Origin: Pristiophorus japonicus
Taxonomy: Eukaryota
Length of the DNA: 64,000 nucleotides
Reading direction: 5' to 3'
Assembly (NCBI RefSeq): GCF_044704955.1
Contig: NC_091987.1
Span: forward strand, 40,920,001-40,984,000
Position numbers and translations under genes: made by a program. Positions 1-64,000 of this stretch are shown here, in pieces. The first letter of the stretch is position 1; the number at the start of each line of letters is the position of its first letter. Under the pieces are notes generated by a model, which made no database searches, was not told the DNA's origin, and saw only the letters and a list, made by a program, of their open reading frames with translations.

Positions 1-772
1 TGCAGGACTGGAGAGGGTTACAGGGATAGGGAGGGGTGAGGCCATGCAGGGATTTGAAAACAAGGATGAAAATTTTTAATTGAGGCGTTGCTTAACTGGG
101 AGGCATAACAGGTCAGTGAGCACAGGGATGATGGCGAATGGGACTTAGTGCAAGTTAGGATATGGGCAGTCGAGTTTTGGATAAGCTTAAGTTTATGCAG
201 GATGGAAGATGGGAGGCTGGCCAGGAGAGCATTGGAATAGTCAAGTCTAGGAGGTAACTAAGGCACGGTTAACAGTTTCAGCAACAGATGAGCTGAGGCA
301 GGAGTGGAGTCGGGCGATATTACAGGAGGTGGAAGTAGGCAGTCTTGGTGATGGCACGAAAGTGGTCAGAAGCTCATCTCGGGGTCAAATATGGCACTCA
401 GGTTGCAGATGGTTTGGTTTATCGTCAGACAGTTGCCAGGGTGAGGGATGGATTCGGTGGCTGGGGAATGCAGTTTGTGGCAGGGACCAAGGACAATGGC
501 TTCAGACTTGCCAGTATTCAATTGGAGAAAATTTCTGTTCATCCAGTGCTGGATGTTGGATAAGCAGTCTGACAATTTAGAGAACACGGAGGGGTCAAGC
601 GAAGTGGTGGTGAGATAGAGCTGGGTATCGTCAGCCTACATGTGGAAACTGATGTGTTTTCGGATGATGTCGCCAAGGGGAAGCAAGTAGATCCTTGGGG
701 GAGTCCAGAGGCAATGGTGCTGAAGTGGAAAGAGAAGCCATTGCAGGCGATTCTCTGGTTACGACTAGATAT
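1..772 (-). mobile_element. L2 (LINE2) retrotransposon fragment, RT C-terminal region, runs off the window edge
   Basis: Minus-strand remnants read GLPQGS and LSDCLSNIQHWMNRNFLQLNTGKSEAIV, typical of the L2 RT/post-RT region. Many frameshifts; homologous to 4300-4900 and 15600-15900. Confidence 0.85.
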
Positions 773-873
773 ACTATTATGTGCCAACAGTCAAACTTTT
801 AGTTGAACATCTGAGCTGTGCTTGAATGCCACATCAGCATTCAGGACCAGGAAGATTGTATTTCCCCACTCAC

Positions 874-945
874 CTCAATGATAGATGAATTTAGACCTAT
901 CAGAAACATTACCAACATGAGAGCGTTCCAACTGGGAGACCCCAT
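874..945 (-). CDS. Probable first coding exon of a host gene encoding a signal peptide (MGSPSWNALMLVMFLIGLNSSIIE), phase-0 intron follows; rest of gene lies left of the window
   Basis: Kozak-like CTGCCACATGG at 945, 24 open codons with a hydrophobic core (ALMLVMFLIGL), then a consensus donor GAG|GTGAGT at 874/873. Candidate acceptors upstream: TTTACCATTTCTTCCAG| at 976/975 and TTCTCCATTGTTGTACTCCTTTGCAG| at 1186/1185. The sequence does not resemble any repeat in the window. Confidence 0.55.
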
Positions 946-1864
946 GTGGCAGATTTCCAACAGACTGCCTTTGGACTGGAAGAAATGGTAAATCTTTCAG
1001 CAGTCATTCCCAGAGAAATAGTTTCCCTTTAACAAGTAGCAGCATATGCATTATGTGTTTAACATTGCCACTGTCGGCAAGTCAAGATAACTACACCAGA
1101 AATAGATTTTGGACATCTCTTCTGGTGCAGTTCTCTGCCTGACCATGGGTGCTGAATTTTAACAAATGATGTGACTGACTGCAAACTGCAAAGGAGTACA
1201 ACAATGGAGAAAGACAAGAAATTGAATTTGGGTAACAGCAAGCGAGAATAAAAAGTAAATAAATATGCTCACTTTATTTTAACAGCAGAGTAATGGAAAA
1301 ATGTAATTTATGTGTGCTTTTCTCAACAATCAGCATCTTCATGCTCCAGAAGAAAGTTTATGAATAAATATTATCCTTGGAGAATCACTTCATGAAATGG
1401 GTTTGTTAAGAATATTAATTTCTGATTCTTACTAACAGGGGAATCATCAACTGAGCAACAGCCAAAGATCCTCAGAATCCACGACCTGGAATTTCCTGGA
1501 ACGCACAGACACAGAAATCTACACCTGTTTTTACAGCAATCTTGCCCAGCAACAACGGCCGAAAGATCCTGAGAATTTTTTCAGTTACATGCTGGAACAT
1601 AAAAACTACTGTAAACAATCAGAGCTTGAGGAAAGTGCAGAACATAAGCCATCTTCCTTTTTTAAGTCTCTCTATCTTATTGATGCTATGAAAGTTAGAA
1701 GCCATCAAGTACATAAGGTGAATTTAAAAAACAAAAACATGAATGAAGTCCTGTTATGCTCAAGATTTTTGCATGAATTTCCACCGGTTCAAAATGGGCT
1801 TAATATAGGAAATGACGTTAATGAACGACCCCGAGAAACAGTTCAGTCCCTCCGGGTCCAAATC

Positions 1865-2745
1865 GGGACGGAGCTAAAAGGACACATTCCAAGGTTTCAG
1901 ACAAATGTGCGATGGTAACACACGAGAGAGGTAGAGCTGCATGTGCTCTGTCTGTTGGGGATGTTGCCAAAGGCCATAGATGCAGGTGAAGATGACAACG
2001 GGGTCAAGGATAGATCCTTGGGAGACTCTGGAAGTAATGGTGTGGGGAGGGAAAAGAAGCCATTGCTGGAGATGCTCTGGCAATAATTGGATCGGTAAGA
2101 GTGGACAGTCCCACTGAGCTGGATAACAGAGGAGAGGCATTGAAGGAGGAAGGTCTGGTTGGTCATAACAAAGGCTGCAGAGAGGTTGAGGAGGGTGAAG
2201 AGGGATAATGCACCACAGTCATAGTGGATATAATGTGACTTTGATGGGAGCCATGTTATGGCTTGGACGGAAACCTGATTTGAAATTCAAACAAGCTGTT
2301 GGGAGAAAGAAGGACAGAGATTTAGGAGCAACAACTTGAGAGGAAAGGGGGTTGGAGGCAGTTGTTTGCAAGGACAGATGTTGAAGGTGAGCTTTTAGAG
2401 GTGGGGAGATGGGGTTTTTGGAAGGGAAGGGGAGAATACTGAGGGAGACGGAACCATTTCTAATGTTAGCCAGTATGGGAGCCAGAAACAAAAGTTGGGT
2501 GGTCAGCAGTCGAGTGGGAATGAGTAAGCAGAGCAGGAGGTGAATCTTATCGACAAGGTTAGCTTGAAGAGGGAATGAGGGAAGATAGGAGGGAAACTAG
2601 AGGAAGACACGGGATCAAGGCTAGGGCAAAAGGGCACTTGGATGATGTTTAGCTTGGTGAGCAAGGGAAATGAGGGGGGGGGGGGGAGGGTGGTGGTGAT
2701 GTATAGCAGAGGCAGCTGAACAGAATTGCTCAACCTTAGCAACAA
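1865..2745 (-). mobile_element. Old L2 LINE fragment
   Basis: Decayed minus-strand L2 motifs such as FLAPILANI, SGFRPSHN and RVSQGSILDP. Confidence 0.75.
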
Positions 2746-2988
2746 ATGGCAAAAGGGAAATTAGCATATTGTATATATTCACATTCACATACAGGATAAA
2801 CATTTTTTTCTTGTTTGTGGCTGAACATGGAGAGGGGGTCATATCCTCCCTTAGGATCTTTCTTGTTTGGTCTTCTTCCTAACTAACAGAGTGATTGCTC
2901 CAGTCTATGCAGTGTTAGTGGAGCTCAGTTCAGGCACCAATATTGGAGAGCACAGGTTCAGGCTTCATTGTTATATTTTGTTTTTAAA

Positions 2989-4930
2989 TCAACAACTTAA
3001 AGTGCCTTGAACATAGTGAAATGTCCCAAGGCGCTTCACAGGAGTAGGAGTTAAAAAATTTGACACCAAGCTGCATAATGAGAAATTAGGGCAGGTGACC
3101 AAAAGCTTGGTCAAAGAGGGAGGTTTTAAGGAGCATCTTAAGAACATACATAGGAGCAGGAGTAGGCCATCTGGCCCCTCGAGCATGCTCTGCCATTTAA
3201 TAAGATCATGGCTGATCCGATCATGGACTCAGCTCCACTTCCCTGCCCACTCCCCATAACCCTTTATTCCCTTATTGCTCAAAAATCTGTCCATCTCTGC
3301 CTTAAATATATTCAATTACCCTGTCTCCACAACTCTCTGGGGCAGAGAATTCCATAGATTTACAACCATCTAAGAGAAGAAATTCCTCTTCATCTCAGTT
3401 TTAAATGGGCGGCCCCTTATTCTGAGACTATGTCCCCTAGTTTTAGTTCCCTCTATCAGTGGAAATATCCTCGCTGCAGCCACCTTATCGAGCCCCCTCA
3501 TTATCTTATATGTTTCGATAAGATCACCTCTCATTCTTCTGAATTCCAATGAGTATAGGCCCAACTTACTCAACCGTTCCTCATAAATCAACCCCCTCAT
3601 CCCCGGGATCAACCTTCTCTGAACTGCCTCCAAAGCAACCTTTCATAAATATGGAAACCACAACTGCACGCAGTATTCTAGGTATGGCCTCACCAATACC
3701 CTGTACAGCTGTAACAAGACTTCACTGCTTTTATACTCCATCCCCTTTGCAATAAAGGCCAAGATTCCACTGGCCTTCCTGATTATTTGCTGTACCTACA
3801 TACTAACTTTTTGTGTTTCATACACAAGGACCCCCAGGTCTCTCTGGACTGCAGCACTTTGCAATTTTTCTTTATTTAAATTATAATTTGTTTTTCTATT
3901 GAATGAGGAAAGGGAGGTAGAGAACCGGAGAGGATTAGGAAGGGAGTTCCAGAGCTTGGGGCCGAGGCAACAGAAGTCCCAGCCACCAAGAGTTGAGCGA
4001 TTATAACCAGGGATCCTGAAGAGGACAGAATTCGAGGAGCGCAGACATCTCGGGAGGTTGTGGGGCTAGGGGAGATTACAGAGATAGGGAGTGGTGAAAC
4101 CATGGAAAACAAGTATGAGAATTTTGAAATCGAGGTATTGCTTAACCGGGAGCCAATGTAGGTCAGTGTGCACAGGGGTGATGGGTGAGCGGGACTTGGT
4201 GAGAGTTGGGACATGGGCAGCTGAGTTTTGGATGATCTCTCGTTTACGTAGGGTAGAATGTGGGAGGCCAGCCAGGAGCACGTTGGAATAGTCAACTCCA
4301 GAGATAAGAGAGGTATGGATGAGGGCTTCAGCAGCAGATGAGCTGAAGCAAGGGCGGAGACGGGTGATGTTACGGAGGTGGAAATAGGGGGTCTTAGTTA
4401 TGCTGTGGGTATGTGGTCAAAAGCTCATTTCAGGGTCAAATAGGACACCAAGGTTGCGAACAGTCTGGCTCAGCCTCAGACAGATGGTTTGTGGCAGGGA
4501 CCAAAAACAATGGCTTCGGTCTTCCCAATATTCAATTGGAGAAAATTTCTGCTCATCCAAAATTGGATGTCGGACAAGCAGTCTGACAATTTAAGAGACC
4601 GAAGAGGGATTGAGAGAAGGGGTCATGAGATAGACCAGGTGTCATCAGCGTTCATGTGGAAACTGATGCGGTGTTTTCGGATGATGTCGCCAATGGGCAA
4701 CATGTAGGTGAGAAATATGAGGGGCCAATGATAGATCCTTGGGGGACACCAGAGGTAAAAATGCAGGGGCAGAAAGAAAAGCTGTTACAGGTGATTCTTT
4801 GGCTATGATTAGATAGATAAGAATGGAACCAGGCGAGTGCAGTCCCACCCAGCTAGACGACAGTGGAGAGGCATTGCAGAAGGATAAAGTGGTGAACCGT
4901 GTCAAAGGCTGCAGACAAGTCAAGAAGGAC
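2989..4930 (-). mobile_element. L2 LINE 3' part, interrupted by a CR1 at 3141-3900
   Basis: L2 3' terminus (minus strand TGTGAAGCGCCTTGGGACATTT...GTTGTTG) at 2989-3140. L2 resumes at about 3901 with LLAGLPHSTL...SPITPVHTDLHWLPVKQ and RT motifs up to about 4930. Confidence 0.85.
3141..3900 (-). mobile_element. 5'-truncated CR1 LINE nested in L2
   Basis: ORF2 C-terminus YEERLSKLGLYSLEFRRMRGDLIETYKI, with CR1 3' UTR and tail at about 3141-3230. Confidence 0.9.
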
Positions 4931-5180
4931 GCTAGATATTATCTGTGAAATCAGCATCACTAATCAGGCCTCATGTTATTTATGAACAAGAGTGTGCCAT
5001 TTGTTGCCCAGTACCTAGGCTAAATATAATGAGACCCAGAGGTTAAATGGAAAGCCCCTTGTCACTGTACTTTGATTTAGTAAATATATCATGTGCTGTC
5101 ACATAATCTTCTGAGGAAGGCAGTTGAATATACACTTCTGTGGCTCACATGACATGCTATAAACCAGCCAACTTTACTCA

Positions 5181-5312
5181 ACCATTCTGATGAAGGATTA
5201 TCGAAATAAACGTTAACTCTTTCACTCCACAGATGCTGCCTAACCCACTGAGATTTCCAGCATTTTCAGTTTTAATTTCAGATTCCAGCATCTGCAGTAT
5301 TTTGATTTTGTA
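5181..5312 (+). mobile_element. Penelope-like element terminal-repeat remnant with degenerate hammerhead core
   Basis: TTCTGATGAAGG...AAACGTTAACTCT...CCACAGATGCTGCC...TTTCCAGCATTTTC matches my recollection of the abundant chondrichthyan Penelope terminal repeat. CTGATGA at 5187-5193. Confidence 0.6.
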
Positions 5313-6768
5313 TTACTAAACTGTAAAAAGGTAAATAAATAGTACTCAGTACAAACAGCCTGTAATAATTACAAACTTTACAATTTTTCTCTACAGAACA
5401 AAAACATTTCTCTCGTGTTAGCCCTCAACAAAAATTGATGCTTTAAACATGATTGCTACTTACAGGGCTAAATATTATCATTGAGCAATCTCTGATTATC
5501 TTTATACCCCATCAGCCTGAGACTTATTATTGCAACTTCTTATTGCATATAGCCACAATATAACTCCAGATTAAAGAGAGACAACCCAGCAAAAAAAGTT
5601 TCTCATAACTAAACTGAGTTTTAAAACAAAATTTTGCATACACAGGATTCAGAATCATATCTGCTCCACCCAAATATAGCTGCCAAATAAACATGTACTT
5701 AAACAGCCCCACAGGATATAATTGAATCCTTCCTGAGAAAGTCAATGATCTGTTCCAACCACTGAACAATGTGTAATTTTAGGAAATGAATACTTGCCCA
5801 GACAGCTATCAGGCACACAGAAGGACAGAACAAACTTTGAATGCACATGTAGCCCAACAAAGAAGAATCCAATATGGTCATAAATCCTTATTTTTTGTTG
5901 CACCCTCTATAGTCAAATGCCTGACATTATCACTGCCAAGATTTACACTTCAATGGCTACTTAGTTAGGTAACACAGCAGAGGGCTGCTGGAATCCACGG
6001 TACCATGTCCAGTAAACTCTATCTTTCAAGAGAGGAGAAAATAAAAATGGCATTAAAGCATTTAAAATGAAAATTCAACAAATAGGGACCAAAATTACAA
6101 TTTAAAATTTTCATATTGATGGGAACTAGATCCTAGTGAACCCTGTTTCATTGCTCACTTTTCTCTCAATTACTGTCATTTATTACAATCATTCATCTGG
6201 CACCAGTCTAAGACAGATCACTTGCAATGCAATAATGTATTTTTCTGCTAAGAATTACAGGAAAATTCACTAATATATGTTGTACAACATCATTCTTATT
6301 TAATTAATGCAATGCACACAGATGAATGAATTTACACATGGCAAAAATCACCAATCTTAATTTTGAGATGAAGGACATTTATAGATGACAGCTAACAGTG
6401 GGAGTGGTTATATACAGTTGCAAGAAACATTGGTTGTACAGAGAAATATTAAAAATGACATAGCAAAGAGTGTTACAGATAAAATAACAGATATATGAAA
6501 TTACATTACATCTATATCATGACAAAACAAATGTACTGCAAGAAAGAGTTGCCATAGCTCAAATGACATGGTCTTATTCTACCTAGTTCTTATATTTAAA
6601 GACTTGCACAAAAGTTGGGCAACAGGAGAATGGCTGGTCAACTATCACAGGAAAAGCCTTTAATTCCATGCACGCAAATTGTAGAATTAACTCGGAGGCA
6701 AGCTGTTGAAGTACTGGTCCTCAAAAGGTTTGGTAGGGAAATGGATTATTTTGATTCTATTATATTGA

Positions 6769-8050
6769 TCATAAGAACATAAGAAATAGGAGCAGAAGTC
6801 CATAAGGCCCCTTGAGCCTGCTCCGCCATTCAATATCATGGCTGAAGCTCCACTTCCCGGCCTGCTCCCCATAACCCCTTATTATTTAAATAAATTTAAG
6901 ACAGAAATAGACAGTTTCTTAATGTCCCAGCTTCCACAGTTCTCTGAGGCAGCAAATTCCACAGATTCACAAACCTCATGGAAGAAATTTCTCCTCAGCT
7001 CAGTTTTAAATGGGCAGCCCCTTATTCTAAGATCGTACCCTCTAGTTCTAGTCTCCCCCACCAGTGGAAACATCCTCTCTGCATCCACCTTGTCAAGCCC
7101 CCCTCACAATCTTATACGTTTCGATAAGATCACCTCTCATTCCTCTGAATTCCAATGAGTAGAGGCCCAACCTACTCAACCTTTCCTCATAAGTCAACCC
7201 CCTCAACCCCAGGATCAACCTAGTGAACCTTCTCTGACCTGCCTCCACAGCAAGTATATCCTTTCGTAAATATGGAAACCGCAACTGCACGCAGTATTCC
7301 AGGTGTGGCTCACCCATACCCTGTACAGCTGTAACAAGAATTCACTGCTTATATATTCCATCCCCTTTGCAATAAAGGCCAAGATTCCATTGACCTTCCT
7401 GATCACTTGCTGTACCTGCATACTATCCTTTTGCATTTCATGCACAAGTACCCCCAGGTCCCACTGTACTTCAGCACTTTGCAATCTTTCTCCATTTAAA
7501 TAATAACTTGCTCTTTGATTTTTTTCTGCCCAAGTGCATGACCTCACACTTTCCAACATTATACTCCATCTGCCAAATTTTTGCCCACTCACTTAGCTTG
7601 TTTATGTCCTCTTGCAGATTTTGTGTGTCCTCCTCACACATTGCTTTTCCTCCCATCTTTGTATCATCAGCAAACTTGGTTACGTTACACTCAGTCCCCT
7701 CTTCCAAGTTGTTAATATAGATTGTAAATAGTTGGGGTCCCAGCACTGATCTCTGCGGCACCCCACTTGTTACGGATTGCCAACCAGAGAATGAACCATT
7801 TATCCTGACTCTCTGTTTTCTGCTTGTCAGCCAATCTTCTATCCATGCCAAAATATTATCCCCAACCCCGTGAACTTTTATCTTGTGCAGTAACCTTCTG
7901 TGGCACCTTGTCAAATGCCTTCTGGAAGTCCAAATACACCACATTCACTGGTTCCTCTTTATCCACCCTGTTCGTTACATCCTCAAAAGAATTCCAGCAA
8001 ATGTCAAACATGACTTCTTCATAAATCCATGCTGACTTTGCCCGACCAAA
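6769..8050 (-). mobile_element. 5'-truncated CR1 LINE (RT to 3' tail)
   Basis: ORF 7471-7944 has [19 protein letters not shown] and KFADDTK. The (TTCTTATG)n-type tail reads CATAAGAACATAAGAA on the plus strand at about 6770. Confidence 0.92.
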
Positions 8051-9829
8051 TAATCTTATGAAGATTGCACATTATATTATTGCATCCATAAACACTGCTT
8101 GTGTAAAATTGCTTAATAGTCAATATAATGAAAACATAATATCCACATGTATAAATGCACTAGGGCAATAATATTTAATGTGCTCCCTTCAGAACAAGTT
8201 AAATCAAGTAATCTTCAGGGTGAACCCACTGAGTAGCAATCACCATAGCAACAACCCAGATGCAGCAAATTGCCCACATATTTGACAAGGAAGCACAGAG
8301 CAGTCATGCTGAAGGATTCGCAGAGGCTTGGGTTGCTTAGGAGACAGCAGATGCAGTACATAGGTCTGAACTGCTAAATGCTCTTCCCAAGTTATTGCAC
8401 GATACAGAACTTGGTCTGCATTATTACGGCCACTATTGTGATTGCTATTGGTCTGTTTTCTAATCAATGTCACACTGAAGTGCAGAAAAAAAAAATTAAT
8501 CATGCCCCTTGTACTGACATCAGTTTGGAACAAAGTGCTTATTCAACATGGTCCATGTGTCGTCTTTTGAACAGAGGGCATTATATGTGAAACCCTCCCT
8601 GATGATTTTTTTGCAAGTTTTTTTCCAAATAAATTCATGCTAGGATTGACCACTTATTGGATTTTGAACCCTAAATAATACATAGCAGAAATTGAGACCA
8701 TAGACACGGCAAAACCATCTCAGGATTGTTCCTATTGCTGCTATGGAACATTGAGGATCCAAATTTGCAGAATTGGTTAATCCTGCCTCCAATTTATTTG
8801 GAAATATTTGCAGAAAACCAGAGAAGGTTTCACACATCTGTACACTCAGACAGATCAGTGATGCTCATGGAGAATATAATTGTAAATTTTTAAGATTGTG
8901 CACTCCCAGCTCTCCCACCATGGGGAGCATATTAGAATTATTTTGTATTAAGTAATGGAAAATCTTGGGCTGTATGAGTACATTATAATATTTCTCAATA
9001 TGTGCTCAAAGCAGATGAGGTTCTGTGACAGAAGTGCACACATGGAAAATTTACCCTGCGGTCCCTAGCAGTTACATGTGATGCAGTGATGTCGAAGACC
9101 GTTCTGTGGCATCATGTAACCTTGCAAGTGGCTGCAGGTGCTGCCGTGAAAACCAGTGAGCTCACCAACGGACACTCATGGCAGTGAAATAGATACACCA
9201 GTTAGTCACAGATGCAGATAGTGTGCCTTCTGTATCACAATTTACTTTCCAGTTGGTTCAGCACTCACCATTGCCACTCGCTCAACTACAGAAGTGCTTA
9301 GGAGTAGGGCATAGATACTTAGATAGAAATACATGAATCACAGGGGGTAAACACGTTGAAGTTGTACATCACATGCATTCAAGCACCACTGTCAGGGTTT
9401 TCCACTTGTCAACTGGCCAGCCCATAATTTCACCCCCCCCGCCCCCCCAGTCAGGCAAATCACTGACTAGTAAGCACATATGCCAGCTCAAGTTTGGAAA
9501 GACGTGAAAGCAAGCAGTAAATAAAATTATTTCACTTCTAATATATATTGAAATCAATCAATTTTTTAAAAAAATTTTTTATAAAGTGCCCAGAAAAGGA
9601 AGTATTACTTTTGAAGTGAACTAAACATATCCAGTTCTTAGAACAAAGCAGGTAAAGCATTTAACAGTTCCATTGTTGTAGATATGTAAATAAGGATCCA
9701 TTGCAGAATGCACAAACAGCGAGACCAATAAGACTACCCAGAGCCGGTCTCTCTGCCTGCCTTGGCTCATCTGCTGTGGACTATTATCCTCCTGGCCTTC
9801 CATAGCTTGCTGCTGTTGATGATTTGAAT

Positions 9830-10060
9830 TCCATGGCATACACTACAGCATTTTTACCACCTTCAAATGGAACAAATTGCAATACCTCCACCCCCTGACT
9901 GGTCTAAGTATTTGAAGCATTACTTTAGTAGCCAAAATGTGCTTTCGGTTAGAGCCAGAGTTCACTCGTATGCCTCATTATATCAAGCCTGGGTATGGCA
10001 ATTACGTAAAGGTGTTATCAGTCATAGTTGCACGTTGTAACATTTGTCTCTAAGGAACCT
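9830..10060 (-). mobile_element. PIF/Harbinger (HARBI1-like) transposase C-terminal relic
   Basis: A single minus frame from 10060 reads RFLRDKCYNVQL*LITPLRNCHTQA*YNEAYE*TLALTESTFWLLK*CFKYLDQSGG. This matches the Harbinger pattern WLLGDKGYPL..WLMTPLRNP....YN.AH..TR..IE.T.G.LK.RFRCLD.SGG. Confidence 0.75.
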
Positions 10061-10699
10061 GCTTTCTGGCCTTCCTACTCCTTCAATGTGCTGTCACATT
10101 TGATTGTTTTACTCACTTCTGGCAATGTTGTGATATTTTGAAATGTTGCTCTTCTTTAACAGCATTAACCTCAAATCTGTTCTTCAGTTCATAGTACAAC
10201 TTTCACTATTATTCCCACCAATGCAATTTGCATAAATTCCTCATAATTGGCATATCACAAGACCTTAAAAATCTAATTTTGATGAACAGATTTTAATATG
10301 GGAGTAAGAATCAGAACAGCTAAAAAAATGGAAGAAAAGTCTGTAGCACTTTTGGCCAGTCTTGCTCCAATGCTTACTCATATCCACTTGTTTTCATTAC
10401 AATTAACACACTGAGGAAATAGACCAAAATGGTCTTAATACTGTCACTTATTCCTCAATAGGTGCCATTTGATCTTAAAGAAGGAGCCTCATAATCAAGA
10501 CCGTTTTCCAAAATTACTCTAAGAGTTGCGGTCCATTCTAGCAATCTTTTTATTTGTTTCTCTCATTTCGGTTTCTTTTTACATTTATTTAAATAGCGGC
10601 TGTTGCTAACATCATCAAAGGGGAATGGTTCAGGGCTGTCACAGCCTCATGGCAACAGGAAACTGAATTAGGATACACAGAGCTGAAGCCAACATCCCC

Positions 10700-11315
10700 T
10701 ACTGATATTTTAACCATGTTCACCCAGCATGAACACTATGGGCAAGGAGTTAAAATGGCAGCCGGATGCTATCTCCTGTTAGTTACCAACGCGTTACGCC
10801 CGCCACCATTTTGGGTCTTACGAAAGGCGTCCTCCGCAGGCCAGAGAGTACTTCTTCAATATGCTAATGTCAGACCCCGACATGATTTTATTAATGAATC
10901 GCAGGGCCGGAGTAGACAGCAAAACCTGGTAGCAGGCAGGATCAGGGAAATTTATTTTAAACTGTTTCATTGTGGGCTAAAGAGTAGGAGTGCTCCTTCC
11001 GGTCCCACAAGGAAACCTTGGGCCTCCTCCTGCCCCAGACTGCCCCTCATCTCCTAGACCGCAAAGCCTGCCTTCCCGCAGCTCCATCCCCGACTGACTT
11101 GCCCAGCTGCTAGAGACGGTTATCGCTGGCCCCCGGCGGTGGCCTTCTGCCACCCAAATTCCCACTCCCGCCCACCTCCACATCATCCTGGCCACGTCCA
11201 TAAGTTTAGATGAGGCCTGAGGGGTAAAATGGCACAGGTCTCACGCTGACACCGTCACAGGCATGTTCCTCCTGTCCCGGCCCCTGCCGCACTCCCACCC
11301 CTGGTTAAACTCAGG
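10700..11315. mobile_element. GC/CpG-rich interspersed element, possibly a non-autonomous DNA transposon
   Basis: Abrupt GC/CpG-rich block with weak terminal inverted similarity (TTTTAACCA ... TGGTTAAAC). Composition resembles the MITE-like elements at 53.5 and 58.7 kb. Confidence 0.3.
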
Positions 11316-12941
11316 ACTGGGAAGTATAAATCCCCCAAAATCAATAGATTTTGCCTTTTAAAATCAACAAAAGTTAAAAGAAAAATGGTGTTCACACTGA
11401 TAACATTTTCACTGTTCTAATTTCAAAGGTGTTTTCTTTTTAACCATTACATTTTACTTTGCGTTGAATGAAAATCGTTCAGTAAATAGGTACAAATGAA
11501 TCCAAAACGCGATTCAGGATCAGAGGTGATCTTTATTGTCTTCACTGTTAAATAAATTCAGTGGCAGCTGTTTTTAAATGCTAAAACTCATGTCACGGCA
11601 CAGTCAAAAATCCATTTTTAATACTGAACAATGAGAAAGTGGTTTAAAAAAAAAGCTAAAGATTCCCAAAAGTGCATTTCCATTGTCATCAAGTTATAGA
11701 GAAGCATGTATAAAAACAAGGCGGCAAATTAGAGTAATTAAAGAAAACTTACTATTCTGAACTGAAACCAACTCTCATTACCACAGCAATAACCTCCATC
11801 CTTCAATTAGCTTCTGGACTTCCCTCGCCTGCTACTCCTGTATCCGAACTTGGACATCAGTGCGTTGATGCTCCAAACCGACTCCATACTTCCGAACCAA
11901 CTTTTGCCCTCCACGGGAACTCCAACTTTAACTATGGACTCATTATTATTGTCACCAACCTATTCCCGGTTACGACCAGGAAATATACATCCCTATAATT
12001 GCTACATAATCAGGCCTACGTAACTTGACTTTTTCAGTGTCAATTTGCATGTGCATTTTGGCTGCCGTTTCGATCCGAGCCATTCATTTCCATTTCTACT
12101 TTTCGCCCGCTTTTTCCTTTTCCTCTCTTCTCCCTCCCCGAGCAGTCTCTCCTGTCATCATGCCACCTTTCATCTCCCATCTCTCAGATATTTTGTCCTC
12201 CAAATCCCTACCCCAACTCTTCATTACTCTTTGACCTTCCTACTCTCCTGCCACCATCCCAGGCTTGACTCCCTCTTAAATAAGCCTACAGCTTCGCTCT
12301 GTGCCTCTCTTGGCAGCCTCCGAAGGGCCCACCGTGGTACCCATTGCTGTCTCCTCATGGAGTAGCAACCCCAACTTTCCCATCCTACTTTCTCACCGAC
12401 CTTGCCACCCAGCTTGCCCGCGGGTGACTAACCTTGCTATCTCCTCCCTGTCCAACTCAACCTTCCAAGTGCTGACCTGGTGCATGCACGTAGTGGATCA
12501 GCCATCACCGATCACCGATCCTCTCTGCATCTCCTTGCAGAATGCCCATTCGCTTGCAAACAAGGCACTTGCCATGCTTGAGCTTATCGTGAATTATTGC
12601 ATCGACATCATGGCCCTAGTGGTACTTGGCTGTGGGGTGACAACATCTTACCTTTAAACAAAGCCTTCTCGCCTGGCTGTACCCTCCACCACTTGCCCCG
12701 CCCAGACCGCGTGGTGGCAACGTAGCTCTCATCACCAAATCATACCTTGGTCTGTCCCCCTACTCCTCCAGCAATTTCTCCTCCTTTGAACATCTCACCT
12801 TATTCCACCCCTCATTTAAAATTCGCATTCTCCACCACCCACCCACGTACGATAAAAATGTTATCACAGATATCCTTCACTGCTCTCCTCCCAGCCTCTT
12901 CACTGAGTAATTTCTCATCCTCGGTGATTTCAACCTCCATC

Positions 12942-13070
12942 TCATAAGAACATAAGAAATAGGAGCAGGAGTGGACAAAAGACCCCTCGAGCCTGCTCCG
13001 CCATTTAATATCATGGACGATCCGATCATGGACTCAGGTCCACTTCCCTGCCCTCTCCCCATAACCCCTT
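12942..13070 (-). mobile_element. CR1 3' UTR/tail fragment inserted in L2
   Basis: CATAAGAACATAAGAAATAGGAGCAGGAG...CCTGCTCCGCCATT, same terminus as the CR1 at 6770. Confidence 0.85.
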
Positions 13071-13102
13071 AATTCATCCTGCTCTCTCTCCTCGGAGTTC
13101 AC

Positions 13103-13460
13103 GAAAAGACTTGCATTTATATAGCGCCATTCACAATCACCGGATGTCTCAAAGAGCTTTACAACCAATTAAGTACTTTTGGAGTGCAATCACTGTTGTA
13201 GTGTGGGAAACGCAGCAGCCAATTTGCGCAAAGCAAGCCCCCAAAAACAGCAATATGTGATAATGACCAGATAATCTGTTTTAAGTTATATTGATTGAGG
13301 GATAAGTACTGGCCAGGAAATCAGGGATAACTCCCCTGCTCTTCTTTGAAAAAGTGCCATGGGATCTTTTATGTTCATCTGAGAGTCCCTGGAATGGGAC
13401 TTGAACCCACAACCTTCTGACTCAGGTGAGTGTGTTACTCACTGAGCCACAGCTGACACT
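13103..13460 (-). mobile_element. tRNA-derived SINE with L2-type tail (SacSINE1/DeuSINE-like), apparently internally deleted
   Basis: Minus-strand head GTGTCAGCTGTGGCTCAGTGAG (A box) and GGTTCAAGTCC (B box). Body has AAAAGATCCCATGGCACT...GGGGAGTTATCCC; the tail GCGCTATATAAATGCAAGTC is shared with the L2 3' ends. Confidence 0.8.
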
Positions 13461-13780
13461 AACCTTCTATCCTCCTTTAACCTCTCGCTAACCCATATTT
13501 ACAGCCACCCCTTGACCTTGCCATCCCTCGTTTCTTCACGATTCCTATGTCAATTGGAGACAAGGTCACCTTTGACCATTTCCTTGTATCACTCCCCACC
13601 CACATCCCTCTTCCCCCACCCAACCCTACTTCTTTCTGCGTCTGCCCCTGGAAAAAACTCTCTCCAAACTCTCTTAGAATTGCACTTATCAACTCCAAGC
13701 TATCCAGCCTTTGGCCCTCCATTTACCATGACATTTCTGCAGCCACCGATCAGCTCAACCACACTCTCACTGGCACCTTT

Positions 13781-14558
13781 GAACATAAGAACTAGGAACA
13801 GGAGTAGGCCATAAGGCCCCTTAAGCCTGCTCCGCCATTCAATAAGATCTGATCATGGATTCAGCTCCACTTCCCCGCCCGCTCCCCATAACTCCTCATC
13901 ACCTTATCGTTTAAGAAACTGTATATTTGTCTTAAATTTATTCAATGTCCCAGCTTCCACAACTCTCTGAGGCAGTGAATTCCAGAGATTTACAACCCTC
14001 AGAAGAAATTTCTCCTCATCTCTGTTTTAAATGGGCGACCGCTTATTCTAAGATCATGCCCTCTAGTTCTAGTCTCCCCCATCAGTGGAAACATCCTCTC
14101 TGCATCCAACTTGTCAAGCCCCCTCATACTCTTATACGTTCCAATGAGTAGAGGCCCAACCTACTCAACCTTTCCTCGTAAATCAACCTCCTCATCCCCG
14201 GAATCAACCTAGTGAACCTTCTCTGAACTGCCTCCAAAGCAAGTATATCCTTTCGTAAATATGGAAACCAAAACTACATGCAGTGTTTCAGGTGTGGCCT
14301 CACCAATACCTTATGTAGCTGTAGCAAGACTTCCCTGCTTTTATACTCCATCCCCTTTGCAATAAAGGCCAAGATACCATTGGCCTTCCTGATCACTTGC
14401 TGTACCTGCATACTATCCTTGTCACTTGCAATCTTTCTCCATTTAAATAATAACTTGCTCTCTGATTCTTTCTGCCAAAGTGCATGACCTCACACATTCC
14501 GACATTATACTCCATCTGCCAAATTGCTGCGCGCTCACTTAGCCTATGTCTTTTTGCA
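13781..14558 (-). mobile_element. 5'-truncated CR1 nested in L2
   Basis: WQMEYNVGMCEVMHFGRKN plus CR1 3' UTR and tail. The L2 sequence joins across it (CACCTTT|GATGCCCTAG). Confidence 0.88.
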
Positions 14559-17407
14559 GATGCCCTAGTTCCCATTAAAACCATTACTCTCTCTCACGCT
14601 GGCCGTTCCCTCTGGTATGGTCCTCATGTTGGCTCCCTTAAGTCCAAGGCACACAGACATGAACGGATGTGGCAGACAACTGGTTTAGCCATTCACTGCC
14701 AGGTCTGGTTGGACCACAAAGCACTATCAGATCCTACTCTTCTCTGCCAAAACTGCTCACTATTCCAGGATCATTCTGGAATGCAAAAATAACCCCCGGC
14801 TACTATTCTCTACAGCTATCCATCTCCTTAAACCCCTCTCCCATCTCCACCACACTCACCTTCTACAACAAGTGTGAGGAGCTCGTGGACTTTTGTCTCA
14901 TTGATTGAGACCATCCAAACAGCTGCACCTGCGAATTCCTTTCGTTCACCTAACCCACAGGGCCAAACTTCATCCGAGGCTCCCACATGCCCTAGCCCTA
15001 ATCTCCAACATCTTTCTCCAGTTTCTCTTTGATCTCCCCTATGGATTTCTCCAAGGTCATCTTGTCCATGAGACCCACTTCCTACTCCCTTGAACCTATT
15101 CCCACTAAAGTGAAGACCCAACTTCCTTTTCTGGCTCCCATGTTAGCTGACATTGTTATCAGTTCTCTCTCCGCAGGTACTGTCCCTCTCTCCTTCAAAT
15201 CTCCCATCATCACCCCTCTCAAAAAACAAACCCGTGACCCCACTGTGCTTGTAAGCTACAGCCCCATCTCCAACCTGCCTTTCCTCGCCAAAGACCTTGA
15301 ATGTGTTGTCGCCTCCCAAATCCGTGCCCATCTTTCCTGGAACTCCATGTTTGAATCCCTTCAATCTGGTTTCTGCCGCTGCCACAGTACCGAAACAGCT
15401 CTCATTAAAGTCACTGTGACAAAGGTAAACTATCCCTCCTTGTCCTTCTCAACTTGTCTGCAGCCTTTGACACAGCTGACCACTCCATTCTCCTCTCCAC
15501 CATCATTTAGCTGGGTGGGACTGCACTCGCCTGGTCCCACTCTTATCGATCTTCCCATTCCCGCATCATTACCTCTGGTCTCACCCAAGGATCTATCCTT
15601 GGCCCCCTCCTATTTCTCATCTCTATGCTGCCCCTTGGCAACATCCATGGCATCAGTTTCCACATTACTGCTGATGACACCCAGCTCTACCTCACCACCA
15701 CTTCTCTCGACCCCTCCACAGTCTCTAAATTGTCAGACTGCTTGTCTGACATCCAGTAGTGGATGAGTAGAAATTTTCTCCAATTAAATATTGGGAAAAC
15801 CAAAGCTATTGTCTTTGGTCCTGCCACAAATTGCAATCCGTAGCCACTGAATCCATCCCTCTCCCTAGCATCTGTCTGAGGGCTGAATCAGATTTCTCGT
15901 GACCCAGTTATCATATTTGACCCTGGATTGAGCTTCTGGCCACAGATCAGCGGCATAATTAAAACCGCCTATTTCCACCTACGTAACATTGCCTGTCTCT
16001 GCACTTGCCTCAGCTCATCTGCTGTTGAAATCCTCATCCATGCATTTATTACCTTTAGACGTGACTACTCCAATGCACTCCTGGCTGGCCTCCCACATTC
16101 TATCCTATGTAAACTTGTGGTCAGCCAATACTCGGCAGCCCGCGTCCTAACTCGCACCAATACCTGTTCACCCATTACTCCTGTGCTCGCTGACCTACAT
16201 TTGCTCCCAGTTAAGCAATGCCTCAATTTTAAAATTCTCATCCTGGTTTACAAATCCCTCCATGGCCTCGCCAATCTCCAATCCTCTGCCACCGGAGATA
16301 TCTGCGCTCCTCAAATTCTGCCCTCGAGCATCCCTGATTATAACTGCTCAACCATCAGTGGCCATGCCTTTAGCTGCCTGGGTGCCAAGCTCTGCAACTC
16401 CCTGCCTAAACCTCTCTGACTCTCTACCTCTCTTTTCTCTTAAGACGCTCCTTAACACCTACCACTTTGACCAAACATTTGGATATCTGTCGTAATTTCT
16501 TCGTGTGGCTCAGTGTCAAATTTATTTTATTTAGCTTTTTGTGTTATAACACTCCTGTGAAGCACCTTGGGACATTTTACTACATTAAAAGGCGCTATAT
16601 AAATATAAGTGGCTGTTGTTGTTGAAATATGAAGCACTGACACATTTTAAAGCATTTCATCTGCCACTCACAACCATGCTAAGAAAGTAATGGAGCTGCT
16701 TAGTAGTTTTTAAATGTAGTCAGGGTGATTCATTCTATGATTTTTCATCCCTCCTGGTGAGGAAGCACCTGTCTCCCTTTCTAAACCTTCTGATAGCATG
16801 ACTGAAAATCAGGAATTCAACATGTGGGGAATTATATACATGAACGAGCAACTGCATCAAACTGTGGCTTAGTACACTAGAATACCACTATGCCCCATTT
16901 CAATAGAATAATGTCAGAATTTAATTTTATATTAACATTGATATGTACAACACATAAAAACCAAGACAGCATGTAATCTGTCATCATTTCATACTGTAAA
17001 CTCCATCAGGTGTAGTTTGCTTAGACAGACAATTTGATGAAACTGAACAAACCTCATTTACCCATGCCAAGGAAGTTAGCATAAGAAAGATTCATTGGTT
17101 CATCTGGACAGGGTTATCAATCCATCTGAACAAACCAATTTGCTTTGTACGTACTGTTTGGTATCTTGCGCACGACCAGAACTTCCATGATCCAACCCAA
17201 TTATCGAGGTTTTCGTGACCTGACCTGGACAACCCAGCTCCCAAGGTCTGCCACCAGAATGGTGTCTCCCACCAGAATGGTGTCTCCAGAACTTCCAATC
17301 CACCATGCCATCGTGGGCTCTATGACCCACCTGACTCTACAGATCTCATGGAACTGAACTAACTCTCTGGATTTCTTGAATTTCTCATGATCGGCCTTGA
17401 AAAAACA

Positions 17408-17478
17408 AAGCGTCCCAAGTGCTTTACAGCCAATTAAGTACTTTTTTTGAAATGGTCAGTATTGCAATGTAGAAACAA
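17408..17478 (-). mobile_element. SacSINE1-like SINE 3' fragment
   Basis: GTCCCAAGTGCTTTACAGCCAATTAAGTACTTTT matches 13145-13215. Confidence 0.55.
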
Positions 17479-20223
17479 CTCCTATTCCAACATACAGTAT
17501 GTGCTAGATCACTTTTACTGTATTAAGTTTCAATGCTGGGGATGTTGGCCTGGACGAGGACGCTAATGTTTATGCATCCGTCCTCCCAGAGGATCTGCAG
17601 GATCTTGGACACATCGCTGGTGGTATTTCTCCAGCGACTTGGTGTCTACTGTACTTGGTCCACGTCTCTGAGCAAAAGACAGAAAGGAGATGAGTAAAAG
17701 TGGAGGCCAGAGAAACCCAAGGCAAAAAACAAAAAGGGTCACTGTACAGCAAAATTCGAAAGGGTCAAAGTGTAATAAAAAGGCAAGCATGAAAGCTCGG
17801 TGCCTCAATGCGAGGAGTATTCGGAACCCAGGAAAGGGCACTGAGCTAGTTAGAATGGGTGAGAGCTCAGATGAACAGGACCGCAAGAAAGAATGCAAAA
17901 GGCCGGAGGCAACAGAGCAGAGTAGCACTGGGGTAAGTGTAAACCACAAGGTGATAGGAAGGGACAATATGTATGAATATAAAGGGGCTGCAGGAGGGGT
18001 CAAAACTAAAAATCATGGTTTAAAAACTAGTATTAAAACACTCTACCTAAACGCACACAGCATTCGAAATAAAGTAATAGAGTTGACGGCACAAATCATT
18101 ACAAATGGGTATGATTTGGTGGCCATTACAGAAACATGGTTGCAGGGTGGCCAAGACTGGGAATTAAACATACAGGGGTATCTGACAATTTGGAAAGATA
18201 GACAAGAAGGGAAAGGAGGTGGGGTAGCTCTGTTAATAAAGGATGATATCAGGGCAGTTGTGAGAGACAATATTGGCTCTAATGAACAAAATGTTGAATC
18301 ATTGTGGGTGGAGATTAGAGATGGTAAGGGGAAATAGTCACTGGTGGGCGTAGTTTATAGGCCCCCAAATAATAATTTCACGGTGGGGCGGGCAATAATC
18401 AAGGGAATAATGGGGGCATGTGAAAAAGGAACGGCAGTAATCATGGGGGATTTTAACCTACATATCTATTGGTCAAATCAAATTGCACGGGGTAGCCTGG
18501 AGGAGGAATTCATAGAATGCATACGGGATTGTTTCTTGGAACAGTATGTTACAGAACCGACAAGGGAGCAAGCTATCTTAGATCTGGTCCTGTGTAATGA
18601 GACAGAAATAATAAACGATCTCCTAGTAAAAGATCCTCTAGGAATGAGTGATCACAGTATGGTTGAATTTGTAATACAGATTGAGGGTGAGGAAGTAGTG
18701 CGTCAAACGAGTGTATTATGCTTAAACAAAGGGGACTAGAGTGGGATGAGGGCAGAGTTGGCTAAAGTAGACTGGAAACACAGACTAAACGGTGGCACAA
18801 TTGAGGAACAGTGGAGGACTTTTAAGGAGCTCTTCCATAGTGCTCAACAAAAATATATTCCAGTGAAAAAGAAGGGTGGTAAGAGAAGGGATAACCAGCC
18901 GTGGATAATCAAGGAAATAAAGGAGTGTATCAAAACCGATGCGTATAAGGTGGCCAAGGTTAGTGGGAAACTAGAAGATTGGGAAAATTTTAAACGACAG
19001 CAAAGAATGACTAAGAAAGCAATAAAGAAAGGAAAGATAGATTACGAAAGTAAACTTGCGCAAAACATAAAAACAGATAGTAAAAGCTTTTACCGATATA
19101 TAAAACGGAAAAGTGACTAAAGTAAATGTTGGTCCCTTAGAAGATGAGAAGGGGGATTTAATAATGGGAAATGTGGAAATGGCTGAGACCTTAAACAATT
19201 ATTTTGCTTCGGTCTTCATAGTGGAAGATACAAAAACCATGCCAAAAACTGCTGGTCACGGGAATGTGGGGAGGACCTTGAGATAATCACTATCACTAGG
19301 GGGTAGTGCTGGACAGGCTAATGGGACTCAAGGTAGACAAGTCCCCTGGTCCTGATGCATCCCAGGGTATTAAAAGAGATGGCGGAAGTTATAGCAGATG
19401 CATCCGTTATAATCTACCAAAATTCTCTGGAATCTGGGGAGGTACCAGCAGATTGGAAAGCAGCTAATGTAACGCCGCTGTTTAAAAAAGGGGGCAGACA
19501 AAAGGCAGGTAACTATAGGCCGGTTAGTTTAATATCTGTAGTGGGGAAATTGCTTGAAGCTATCATTAAGGAAGAAATAGCGGGACATCTAGATAGGAAT
19601 AGTGCAATCAAGCAGACGCAACATGGATTCATGAAGGGGAAATCATGTTTAACTAACTTACTGGAATTCTTTGAGGATATAACGAGCATGGTGGATAGAG
19701 GTGTACCGATGGATGTGGTGTATTTAGATTTCCAAAAGGCATTCGATAAGGTGCCACACAAAAGGTTACTGCAGAAGATAAAAGGTACGCGGAGTCAGAG
19801 GAAATGTATTAGCATGGATAGAGAATTGGCTGGCTAACAGAAAGCAGAGAGTCGGGATAAATGGGTCCTTTTCAGGTTGGAAATCGGTGGTTAGTGGTGT
19901 GCCACAGGGATCGGTGCTGGGAACACAACTGTTTACAATATACATAGATGATCTGGAAGAGGGGACAGAGTGTAGTGTAACAAAATTTGCAGATGACACA
20001 AAGATTAGTGGGAAAGCGGGTTGTGTAGAGGACACAGAGAAGCTGCAAAGAGATTTAGATAGGTTAAGCGAATGGGCCAAGGTTTGGCAGATGGAATACA
20101 ATGTCGGAAAGGGTGAGGTCATCCACCTTGGGGAAAAAAAACAGTAAAAGGGAATATTATTTGAATGGGGAGAAATTACAACATGCTACGGTGCAGAGGG
20201 AGCTGGGGGTCCTTGTGCATGAA

Positions 20224-20544
20224 ACTCTTTTGAGTTAACCTGCAAAAACATAAAACATTAAAACCATGCCACCCGACCTGGGTGACACAGCAGACATTTT
20301 CAAGGCCCCTTTTTTTTTTTGGTTTTTGGTTTTTTTTTTTGGGGCGCTAAAATCAAATTTTTCCAGTGCCCCCTATAAAAGGGGAGGGGGACACTAAAAG
20401 CACCGGCAATGAAAACAAATTAAACTTTAAAACGTAAAATCAAATTAAAATTTGGTTGCCGGGCGTGATGATGCACTCCAGTCCCTCCGGTGCCCACCTC
20501 TCGCGGAAGGCCGCGAGCGTACCGGTGGACACCGCGTGCTCCAT
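20224..20544 (-). mobile_element. Tx1-like (L1 clade) LINE 3' end, copy 1
   Basis: Minus frame 20544-20440 reads MEHAVSTGTLAAFRERWAPEGLECIITPGNQILI*, resembling the Tx1 ORF2 C-terminus, followed by an A-tract-rich 3' UTR. Flanked by TCCTTGTGCATGAA at 20210-20223 and 20545-20558. Confidence 0.75.
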
Positions 20545-20558
20545 TCCTTGTGCATGAA

Positions 20559-20893
20559 ACTCTTTTAGAGTCTACCTGCGAAAACATAAACATTAAACTG
20601 TGCCACCCGACCTGGGTGACACTCCAGACATTTACAAGGCCCATTTTTTTTCCCCCCTTTTTTGTGTTTTTTTTTTTTTGTTTTTTTTTGGGCACTAAAA
20701 TCACAATTTTTCCCCAGTGCCCCCTATAAAAGGGAAGGGGACACTAAAAGCACCGGCAATTAAAACAAATTAACTTTAAAACGTAAAATCAAATTAAAAT
20801 TTGGTTGCCGGGCGTGATGATGCACTCCAGTCCCTCCGGTGCCCACCTCTCGCGGAAGGCCGCGAGCGTACCGGTGGACACCGCGTGCTCCAT
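20559..20893 (-). mobile_element. Tx1-like LINE 3' end, copy 2
   Basis: Same 34-aa C-terminal peptide (20893-20789) with a diverged 3' UTR. Flanked by TCCTTGTGCATGAA at 20545-20558 and 20894-20907. Confidence 0.75.
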
Positions 20894-23804
20894 TCCTTGT
20901 GCATGAATCCCAAAAAGTTAGTTTGCAGGTGCAGCAGGTAATCAGGAAGGCAAATGGAATGTTGGCCTTCATTGCGAGAGGGATGGAATACAAAAGCAGG
21001 GAGGTCCTGCTGAAACTATACAGGGTATTGGTGAGGCCGCACCTGGAGTACTGTGTGCATTTTTGTTCATCTTACTTAAGGAAGGATATACTAGCTTTGG
21101 AGGGGGTACAGAGATGATTCACTAGGCTGATTCCGGAGATGAGGGGGTTACCTTATGATGATAGATTGAATAGACTGGGTCTTTACTCGTTGGAGTTCAG
21201 AAGGATGAGGGGTGATCTTATTGAAACATTTAAAATAATGAAAGTGATAGATAAGATAGAGGCAGAGAGGTTGTTTCCACTGGTCGGGGAGACTAGAACT
21301 AGGGGGCACAGCTTCAAAATACGGGGGAACCAATTTAAAACCGAGTTGAGAAGGAATTTCTTCTCCCAGAGGGTTGTAAATCTGTGGAATTCTCTGCCCA
21401 AGGAAGCAGTTGAGGCTAGCTCATTGAATGTATTCAAATCGCAGATAGATAGATTTTTAACCAATAAGGGAATTAAGGGTTGCGGGGAGCGGGCGGGTAA
21501 GTGGAACTGAGTCCACGGCCAGATCAGCCATGATCTTGTTGAATGGCAGGGCAGGCTCGAGGGGCTAGATGGCCTACTCCTGTTCCAAATTCTTCTGTTA
21601 TGTTCTTATACAGGAGGGTGGGTATTACTACGGCCCTGTTGACCATGAGCTTGATGCCAGTTCTGAGGGACTGATCTTCAAACACTCTTTTCCTCAGGCG
21701 GCCGAAGGCTGCACTGGCGCACTGGAGGTGGTGTTGGATCTCATCATCAATGCCTGCTCTTGTTGATTGGAGGCTCCCGTGATAGGGGAATTGGTCCACG
21801 TTGTCCAGGGCCAAGCCGTGGATCTTGATGTTTGAGGGGCAGTGCTGTGCGGTGAGGATCGGCTGGTGTAGGACCTTTGTTTACTAATGTTTAGCGCAAG
21901 GCCTATGCTTTCATATGCCTTGGTAAATACATCAACTATGTCCTGGAGTTCAGCCTCTGTGTGCACAGGCATCGTCCGCGTACTGTAGCTTGCCGACAGA
22001 GGTTGGAGTGGTCTTGGACTTGGCCTGGAGACGGCGAAGGTTGTACAGCTTCCCACTAGTTCTGTAGTTTAGCTCCACTCCAACGGGAAGCTTAGCACTG
22101 ACCACACTTGATCAGCTCCACTGGGCAGGCCACATAGTTCGCATACCAGACAAGAGACTCCCAAAGCAAGCGCTCTACTCGGAACTCATCCATGGCAAAT
22201 GAACCAAAGGTGGGCAGAGGAAATGTTACAAGAACGCCCTCAAAGCCTCCCTGATAAAGTGCAACATTCCCACTGACACCTGGGAGTCCTTGGCCATAGA
22301 CGGTCCTAAGTGGAGGAAGTGCATGCGGGAGGGTGCTGAGCACCTCGAGTATAGTTGCCGAGAGCACGCAGAAATCAAGCGCAGGCAGCGGAAGCATGCG
22401 GCAAACCAGGCTCCCTGCCCACCCTTTCCCTCAACGACTATCTGTCCCACCTGAAACTGTAGTTCTCGTATTGGACTGTACAGCCACCTAAGAACTCATG
22501 CTAAGAGTGGAAGCAAGTCTTCCTCGATCCCGAGGGACTCCCTATGATGATGATGACTAAGTTTACAATCCATCTGATCTGATTAGTCCAGCTAATCAGA
22601 TTTGTTCTCAGAAGTCAGTTATTAGGATCTTACATTGTACAGAATGATATTTACTTTGTGTACTATTCTTCCATAAGCCACCAGTGTTTAAAAAAAACAG
22701 CCGTGTACTTGCTCTTATCAATAGACGGAGCCAGCTGCGACCATAGAAACTAATTTGCAATAAGTGTAAGTATTCTGGGGGTCAACAATAAAAACAAAAA
22801 ACAATTCTTATTGCACAACATAATAGACAAAAAGCCATACAACAAACATGTTTGACAACAGACTTTCCACCAAGGCCACTTCTGAAAAGCCAGTGCACAA
22901 ATGCACTCCACCCCTGCAACTTCAACAAATGATGCCCATTGATGACATCTGGCAGAACATGAAGAAGCCTGTGCTAAGCATTCTGCACTGCCCCTTCATG
23001 CTACTCTCCATGGTGCAACAAAAGCCACTGTACTGGGCAAAATCTCCATCATATCTTTTTATAAAGATTCATTGTGTCAAATTAATTCTGGATTTGATAG
23101 GTAGTTCAAGTCTATCACTGATGACTCAATTTCAGTGACCTACATCAATGCTCGTCAGGACTCCCATTGGAGGTCCCACTTGTTCATGGAATCAGCTGCC
23201 TCTTTGACCTCCTCTTATGCGCTATATGGCACAGTTTCACAATCATGTGATGCCAGTGTGTGCCTTAGTACTCTGATAACTTGTAAACTTGTAAATAATC
23301 CATTACAGAAAATTATTCTCCATTTGAAGGAGAATAAGTTCTTTCAAATTTGGTCTTGTTTAGAACATTATCATTGGTTCATTAGTTTTAAAAATCAGTA
23401 ATTGTATCAGACATACCATATATCGTCCTCTGGTGGGACTGTCATTTTCAAATGGCCCCCATTATACTTGCTGGCCTCCTTGGAGCATATCCCCTGGTTT
23501 TCCCCAAGTGGCTGTTTTTTTTTCCTGATTGGAGCAAAGGAGTACCAATGAAATATTTGACTAGTGTTTTTAAGGCCTCCATGAGATGGTGCAGAATCCT
23601 CAGAGTAACCAGGTCTTCTGCTCACCCAAAATTTACACATTTAATTCAGAGTATTCTGTCTTCTTAAACAGTAGAGAGGACACAAGGCAGTATCGGGTCC
23701 ATCAAATCCAAAGACAGCCATATCAGGAGGAGCAAGATTGTAAATTATTCATCTCTGCCCTAAAACTACAGTTTGCTTCTTAAAGATGGTACCTACATAC
23801 AGAT

Positions 23805-23910
23805 CAGGGGTACTGAAGTTGCATGTTCAGCCATGAACTCATTGAATGGCGGTGCAGGCTAGAAGGGCCGAATGGCCTACTCCTGCACCTATTTTCTATC
23901 TACGTTTCTA
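23805..23910 (+). mobile_element. CR1 3' tail fragment
   Basis: CAGCCATGA...GAATGGCGGTGCAGGCTAGAAGGGCCGAATGGCCTACTCCTGCACCTATTTTCTA. Confidence 0.85.
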
Positions 23911-24566
23911 TTCATGTACATGACATGACGTGCAATACATGTGCTAATTTATTCCTCTGTACTTTGTTATTGTTCAAATGCTTGCTATATTTTTCCTCAA
24001 AAACTTTGCAAAGGTAAATAAGTTACAAAACATTGCTTCACAAAATTATATTCAATATTTATCCAACTCATTAAAAGGAAAACTATCCCTACCCGTAACT
24101 TTATTGCTTGTAATCTTTGCGTTCTTGCAAATCATGGAATACCTCCATCGTATTGGCAGAAACCTTTTATCATCACATTTTTACTCATTATTAGTAAATG
24201 GCAACAATTTAAGCTTGGAACTAGCAATTTATTTTAGGTTTTTCCTAACAATATTATTGATGCAGTGTTGACTCCAATTACAGTACATTAATGACTTTTC
24301 AAACCTAGTGCTTGTGAAGTTTCAACATTCATTTGTGTATTTTAATTATATACACAAGACCACTTGTTTTATATAACTGACACCTCTTCAAGAATGTGTA
24401 GAATGTGTTAGAATTGTCAATCACATCGGGATCCTGAAAAATATCTGATCTACCTAAATATACCATGAAACATTCTCCAATCTTGTTCTTGTCATCGCTG
24501 TGATTCATATGAAGCAAAACATTCCTTGCACAATTCTTTTTTTCTCAGGATAAAAAATTGTTTCAT

Positions 24567-24735
24567 AAAAACAGTAAATGCAGCAAATACATAACAGGTT
24601 AGACAGCATCTGTAAAAGATAAAAACTAGGTTACCAATTCTGATGAATGATTACACACTCAAAATGTCATAACCTGTCTTATCTTTACAGAAGTGGAATG
24701 ACCCTATTGTGCATTGCTAGGATTTCCGGTTTTAA
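24567..24735. mobile_element. Palindromic Penelope-like terminal-repeat remnant
   Basis: Imperfect inverted arms (e.g. CTGTAAAAGATAAAAACTAGGTT / AACCTGTCTTATCTTTACAG) around ACCAATTCTGATGAA. Homologous to 5181-5312. Confidence 0.5.
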
Positions 24736-26099
24736 TTTATTTTTAATTTTCTTATTTGTACAATAATAGTATCACCTTGTTCTCATTTATTTTAAAAAGA
24801 AATCAAATCTTGATGATACAAGGTCAGTCTTGTACCTTGTGGCATTTGCCCAGTTCGATCTGCAACCTGTGCATCACTAACTTCGACAATCAATTGCCCC
24901 ACAACTGTTCTGCTCAGAGTTTTTGTTGTGTGTATAATGTAATACCCTAACAGGATGCAGCTTCTTATTCCTATTAAAGAGAACAGGTCAAGTTTACTGA
25001 AAGCAGAAAACTCTGCTTATTTGATCTGTTCCCATCATAAGCAAAGTCAGGTTTGAGTGGTGGTGAAGCCCTATTATAGTCCCAGTAACTTCCTGTATCT
25101 GTGCCCACAATGCTTGGAGGTAGGAATGTGAACAAAATGTGTGCAGTAGAGTGCCTGTTTACACAAGGTTCCATAAGCATTCATCTAAATGAGTTGGGTG
25201 GAATTTGTGGGGTGAGACACATTTTCTATTTTCAAGCTGAGCTCCACTTTCAGCTATCCCATATTATGTACATACACACACACACATACAAACATATCCC
25301 ATACATTGAATTGTGTGTAATATTTGTTATGTAAATTATATTTAAAACTTTATATGAATCTGATACCAGCAACATAAATCACATTACAACTGCCCAAGTA
25401 TTAGATATTTCACATGTTGCACGCTAATGGGTTAAGTATTTCCAGTTACCACACATTGCAGCCAGTGTACCTAAATAGACCCAGCTGTCCGTAACTGGTG
25501 GGCGCCACGGGGTATAGTGTGTCTTAAAGCAGCTATACAAATGCAAGTTGTTGTTGATATTGAACATATAATTTGATGGTTATTTATCTGTTGTTGCTGT
25601 ATTAAGCATGGTTATTATTGTCATAACATTTTGTGTTTCCATGGGGGAGGGGAGGAGGAGGCAACTCAATGTCAACCCAACAGGTTGACCAAAAAAAAAA
25701 GGCCTAAACTGGCCGAGGTTGTAACTTCTCTAATATTCTACCTCCAGGCTGTAACCGTATGGCAGGAGTCCCAGCAGAAGCCAGCTGGGCTTTGGAAGGA
25801 TCCAGTTCCTCAATAGAAAACAATCGTCTCGGCACTGCGGGGAGGTTCTATTCAGAATGCTGTGTTGGGAACCTTCACTCGGTGCAACATTGTTAAAGTT
25901 TGCCTGGTGATGGGATGGGAATGGGGGAAAATCCGGAATGCGAACAGGAGGCTAAGGAGCACATGGCTATGCAACAGGTGGGAAAGATTCAGCACTGGAG
26001 AAGGAGGCGGGAAAGGTAGGATGTGGCCATATTTAGGAGGATATTTTGAGTTCAATGCCTCTGTAGGATTTGAGCGCCCCCTATTTGCCTGACAATAAA

Positions 26100-29000
26100 T
26101 TAACAAAAAAATCCAAATTATTTAATTGATATTGCCTCTTATCGAATGCAGGACCAATATAATACGCTGTGCGCCCACCCAACCCACACACACATTTAAA
26201 ATCTTCTCACCTTTCCTAGGGATAATTTTACCAAAAGATTGCTTCAGAATGGGAATGTGACGGAAGATCATTACTCAGCACAAATGAGAAGAGGGAGGAA
26301 GGGGTTAATGCCAATAAGGCGGCGTGTTTTCTGTCTAGCTCACGGTGCTGTACTTCGTTTGCTCAGCAAGATCTCCAGGAAGAGATCATCCCAGGCTGGT
26401 GAAAACAGCCCTTTCACCCGCGATCATAGAGACAGCCACCACAAGGTATGGACACAAACGATACGAGAAGTAAATAGATGTGAAGAGGTCAAGAGAACCA
26501 ATAAAATTGATTTCCGACTTTAATCCCCGATTCTTTGACGTGCGCTCGCTCGCTCTGAAGCCGGGTTCCAGAGAGCGACTCTCACTTTGCTCAAACATTT
26601 TCGGTTTGAAAGGAGTCGAATTAATGGACACTCCTTAAAAGTCACAGATCGTTGATGTAGGATTGCTTATGGGAAATAGTCAACACATAGGCTGCATGTG
26701 GTGATAAATCAGAGCAGCAAGAAAACAGTTTGATTCTTGGGACAGTTAGCTAACAGAGCTGTCAAGTGTCTGAAGATGGTTTTAATATTGCTAGAATAGG
26801 TGGCGACATGGGTTTGAACATGATACTACTAAAACCGCACAGTGCGAATATTGAACCGCCCGATCTCAAAAGGAACTACTTACAACTTGAGGCGGTAAAT
26901 ATTAATCGGCGGTGAATTGTGCTGAGGAATGGCTTTCGCCTATCCGTGCACCCACCATCCCTCCCAGTTGCGAGTTGTGTGATACTGGATTGGAGTTAGG
27001 TGCTAGTGAACAATAAATTAAGCAAAGGACGCGATTGGATGAACAGGGGTGTATCATTGCAGCTAAAGAGAAATGATCCTTATTTGTAGTTTGTTAATTT
27101 ATCACAAATGAGGGCAATTAGAACTGAAGTAAGCCAGGGAGGAGGTGCAGGTTTGCTCGTGTTTGGCTATCCTCATGTGTGGGTAGGTGTGTGTGTGTGG
27201 AAAAGTTTCCCCCATATACGCACTGCCTACGTTAAAAGCGTGAAACTGTGATTGCATAAGGATCTGTTGCCATTTTAATGACAATTTCTTAAAATATCAG
27301 TATCTTTGCATTTAAAGATCTAATTGTCTTCAAAGCATTAAAACTGAAACTAAACGCTTGTCCGATATCAACCCCTACTGTTGTTCAAAGAACTGCAGAT
27401 TTCTCCAAATTCAATTTGTTTCTAAGCCAGTAATTAAAGATGAGAATCTTCACTACCTACAGAACCTAAATATGTGCTGCGTGGAAATAGGTTCATCACA
27501 GCTTTAGGAAATGTGGTGCAGATAAGACGTCTAGATATTTGATGACTGTCACATATATACGGTGTAGCTGGAAGAGATACTGGCTACTTAGTGAAATGTG
27601 CTCCAATGCAACAAAAAGTTTCGAAAATGATTGAATTGTGTATTGTAGTATAGTATGGAGACTCCATCTTTAAGTAGTCTGCCAAAAGACTTACTGCAGC
27701 TTTCAAATCCAATGCCAACATTAATTCAAGTGAAATGTATTGCGTTTTGTTGGCTCCCTACAGTTATCTCCTTTTGGGCAGCACGAATACCCTTTATCTG
27801 ACGACTGATTTCTTCCAAATTGCCCGCAGATACGCGTAAGTATGCATTTCACTTCGAACTGTATACCGTTTAACTTGGCGTATGTGGTTTCCCCGCAGAA
27901 GAGGGGTATGGCATTTTTAAAGAAACCCTTTAATCCAGAAACGATATCGATTTGTTGCCCTGCCGAGCACTGTTCATTCAAACATAGAACTCTTTATGGC
28001 TCCACAATTTTTACATTTGCCGAGACACACGTCAATCACTCGCCGAAAGCTCAAGCGAGAGTGGCTTTGAGTAAAAGCATTACTGAATAATGTGTGCAAT
28101 TCACATTACCAATAGAGAAGTTTAACCGAATGAGTGCTGGTCGGAACTGATAAGTGAATGCTGTTTTTTTCCCCCATCCATCTCGGCTTCTGTACCAAAA
28201 ATTAAAGGTGATCATCCGCATTGTACTTCAAAAGTCCGTATATTTCTGAAAATATGGCGCAATAGCATTATAAATTACGATAACTAATACAAATAAACAC
28301 AGCCATGGTTTCTCCGTTGACTGCAAACTTTACGACAATTTTAACAAAATGCAAGCTCCAGCCATATGGACATACAGCACAAATATCTGCAGCAACTTGG
28401 GGAGAATCGTATCGGGCAACTGCATTTACAAAGGCAGCTAACCCAAAATGTACCCGCTAGATGTATGCATTTCCAGCAGGATGTACGGGAGTTTATGCAA
28501 GATGTTTGAGGAAATCTTACCAAAACCTTCTGAAATGATTTGCTGCTCCCGAGGTCAGTAAATGACACCTCTGATCATTACAGCGCCCACTCAGCGAAAA
28601 TTCCAGCGCTTCCCCTCCAATCTCACCTCTTAAATATCGAAAAGCCCCTTGATAAACGCGCCAAATTCACCGCCAGGCTAATACTTCCATATGCACTTGC
28701 ATTCCCTCGGAGATCACAGCTTCATTAGTCCTGGAAGTACCCAGTTTCCTTGCAGCAGACGTGATCCAAGTGTTGGAAAGAAGAGAGGGAATGTGAGACA
28801 GTGAAAGACTAAAGAGACAAGTCCGCAAGCTCTATGACAGGGCGTCGCGATGACTGAAAGGAATGGGCATTCTCTTCTTCAACCATCCCATGGTATAAGT
28901 GCACGCTCCACAAGCACATAAAGGAAGCGAATAAAATGTACATGTACACATGTACGCTGCAAAAGCAGATTCCGTATTTTCCGCTCCCACTGCTGTGAGA

Positions 29001-30400
29001 TTGCACCGAGCTCCCGCGGTGCAAGTGTCTCCCAGGTCCTAGCGCCCGCTGAGCACACGCCACCGTAAAATAATCCTAATTTTCAATGAAACGGACGGTA
29101 GAAGCCAAATATACAAGTGTTTGATTAATTGCCGACACCGTCCTGAACTGTAGGGCGCAAAAGCAGAAGGAATTCTACATCTTAAAGCTCCCAGTCTGCA
29201 GAACTCCGCTTCAACGACTAACTGCTTGCAGCGATCGCACCAATTTGTCCTTACTGCCGCCCAATGGAGATTCCGGAGGCCAGTGACGCTGGGTAGCGTT
29301 CAATACAGCTTCACTGAACTGAATACTCATCGGAGGGATTTCACGGAGCCTTGAGGAGAGAATCTTCTCACCAGATACTAAATGCGCTTTAATTCTTTGA
29401 CTGGATTTGCTTTTAACACATTTTAAACAACTCCTCCCAGCAACATCTTCCTTCTTACAGCGAGCTCGCTACAGAGTGAAGTCTTTTAACAAAGTTTCCT
29501 CATTGCTGCAGATGAACCAAGAGGCCGCTATAGACCGAAAATAAATGCGATCAGAATTTCGATGAAGTGGCATTCACGAGATGAAAGAGCTCTCAGTGGG
29601 GAAATCCGTTCTGTTGACAGACTCTGCCACAGAGGCACAGTCTGTGGCGGGAAAGGGACTCGTCAATACCTGCCACTCAGTGCTCACATTGCAGAAGCTA
29701 AATGTGAAGGAGGTTAAAGCCATTGTTCTTTTCAAACGGTCTCCGATTAATCTACTACATATATTTTATAAACTGTATGCGAAGGATAAGAAGGCACTTT
29801 GCTATTGTCTTAGCGATAACTCTCAAGGCGTACGCTGAATTGACTCACCAGGTTGCATTTGGTGACACTCGGAAACAAACGGAAGCTTTATTTTTCTCTA
29901 TTTTCATGGTGTACCGATATGAACACGAATAAAGTAATTGATGAAGACATTTGATTGTGCCCTAGTTATAATCTGTACCTTTTGGTTGTATAATTTTGAC
30001 GCAGAAGTGTTGGGGCTGCCATTCTGTCAGCAATATAGGCAGTGTGCCAATTAAAGTCACTTACGTTCCGTGGCAGCAGCGATTAGAATCTATACTTGGC
30101 AACCTTTCCAACTGAAATTAACCACGCGCAATTGATTCGTTTTAATTTTGCTTTTGATCAACTTTAACCAGTAGTGAAATTTAAAATAAAAAGTCTCGTG
30201 ACTTTTCCTGTCAATCAGACGGCCTTTTAGTCAACCTCCTCTTTTAAGGCAAAGGTAATTAAGCAAATTACGTGATAATGGAAGTCAAAACGTTAGACTA
30301 ATGAGACTAACGGTAGCACGTGAGATTGAAAACTCTTAGAGGAATCAGTACGGTGAAAGAGTAATGGTATTACAGGACTTGAAATCATCGCCGGTCTCGG
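26100..30400. promoter_or_regulatory. TE-free, CpG-retaining candidate promoter/regulatory region
   Basis: Visibly higher CpG density than the flanks and no recognisable repeats. CCAAT at 29240 and 29261, CCGCCC at 29257, half-CRE TGACG at 29284, and a strong minus-strand donor AAG|GTGAGA at 26211/26210. Confidence 0.45.
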
Positions 30401-31167
30401 CTTCAGGATATTTGAAAGGATGAGAACAGTGGTATTTTGAGAAGTGTGTGGTATTACAGAGAAGATCCTAGTCTGCTCATGAATAATTCTTTCTTGGTTC
30501 TGAAAAAAATATTAAATATTATTTGGTATCAAATAAGAATAGTGCAATTTAGATGAGCAACTAATAGAACAAGCTTTGAATTTAGCATGAACCGGCGCAT
30601 GGTTAATCTGGAAAATGCAAAACATAAAAGTGACTCATATCTGCAGAGAGCCGAAGACACAAGTGCTGCAAGTGTGACTTAAGTTATTCTCACACGTGGA
30701 ATGAATTCAATGAATTGCTGCTGCTGTGCATTCTTTTACATTGCACACCTGTTTTGGGGGGTGAGGGGTGCACAATTTTCTTTTAAAATGTGTTTCCACT
30801 TGAATTGCTATTAGTAAAGATCGACTGGGAGATTTTTTTTTAATCGTGATTTCAGGATGCTGTATGAGTGGGCAGTGGGAGAGTGGGTAGAATGGCTTCG
30901 GCATTTCCGAAGAAAAGTCCCATGCTTATAGAATGTGGATTGAGAAGTTGGAATAAGAAAAGGAGTTCATTATCTGGAATTGAAGACCTTGTGACTACCT
31001 GGGCTCTGAATTGGTTGAATGGGTTATGGGGAATTTATATACATAAAGAAAAGTGGAGCCATGTTGACTCAGCACAATAAAGGTCATCATCAATTTGGTC
31101 GAAAGAGTGCTGGTGATTAAATATTGGCTTGGAATTTATGGGGCCTATGAGTACACTGTCCTAAGTT

Positions 31168-34100
31168 CATAAGAACTTAACAAATATGAGTCAGACATAT
31201 GGCTCCTCAAGCCTGCTCCGCCATTTAATAAGATCATAGCTGATCTGATCTTGGGCTGATCATTTCCTTGCCCGCTACCCATAACCCTTGACTCCCTTTT
31301 CATTCAAAAATCTGTCTATCTCCACCTTTTGAATATATTCAATGACCCAGCCTCAACAGATCTCTGTGGTAGAGAATTCCAAAGATTCACAACCCTCTAA
31401 GAGAAGAAATTCCTCCTAATCTCTCTTTTAAATGGACGACCCCTTATTCTGAAACTATGCCCCTGAGTTCTAGATTCCCCCGCAAGGTGAAGCATCTCGA
31501 TCTTGTCAAGCCCCCTCAGAATCTTATATGTTTCAATAAGATCACCTCTCATTCTTCTAAACTCCAATGAGTATAGGCCCAACCAGCTCAAACTTACTTA
31601 ATAAGGCAACCCCTTCATCTCAGGTATTACCTCGTGAACCTTCTCTGAACAGCATCCAATCTAGTATATCCCTCCTGAAATAAGGAGATCAAAACTGTAG
31701 GCAGTATTCTCGGTGTGGTCTCACCAATACCCTGCATAGCTGTAGCAGGACTTCCCTGTGTTTATACTTCATCCCCCTTGCATTAAAGTCCAACATTCCA
31801 TTTGCTAATATATTACCCCCAAACCCATGAGCTCTTAGCTTGTGCAATAACCTTTTATATGGCAGTTATCATGGGCGACTTTAATCTACATATAGATTAT
31901 GCTAACCAAACTGGTAGCAATACGGTGGAGGAAGATTTCCTGGAATGTATTAGGGATGGTTTTCAGGACTAATATGTCAGGAACTAACTAGAGGGCTGGC
32001 CATTCTAGACTGGATGACGAGTAATGCAAAAGGACTAATTAGCAATCTTGTTGTGTGAGGCCCCTTGGGAAAGAGTGACCATAATATGGCAGAATTCTTT
32101 ATCAAGATGGAGAGTGACAGTGTTAATTCAGAGACTTGGGTCCTGAACTTAAGGAAAGGTAACTTTGATGGTATGAGACGTGAATTGGCTAGAATAGACT
32201 GGTAAATGATACTTAAACAGTTGTTGGTGGATAGGCAATGGCAAACATTTAAATATCACATGGATGAACTTCAACAATTGTACATCCCTGTCTAGAGTAA
32301 AAATAAAACGGGGAAGGTGGCTCAACCATGGCTAACAAGGGAAATTAAGGATAGTGTTAAATCCAAGGAAGAGGCATATAAATTGGTAAGAAAAAGCAGC
32401 AAATCTGAGGACTGGGAGAAATTTATAATTCAGCAGAGGAGGACAAAGGGTTTAATTAGGAGGGGGAAAATAGAGTATGAGAGGATGCTTGCCGGGAACA
32501 TAAAAAATGACTGCAAAAGCTTCCATAGATATGTGAAGAGAAAAAGATTAGTGAAGACAAACATAGGTCCCTTGCAGTCAGATTCAGGTGAATTTATAAT
32601 GGGGAACAAAGAAATGGCAGACTGTTTTGTCTTCATGAAGGAAGACTCAAATAACCTTCCGGAAATACTAGGGGACCGAGAGTCTCGTGAGAAGGAGAAA
32701 CTGAAGGATATCCTTATTAGGCGGGAAATTGTGTTAGGGAAATTGATATGATTGAAGGCCGATAAATCCTCGGAGCCTGATAGTCTGCATCCCAGAGTAC
32801 TTAAGGAAGTGACTCTAGAAATAGTGGATGCATTGGTGATCATTTTCCAACAGTCTATCAACTCTGGATTAGTTCCGATGGACTGGAGGGTAGCTAATGT
32901 AACACCACTTTTTAAAAAAGGAGGGAGAGAGAAAACGGGTAATTATAGACTGGTTATCCTGACATCAGTAGTGCGGAAAATGTAAGAATCAATTATTAAA
33001 AATGAAATAGCAGTGCATTTGGAGAGCTGTGACAGGATCGGTTCAAGTCAGCATGGATTTATGAAAGGGAAATCATGCTTGACAAATCTTCTGGAATTTT
33101 TTGAGGATGTAACGAGTAGAGTGGACAAGGAAGAACCAGTGGATGTGGTGTATTTGGACTTTCAAAAGGCTTTTGACAAGGTCCCACACAGGAGATTGGT
33201 GTGCAAAATCAAAGCACATGGTATTGGGGGTAATGTACCGACGTGGATAGAGAACTGGTTGGCAGACAGGAAGCAGAGAGTCGGGATTAACGGGTCCTTT
33301 TCAGAATGGCAGGCAGTGACTAGTGGAATGCCGCAGGGCTCAGTGCTGGGACCCCAGCTATTTACAATATACATTAATGATTTAGATGAAGGAATTGAGT
33401 GTAATATCTCCAAGTTTGCCGATGACACTAAGGTGGGTGGCGTGTGAGCTGTGAGGAGGACACTAAGAGGCTGCAGGGTGTTTTGGAAAGGTTAGGTGAG
33501 TGGGCAAATGCATGGCAGATGCAGTATAATGTGGATAAATGTAAGGTTATCCACTTTGGGGGCAAAACCACAAAGGCAGAATTTTATCTGAATGGCAGCT
33601 GATTGGGAAAAGGGGAGGTGCAATGAAACCTGGGTGTCATGGTACATCAGTAATTGAAAGTTGGCATACAGGTACAGAAGGCGGTGAAGAAGGAAAATGG
33701 TATGTTGGCCTTCATAACTAGGGGATTTGAGTATAAGAGCAGGGAACTCTTACTGCAGTTGTACAGGGCCTTGGTGAGGCCTCACCTGGAATATCATGTT
33801 CAGTTTTGATCTCCTCCTAATCTGAGGAAGGACATTCTTGCTATTGAGGGAGTGCAGCGAAGGTTCACCAGACTGATTCCTGGGATGGCAGGACTGACAT
33901 ATGAGGAGAGACTGGATCGACCGGGCCTGTATTCACTGGAGTTTAGAAGGATAAGAGGGGATCTCATAGAAACATATAAAATTCTGACGGGACTGGACAG
34001 GTTAGATGCAAGAAGAATGTTCCTGATGTTGGGGAGGTCCAGAACCAGAGGACACAGTCTAAGGATAAGGGGTAAGCCATTTAGGACTGAGATGAGGAGA

Positions 34101-36960
34101 AACTTCTTCACTCAGAGAGATGTTAACCTGTGGAATTCCCTACCGCACAGAGTTGTTGATGGCAGTTCATTGGATTTATTCAAGAGGAAGTTAGATATGG
34201 TCCTTATGGCTAAAGGGATCAAGGGGTATGGAGAGACAGCAGGAAAGGGGTACTGAGGTGAATGATCAGCCATGATCTTATTGAATGGTGGTGCAGGCTC
34301 GAAGGGCCGAATGGCCTAATCCTGCGCCTATTTTCTATATTTCTATGAATATCGAATGCCTTCTGGAAATCCAAACAAACCACATCCACTGATTTCCCCC
34401 TTATTCATCTTGCTCATTGTATCCTCAAAGTACTCGAGCAAATTTGTCAAACATGATTTCCCTTTCATAAAACCATGCTGATTCTGCCTGATTGCATTAT
34501 GATTTTCCAAATGTCCTGCTACTGCTTTTTAATAATGGACTCCAGCATTTTCCCAACAACAGATGTTAGGTTAACTGATCTATAGTTTCCTGCTTTCTGT
34601 CTCCCTCTTTTAAATAGGGGTGTTACATTTACAGTTTTCCGTTCCACTGGGACCTCCCCAGAATCCAGGGAATTTTGGTCGATTGCAACCAATATCTCTG
34701 CAGCCACTTCTTTTAAGACCCAAGAACTTGTCCACCTTTATTTCTATTATTTTACTGAGTACTTTTTCTGTAGTGATAGTGATGGTTTCCTCTGGCCTCC
34801 CACTAATCTTGGCAACATTGAATGCCATTGTTTTCAACTTGATACTATCCATTACTCCTTGCCATATGGTTCTCCCTCCTCTTAAAGCCTTTCCTTCTCA
34901 GTGGAATATATTTTTGTTGAGAGTTATGAAATATCTCCTTAAATGTCTGCCACTGCTCATCAACCGTCTTACACTTTAATCTATTTTCCCAGTCCACTTT
35001 AGCCAACTCTGTCTTCATACCTTTCTAATTACCTTTATTTAAGATCACGACACTGATTTGAAACTCAAATTTCTCACCCTCCAACTGAGTTTGAAATTCA
35101 ATCATGCTATGATCATTCTTTCCTCGAAGATCCTTTACCATGAGATAATTTATTAATCCTGTCTCATTACACAGTACCTGATCTAAGATAGGCTGTTCCC
35201 TGGTTGGTTCCACAATGTACTGTTCAAGGAAACTATCCCGGATACACTCTATGAACTCTTCCTCAAGGCTACCTTGGCCAATTTGATTTGTCCAATCAAT
35301 ATGAAGATTAAAATCGCCCATAATTATTGATGTACCTTTCTTAAAAGCCTCCATTATTTCTTGATTTATACTATGTGCATCAGTATAGCTACTGTTAGGA
35401 GGCCTATAGACTACGCCCACCAGTGATTTCTTCCCCTTATTATTTCTTATCCCCACCTAAACTGATTCTACATCTTGATCTTCTGAGCCAATATTATTTC
35501 TCACTACTACACTGATCTCTTCCTTTATGAACAGAGTTACCCTACTTCCTTTTCTGTTCTGTCTATCCTTCTGAATTATCAAATACCCCTGAATATTCAG
35601 TTCCCTTGGTCACATTGCAACCACGTCTCTGTAATGGCTATCAGATCATACCCATTTGTATCTACTTGTGCCATCAACTAATTTCACTACGAATGCTGCG
35701 TGCATTCAGATCAAGAACTATTAAATTTGTCTTGTTACCATTTTTCCCTGCCTTGACACAACTTTCTGATGCACGGTTATTATACATTCTATCCCTTCCT
35801 GTCACACTCTGGCTATCATTTCCCCCATCGCTACCCTACTCAATTGCCTTCTCCTTTCTCCTTGACTTTTTAAATTTCCGCTCACCTGAGCCCTACCCCC
35901 CACTATTTAGTTTAAAGCCCTCTCTACAGCCCTTATTATTTGATTTGCCTGGACACCAGTCCCAGCATGGTTCAAGTGAAGACCGTCACAACGGAACAGC
36001 TCCGTCTTATCCCTGTACTGGTGCCAGTGCGCCAGGAATTGAAACCCATTTCTCCCACACAAGTCTTCGAGCCATGTGTTCATTTCTCTGATCTTATATA
36101 CCCTATGCCAATTTGTTCATGGCTCCGGTAGTAATCCAAAGATTATTACCTTTGTGGTTCTGCTTTTTACTTTAGTCCCTAGCTGTTCATACGCCCTCAG
36201 CAGAACCTCTTTCTTTGTTCTACCTATGTCATTGGTACCTACATGGACCACGACAACTGGATCTTTCCGCTCCCACTCAAGTTCCCCTCCAGCCCAGAGG
36301 AGATGGCCTTAACCCTGGCACCAGGCAGGCAACACAGCCTTCGGGACTCACGCGCTCGGCTGCAGAGAACAGTATCCCCCTGAAATATACTGTCACCTAC
36401 CACTACAATATTTATTTTTACTTCCCCCACTTGAATAGCCACCTGTACCATGGTGCTGTGGTCAGTTAGCTTAGCCTCCCTGCAGTCTCTGCTCTCTTCC
36501 ACACAGGGAGTAAAAGCCTCATACCTGTTTACTGCCTCCTGGAACACAGCGTCCAGGTAACTCTACCCCTCCCTGATGTTTCGCAGTGTTTGAAGCTCAG
36601 ACTTCAGCTCATCAACACGGAATTGAAGTTCATCGAACAACCAGCACTTACCGCAGATGTGGTCACCGTGGATCCCATGGTGTCAACCAACTCCCACATG
36701 CTGCAACTGCAACACATCACCTGACCTGCCATCTCTAATGTATTTAATAAATTAAGTTTTCAAGTTTTGAACGTTTAGTTTTAATCCAAGCTCTCAATTT
36801 AAACCAAAGCCCAAGAAAAGAGCGAAAAACTGACCAACCAATCACTTCCATGCTTTCCTGTGATGTCACATTTTGATTCTTTTTACTTCTTATCCTCCCA
36901 GGACAGTTGGTGCTGGTTGAGCTGCTCCTCTCGTGCTGTGACAACTCCTGCTTCTCGCAT
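31168..36960 (-). mobile_element. Essentially full-length but decayed and internally deleted CR1 (5' UTR, ORF1 with zinc-finger start and SGNH esterase, ORF2, 3' tail), interrupted at 31861-34347
   Basis: ORF1 starts MAGQVMCCSCSMWE at 36732. Esterase-like IVVVGDSI...RLCCLPGARV at 36239-36547; APE GVVYRPPN..MGDFN at 35025-35456; 3' tail at about 31168. Confidence 0.88.
31861..34347 (+). mobile_element. 5'-truncated CR1 (subfamily A) nested in the opposite-strand CR1
   Basis: Runs from MGDFN through [13 protein letters not shown] and KFADDTK to the tail TTTTCTATATTTCTATG. The host resumes at ATCGAATGCCTTCTGG. Confidence 0.92.
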
Positions 36961-38129
36961 TCTTTTTGTATGCCCCGCTGGGTTGTTCTGTGAAAGACCC
37001 CGCAGGTTCGGGTCTTCCGCATGCGATGTGCATGCAAAAAAAACAACACTTGTGATCTGTCAAGTTTTTCCTTGACAGATCGATCTGTTCATTTCTCCTT
37101 GACAGATCATACGCATCTGCTGTAATTTCACTTTTGCTGGCGAGAGTTGGACTATTGCCCAACTGCTCCCCAGAGAATGCCCATGAAACATAGAATCATA
37201 GAAAATAGGTGCAGGAGTAGGCCATTCGGCCCTTCGAGCCTGTACCACCATTCAATAAGATCATGGCTGATTGTTCACCTCAGTACCCCTTTCCTGCTTT
37301 TTCTCCATACCCCTTGATCCCTTTAGCTGTAAGGGCCATAGCTAACTCCCTCTTGAATATATCCAATGAACTGGCATCAACAACTCACTGCGGTAGGAAA
37401 TTCCACAGGTTAAGAACTCTCTGAGTGAAGAAGTTTCTCCTCATCTCAGTCCTAAATGGCTTACCCCTTATCCTTAGACTATGTCCCTGGTTCTGGATTT
37501 CCCCAACATCGGGAACATTCTTCCTGCATCTAACCTGTCCAGTCCCGTCAGAATTTTATATGTTTCTATGAGATTCCCTCTCATCCTTCTAAACTCCAGT
37601 GAATACAGGCCAAGTCGATCCAGTCCCTCCTCATATGTCAGTCCTGCCATCCCGGGAATCAGTCTGGTGAACCTTCGCTGCACTCCCTCAATAGCAAGAA
37701 CATCCTTCCTCAGATTAGGAGATCAAAACTGAACACAATATTCCAGGTGAGGCCTCACCAAGGCCCTGTACAACTGCAGTAAGACCTCCCTGCTCCTATA
37801 CTCAAATCCCCTGCAGCCACTTAGCGTCCTCCTCACACCTCACATCACCACCCAGCTTAGTGTCATCTGCAAACTTGGAGATATTACACTCAATTCCTTC
37901 ATCTAAATCATTAATGTATATTGTAAATAGCTGGGGTCTCAGCACAGAGCCCTGCGGCACTCCACTAGTCACTGCCTGCCATTCTGAAAAGGAACCGTTT
38001 ATCCCGACTCTCTGCTTCCTGTCTGCCAACCAGTTCTCTATCCGCATCAGTACATTACCCTAAATACCATGAGCTTTAATTTTGCACACCAATCTCTTGT
38101 GTGGGACCTTGTCAAAGGCCTTTTGAAAG

Positions 38130-41100
38130 GCTGGGAACTCAACATACAAGGGTATTCAGCATTTAGGAAGGACAGGCAGAAAGGAAAGGAGGCAGGGTGG
38201 CGTTGCTGGTTAAAGAGGAAATTAATGCAATTATAAGGAAGGACATTAGCTTGGATGAGGTGGAATCGGTTTGGGTGGAGCTGCGGAATACCAAAGGGCA
38301 GAAAAAGCGAGTGGTAGTTGTGTACAGGCCACCAAATAGTAGTTGTGAGGCTGGGGACAGCGTCAAACAAGAAATAAGGGATGCGTGCAATAAAGGCACA
38401 GCAGTAATCATGGGTGACTTTAATCTACATATTGATTGGGCTAACCTAACTGGTAGCAATACATTGGAGGAGGATTTCCTGGAGTGTATTAGGGATGGTT
38501 TTCCAGACCAATATGTTGAGGAACCAACCAGAGAGCTGGTCATCCGAGACTGGGTGATGTGTAATGAGAAGGGACTAATTAGCAATCTTGTTGTGCGAGG
38601 CCGCTTGGGGAAGAGTGACCATAATATGTTAGAATTCCTTATTAAGATGGAGAGTGACAAAGTTAATTCAGAAACTAGGGTCCTGAACTTAAGGAAAGGT
38701 AACTTTGATGGCATGAGGCATGAATTGGCTAGATCAGACTAGCAATAGATACTTAAAGGGTTGACGGTGGATAGGCAATGGCAAACCTTGAAAGATCAGA
38801 TGGACGAACTTCAGCAATTGTACATCCCTGTCTGGAGTAAAAATAAAACTGGGAAGGTGGCTCAACCGTGGCTAACAAGGGAAATTAAGGATAGTTTTAA
38901 TTCCAAAGAAGAGTCACACAAATTAGCTAGAAAAAGCAGCAAACCGGAGGACTGGGAGAATTTTAGAATTCAGCAGAGGAGGTCAAAGGGTTTAATTAAG
39001 AGGGGAAAAATAGAGCATGAAAGGAAGCTTGCCGGAAACATAAAAACTGACTGCAAAAGCTTCGAAAGATATGTGAAGCGAAAAAGATTAGTGAAGACAA
39101 ACGTAGGTCCCTAGCAGTCGGATTCGGGTGAATTTATAATGGGGAACAAAGAAATGGCAGACCAATTGAACACATACTTCAGTTCTGTCTTCACAAAGGA
39201 AGACACAAATAACCTTCTGGATGTACTAGGGGACCGAGGGTCTAGTGAGAAGGAGGAATTGAAGGATATCCTTATTAGGCGGGAAATTGTGTTAGGGAAA
39301 TTGACGGGATTGAAGGCCAATAAATCCCCAGGGCCTGATAGTCTACATCGCAGAGTACTTACGGAAGTGGCCCTTGAAAAAGTGGACACATTGGTGATAA
39401 TTTTCCAACAGTCTATTGACTCTGGATCAGTTCCTATGGACTGGAGGGTTGCTAATGTAACACCACTTTTTTAAAAAAGGAGGAAGAGAGAAAATGGGTA
39501 ATTATAGGCCGGTTAGCCTGACATTGGTGGTGGGGAAAATGTTGGAATCAATCATTAAGCATGAAATAGCAACGCATTTGGAGAGCAGTGATAGGATTGG
39601 TCCAAGTCAGCATGGATTTATGAAAGGGAAATAATGCTTGACAAATCTTCTGGAATTTTTTGAGGATGTAACTAGTAGAGTGGACAAGGAAGAACCAGTG
39701 GATGTGCTGTATTTGGACTTTCAAAAGGCTTTTGACAAGGTCCCACACAGGAGATTGGTGTGCAAAATCAAACACAGGAAAAATAAACGATCTCCTAGTA
39801 AAAGATCCTCTCAGAATGAGTGATCACAATATGGTTGAATTTGTAATACAGATTGAGGATGAGAAGTTGTGTCAGAAACGAGCGTACTATGCTTAAACAA
39901 AGGGGACTACAGTGGGATGAGGGCAGAGTTGGTTAAAGTAGACTGGAAACAAGGACTAAACAGTGGCACAATTGAGGAACAGTGGAGGATTTTTAAGGAG
40001 CTCTTTCATAGTGCGCAACAAAAATATATCCCAGTGAAAAAGAAGGGCGGCAAGAGAAGGGATAACCAACCGTGGATAACCAAGGAAATAAAGGAAAGTA
40101 TCAAATCAAAGACCAATGCGTATAAGGTGGCCAAGGTTAGTGGGAAACTAGAGGATTGGGAAAATTTTAAGCAACAGCAAAGAATGACTAAAAAAGCAAT
40201 AAAGAAAGGGAAGATAGATTACGAAGGTAAACTTGCCCAAACATAAAAACAGATAGTAAAAGCTTTTACAGATATATAAAACGGAAAAGAGTGACTAAAG
40301 TAAATGTTGGTCCCTTAGAAGATGAAAAGGGGGATTTAATAATGGGAAATGTGGAAATGGCTGAGACCTTAAACAATTATTTTGCTTCGATCTTCACAGT
40401 GGAAGACACAAAAACAATGCCAAAATTTGCAGGCCACAGGAATGTGGGAAGGGAGGACCTTGAGACAATCACTATCACTAGGGGGGTAGTGCTGGACAGG
40501 CTAATGGCACTGAAGGTAGACAAGTTCCCTGGTCCTGAAGAAATGCATCCCAGGGTATTAAAAGAGATGGCGGAAGTTATAGCAGATGCACTCGTTATAA
40601 TCTACCAAAATTCTCTGGACTCTGGGGAGGTACCAGCGGATTGGAAAGCAGCTAATGTAATGCCTCTGTTTAAAAAAGGGGGCAGGCAAAAGGCAGGTAA
40701 GTATAGGCCGGTTAGTTTAACATCTGTAGTGGGGAAAATGCTTGAAACTATCATTAAGGAAGAAATAGCGGGACATCTAGATAGGAATAGTGCAATCAAG
40801 CAGACGCAGCATGGATTCATGAAGGGGAAATCATGTTTAACTAACTTACTGGAATTCTTTGAGGATATAACGAGCATGGTGGATAGAGGTGTACCGATGG
40901 ATGTGGTGTATTTAGATTTCCAAAAGGCATTCGATAAGGTGCCACACAAAAGGTTACTGCAGAAGATAAAGGTATGCGGAGTCAGTGGAAATGTATTAGC
41001 ATGGATAGAGAATTGGCTGGCGAACAGAAAGCAGAGAGTCGGGATAAATGGGTCCTTTTCCGGTTGGAAATCAGTGGTTAGCGGTGTGCCACAGGGATCA

Positions 41101-43220
41101 GTACTGGGACCACAACTGTTTACAATATACATAGATGACCTAGAAGAGGGGACAGAGTGTAGTGTAACAAAATTTGCAGATGACACTAAGATTAGTGGGA
41201 AAGCGGGTTGTGTAGAGAACTCCGAGAGGCTGCAAGAAGATTTGGATAGGTTAAGCGAATGAGCTAAGGTTTGGCAGATGGAATACAATGTCGGAAAGTG
41301 CGAGGTCATCCACCTTGGGGGAAAAAAACAGTAAAAGGGAATATTATTTGAATGGGGAGAAATTACAACATGCTGTGGTGCAGAGGGACCTGGGGGTCCT
41401 TGTGCATGAATCCCAAAAGGTTAGTTTGCAGGTGCAGCAGGTAATCAGGAAGGCGAATGGAATGTTGGCCTTCATTGCGAGAGGGATGGAGTACAAAAGC
41501 AGGGAGGTCTTGCTGCAACTGTATAAGGTATTGGTAAGGCCGCACCTGGAGTACTACGTGCAGTATCCTTCCGACTTGAGGAAGGATATACTAGCTTTGG
41601 AAGGGGTACAGAGACGATTCACTAGGCTGATTCCAGAAATGAGGGGGTTACCTTGTGATGATAGATTGAGTAGACTGGGTCTTTACTCGTTGGAGTTCAG
41701 AAGGATGAGGGGTGATCTTATAGAAACATTTAAAATCATGAAAGAGATAGACAAGATAGAGGCAGAGAAGTTGTTTCCACTGGTAGGGGAGTCTAGAACT
41801 AGGGGGCACAGCCTCAAAATATGGAGAAGCCAATTTAAAACCGAGTTGAGAAGGAATTTCTTCTCCCAGAGGGTTGTGAATCTGTGGAATTCTCTGCCCA
41901 AGGAAGCAGTTGAGGCTAGCTCATTGAATGTTTTCAAGTCAAAGATAGATAGATTTTTAACCAATAAGGGAATTAAGGGTTCTGGGGAGCGGGCGGGTAA
42001 GTGGAGCTGAGTCCACGATGAGATCAGCCATGATCTTATTGAATGGCGGAGCAGGCTCGAGGGGCTAGATGGCCTACTCCTGTTCCTAATTCTTATGTTC
42101 TTATGTTCTTATGGTATTGGGGGTAATGTACTGATGTGGATAGAGAACTGGCTGGCAGACAGGAAGCAGAGAGTCGGGATTAACAGGTCCTTTTCAGAAT
42201 GGCAGGCAGTGACTAGTGGAGTGCCGCAGGGCTCGGTGCTGGGACCCCAGCTCTTTACAATATATATTAATGATTTAGATGATGGAATTGAGTGTAATAT
42301 CTCCAAGTTTGCAGATGACACTAAACTGGGTGGCGGTGTGAGCTGTGAGGAGGATGCTAAGAGACTGCAGGATGATTTGGACAGGTTAGTTCAGTGGGCA
42401 AATACATGGCAGATGCAGTATAATGTGGATAAACGTGAGGTTATCCACTTTGGGGGCAAAAACACGAAGGCAGAATATTATCTGACTGGCGCAGATTAGG
42501 AAAAGGGGAGATGCAACGAGACCTGGGTGTCATGGTTCATCAGTCATTGAAAGTTGGCATGCAGGTACAGCAGGCGGTGAAGAAGGCAAATGGTATGTTG
42601 GCCTTCATAGCCAGGGGATTTGAGTATAGGAGCAGGGAAGTTTTGCTGCAGTTGTACAGTGCCTTGATGAGGCCCAACCTGGAATATTGTGTTCAGTTTT
42701 GGTCTCCTAATCTGAGGAAAGATGTTCTTGCTATTGAGGGAGTGCAGTGAAGGTTCACCAAACTGATTCCAGGGAAGGCTGGACTGACATATGAGGAGAG
42801 ACTGGATCAACGGGCTTTTATACACTGAAGTTTAGAAGGATGAGAGGGGATCTCGTAGAAACATATAAGATCTGACTGGCTAGATGCGGGAAGAATGTTC
42901 CCGATGTTGGGTAAGTCCAGAACCAGGGGACACAGTCTTAGGATAAGGGGCAGGCCATTTAGGACTGAGATGAGGAGAAACTTCTTCACTCAGAGAGTTG
43001 TGAACCTGTGGAATTCCCTGCCGCAGAGTTGTTGATGCCAGTTCATTGGATATATTCAAGAGGGAGTTAGATATGGCCCTTATGGCTCAAGGGATCAAGG
43101 GGTATGGAGAGAAAGCAGGAAAGGGATACTGAAGGAATGATCAGCCATGATCTTATTCAATGGTGGTGCAGGCTCGAAGGGCTGAATGGCCTACTCCTGC
43201 ACCTATTTTCTATGTTTCTA
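38130..43220 (+). mobile_element. CR1 (subfamily A) nested in the opposite-strand CR1, TSD TGAAAG
   Basis: APE to RT at 38130-39772, resumes at 42111 (ATGGTATTGG) and runs to the tail at 43220. TGAAAG at 38124-38129 and 43221-43226. Confidence 0.9.
39773..42110 (+). mobile_element. CR1 (subfamily B), 5'-truncated, nested in CR1-A; carries the longest intact RT stretch in the window (ORF 40291-41262)
   Basis: Highly similar to 18600-21608. The 323-aa ORF has [27 protein letters not shown] and FADD; (TTCTTATG)n tail. It has an empty TCCTTGTGCATGAA site at 41397-41410. Confidence 0.93.
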
Positions 43221-46022
43221 TGAAAGTCCAAACACACCACATCCTCTGGTTCTCCCTTGTCCACTCTACCAGTTACATTCTCAAAAAATTCTAGAAGTTT
43301 TGTCAAGCATGATTTCCCTTTCATAAATCCATGCTGAATTGGACTGATCCTGTCACTGCTTTCCAAATGCGCTGCTATTACATCTTTAATAATCGATTCC
43401 AATATTTTCTCCGCTACTGATGTCAGGCAAACCGGTCTATAATTACCTGTTTTCTCTCTCCCTCCTTTCTTAAAAAGTGGTGTTACCTTAGCTACCCTCC
43501 AGTCCATAGGAACTGATCCAGAGTTGATAGACTGTTGGAAAATGATCACCAATGCATCCACTATTTCTAGGGCCACTTCCTTAAATACTCTGGGATGCAG
43601 ACTATCAGGCCCCGGGGATTTATCGGCCTTCAAACCCATCAATTTCCTTAACACAATTTCCTGCCTAATAAGGATTTCCTTCAGTTCCTTCTTCTCACTA
43701 GACTCTCGGTCCCATAATATTTCCGGAAGGTTATTTGTGTCTTCCTTTGTGAAGACAGAACCAAAGAATTTGTTCAACTGTTCTGCCATTTCTTTGTTCC
43801 CCATTATACATTCACCTGAATCTGACTGCAAGGGACCTACGTTTGTTTTCACTAATCTTTTTCTCTTCACATACCTATCGAAGCTTTTGCAGTCAGTTTT
43901 CATGTTCCCAGCAAGCTTCCTCTCATACACGATTTTTCCCCTCCTAATTAAACCCTTTGTCCTCCTCTGCTGAATTATAAAATTCTCCCTGTCCTCCGGT
44001 TTGCTGCTTTTTCTGGCCAATTTATTTGCCTGTTCCTTGGATTTAACACGATCCCTAATTTCCTTTGTTAGCCACGGTTGAGCCACCTTCCCCGTTTTAT
44101 TTTTACTCCAGACAGGGATGTACAATTGCTGAAGTTCATCTATGTGATCTTTAAATATTTGCCATTGCCTATCCACCGTCAACCCTTTAAGTATCATTCA
44201 CCAGTCTATTCAAGCCAATTCATGTCTCATACCATCGAAGTTACCTTTCCTTAAGTTCAGGACCCTAGTCTCTAACTTAACACTGTCACTCTCCATCTTG
44301 ATAAAGAATTCCACCATATTATGGTCACTCTTTCCCAAGGGGCCTCACACAACAAGATTGCCAATTAGTCCTTTCTCATTACACATCACCCAGTCTAGGA
44401 TGGATAGCTCTCTATTTGGTTCCTCGACATATTGGTCCAGAAAACCATCCCGAATACACTCCAGGAACTCCTCCTCCACTGCATTGCTACCAGTTTGGCT
44501 CGCCCAATCTATATCTAGATTGAAGTCGCCCATGATAACTGCTGTATCTTTATTGCACACATCCCTAATTTCTTGTTTGATGCTGTCCCCATCCTCATTA
44601 CTACTGTTTGGTTGTCTGTACACAACTCCACTAGCGTTTTTTGCCCTTTGGTATTCCGTAGCTCCACCCATACCGATTCCACATCATCCAAGCTAATGTC
44701 CTTCCTTACTATTGCGTTAATTTCCTCTTTAACCAGCAACACCACCCCACCTCCTTTTCCTTTCTGTCTATCCTTCCTGAATGTTGAATACCCCTGGATG
44801 TTGAGTTCCTATCCTTGGTCACCCTGATGTCTCCTTGTCTCCGTGATGCCAAATATATCATATTTGTTACTTGCTGCCTGCGCAGTTAATTCGTCCACCT
44901 TATGACGAATACTCCTTGCATTGAGGCACAGAGCCTTCAGGCTTGTCTTTTTAACACACTTTGCCCCTTTAGAATGTGGCCCTTTTTTCTTTTTGCCTTG
45001 ATTTTCTCTGCCCTCCACTTTTACTTTTCTTCTTTCTATCTTTTGCTTCTGCCCCCTTTCTACTTCCCTCTGTCTCCCTGCATATGTTCCCATCTCCCTG
45101 CTATATTAGTTTAACCCCACGAGCAAACACTCCCCCTAGGACATTGGTTCCGGTACTGCCCAGGTGCAGACCGTCTGGTTTTTCCGGATCCCACCTCCCC
45201 CAGAACTGGTTCCAATATCCCAGGAAGTTGAATCCCTCTCTTCTGCACCACTCCCCAAACCACGTATTCATCTGAGCTATCCTGCTGTTCCTACACTGAC
45301 TAGCACGTGGCACTGGTAGCAATCCTGAGATTACTATCTTATGAGGTCCTACTTTTTAATTTAGCTCCTCGTTCCCTAAATTTGTCTTGTAGGACCTCAT
45401 CCTATTTTTCACCTATATCGTTGGTACCTATATGCGCCACGACAACTGGCTGTTCACCCTCCTCCTATACGTAAGGCCTTATTTTACCAGCGTAAGAGTA
45501 AAATAAATGTTAAAATACATTTTTTAAATGATTTAAACATTTGCTTACATTTAAAATTAGCTTAGATTATTTTTGTCCTGTTTAAAAATCTTTCAATTTA
45601 TTTTTCAAAAAATAAAATGTTATTTTACATGTTTAATTAAAGGGTGTTTTGTTTAATTTTAAATCTTTGATCATTTAATTTTATTTAGGTGGTGTGATAT
45701 TTTATTTATCAGGTGATTTTTATTATGCTTATGGGCATTCCGTACGTAAATGGAATCCTCATAAGCATAATAGGAATCCTCCTTTGTCATTGGTTGGCCT
45801 GGCCCACATGATCACAGCTATGCTTGTGAACCATGTGCATCCCTGGGATCTGTGAGCCTTTACGCAGTCGTACACCTGCTGGCCCAGGACAGTAAGAGTC
45901 CGAAGCTCTGGAGACACAGGTAAGTACGGAGTTTTCTTGTTGTTCGGAGGCGTACGCGGGCAGCAAGCCTCTGACTGCAATTTCCAAGCCATTTCTAAGG
46001 CCATTGTTATAATCAGGGCAGT

Positions 46023-46806
46023 TCACACCACACAAGTGCCAGGTAATGACCATCTCCAACAAAAGAGAGTCTAGCCACCTCCCCTTGACATTCAACAGGA
46101 TTGCCATCATCGAATTCTCCACCATCAACATCTTGGGGGGGTTGCAATTGACCAGAAACTTAACTGAACCAGCTACATAAATACTGTGGCTACAAGAGTA
46201 AGTCAGATGCTGGGTATTCTGTGGTGAGTGACTCACCTCCTGACTCCCCAAAGCCTTTCCACCATTTACAAAGCACAAGTCAGGAGTGTGGTGAAATACT
46301 CTCCACTTGCCTGGATGAATGCAGCTCCAGTAATACTCAAGAAGCTCGACACCATCCAGGACAAAGCAGCCCGTCTGATTAGCACTCCACTCACCACCTT
46401 AAACATTAACTCCCTCTGCCACCGGTGCATTATGGTTGCAGTGTCTACTATTTACAAGATGCACTGCAGCAACTCGCCAAGGCTTCTTCGACAGCACCTC
46501 CCAAACCCGCAACCTCTACCAAGTGGAAGGACAAGGGCAGCAGGCGCACGGGGACACAATCACCTGCAAGTTCCCCTCCAAGCCACACACCATCCTGACT
46601 TGGAAATATATCTCTGTTCCTCAACGTCACTGGGTCAAAATCCTGGAACTCCCTCCCTAACAGCACTGTGGGAGTACCTTCACCACACGGACTGCAGCGG
46701 TTCAAGAAGGTGGCTCACCACCACCTTCTCGTGGGTAATTAGGGATGGGCAATAACTGCTGGCCTTGCCAGCGAAGCCAACATTCAATCAATGAATGAAA
46801 AAAAAA
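46023..46806 (+). mobile_element. Non-LTR retrotransposon 3' fragment (CR1/Jockey-group lineage distinct from the other CR1s)
   Basis: HLLTPQSLSTIYKAQVRSVVKYSPLAW, with a 3' end GGGCAATAACTGCTGGCCTTGCCAGC...ATGAATGAAAAAA. Homologous to 61630-62414. Confidence 0.8.
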
Positions 46807-47540
46807 GTTCTCCTGAGATTTCATTAAAAACTGCGAATGTAATGTGTAATGTGTATATTTTTTGCGTGATGTGAAAATATTGTTACTTAATAGTTGTATG
46901 TGATTTTTTTTGAGGGGTGTTTTGTGTAATGCAAATGATTACAACAGTCTTCACTTCACCGTTGGGTTATAAAACCCCTGATACAATAACATATTTGATT
47001 TTTTTTAAAGTAATTACAATCTGCTCTATCTAAATGTAATTCAGAAGATTTTTGTCTTCATGGACTGTTTAATTGTGCGTCACGGAAACATAGGAGCCAC
47101 CTATAAAGGTGTTTTCTTTTTCTGCTCAAAGTCAAACCTTGTTCCCCACCATCACTTTCTCGGGGCCCACATCCCAAGAAAAAATAAAATGAAATGGACA
47201 CAGAGAGAGCCTGGGGACCTGGCATGCTCAAACAGGCTTCATGGTTTGGATTGCTGTTAAAGTGTTCTTTTTTAAGCTTATAAATATATTTTGCCTGAGG
47301 CATTACTTGGTTTTCCCACTTCAACTGCCATTTTTGCATTTTATTTATTCTTCCCCAAAACTGTCCTGACTATTTATGGTTCTTTATGTTAAGTAAAACC
47401 ATACAAAGTGGTGAGGATGGACTGGTTCCCATAATGCTATGTGATTTTGGATAAGGAAGACAAGTTCAGGGGGAGTGACACCTAGACATTTTGTCGGCAT
47501 CTGTCTCTATCCTGGGACCTGTGTTTATAGACTCATTGAC

Positions 47541-48200
47541 ATGTACTTGGATATATCAGAGGAGACTTGTCTGCCTGCCTCCACTTCACAAGACAGGCTG
47601 TCACAGAGTTGGACCATCTGTTGCACGATGACCTACAGGTAACAACTGGAAAATGGCTCTTTCTGTAGAAGTGAAGGTTATCACAGCAGGTAGCTCTTCT
47701 GCCACCAGATTCTTGCAAGCAATTGCAGGGTACATCTGCCACATCAGGCAGTTTGCAGTACACACAAGAATCCAGCAAATGAGAAATGCTACATTAGTAA
47801 GGGGCAACACCTTCACTACTTTCTCAGTGGAAAGTAGATATGAACTGGATGGAGCTCAGAGATTTCACTGAGTGTCAGAGTTCTCTCAAACGCAAGGCAA
47901 TTAAGTTGCATCTATATAGGCACCTACCCCTTAGCCTACATAAACAAAAAAGGTTTGCACTCAAAGTAGTGTTCATGTAGCATCTGACCACAGGAACATC
48001 ATTATGTAAGATTTTTGGCCAGTATCCAGGAGGCAGTGGTGATGCCTTCATTATGCATGAATCCATGGCGCTCAGTTGCTTTGAAGAAAAATAAACACTA
48101 GGAGGGATGGTTCTTCGGAGGCCAGGGCATTCATCTGCATCCATGGCTAACTAACCCACAGCAAAGTGCTGTAACAGAAGAAGAGGAGTGCTTTGAACTG
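47541..48200 (+). mobile_element. PIF/Harbinger (HARBI1-like) transposase pseudogene
   Basis: Frameshifted remnants YLDISEETCL, LHFTRQAVTELDHLLHDDLQ, ALSVEVKVITA..SATRFLQAIAGYICHIRQFAVH, QYPGGSGDAFIMHES and GWFFGGQGIHLHPWLTNP follow the order of HARBI1-family DDE motifs. Confidence 0.75.
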
Positions 48201-48233
48201 TTTCTCAGATGTGAACTCCAACTAAAAGAAAAG

Positions 48234-48497
48234 TGTAAAGTCCTGACCCTGCAGTACAGACTTACACGACATGCTGAAGTCAAGGTCACTCAGGACCTGC
48301 ACCTTTATTTCACAGCTCTCGAATGCCTCACTTGCCTGAGACCTGCCATTACATACCTGTGTGGAACAAGTATGCAGTATCTCCTGCAAGTGCACCCCTG
48401 GTGGTAAGGTATGCTTGTGGTTACAGGTCATATCTAGTTACAGTCATGTATAGCATGGTAAGATACAGTTATGTACAGTAGTGTGAGATACATGACA
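48234..48497 (-). repeat. 3' LTR of the Gypsy element
   Basis: TGT...ACA, 264 bp. By eye it differs from the other LTR by about 13 substitutions plus a 4-bp indel; it has a minus-strand AATAAA. Confidence 0.93.
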
Positions 48498-48599
48498 TCA
48501 CCTTCCCCCAAGGTCTTATTGTCTTTATAGATTCAGTCTCTCAGGTGGTCGACACTCTCGCGCGGAGCATCTTAGTTGTGGTTCAGTTGTTTGCCTTGG

Positions 48600-50420
48600 T
48601 GCCTGTTTTTCTTTCGGTGTGATTGTTGGTATCTCGCCTGGGCTGTCTGTTGAGATTGCCCTTTCCTCAGGTTGTTACCTCTGTCTGTCTACCAGCTATG
48701 GTGTGAGTTCCACATTGTAGTCTGCCTCTGGTTCTGCAGTGTTGTTGGTGAATCTACTTTTTACTTGGTCGACATGCCTCTGGCAGGTTTGGCCATTGTC
48801 CATTTGTACCACCAGTAGCCTGTTTCCTTCCTTGCCTCTTACTGTATCTGCAAGCCATTTGGGACTCCTGCCATAGTTTAGCACAAACACTTCCACCTCC
48901 CCCTCGAATTTCGGTCATGGTACTCAGTTAGCTTCCAGCGCTTTGCCTCAACAATTTCATACATGTCTCGGAGGATTGACAAGAGCCTAGTCTTTAAGGT
49001 GCGTGTCACCAATAGTTGCGCGGGGGAAACCCCAGTCAACGAATGCGGACGAGATCTATATGCCAGCAGCAGTCGCGACAGGCGGCTCTGCAGCGTGGGA
49101 CCTTGGATTTTAAGCATGCCTTGTTTAATGATTTGCACTGCTCACTCCGCCTGGCCATTGGAGGCCGGCTTGAACGGTGCCGTCTTAACGTAATTTATGC
49201 CGTGGGCAACTATAAAATCTTGGAATTTTACGCTGGTGAAGCACGGACCATTATCACTGACCAATATGTCAGGAATCCCGTGCGTTGCATACATGGTTCT
49301 AAGGCTCTCCACAGTGGTGGAGGTGGTGCTCGAGTTTAAAATGGTGCATTCGATCCACTTTGAAAATTAATCGACAACTACGAGGAATATTTTGTCCATG
49401 AATGGGCCCGCATAGTCTACGTGCACCCGTGACCACAGTTTGGTGGGCCAGGGCCAGGGGCTCAGGGGGGCCTCGCTGGGGCCATTACTGAGTTGGGCAC
49501 AAATGGTGCACCATCGGACGCAGAGCTCCAAGTCCGCGTCAATGTCAGGCCACCAAATGTGGGATCTGGCTATGGCCTTCATGAGAACGATCCCCGGGTG
49601 CTGGCGGTGGAGCTCCCGGATAAACGCCTCTCTGCCTCGCAAACACATGACTACTCGGCTGCCCCACATCAGGCAGTCTGCCTGTAGTGATAGTTCATGC
49701 ACGCGCCTATGGAAAGGTTTGATCTCCTCGGGGCAGGCATCGTGAGTCTCAGCCCAGTCACCAGTTAAAACACATCTTTTGACTAAGGATAACGTGGGGT
49801 GGCTGGTCATCCAGGCTCTGATTTGGCGAGCCATCATGGGCGAACCTGTGGACTCAAAGGCATTGATTGCCATGACCATCTCACAGTCCTGTTCGTCGGA
49901 CCCTTCCGTGGTTGCCAGGGGTAGCCTGCTAAGCGCGTCGGCACAGTTGTCTGTGCCTGGTCTGTGCCTTAAGATGCCAGCATGAGTGCCCACCGTTGAA
50001 TGCACACCGAGGCATTGGCGTTTATTGCCTTGCTCTCGGATAGCAGGGACGTGAGGGGTTTGTGGTCGGTTTCTAACGTGAACTTGGCCCCGAAAAGGTA
50101 TTCGTGCATCTTTTTGACACCGTACACGCACGCGAGCGCCTCCTTCTCCACCATACCGTACCCGCGCTCCGCCCGCGAAAGTGACCTGGAGACATAAGCA
50201 ATGGGTTGTAATTTACCCGCACCATTGACATGCTGTAAAATCCACCCGACCCTGTACGCTGATGCATCACACGTAAGAACTAGCTTTTTACCTGGGTCAA
50301 AAAAAGTCAAAACACTGTTGGAACATAGAAGGTTGCGTGCCTTATTGAAGGCGCGTTCTTCGGCGTCCTCCCAAAATCAATCGCACCCCTTTCTGAGTAG
50401 CACGTTGAGAGGCTCCAGCA
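48600..50420 (-). pseudogene. Gypsy pol remnant (RNase H, integrase zinc finger and DDE core, C-terminal domain), frameshifted
   Basis: LVLTCDASAYRVG, EKEALACVYGVK, ETDHKPL, ADALSRLP, H..HPGI...C..C, RVHVDYAGPF and RHVDQVK. Confidence 0.9.
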
Positions 50421-50429
50421 GCGTGCTCA

Positions 50430-50626
50430 AACATAGAAACATAGACATAGAAACATAGAAAATAGGTGCAGGAGTAGGCCATTCGGCCCTTCTAGCCTGC
50501 ACCGCCATTCAATGAGTTCATGGCTGAACATACAACTTCAGTACCCCATTCCTGCTTTCTCACCATACCCCTTGATTCCCCTAGTAGTAAGGACTTCATC
50601 TAAATCCTTTTTGAATATATTTAGTG
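50430..50626 (-). mobile_element. CR1 3' tail inserted into the Gypsy element at the deletion junction
   Basis: ACATAGAAACATAGACATAGAAACATAGAAAATAGGTGCAGGAGTAGG..., the CR1 terminus. Confidence 0.88.
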
Positions 50627-50667
50627 GCCTATTCCTTCAATAAAAAAGTCTCTCCATACTTGTCTCC

Positions 50668-51042
50668 TTAGTTCATCGGAGAACTCACATAAACTAGCCA
50701 GCCTCCGAAGTTCCGCCACAAAGTCGGGTACGCTCTGGCCCACACAGTGTAGTTGTAGAACCTGTGTCTGGCCATATGTAGGCTGCTCGCTGGCTTCAGG
50801 TGGTCTCTCACCAGTGTGCTCAACTCTTCAAGCGACTTGCTTGCTGGTTTCTCGGGTGCCAGCAGGTCCTTCATTAAGGCGTATGTTTTCGAGCCACAGC
50901 TGGTCAAGAGATGGGGTCTTCTCTTTTCTGCCTTATCGTCGCCTAACCAGTCTTTGGTTACAAAGCTTTGCTGGAGCCTTTCTATAAAGTCCTCCCAATT
51001 ATCTCCAGCATTGTATTTCTCATCTGAGCCGTTGGTAGCCAT
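50668..51042 (-). pseudogene. Gypsy gag N-terminal remnant
   Basis: NWEDFIERLQQSF...LLTSCGSKTYALMKDLLAPEKP...ARHRFY, typical of Mag/K02A2.6-like gag, starting just downstream of the PBS. Confidence 0.85.
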
Positions 51043-51077
51043 TCTGTGGATTCTGTGATCCTGTAACTCGTCGCCAC

Positions 51078-51345
51078 TGTAAAGTCCTGACCCTGCAGTA
51101 CAGACTTACACGAGGCACATGCTGAAGTCAAGGTCACTCAGGACCTGCACCTTTATTTCACAGCTCTCGAATGCCACACTTGTCTGAGACCTGCCTTTAT
51201 ATACCTGTGTGGAACAGGTATCCAGTGTCTCCTGCAAGTGCACCCCTGGTGGTAAGGTATGCTTATGGTTACAGGTCATATCTGGTTACAGTCATGTATA
51301 GCATGGTAAGATTCAGTTATGTATAGTAGTGTGCGATACATGATA
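51078..51345 (-). repeat. 5' LTR of the Gypsy element
   Basis: Direct repeat of 48234-48497; the plus-strand terminal CA has mutated to TA. Minus-strand TATATAAA and AATAAA are present. Confidence 0.93.
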
Positions 51346-52431
51346 AAAAGTGTGCTACCTAACTTTGGCATAATGAAAGAATATGTGTAAAGGGTAATGC
51401 TTGAAATGCTACTTCCCAGGAGATGCTGTACTTCCCAACATATGTTAGCGACCTCATAATTAATGTGTGCAAAATTCAGAAGCACATTTACTTTTACCTT
51501 CATCCTGATACCAGCAAATGTATACCAGCCACCTCCATTGGTGCAGCTCCTGCAGCAGGACTTCCAACTCCGGCACAAAAGGGAACAGTGCTGTTCACAC
51601 ATCACTGTGCCATGCTAACAAATAATTTACTTTTCTGCCTCTTTCGTGATAAGATGCTGCCTTACTGGATGATGCACTCCCCAGCCTAGTGTGCTACAGG
51701 TCAATGTATCTGGGCAAGCTTTTCATGTGTCAGTCACTTATTCAAATTAAGAGCAAGGACTTTTGCTGCAAAATTTAGTCCAGATGGCCCTCTTTGCTGC
51801 CTCTTGCACATGGATATTTTCAGTCCCTCTGAAGCAGTGTCAACACTAGATGAGTCAATGCTTGGTTTGAATCATATTTTGCTTTATTCTAAATGAAAAT
51901 GAAGCAGAACAATAGGTATGATCAGAGCTGTTTAATTTAATTGGTACAATGTACATGTGCATAATAATGCAGAACAAAGGACACACAATGCTATCTCTAC
52001 TTCAGTGGGTTATCTTACTTAACTTCAACAGAATTATCTCTTTGCACCATGCCTTCAGGCCAGGGCAGAACACACTCTCCATGCAGTACTCCACCTTTCA
52101 GTCTTTTGCTATCTACCTGCCTGTCTGTGCAACCTTCTCTTTCCAAAAGGCGTACCACCTTCCTTGGTGTTTTTTAAAAGCCTCCCATTCTTTCTCAAGG
52201 TGACTTTCCAAATACTCAGGTAAACTAAGAAGTCACTTATTGTTTAGTCTCTGCGAGAAGTAACTTCCAATAAGCACCTTTCATCTAGGCATCTCTTTTT
52301 TTTTTAAAACTCGCCTTTAAAAATCCAGCAATAAAAGTAATTATTTTTCCAATTCCGTTCTGTGGTGAAATTGTCAAAGAAATTCAAAAACATGACAAAG
52401 AATTTTCCTATTTTTGCAAAATCAGAGCTTT

Positions 52432-52590
52432 TATTTGTATCTCCTCTTCCCACGCAGTATGAACAGCTCTCCTGCGGGGAAAGTGCCCTTCCGTGCCAAA
52501 TATGGCAACTCGCCTTTCATTCACTTCATGTATCTCCAGCTCCACAGCTGCATTGAGGAATGAAGGGGTTCTTTGGATATGCTAAGCCAT
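52432..52590 (-). pseudogene. Harbinger Myb/SANT-like DNA-binding protein relic
   Basis: Minus frame MA*HIQRTPSFLNAAVELEIHEVNERRVAIFGTEGHFPRRRAVHTAWEEEI fits the pattern R.P.FS..ELE.L..EV..R...LFG...AWEEI. Confidence 0.6.
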
Positions 52591-53526
52591 CATTGAACCA
52601 ATTCAAACACTTTTGCCTCCTTCCTTCGCCTGCACTGCAAAGTGCTTCACATTTAATGTGCAGCTGCAACCATTTACGAAGTGCAGCTATGCAATATTTT
52701 CAAACCCCTTCCCTCACAGTCACTGAGCTGCCAGCTCTGGCCTAATTCAGGCTAGAAGTTGACTGTCAATGTAGAATGAAGCTGACTCCACCCACACAAT
52801 CCCACAGGTCAGCTTGTAGCGCTCTGATCCTGTAATCAGAATCCTGGGACTAGAAATATTCCCTATGATATATGCAAGTTACATGAACAGCAGAAGCAGG
52901 ATATATTTGTATATCCAAATATTTTTGTAAGATTTTTACCTTGTTTCTATAATTATGATCTATCTATACAGTGATTATTTTTTACTTTCAAGAAAGATTT
53001 ATGTTATGCTTGAACTTAATAACGTTCCTCAGGCGTGCCTTGCTTTTCTGAAATCATTAAAATAATCCATTCTTCAGTTCTCCATTGGACCACGATCTTT
53101 GTCTGCTCTTTGATTTCCAGGCCGAGCTTTGGTTTGACCACTTTCTATTTTCATGGTGTACCCTATCTTTGCTTTCACCCGACTCATGTGGAAGATAATC
53201 AGTAACATGGATTATTGGGCTGAAGAACCTGTTTTTGTGTTGTAATTTCTATGTAATTCACCCCACGCTGCTCTCAATTCTCAGTCATAACTTTGCTCTG
53301 ACTCTTATTTAATCTTAGTTCTGATCCCTATTTAGTCAATGTTCTCAGACTCGCCTGATTTTGTTTGGGAGAGAAAACTGAACTATGGTTTTCATCCCTT
53401 TTCTGAATTAGAATGCAGGTTCTGATAATTCAGAAGCATATAGGTTAAATGTATGCATACATACATAACACTCATTGACATTTTGTGATAAGAATGTAGA
53501 ATTCTTCACTGTTTGTTAGGTTCTAA

Positions 53527-54150
53527 GGGCCTGAAATTGGTGAAGGCCAAGGCTTGCCCAAAGGACCGCTGGTGGCCGCCGAGAGACAGGACAGTACTTT
53601 GCCAGGAAGAGGCGGCAGTACCGCCCTGCGGCCAAATAACGGCTTACGCCGTCAATCTGGGCAGCAGCGGGCAGGAGCTCTCAATCTCATCAACAAATGT
53701 GATTGCTGCCCAAGTGCCGCCGAGGATGGAGTCGAGCCCAGGAAGGGTGGAAGAACTGAAAATAAAATTCATCACCAAAAAAAACCCACCGGAAGGCATT
53801 CAGGGGAGCCCATACAGGTAAGATGCTGTAAAAAAATAATTAACAGATGTTCACTGACCTTTTTTTGCAGGTCTTCGTACTTACTGTCGGTGTTAGACCT
53901 GCCACCAAGCAGCGGTCCTTCCCCTTGCTGCCACCAACTCCTGCCGACTCCCTCCCGCACCAAACTGGCAGCTCGGGGGCAGGAGGACACTTGTGCTACT
54001 TGGCCATCAGCGGACGGTTCCCGGCGGTACTCCCCTCCCGCCGGCTGCAGCCCGAGTGGAAACTGGCACAGAGGGGAGACCAGCGGCAAAACTTGGCGGC
54101 AGTCGGCGGCATCCGGCGGCAGTGGGCAGTAAGGACACCAATTTCGGGCC
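53527..54150. mobile_element. MITE / non-autonomous DNA transposon, Harbinger-like termini
   Basis: TIRs GGCCTGAAATTGGTG and CACCAATTTCGGGCC (14/15 match), with TAA(G) duplicated on both flanks. GC/CpG-rich interior with no recognisable coding sequence. Confidence 0.75.
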
Positions 54151-54180
54151 TAAGCTAGTTCAAAATGAACATTCAATTTA

Positions 54181-54587
54181 ATTGGAGTTTAGAAGAATGA
54201 GAGGTGATGTCATTGAAACATATAAGATTCTGAGAAGGCTTGATAGGTAGATGCTGAGAGGCTGTTTCCCCTGGCTCAAGAGTCGAGAACGAGGGGGCAT
54301 AGTCTCAGGATAAGGGGTCGATATTTAGGATTGAGATGAGGAGAAATTTCCTCACAGAGAGTTATGAATTTATGGAATTCCCGACCCCAGAGGGTTGTGG
54401 ATGTTCAGTCGTTGAGTATATTCAAGACTGAAAGCGATAGATCTTTGAATTCTAAGGGAATCAAGGGATACAAGAATACTGCAGGAAAGTGGATTTGAGG
54501 TTAAAGGTCAGCCATGATCTTATTGAATGGCGAAGTAGGCTCGAGAGGCTGTAGGGGCTACTCCTGATCCTATTTCTCGTGTTCTTA
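54181..54587 (+). mobile_element. CR1 3' fragment
   Basis: TTGGAGTTTAGAAGAATGAGAGGTGAT (LEFRRMRGD) through to the CR1 3' UTR. Confidence 0.85.
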
Positions 54588-54661
54588 AATGGATCATCTT
54601 TTCCGATCATAAAGATCACAGAAGCAAGTTTAATATTGTAGTTATTAACCAATACTTTAGC

Positions 54662-54970
54662 TGCAATGCCTCAGTTTCAAAATTCTCATCCTTGCTTTCA
54701 AATCCCTCCATGGTCTCACCCCTTCCTATCTCTGTAATCTCCTCCAGCCCCACAATCCCCTGAGATATCTGCGCTCCTCTAATTCTGCTCTCTTGAGCAT
54801 CCCTGATTATAATCATTCAACCATTTGGGGCCTTCTGTTGCCTAGGCCCTGAGCTCTGGAATTCCATACCTAAACCTCGCCGCCTCTCTACCTCTCTTTC
54901 CGACTTGAAGATGCTCCTTAAAACCTACCTCTTTGACCAAGCTTTTGGTCACCTGCCCTCATTTCTCCTA
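54662..54970 (+). mobile_element. L2 3' fragment
   Basis: TTTCAAAATTCTCATCCTTG...AAAACCTACCTCTTTGACCAAGCTTTTGG, homologous to 16220-16500. Confidence 0.82.
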
Positions 54971-55768
54971 ACTTAGAATGGAGTAAGTGTAGATTTTTGT
55001 ACGCTCAGAAAAACCTTGATTTATAAATTTATACTTCATTTATAAACATATACTACATTTATAAATCAGGCGTAGGGATCGAGAGATGGGGGGGCAGGGG
55101 GGTGGGAAGGAAGGGAGGTTTACAAATATTAAACACTTCAGTTTTACAAATAAAGAGCCATCATCAATAATAAATGATAAATAAATCAATAAATCAACCA
55201 ATAAATCAATCAAAAAAAATTAAAAAATTAAAAATTTAAAAAAAAATAATAAAATCACTCAATAAATAAAAAATTATTTCTACTCAATCACTGCAGTACC
55301 GGGGAGAAGGGGGGCTGGAGAAGAGAGGGGGGGAGAAGAGAAGGAGGGGCGGAGAAGAGAGGGACGGGGGGAGAAGAAGATGATCGGGGGTGGGTGGGGA
55401 GAAGAAGACGAAGAAGCCGGGCCCATGCCGAGGACTTAGGGCAGGGCAAATGCATGGTAAGCGGTGTCAGGCCACTCGGCCAGGGATAGGGGCGACGTCC
55501 CTTCGGCCAGGGGATAGGGTCGTCGCCCGGAGACAGGATTCGCTGGGAGGGCCGGGAGCTACTGTGCACGCGCGCAGCTGCCGGCACTGTTTTTGCTGCA
55601 GGGTTGTAGCTCCGCCCCCAACAGCTCATGCTGCGCAGCGCCGAGCTGGAAATGGGCCTACAGATATCGGAAAATTGCGAGGTAAGTATTCGGCGCAATT
55701 TTTGTTCTACAAATTAGGTGGGCCTCTCCGATGTGCGCCGTTCTAGTGGGGTCCGAAACTGGAGCCCA
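54971..55768. mobile_element. Partial interspersed element with AT-rich and GC-rich blocks, probably a non-autonomous DNA transposon
   Basis: Sharp compositional block with a terminus-like GAAACTGGAGCCC at the right end. No left TIR seen. Confidence 0.35.
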
Positions 55769-55785
55769 TAGTGTCCCTGTGGCCC

Positions 55786-57143
55786 ATAGAAACATAGAAA
55801 ATAGGTGCAGGAGTAGGCCATTCGGTCCTTTGAGCCTGCACCACCATGTAGTGAGATCATGGCTGATCATTCACCTCCATACCCCTTGATCCCTTTAGCT
55901 GTAAGGGCCATATCTAACTCCCTCTTGAATATATCCAATGAACTGGCATCAACAACTCTGCTGTAGAGAATTCCACAGGTTAACAACTCTCTGAGTGAAG
56001 AAGTTTCTCCTCATCTCAGTCCTAAATGGCTTACCCCTTATCCTAAGACTGTGTCCCCTGGTTCTGGACTTCTCCAACATCGGGAACATTCTTCCTGCAT
56101 CTAACCTGTCCAGTCCCGTCAACATTTTATATGTTTCTCTGAGATCCCCTCTCATCCTTCTAAACTCTAGTGAATACAGGCCCAGTCAATCCAGTCTCTC
56201 CTCATTTGTCAGTCCTGCCATCCCGGGAATCAGTCTGGTGAACCTTCGTTGCACTCCCTCAATATCAAGAACATCCTTCCTCAGATTAGGAGGCCAAAAT
56301 TGAACACAATATTCCAGGTGAGGCCTCACCAAGGCCCTGTACAACTGCAGTAAGACCTCCCTGCTCCTATACTCAAATCCCCTAGCTATGAAGGCCAACA
56401 TACCATTTGCCTTCTTCACCGCCTGCTGTACCTGCATGCCAACTTTCAATGACTGATGTACCATGACACCCAGGTTTCATTGCACCTCCCCTTTTCCCAA
56501 TCAGCTGCCATTCAGATAAAATTCTGCCTTCGTGGTTTTGCCCCCAAAGTGGATAACCTTACATTTATCCACATTATACTGCATCTGCCATGCATTTTCC
56601 CACTCACATAACCTTTCCAAAACACCCCGCAGCCTCTTAGTGTCCTCCTCACAGCTCACACGCCACCCACCTTAGTGTCATCTGCAAACTTGGAGATATT
56701 ACATTCAATTCCTTCATCTAAATCATTAATGTATATTGTAAATAGCTGGGGTCCCAGCACTGAGCCCTGTGGCACCTCACTAGTCACTGCCTGCCATTCT
56801 GAAAAGGACCCATTTATCCCAACTCTCTGTTTCCTGTCTGCCAACCAGTTCTCTATCCACATCAGTACATTACCCCCAATACCATGTGCTTTAATTTTGC
56901 ACACCAATCTCTTGTGTGGGACCTTGTCAAAAGCTTTTTGAAAGTCCAAATACACCACATCCACTGGTTCTCCCTTGTCCACTCTTCTAGTTACATCCTC
57001 ACAAAATTTCAAAAGATTTATCAAGCATGATTTCCCTTTCATAAATCCATGCTGACTTGGACCGATCCTGTCATTGCTTTCCAAATGCGCTGCTATTTCA
57101 TCTTTAATAATTGATTCCAACATTTTCCCCACTACTGATGTCA
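55786..57143 (-). mobile_element. 5'-truncated CR1 (subfamily A)
   Basis: ORF 56656-57153 has [13 protein letters not shown] and FADDTK; tail CATAGAAACATAGAAA at 55786. Confidence 0.92.
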
Positions 57144-58651
57144 TACACACCATTTGCTTTATACTTTAGTACAGTAAGTAGTTCTAATAAATTCTTCCAC
57201 TTCCAAAAGTAAAATTATTAATCACAAATCTTAGTATACTTTTTCCTTACATAAAACCTTGGTTTCATTCTCTTCCTTCTCCCTCTCAAACCTAATATCA
57301 ACTCAAATCATATGGTCTCTATTCACAAAATGATCCCTTACTGTCAAATTATTATTTAATTCTGGTACTACATCATACCATTTACACTGAATTTGTGTTT
57401 CTAACTCATTTGTTTTATTTCTCTTGCTATGTTAATTTGTTTACAGAATTCTTATTTTGGTAACTATCCCTTCACTGGCCATATGCATCAATGTTGTTTT
57501 TCCTGCACTTCAGGACTTATCTCACTCTTTGCTGTTGATGTTCTTTACTTATTAATCTGTTCTTATTTTTCACCACCTCTGTTTTATTTTTTTAACAGGT
57601 TTTGTTATTACTTCCTATAGCCATTTCCGTTCTCAGATTATTCATGTTATATTAAATTTATATTTACATTAAAATATTTCAGCCCATATCTCTTAGGCCA
57701 CATTCCTTAGAACCATGATCACATTTTGAAGTATTAATGGAAGAAAATATAGTTCGGAATACTTATCCGGTATATATGGCCACTCTTTTGAGAATGACTG
57801 ACTTCTCAGTTGTCAGTTCGTGAAGAGGTCAGTCATTCTTAATCTGAAGAGCAGTTAAGTTTTTATACAGTGTTAGTGGATGGATTTTTGTGTGACAGGA
57901 GTCAATAAATGATTCTCACTTTCAGGAATAAATTAAATTATAGCTGACTTATCAGCGGTAACTATTAATTTGAATGCGTGGACTACTACGGCCTGGAATT
58001 GCTTAAGGCTGCCACTGGCAGGGATCGCAGATGAATGCTTTAGCAGGGGAGAGCTAGGGGATAACATGGCATGGGAAAGAGCTGTCCAGTGGGTGTGGGA
58101 GATGAGTGAAGGCTGTTGGTGGGGCTTGAGTTAAGATCACCAATGATGGCCCATAGTGCTGAACCACACTTGACAGTTGTTCAATGACTTCTGTCAATTT
58201 TATTACAACAATGTCAGGGATGACTGACAGCGTTGGTCTGAAACCATCAAAAGCCGTTGAGACTTGGAAAACTTGACCTCTGTTTGTAAATATACAGTAG
58301 ATATGACTAAATTAAATAACCTTCCTCAAATGTTTAAGGAAATCATTGTTTCAATGGGAAAATGATCGAGCACATTGCAGGCATTAATTGGCAATCAATA
58401 AACCAATTCATTTCAAACCCCCCCCGCCCCCGCTTTCATTGTTTACATATCAGCACTTTACCCCAGGAGAAAATCAATATCAATGATAATGAAGTAATTC
58501 AAAGGCATTTTGCAAATACCTGAACCTCATTTTCACTGAGGTTTACACAATGCAGAAAATGTAAGTCCTGTAATCAAATTGTTGAATACCAGCAGATGTA
58601 CACTAATGCATTGTATAAATTTCCTTTCTTCAGTTTTAGCAGAGGCATGAA

Positions 58652-59273
58652 GGCCTAGAAATTGGCCTCCTTAGCGCCTCCCGTTATCGCCTCTCGGGGT
58701 CGATAACAGGACGCTAACGACGTATCGACCAGGCACGGCGAGTTGAACGACTCCCGCTAACTTGGCCGGGAGATTTGCGGTGACGGTAAGATGCACCACA
58801 ATCTCCTGCGCCCGGAGATCGTGCATCATTGCCGAGCGCTTCGGCCCGGTAGCCCCCCAGACCCAAGCTTCAGTTCCGCCCCCTGTACCAATCGCTGGGC
58901 GACAACACCAACAGCTGCAGGAGGCGATATTCGGGAGGCCGGGAGCTTCGGGGGTGGAAGTTAAAAGGGGGGTAGCCAAAAATGTCAAAATTTCCAATTT
59001 TTTCCATTCCTCTTCGACCTGGATCGATCCATCTGGCACTCTGCTGCAAGCGGCTGATCGGGCCAGATCACGACTGCTGTCGGGCACAAGCTCACTGGTC
59101 CCAATGTAGAGCTTGCAGCGATGGCCCTTCCATTTAAGGGATGGAAGGAGCCTTGGAACACGGCAGTGCTGCATGGCCCATTGTGCCTCGCCTGCGTCCT
59201 TTAGCGCTCCAGGAAGGTGGCACTAATTTTCCCAGCTTTTAAAATTTATGGGTCGCTTCCGAATTTCTCCCCC
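58652..59273. mobile_element. MITE-like non-autonomous DNA transposon
   Basis: CpG-rich block of about 620 bp bounded by GGCCTAGAAATTGG and CGAATTTCTCCCCC, imperfect TIRs similar to those at 53527-54150. Confidence 0.55.
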
Positions 59274-59470
59274 TAAATAGAAGAATTTCAGATAAATATA
59301 TTACCATTCGTCCACTATTGCCTCATGGTCTAATTTCAGGCAAATAATCTTTCACAAGCAAAAAGAATAACTGTGTTGAGAGGTTACAAATGGTGTGCAC
59401 TTTGAAGTAATGAGGCTCTGGTCTGCTTCACTTGAATTGTTTCCCAATCATGGTGAGGATTTAATTAAAA

Positions 59471-59580
59471 AAGAAAGAACTTGCATTTATATTGCACCTT
59501 TCATGAACTTAGGACGTCCCAAAGCACTTCACAGCCAATTAAGCACTTTAGAAGTGAAGGCACTGCTGTAATGTGGGAAA
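59471..59580 (-). mobile_element. SacSINE1-like SINE 3' fragment
   Basis: ACTTGCATTTATA...CCCAAAGCACTTCACAGCCAATTAAG...TGTGGGAAA matches 13109-13210. Confidence 0.7.
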
Positions 59581-60884
59581 GTGAGGAGAAATCCTGTTAT
59601 TGTATATTAATCTTTATATGTAATATTTTCTTAAGGTTCCTAAAAGTTAAATGTGTGTTGAATTTCTGAATGTATATTACTGGTATTGGTTCTCTGCCCC
59701 CAGCTGACATATTGGAAATGATATGTGCATCCATGATTGTCCATCTATCTAAGAATTGTGAAATTGTGACCACCCCACCCACAATTTCTTGATATGCAGG
59801 TGACGATCCCTGCTAGCACACATTTGGAAAATCAGAACTAATGCTGCATTATAATGTATAAAACAAGGTAAACGTGGAATTAAGGGAAAACAGTACTTCA
59901 GAACAATATTTCTGTCTTATTATGCACCTCATTATGTGGTTTACATAAGTAATTTAAGTAAATTACTTGAACAACTTAATAGCTGGTGAAGACTGTTTAG
60001 AGATGCAACTTCCAAATTGACTTCAATCATGCTACATGCACTGATTCAATATTATTGATTTGCAGCACCGGCAAACAAGAAAAGGTGTTTTGGAATGTTT
60101 TGTTTGGGGTAATCAACCAAGGTGCTGGCCTGGAAAAGGGCAGGCTGGAAGGGACACGCCCCATAAAAACCATGCTGGTGCCCTCCAAAATTCTGAGGAT
60201 GGGGCTACAGAGAGACACAGAATAATTTATGCAGCTCAAGTGCACCAGATGAACGTGAACACTGGATTGTGCTGCTGAGGAGTGCTTCAATGACTTTGCA
60301 AATGAATGTAAGCAAGTAGGCGAAGAAAGATGTGAACAGTGTTTACATACTGCTATTGGATAATCCATCAGTAATACATCAAAGATCTTACATTTGCACT
60401 TCCTGTCTACAAAATATTACTTCCTGTGTCATTTTAATGTCACACTTCTGTTTGAATGTTTTCATTATAATATCCACATTTATAAAGAAACTACCATTGC
60501 AGACTTGTTGTGTTGTAAGAAAGCCCTCCTGCCAGTGGTGTTACTTTAGTATTTCAGTTGTGCTGCTGAGGAATATTTACAAAAATTGTTATAAATGTGC
60601 ACGCTAGTCCAATTATTCTGCTATCTTTGAACAACCTTCTCACCTGAAGGTTATATTTGGTCTTTCCTCTCTGTCAGGTTTTGGATTTTTTGACTGTTAT
60701 TTCCACAGAAAGGATTTGGAAAAAGTGTTACTTTAAAATGTTGGATTTTTATAACAAAATGCATTCACTCAAGTTAAAAAAGGCACTGAGACGTTACGTG
60801 GTTAAAATGCTAATGGGATATGATGTTGTTCCCCCATAGACTGTAAATACTAAGCAATTGCCGAATCTGTCTCAGTAGTTAATA

Positions 60885-62414
60885 GACTTGTGCTCCAGAA
60901 CTAGCCCCGCTTCTAGCCAAGTTGTTCCAGTATAGCTACAACACTGGCATCTATCCACCAATGTGGAAAACTGCCCGGATATGTCCTGTCCACAAAAATC
61001 AGGACAAATCCAATCCGGCCAATTAGTGCCCCATCAGTCTACTCTCAATCATCAGCAAAATGATGGAAGGTGTCGTCAACAGTGCTATCAAGTGGCACTT
61101 ACTCACCGATAACCTGCTCACCGCTGCTCAGTATGGGTTCTGCCAGGAGCACTCGGCTCCAGATGTCATTACAGCTTTGGTCCAAACATTGACAAAAGAG
61201 CTGAATTCCAGAGGTGAGGGGAGAGTGACTGCTTTTGACATCAAGGCAGCATTTAACCAAATGTAGCACCAAGGACCCCGAGTAAAACTGAATTCAATGG
61301 GAATTGGCGGGGTAGCGGGGGGAAACCTCTCCACTGGCTGGAGTCATACCTAACACAAAGGAAAATGGGGGTTGTAGTGTTTGGTGGTCAATCATCACAG
61401 CCCTAGAACATCACTGCAGGAGTTCCTCACAGGCAGTGTCCTTGGTCCAACCATCTTCAGCTGCTTCAACAATGACCTTCCCTCCATCATAAGGTCAGAA
61501 GTGGGGATGTTCACTGATGACTGCACAGTTTTCAGTGCCATTCGCAACTCCTCAGAGAATGGAACTGTCCATGCCTGCAAGCAGCAAGACCTGGACGACA
61601 TTCAGGCTTGGGCTGATATGTGGCAAGTAACAATCACACCACACAAGTGTCAGGCAATGACTATCTCCAACAAGTAAGAGTCTAACTGCCTCCCCTTGAC
61701 ATTCAACAGCATTACCATCACCAAATTCCCCACCATCAACATCCTGGGGGTCACCATTGACCAGAAACTTTGATGGACCAGCCACATAAATATTGTGACA
61801 ACAAGAGCAGGTCAGAGGCTGGGTATTCTGTGGTGTGTATCTCACCTCCTGACTCCCCAAAACCTTTCCACCATCTACAAGGCACAAGTCAGGAGTGTGA
61901 TGGAATACTCTCCCCTTGCCTGGATGAATGCAGCTCCAACAACACTCAAGAAACTCAATACCATACACGACAAAGCAGCCCACTTGATTGGCACCCCATC
62001 CATCACCTTGAACATTCACTCCCTCCACCACTGGTGTACCGTGGCTGCTGTGTGTACCATCTACAAGATGCACTGCAGCAACTCACCAAGGCTTCTTCGG
62101 CAGCACCTCCCAAACCCTCAACCTCCATCACCTAGAAGGACAAGGGCAGCAGGTGCATGGGCGCACCCCCACCTGCAAGTTCCCCTCCAAGTCAAACACC
62201 ATTCTAACTTGGAAATATATCACCGTTCCTTCATCGTCAATGGATCAAAATCCTGGAACTACCTCCCTAACAGCACTGTGGGAGTACCTTCACCACAGGG
62301 ACTGCAGCAGTTCAAGAAGGTGGCTCACCACCACCTTCTCGAGGGCATTTAGGGGTGGGCAATAAATGCTGGCCTTGCCAGCGATGTCCATATCCCAGAA
62401 TGAATAAAAGAAAA
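60885..62414 (+). mobile_element. Non-LTR retrotransposon (same lineage as 46023-46806), RT to 3' end
   Basis: AFDIKAAF, GSVLGPTIFSCFNNDL, MFTDDCT, LTPQNLSTIYKAQVRSVMEYSPLAW, and a matching 3' terminus. Confidence 0.85.
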
Positions 62415-62525
62415 CAGCAGACATGGCGTTGGAAAGTTTCAGGTTCCTTTCTGGTTGTGAACAGGAGCAGAAAAAAAAGAGACACAGACGTTCAAGTTTT
62501 AAAGAGAATGCTGCAAGGACAATTA

Positions 62526-62842
62526 ACAACAACTTGTATTTATATAGCACCTTTAACATAGTGAAACGTCCCAAGGCGCTTCACAGGAGTATTATGAGAT
62601 TTTAAAAAATGATACTGAGCCGCATAAGTAGAAATTAACGCAGGTTTCCAAAAGCTTGGTCAAAGAGGTAGGTTTTAAGGAGCATCTTGAAGGAAGAAAG
62701 AGAGGTAGAGAACCGCAGAGGTTTAGGAAGGGAATTCAGAGCTTCTGGGCCTAGGCAACAGAAGGCACGGCCACCAATGGTTGAGCGACTATAATCAGGG
62801 ATGCTCAAGAGAGCAGAATTAGAGGAGCACAGACATCTTGGG
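62526..62842 (-). mobile_element. L2 3' end fragment
   Basis: AACAACAACTTGTATTTATATAGCACC...CCCAAGGCGCTTCACAGGAG, homologous to 2989-3140. Confidence 0.85.
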
Positions 62843-63024
62843 TTAAGCCCAGCAAAGGTTAAAATTCAGTAAAGAAAGTAGAAGTTACTCTGTTTAATTA
62901 GACCAGGCTATGCAGCAATGTAGGAAAGTCTGGCGCATTCATTACTTGTAGGACTAGTTGATGATCGATGGTATTGCACAGGGTAAGTCAGTACCAAGTG
63001 TAATATTCAGATAAACCAGGATTA

Positions 63025-63504
63025 GGGAGTGGATGATCGTTGAAATATATGAAGAAGGAGGCAGATGGTTAGGTGGAGCAAAGGCAAGTGAAGAGGGAGG
63101 AATGTGGGGAGACAAAGGGAGATGGGGGGAGCAGGAGGAGATACAGGGGATAGGGAAAGGTGGAGGATGATTGAATGGGAGGGGGAGAAATGGTGAGTGG
63201 GAGAGGAAAGGAGAGGGAGAGAGAAAGAGAGGGAGGTAGCTGGGGAAGGCAGGGAGAGGAGAAGAGGGGAGTGAAAAGGGGAGAAGGAGATGGGGAGAGG
63301 GATGGAGAGGAAGAGGTGGAGAAGAGGCTGAGGAAAGGAGGGGACAGAGGGGAGAACATGAGGACAAGGGGAGAGAGTTAGCTGGGAGAAGATAGATGAG
63401 GAGGGGGGAGGGAGATGAATGAGAGGAAGGAAGGGAGGAGATAGGGACAGGAGAAAGGGGTAGGGGAGGGAGAGAAAGATAGTAGGATGAGAGGAGAAAA
63501 GGAA
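63025..63504 (+). repeat. Purine-rich (GA) low-complexity tract
   Basis: About 480 bp that is almost entirely G/A on the plus strand. Confidence 0.85.
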
Positions 63505-64000
63505 ACATAGACACATAGAAATTAGGTGCAGGAGCAAGTCATTCGGCCCTTCGAGCCTGCACCGCCATTCAATAAGATCATGGCTGATCATTCAACCTCA
63601 GTATCCCTTTCCTGCTTTCTCTCCATAGCCCTTGATCCCTTTGACCGTAAGGGCCATATCTAACTCCCTTTTGAATATATCTAATGAACTGGCCTCAACA
63701 ACTTTCTGCGGTAGAGAATTCCACAGGTTAACCACTCTCTGAGTGAAGAAGTTTCTCCTCATCTCAGTCCTAAATGGCTTACCCCTTATTCTTAGACTGT
63801 GACCCCTGGTTCGATCTCCCCAGCAACGGGAACATTCTTCCTGCCTCTAACCTGTCCAATCCCGTCAGAATTTTATATGTTTCTATGAGATCCCCTCTCA
63901 TTCTTCTAAACTCCAGTGGATACAAGCCCAGTTGATCCAATCTCTGCTCATATGTCAGTCCTGCCATCCCAGGAATCAATCTGGTGAATCTTCGCTGTAC
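63503..64000 (-). mobile_element. CR1 3' part, runs off the window edge
   Basis: GMAGLTYEQRLDQLGLYPLEFRRMRGDLIETYKIL and tail ACATAGACACATAGAAA. Confidence 0.9.

Follow-up and report, generated by a model that had tools for sequence, protein, structure and literature searches.

Xenopus Tx1 inserts into another transposon (Tx1D, a piggyBac), and the crocodilian Tx1-Mar, Tx1-8_Crp/Tx1-4_AMi, Tx1-9_AMi and SINEU show a preference for Mariner, LTR retrotransposons or Harbinger (PMC4494074). Target duplications between tandem copies, as well as small-RNA pieces at 5' ends, are on record for the crocodilian Tx1 families; the part of that account drawn upon here describes neither CR1 or another LINE as a target nor common truncation points, and its supplements may list more targets (PMC4494074). 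In the rDNA of Drosophila, R1 arrays have a 14-bp duplication, form when a further element enters the duplication that borders a resident's 5' end, and go with transcripts carrying downstream target bases (PMC2718515, PMC5932611). As to R2, pairing of the cDNA with target DNA over as little as 11 bp sets the so-called 'anneal' 5' junctions (PMC11371274, PMC11331408). In the relevant sections of two sources, the joining of the 5' end of non-LTR retrotransposons figures as an open question (PMC11331408, PMC6895275).

A literature search, with Repbase entries outside the comparison, retrieved no report of a CR1-targeting Tx1 or of tandem neighbours truncated at the same base (co-truncated). Gilbert et al., in 2002 and 2005, reportedly observed new L1 cDNA joining a homologous genomic L1, giving chimeras with deletions or duplications, and such chimeric insertions are said to be rare and to come from cell culture. 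In the shark family described here, joining to a resident would instead be what mostly happens where the target has been regenerated.

The window analysed is the whole stretch of 64,000 nucleotides from the shark Pristiophorus japonicus (NC_091987.1, 40,920,001 to 40,984,000). In it TCCTTGTGCATGAA occurs exactly at positions 20210, 20545 and 20894, plus a single copy at 41397, and seven matches are found when up to two mismatches are allowed, against 0.87 expected. The first three copies flank and separate two units of 321 and 335 bp, antisense to their CR1 host (Table 1), which begin on one shared base and are identical over their first 119 nt, beyond which 25 substitution or indel events separate them. 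A sister CR1 aligns to both flanks of the array at 92-94% and has the 14-mer once, inside its DLGVLVHE codons, so that three exact copies against one confirm a 14-bp target duplication. The repeats, the two units and the empty site had been noticed correctly in a first-pass annotation, made from the sequence without database searches; it also saw the common start of the units and left it without explanation, and this is the most unusual part.

Table 1. Features of the CR1 host, the array and the related CR1 copies in the window
Feature	Positions	Strand	Basis
5' part of host CR1 (ORF2 endonuclease/RT region, short broken frames)	17672..20209	+	ORFs 17672-18337 and 19337-19837; 93-96% to sister CR1; 5' boundary approximate
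Target-site duplication copy, array 3' end in element sense	20210..20223	+	exact 14-mer match
Downstream unit, element positions 6849-7183, likely older resident	20224..20544	-	alignment; private substitutions; polarity inferred from other arrays
Last 34 codons and stop of Tx1 ORF2, downstream unit	20440..20544	-	
Internal target-site duplication copy	20545..20558	+	exact 14-mer match
Upstream unit, start also 6849, other 3' UTR variant, likely newer copy	20559..20893	-	alignment
Last 34 codons and stop of Tx1 ORF2, upstream unit	20789..20893	-	
Target-site duplication copy, array 5' end in element sense; regenerated target	20894..20907	+	exact 14-mer match
Host CR1, 3' part (ORF2 end and 3' tail)	20908..21603	+	92% to sister 41397-42100
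Empty target in sister CR1, targeted group	41397..41410	+	14-mer match and alignment
Homologous position in a CR1 belonging to the second group, which is hardly ever hit	42538..42551	+	

The host ORF2 has its best matches in bird and turtle RT proteins (~50%) and in unnamed proteins (70-75%); the bird LINEs of this type are presumably CR1. By these best matches the host is assigned to the CR1 clade, its APE-RT ORF2 appearing nearest to vertebrate CR1. The insertion site, earlier placed in the RT thumb, does fall within the RT region of CR1 ORF2; by codon count it lies ~70 codons past FADD, just ahead of the thumb, at RT motif 7. The insert was also thought to disable the host ORF2, but the frame of the window copy was already broken upstream of it. 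One private substitution is found in the downstream unit and none in the upstream one; with the polarity inferred from other arrays, the former is likely the older resident and the latter the newer copy. Contigs of four runs cover both the element and CR1 and include the joint of an empty site; being multi-copy, they are uninformative on the window locus itself.

Each window unit is the 3' end of an autonomous LINE of the Tx1 clade, truncated on its 5' side. Full-length copies, which lie at the same CR1 site as the annotation had anticipated, measure 7,183 bp and encode an ORF1 of 699 aa and an ORF2 of 1299 aa, both frames being open in 24 of 34 complete copies, a sample biased toward young copies. 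ORF2 contains Exo_endo_phos (6-227), RVT_1 (512-761) and zf-RVT (1137-1180, under the Pfam cut-off) and the zf-CCHC match of ORF1 is weak; the layout is that of the Tx1 clade, with two ORFs and an ORF2 bearing an N-terminal AP-like endonuclease, RT and a C-terminal zinc knuckle, the motifs being present. ORF2 is 49% identical to Xenopus laevis Tx1 (Tx1L) across 1,297 residues, which bears out the proposed Tx1 identity. In a quick tree of 33 rows that left out the named Keno, Kibi and Koshi, it stands inside the L1 group in a three-row clade with YTX2 (Xenopus Tx1), its nearest named relative there, and a turtle protein (SH-aLRT 98); its best relative of solved structure is human L1 ORF2p. Sequence-specific insertion with target-site duplication likewise agrees with the Tx1 clade. 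Membership in the R1 clade was considered and discarded, ORF2 being of Tx1/L1 type and the target CR1 instead of rDNA; the likeness to R1 concerns array formation only.

The family comprises at least 10,419 copies, and in 7,242 of the 10,419 the CR1 target 12-mer stands, without mismatch, directly after the 3' end, the element lying antisense to CR1 ORF2 between 14-bp target duplications. Among the first 30 3' ends in order of position, 14 abut CR1 at the site, 12 abut the target and a next unit, as expected of re-insertion into a regenerated target, and four are off-target. This is almost certainly a Tx1-clade LINE that inserts into CR1 ORF2 at a single fixed position. Unlike Xenopus Tx1, it has a coding position of another LINE as its target, is present in at least 10^4 copies, and forms long arrays. 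The target, which had been supposed to be conserved across CR1, is ~22% filled in one CR1 group, whereas only five filled sites are found among about 42,000 in the sister group; the predicted endonuclease would discriminate between the two groups ~2,000-fold.

Two other origins had been suggested, namely a non-autonomous derivative of ~330 bp with a fixed 5' end, and a single insertion spread by hitchhiking in CR1 transcripts. The junction of the window array is indeed found again at a second locus, and three copies close to the beginning of C1 have common flanks. Nevertheless, this junction is confined to five copies at two loci with differing host flanks, and 55 locus-specific 5' starts are spread over element positions 2538 to 7124, so that the fixed 5' end common to dispersed copies that defines a SINE-like unit is lacking; the supposed peptide is the last 34 residues of ORF2, its ATG coding for a Met well inside the frame (residue 1266 of 1299), no start. 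Filled (51) and empty (19) hosts mingle in the tree (16 changes against 16.9 when shuffled, AU p=0.029), and the filled hosts, forming no clade, diverge by 4.8%, compared with 1.5% among the inserts. The flanks of the C1 trio are non-CR1 and point to segmental duplication. None of the three outcomes that the annotation had named as refuting its reading came about: flanks are not random, the peptide belongs to Tx1 ORF2, and the hosts are of independent origin. Both suggestions are refuted, with next to no chance left to them.

Across the family, a shared truncation base is the usual outcome for tandem neighbours, with exceptions. Within 61 consecutive filled sites, co-truncation was found in 9 of 11 tandem pairs and 7 of 9 arrays, while loci share a truncation base by chance in 10 of 1,478 comparisons (0.7%); rows 1-6 of the list were excluded because they look like segmental duplications (three with common flanks), and L109 as a junction-spanning local repeat. 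Junction oddities, such as extra bases and shortened or mutated duplications, are passed on between neighbours (L083, L086, L091, L099, L135, L150), and in hybrids the switch is visible, near-identity extending over ~2,480 of 3,090 nt in L098 and ~3,700 of 4,650 in L189; older long pairs do not allow the switch to be located. Co-truncation is absent from 30 of 74 listed adjacent pairs, many of which are block-repeat junctions and at least three mis-split rows; 19 of the 30 have the longer unit upstream.

In all five block repeats the inner units are alike, with 0-1 substitutions in the UTR, and the final unit stands apart with 7-19; a 12-unit array on C7 fits the block-copy scheme cleanly in blocks 2 and 3 only. 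Arrays tend to extend at their 5' side: of 37 arrays, 27 show fewer private substitutions in the unit at the 5' end and 8 show more (p=0.002), not all of these arrays being read to both ends (several were not), and a per-pair age test gave 16 against 11 (p=0.44), without significance.

The common start of the window units is probably explained by priming of the newer copy at the 5' duplication, followed by its completion on the resident. The predicted endonuclease would nick the bottom strand between GGGA and TTCA, where an RNA ending in a hairpin and a few read-through target bases would prime reverse transcription. With a resident just downstream, the cDNA would pair with the resident's top strand, a short cDNA being lengthened on the resident until it reaches the nick and a long one trimmed to the resident's 5' junction; pairing with a unit farther downstream would copy the entire intervening block. 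Each event would yield a chimera with the 5' junction of the resident and the 3' end of the incoming RNA. In R2 the homology is that of the upstream target within the RNA and no duplication arises, whereas here it would be that of the downstream resident, with a duplication as the result; in R1, the cited sections treat distinct truncations in dimers as a sign of double insertion, not as an inherited truncation point (PMC11371274, PMC11331408; PMC2718515, PMC5932611). Some 3' ends resemble the upstream target in inverted form over 9-10 bases; this was dismissed, 3% of control windows reaching the same.

A new copy might instead insert with its own 5' end and then, while heterozygous, gain the resident's 5' junction from the homologous chromosome, family and target being unchanged. 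The end structure equals that expected from inter-allele recombination, block repeats included, which speaks against a one-step model; also in favour of recombination, co-truncation beside long residents is above chance (25 of 42 listed pairs) and is not universal. Such recombination is improbable all the same, for most tandems would need a crossover or conversion that falls inside a stretch of a few hundred bases: among the 32 listed pairs whose resident measures up to 500 nt, 19 are co-truncated despite a UTR divergence of ~6%. Very young pairs without ORF differences (L087, L099, L031) are co-truncated already; switches are unevenly spread, falling in 4 of 11 matching full-length neighbours within 230 nt of 7.2-kb homology; and unequal exchange after fixation would recycle the array's existing 3' UTR, which three-unit arrays do not.

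The old local duplication that had been proposed for the tandem fares worse. In its plain form it is rejected, since a duplicate 3' UTR (two substitutions or fewer) occurs in none of 41 co-truncated pairs, the median difference being 14 substitutions within pairs and 13 between loci, and since of two copies of a local duplication on C14 one has a single unit and the other that same unit, unaltered, plus a new co-truncated unit upstream. If a unit was duplicated between the 14-bp repeats and its 3' end then overwritten by incoming cDNA or gene conversion, the smallest UTR difference (three substitutions, L086) would fit, and copies of the L116 type, a short 3' end attached to a deleted resident, indicate that events at the 3' duplication happen too. 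Yet the 41 pairs hold no unconverted duplicate while the inner units of block repeats remain unconverted, and this variant is strongly disfavoured.

Completion on the resident being the preferred reading, it is tentatively proposed, at somewhat less than even chances, that a LINE parasitic on the RT gene of another LINE completes its insertion, as a rule, by pairing of its cDNA with a resident, and that target-primed reverse transcription may thereby build arrays of more than 30 kb and keep producing chimeric full-length elements; with about one fifth of one CR1 group occupied and the sister group, whose site is changed, escaping, this would amount to a conflict of LINE against LINE. The list of Tx1 targets gains a LINE coding sequence, and retrotransposition would have a route to large tandem arrays as well as to active recombinant copies. 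In thousands of natural products a neighbour apparently served as the template for the 5' junction, and their switch points can be read; they make the question of 5' joining testable by genomics and a simple assay.

The element does belong to the Tx1 clade. In the 5.9-Gb genome that holds the window, 40 of 598 candidate matches were scored and read for 30 loci (L-numbers below denote loci); outside the window, element sequence at loci read among these matches extends upstream of the unit start. Five fetched regions contain 7.2-kb units arranged head to tail with the 14-mer between each, one array occupying 33.5 kb inside a single CR1, and a full-length Tx1 with ORF1 and ORF2, which the first-pass annotation had named as support for its reading, exists at the site. 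In a full copy (see table) the 3' UTR lacks poly(A), and the peptide noted earlier is the C-terminal end of ORF2. The latter contains APE, RT and (weakly) zinc knuckle domains, shares 49% identity with its Xenopus Tx1 counterpart and groups with it in the tree. Among named ORF2 pieces the nearest, at 69-70%, belong to a ray and a bullhead shark, which makes a cartilaginous fish the likely source of the window. Of 34 complete copies, a sample biased to young ones, 24 have both reading frames intact. Near-identical element pieces occur in sequencing runs X7, X12 and X13, labelled organisms B, C and D; relatedness, mislabelling or carry-over are possible.

Positions of the features discussed
Feature	Position	Detail
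Full copy	L037:392-7574	927-nt leader, ORF1 699 aa, ORF2 1299 aa, 230-nt 3' UTR
Element-end-only sites	near 9660-9682 (element sense)	L101, L122, L123, L125, L133, L137, L139, L143, L158
5S rRNA/tRNA fusions	L121:9549-9668, L112:9575-9646, L074:1346-1418	
Internal jump	L116:9600-9700 (element sense)	element position 5126 to last dozen bases
Off-target site, two units	L182 (G000:C1:33646601-33656600)	own duplication between units
Second CR1 group	window 42538-42551 and 56423-56486; L181	changed sequence at homologous site
LTR-like frames	window 49367-50212 (-); L035:1491-3927	
Pieces in X7, X12, X13	L130:6700-10000	

The closest proteins of the host place it in CR1; elsewhere, frames resembling gag/pol pieces of LTR retroelements were seen by eye. 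An internal 3' UTR 20-mer has at least 10,419 occurrences genome-wide, and tabulating the flanks bore out insertion at one site inside CR1, the exact target 12-mer directly following 7,242 of them. By position, the first 30 3' ends join CR1 at the site in 14 cases (three being one segmental duplication), the target and another unit in 12, and off-target sequence in 4; the target is absent at 8 of 100 listed ends. TTCA opens eight of the ten non-target sites read, and a separate 12-15-bp duplication accompanies most of the ten, so these are true insertions with a relaxed site. One such site holds two units.

Exact pattern counts in the targeted CR1 group give 6,844 filled versus 24,353 empty sites, about 22% filled, a rough value in that the two search patterns differ in length. 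The second CR1 group, also abundant, is almost never hit (5 filled versus 42,053 empty at the homologous position); it may have escaped or may never have been a target. Of 60 filled sites taken consecutively, 50 yielded the upstream part of CR1; insert length varies from some 10 nt up to the complete element. Hitchhiking in CR1 transcripts, raised earlier as an alternative, is disfavoured: hosts with and without an insert do not separate on the tree, and host sequences at filled sites diverge by 4.8% versus 1.5% for their inserts, so the insertions were independent.

The three 14-mers, two antisense units and empty sister site of the window are as first described, and the units are identical over their first 119 nt, with 25 differing events thereafter. 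The fixed 5' end proposed for them did not hold, their junction occurring just five times, at two loci, and a short derivative as source of the shared start is disfavoured accordingly. A shared start is the rule between neighbouring units: across rows 7-67 of the filled-site list, the start of a truncated downstream unit is shared by its upstream neighbour in 9 of 11 adjacent pairs (7 of 9 arrays), and in all fetched DNA 44 of 74 listed adjacent pairs, which are not independent, are co-truncated, i.e. start at the same element position. Between loci, sharing amounts to 10 of 1,478; for the shortest copies it is 7 of 104. Junction quirks are likewise inherited. The 3' UTRs of 41 co-truncated pairs are 3-26 substitutions apart, the level of unrelated copies; a clean switch from resident (older, downstream) to new sequence is visible in some pairs (L098, L189), and subfamily-diagnostic differences begin within 23-163 nt of the junction in L083, L146, L150 and L135. 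Full-length neighbours behave alike, with at least 111 nt of identity in 11 of 16 pairs (5 arrays); 0.16% of 2,436 between-locus full-length pairs are identical at 120 nt.

The younger unit is 5'-most in 27 of 37 arrays versus 8 showing the opposite, a narrower age test of unit order not being significant. In a local duplication on C14 one copy has one unit and the other two, the added unit lying upstream. Five block repeats (L087, L031 blocks 2-3, L006, L029, L194) have matching inner units, the sole new part being the last 3' end. From these array structures we infer that a nick would be made at the 5' duplication, thereby keeping the CR1 upstream context, and that priming would be by an RNA whose terminal hairpin takes in the first target bases; the 30 most frequent of the 46 end variants are all predicted to form such a hairpin. 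The cDNA would then pair with the top strand of the resident, short cDNAs being extended along it and long ones trimmed, and a distant unit as partner would lead to copying of a block. In the main rival, a copy inserts in the ordinary way and then, still in the heterozygous state, recombines with the homologue; this predicts the same final structure, yet is a poor fit to short, young and divergent pairs; duplication plus conversion is also disfavoured as source of co-truncated pairs. The 9-10 bases common to some 3'-end variants and the reverse complement of the upstream target (window 20908-20937) also occur in 3% of control windows. The jump within L116 suggests that its 3' end was replaced, with a deletion, by an event at the downstream duplication.

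According to passages of the papers cited, known Tx1-family targets include DNA transposons, LTR elements, small-RNA genes and microsatellites (PMC4494074), R1 arrays grow at the 5' duplication (PMC2718515), and R2 junctions are set by homology (PMC11371274, PMC11331408). A literature search, with Repbase, subscription papers and the figure and supplements of PMC4494074 outside its scope, found neither a CR1-aimed Tx1 nor inherited truncation points. CR1 is apparently a new target for the clade, and the junction behaviour, which is family-wide, apparently undescribed.

By regex, 9 of the 60 filled sites carry no more of the element than its final 8-13 nt (by eye, 11 sites do), and these pieces end in the predicted terminal hairpin; they likely reflect abortive reverse transcription. 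A tRNA-like piece was seen by eye at L108, with no Rfam call. Copies of 5S rRNA or tRNA fused without a gap to the 5' side of a short 3' end of the element, at the CR1 site in two of three cases, are chimeric retro-copies and possible raw material for SINEs.
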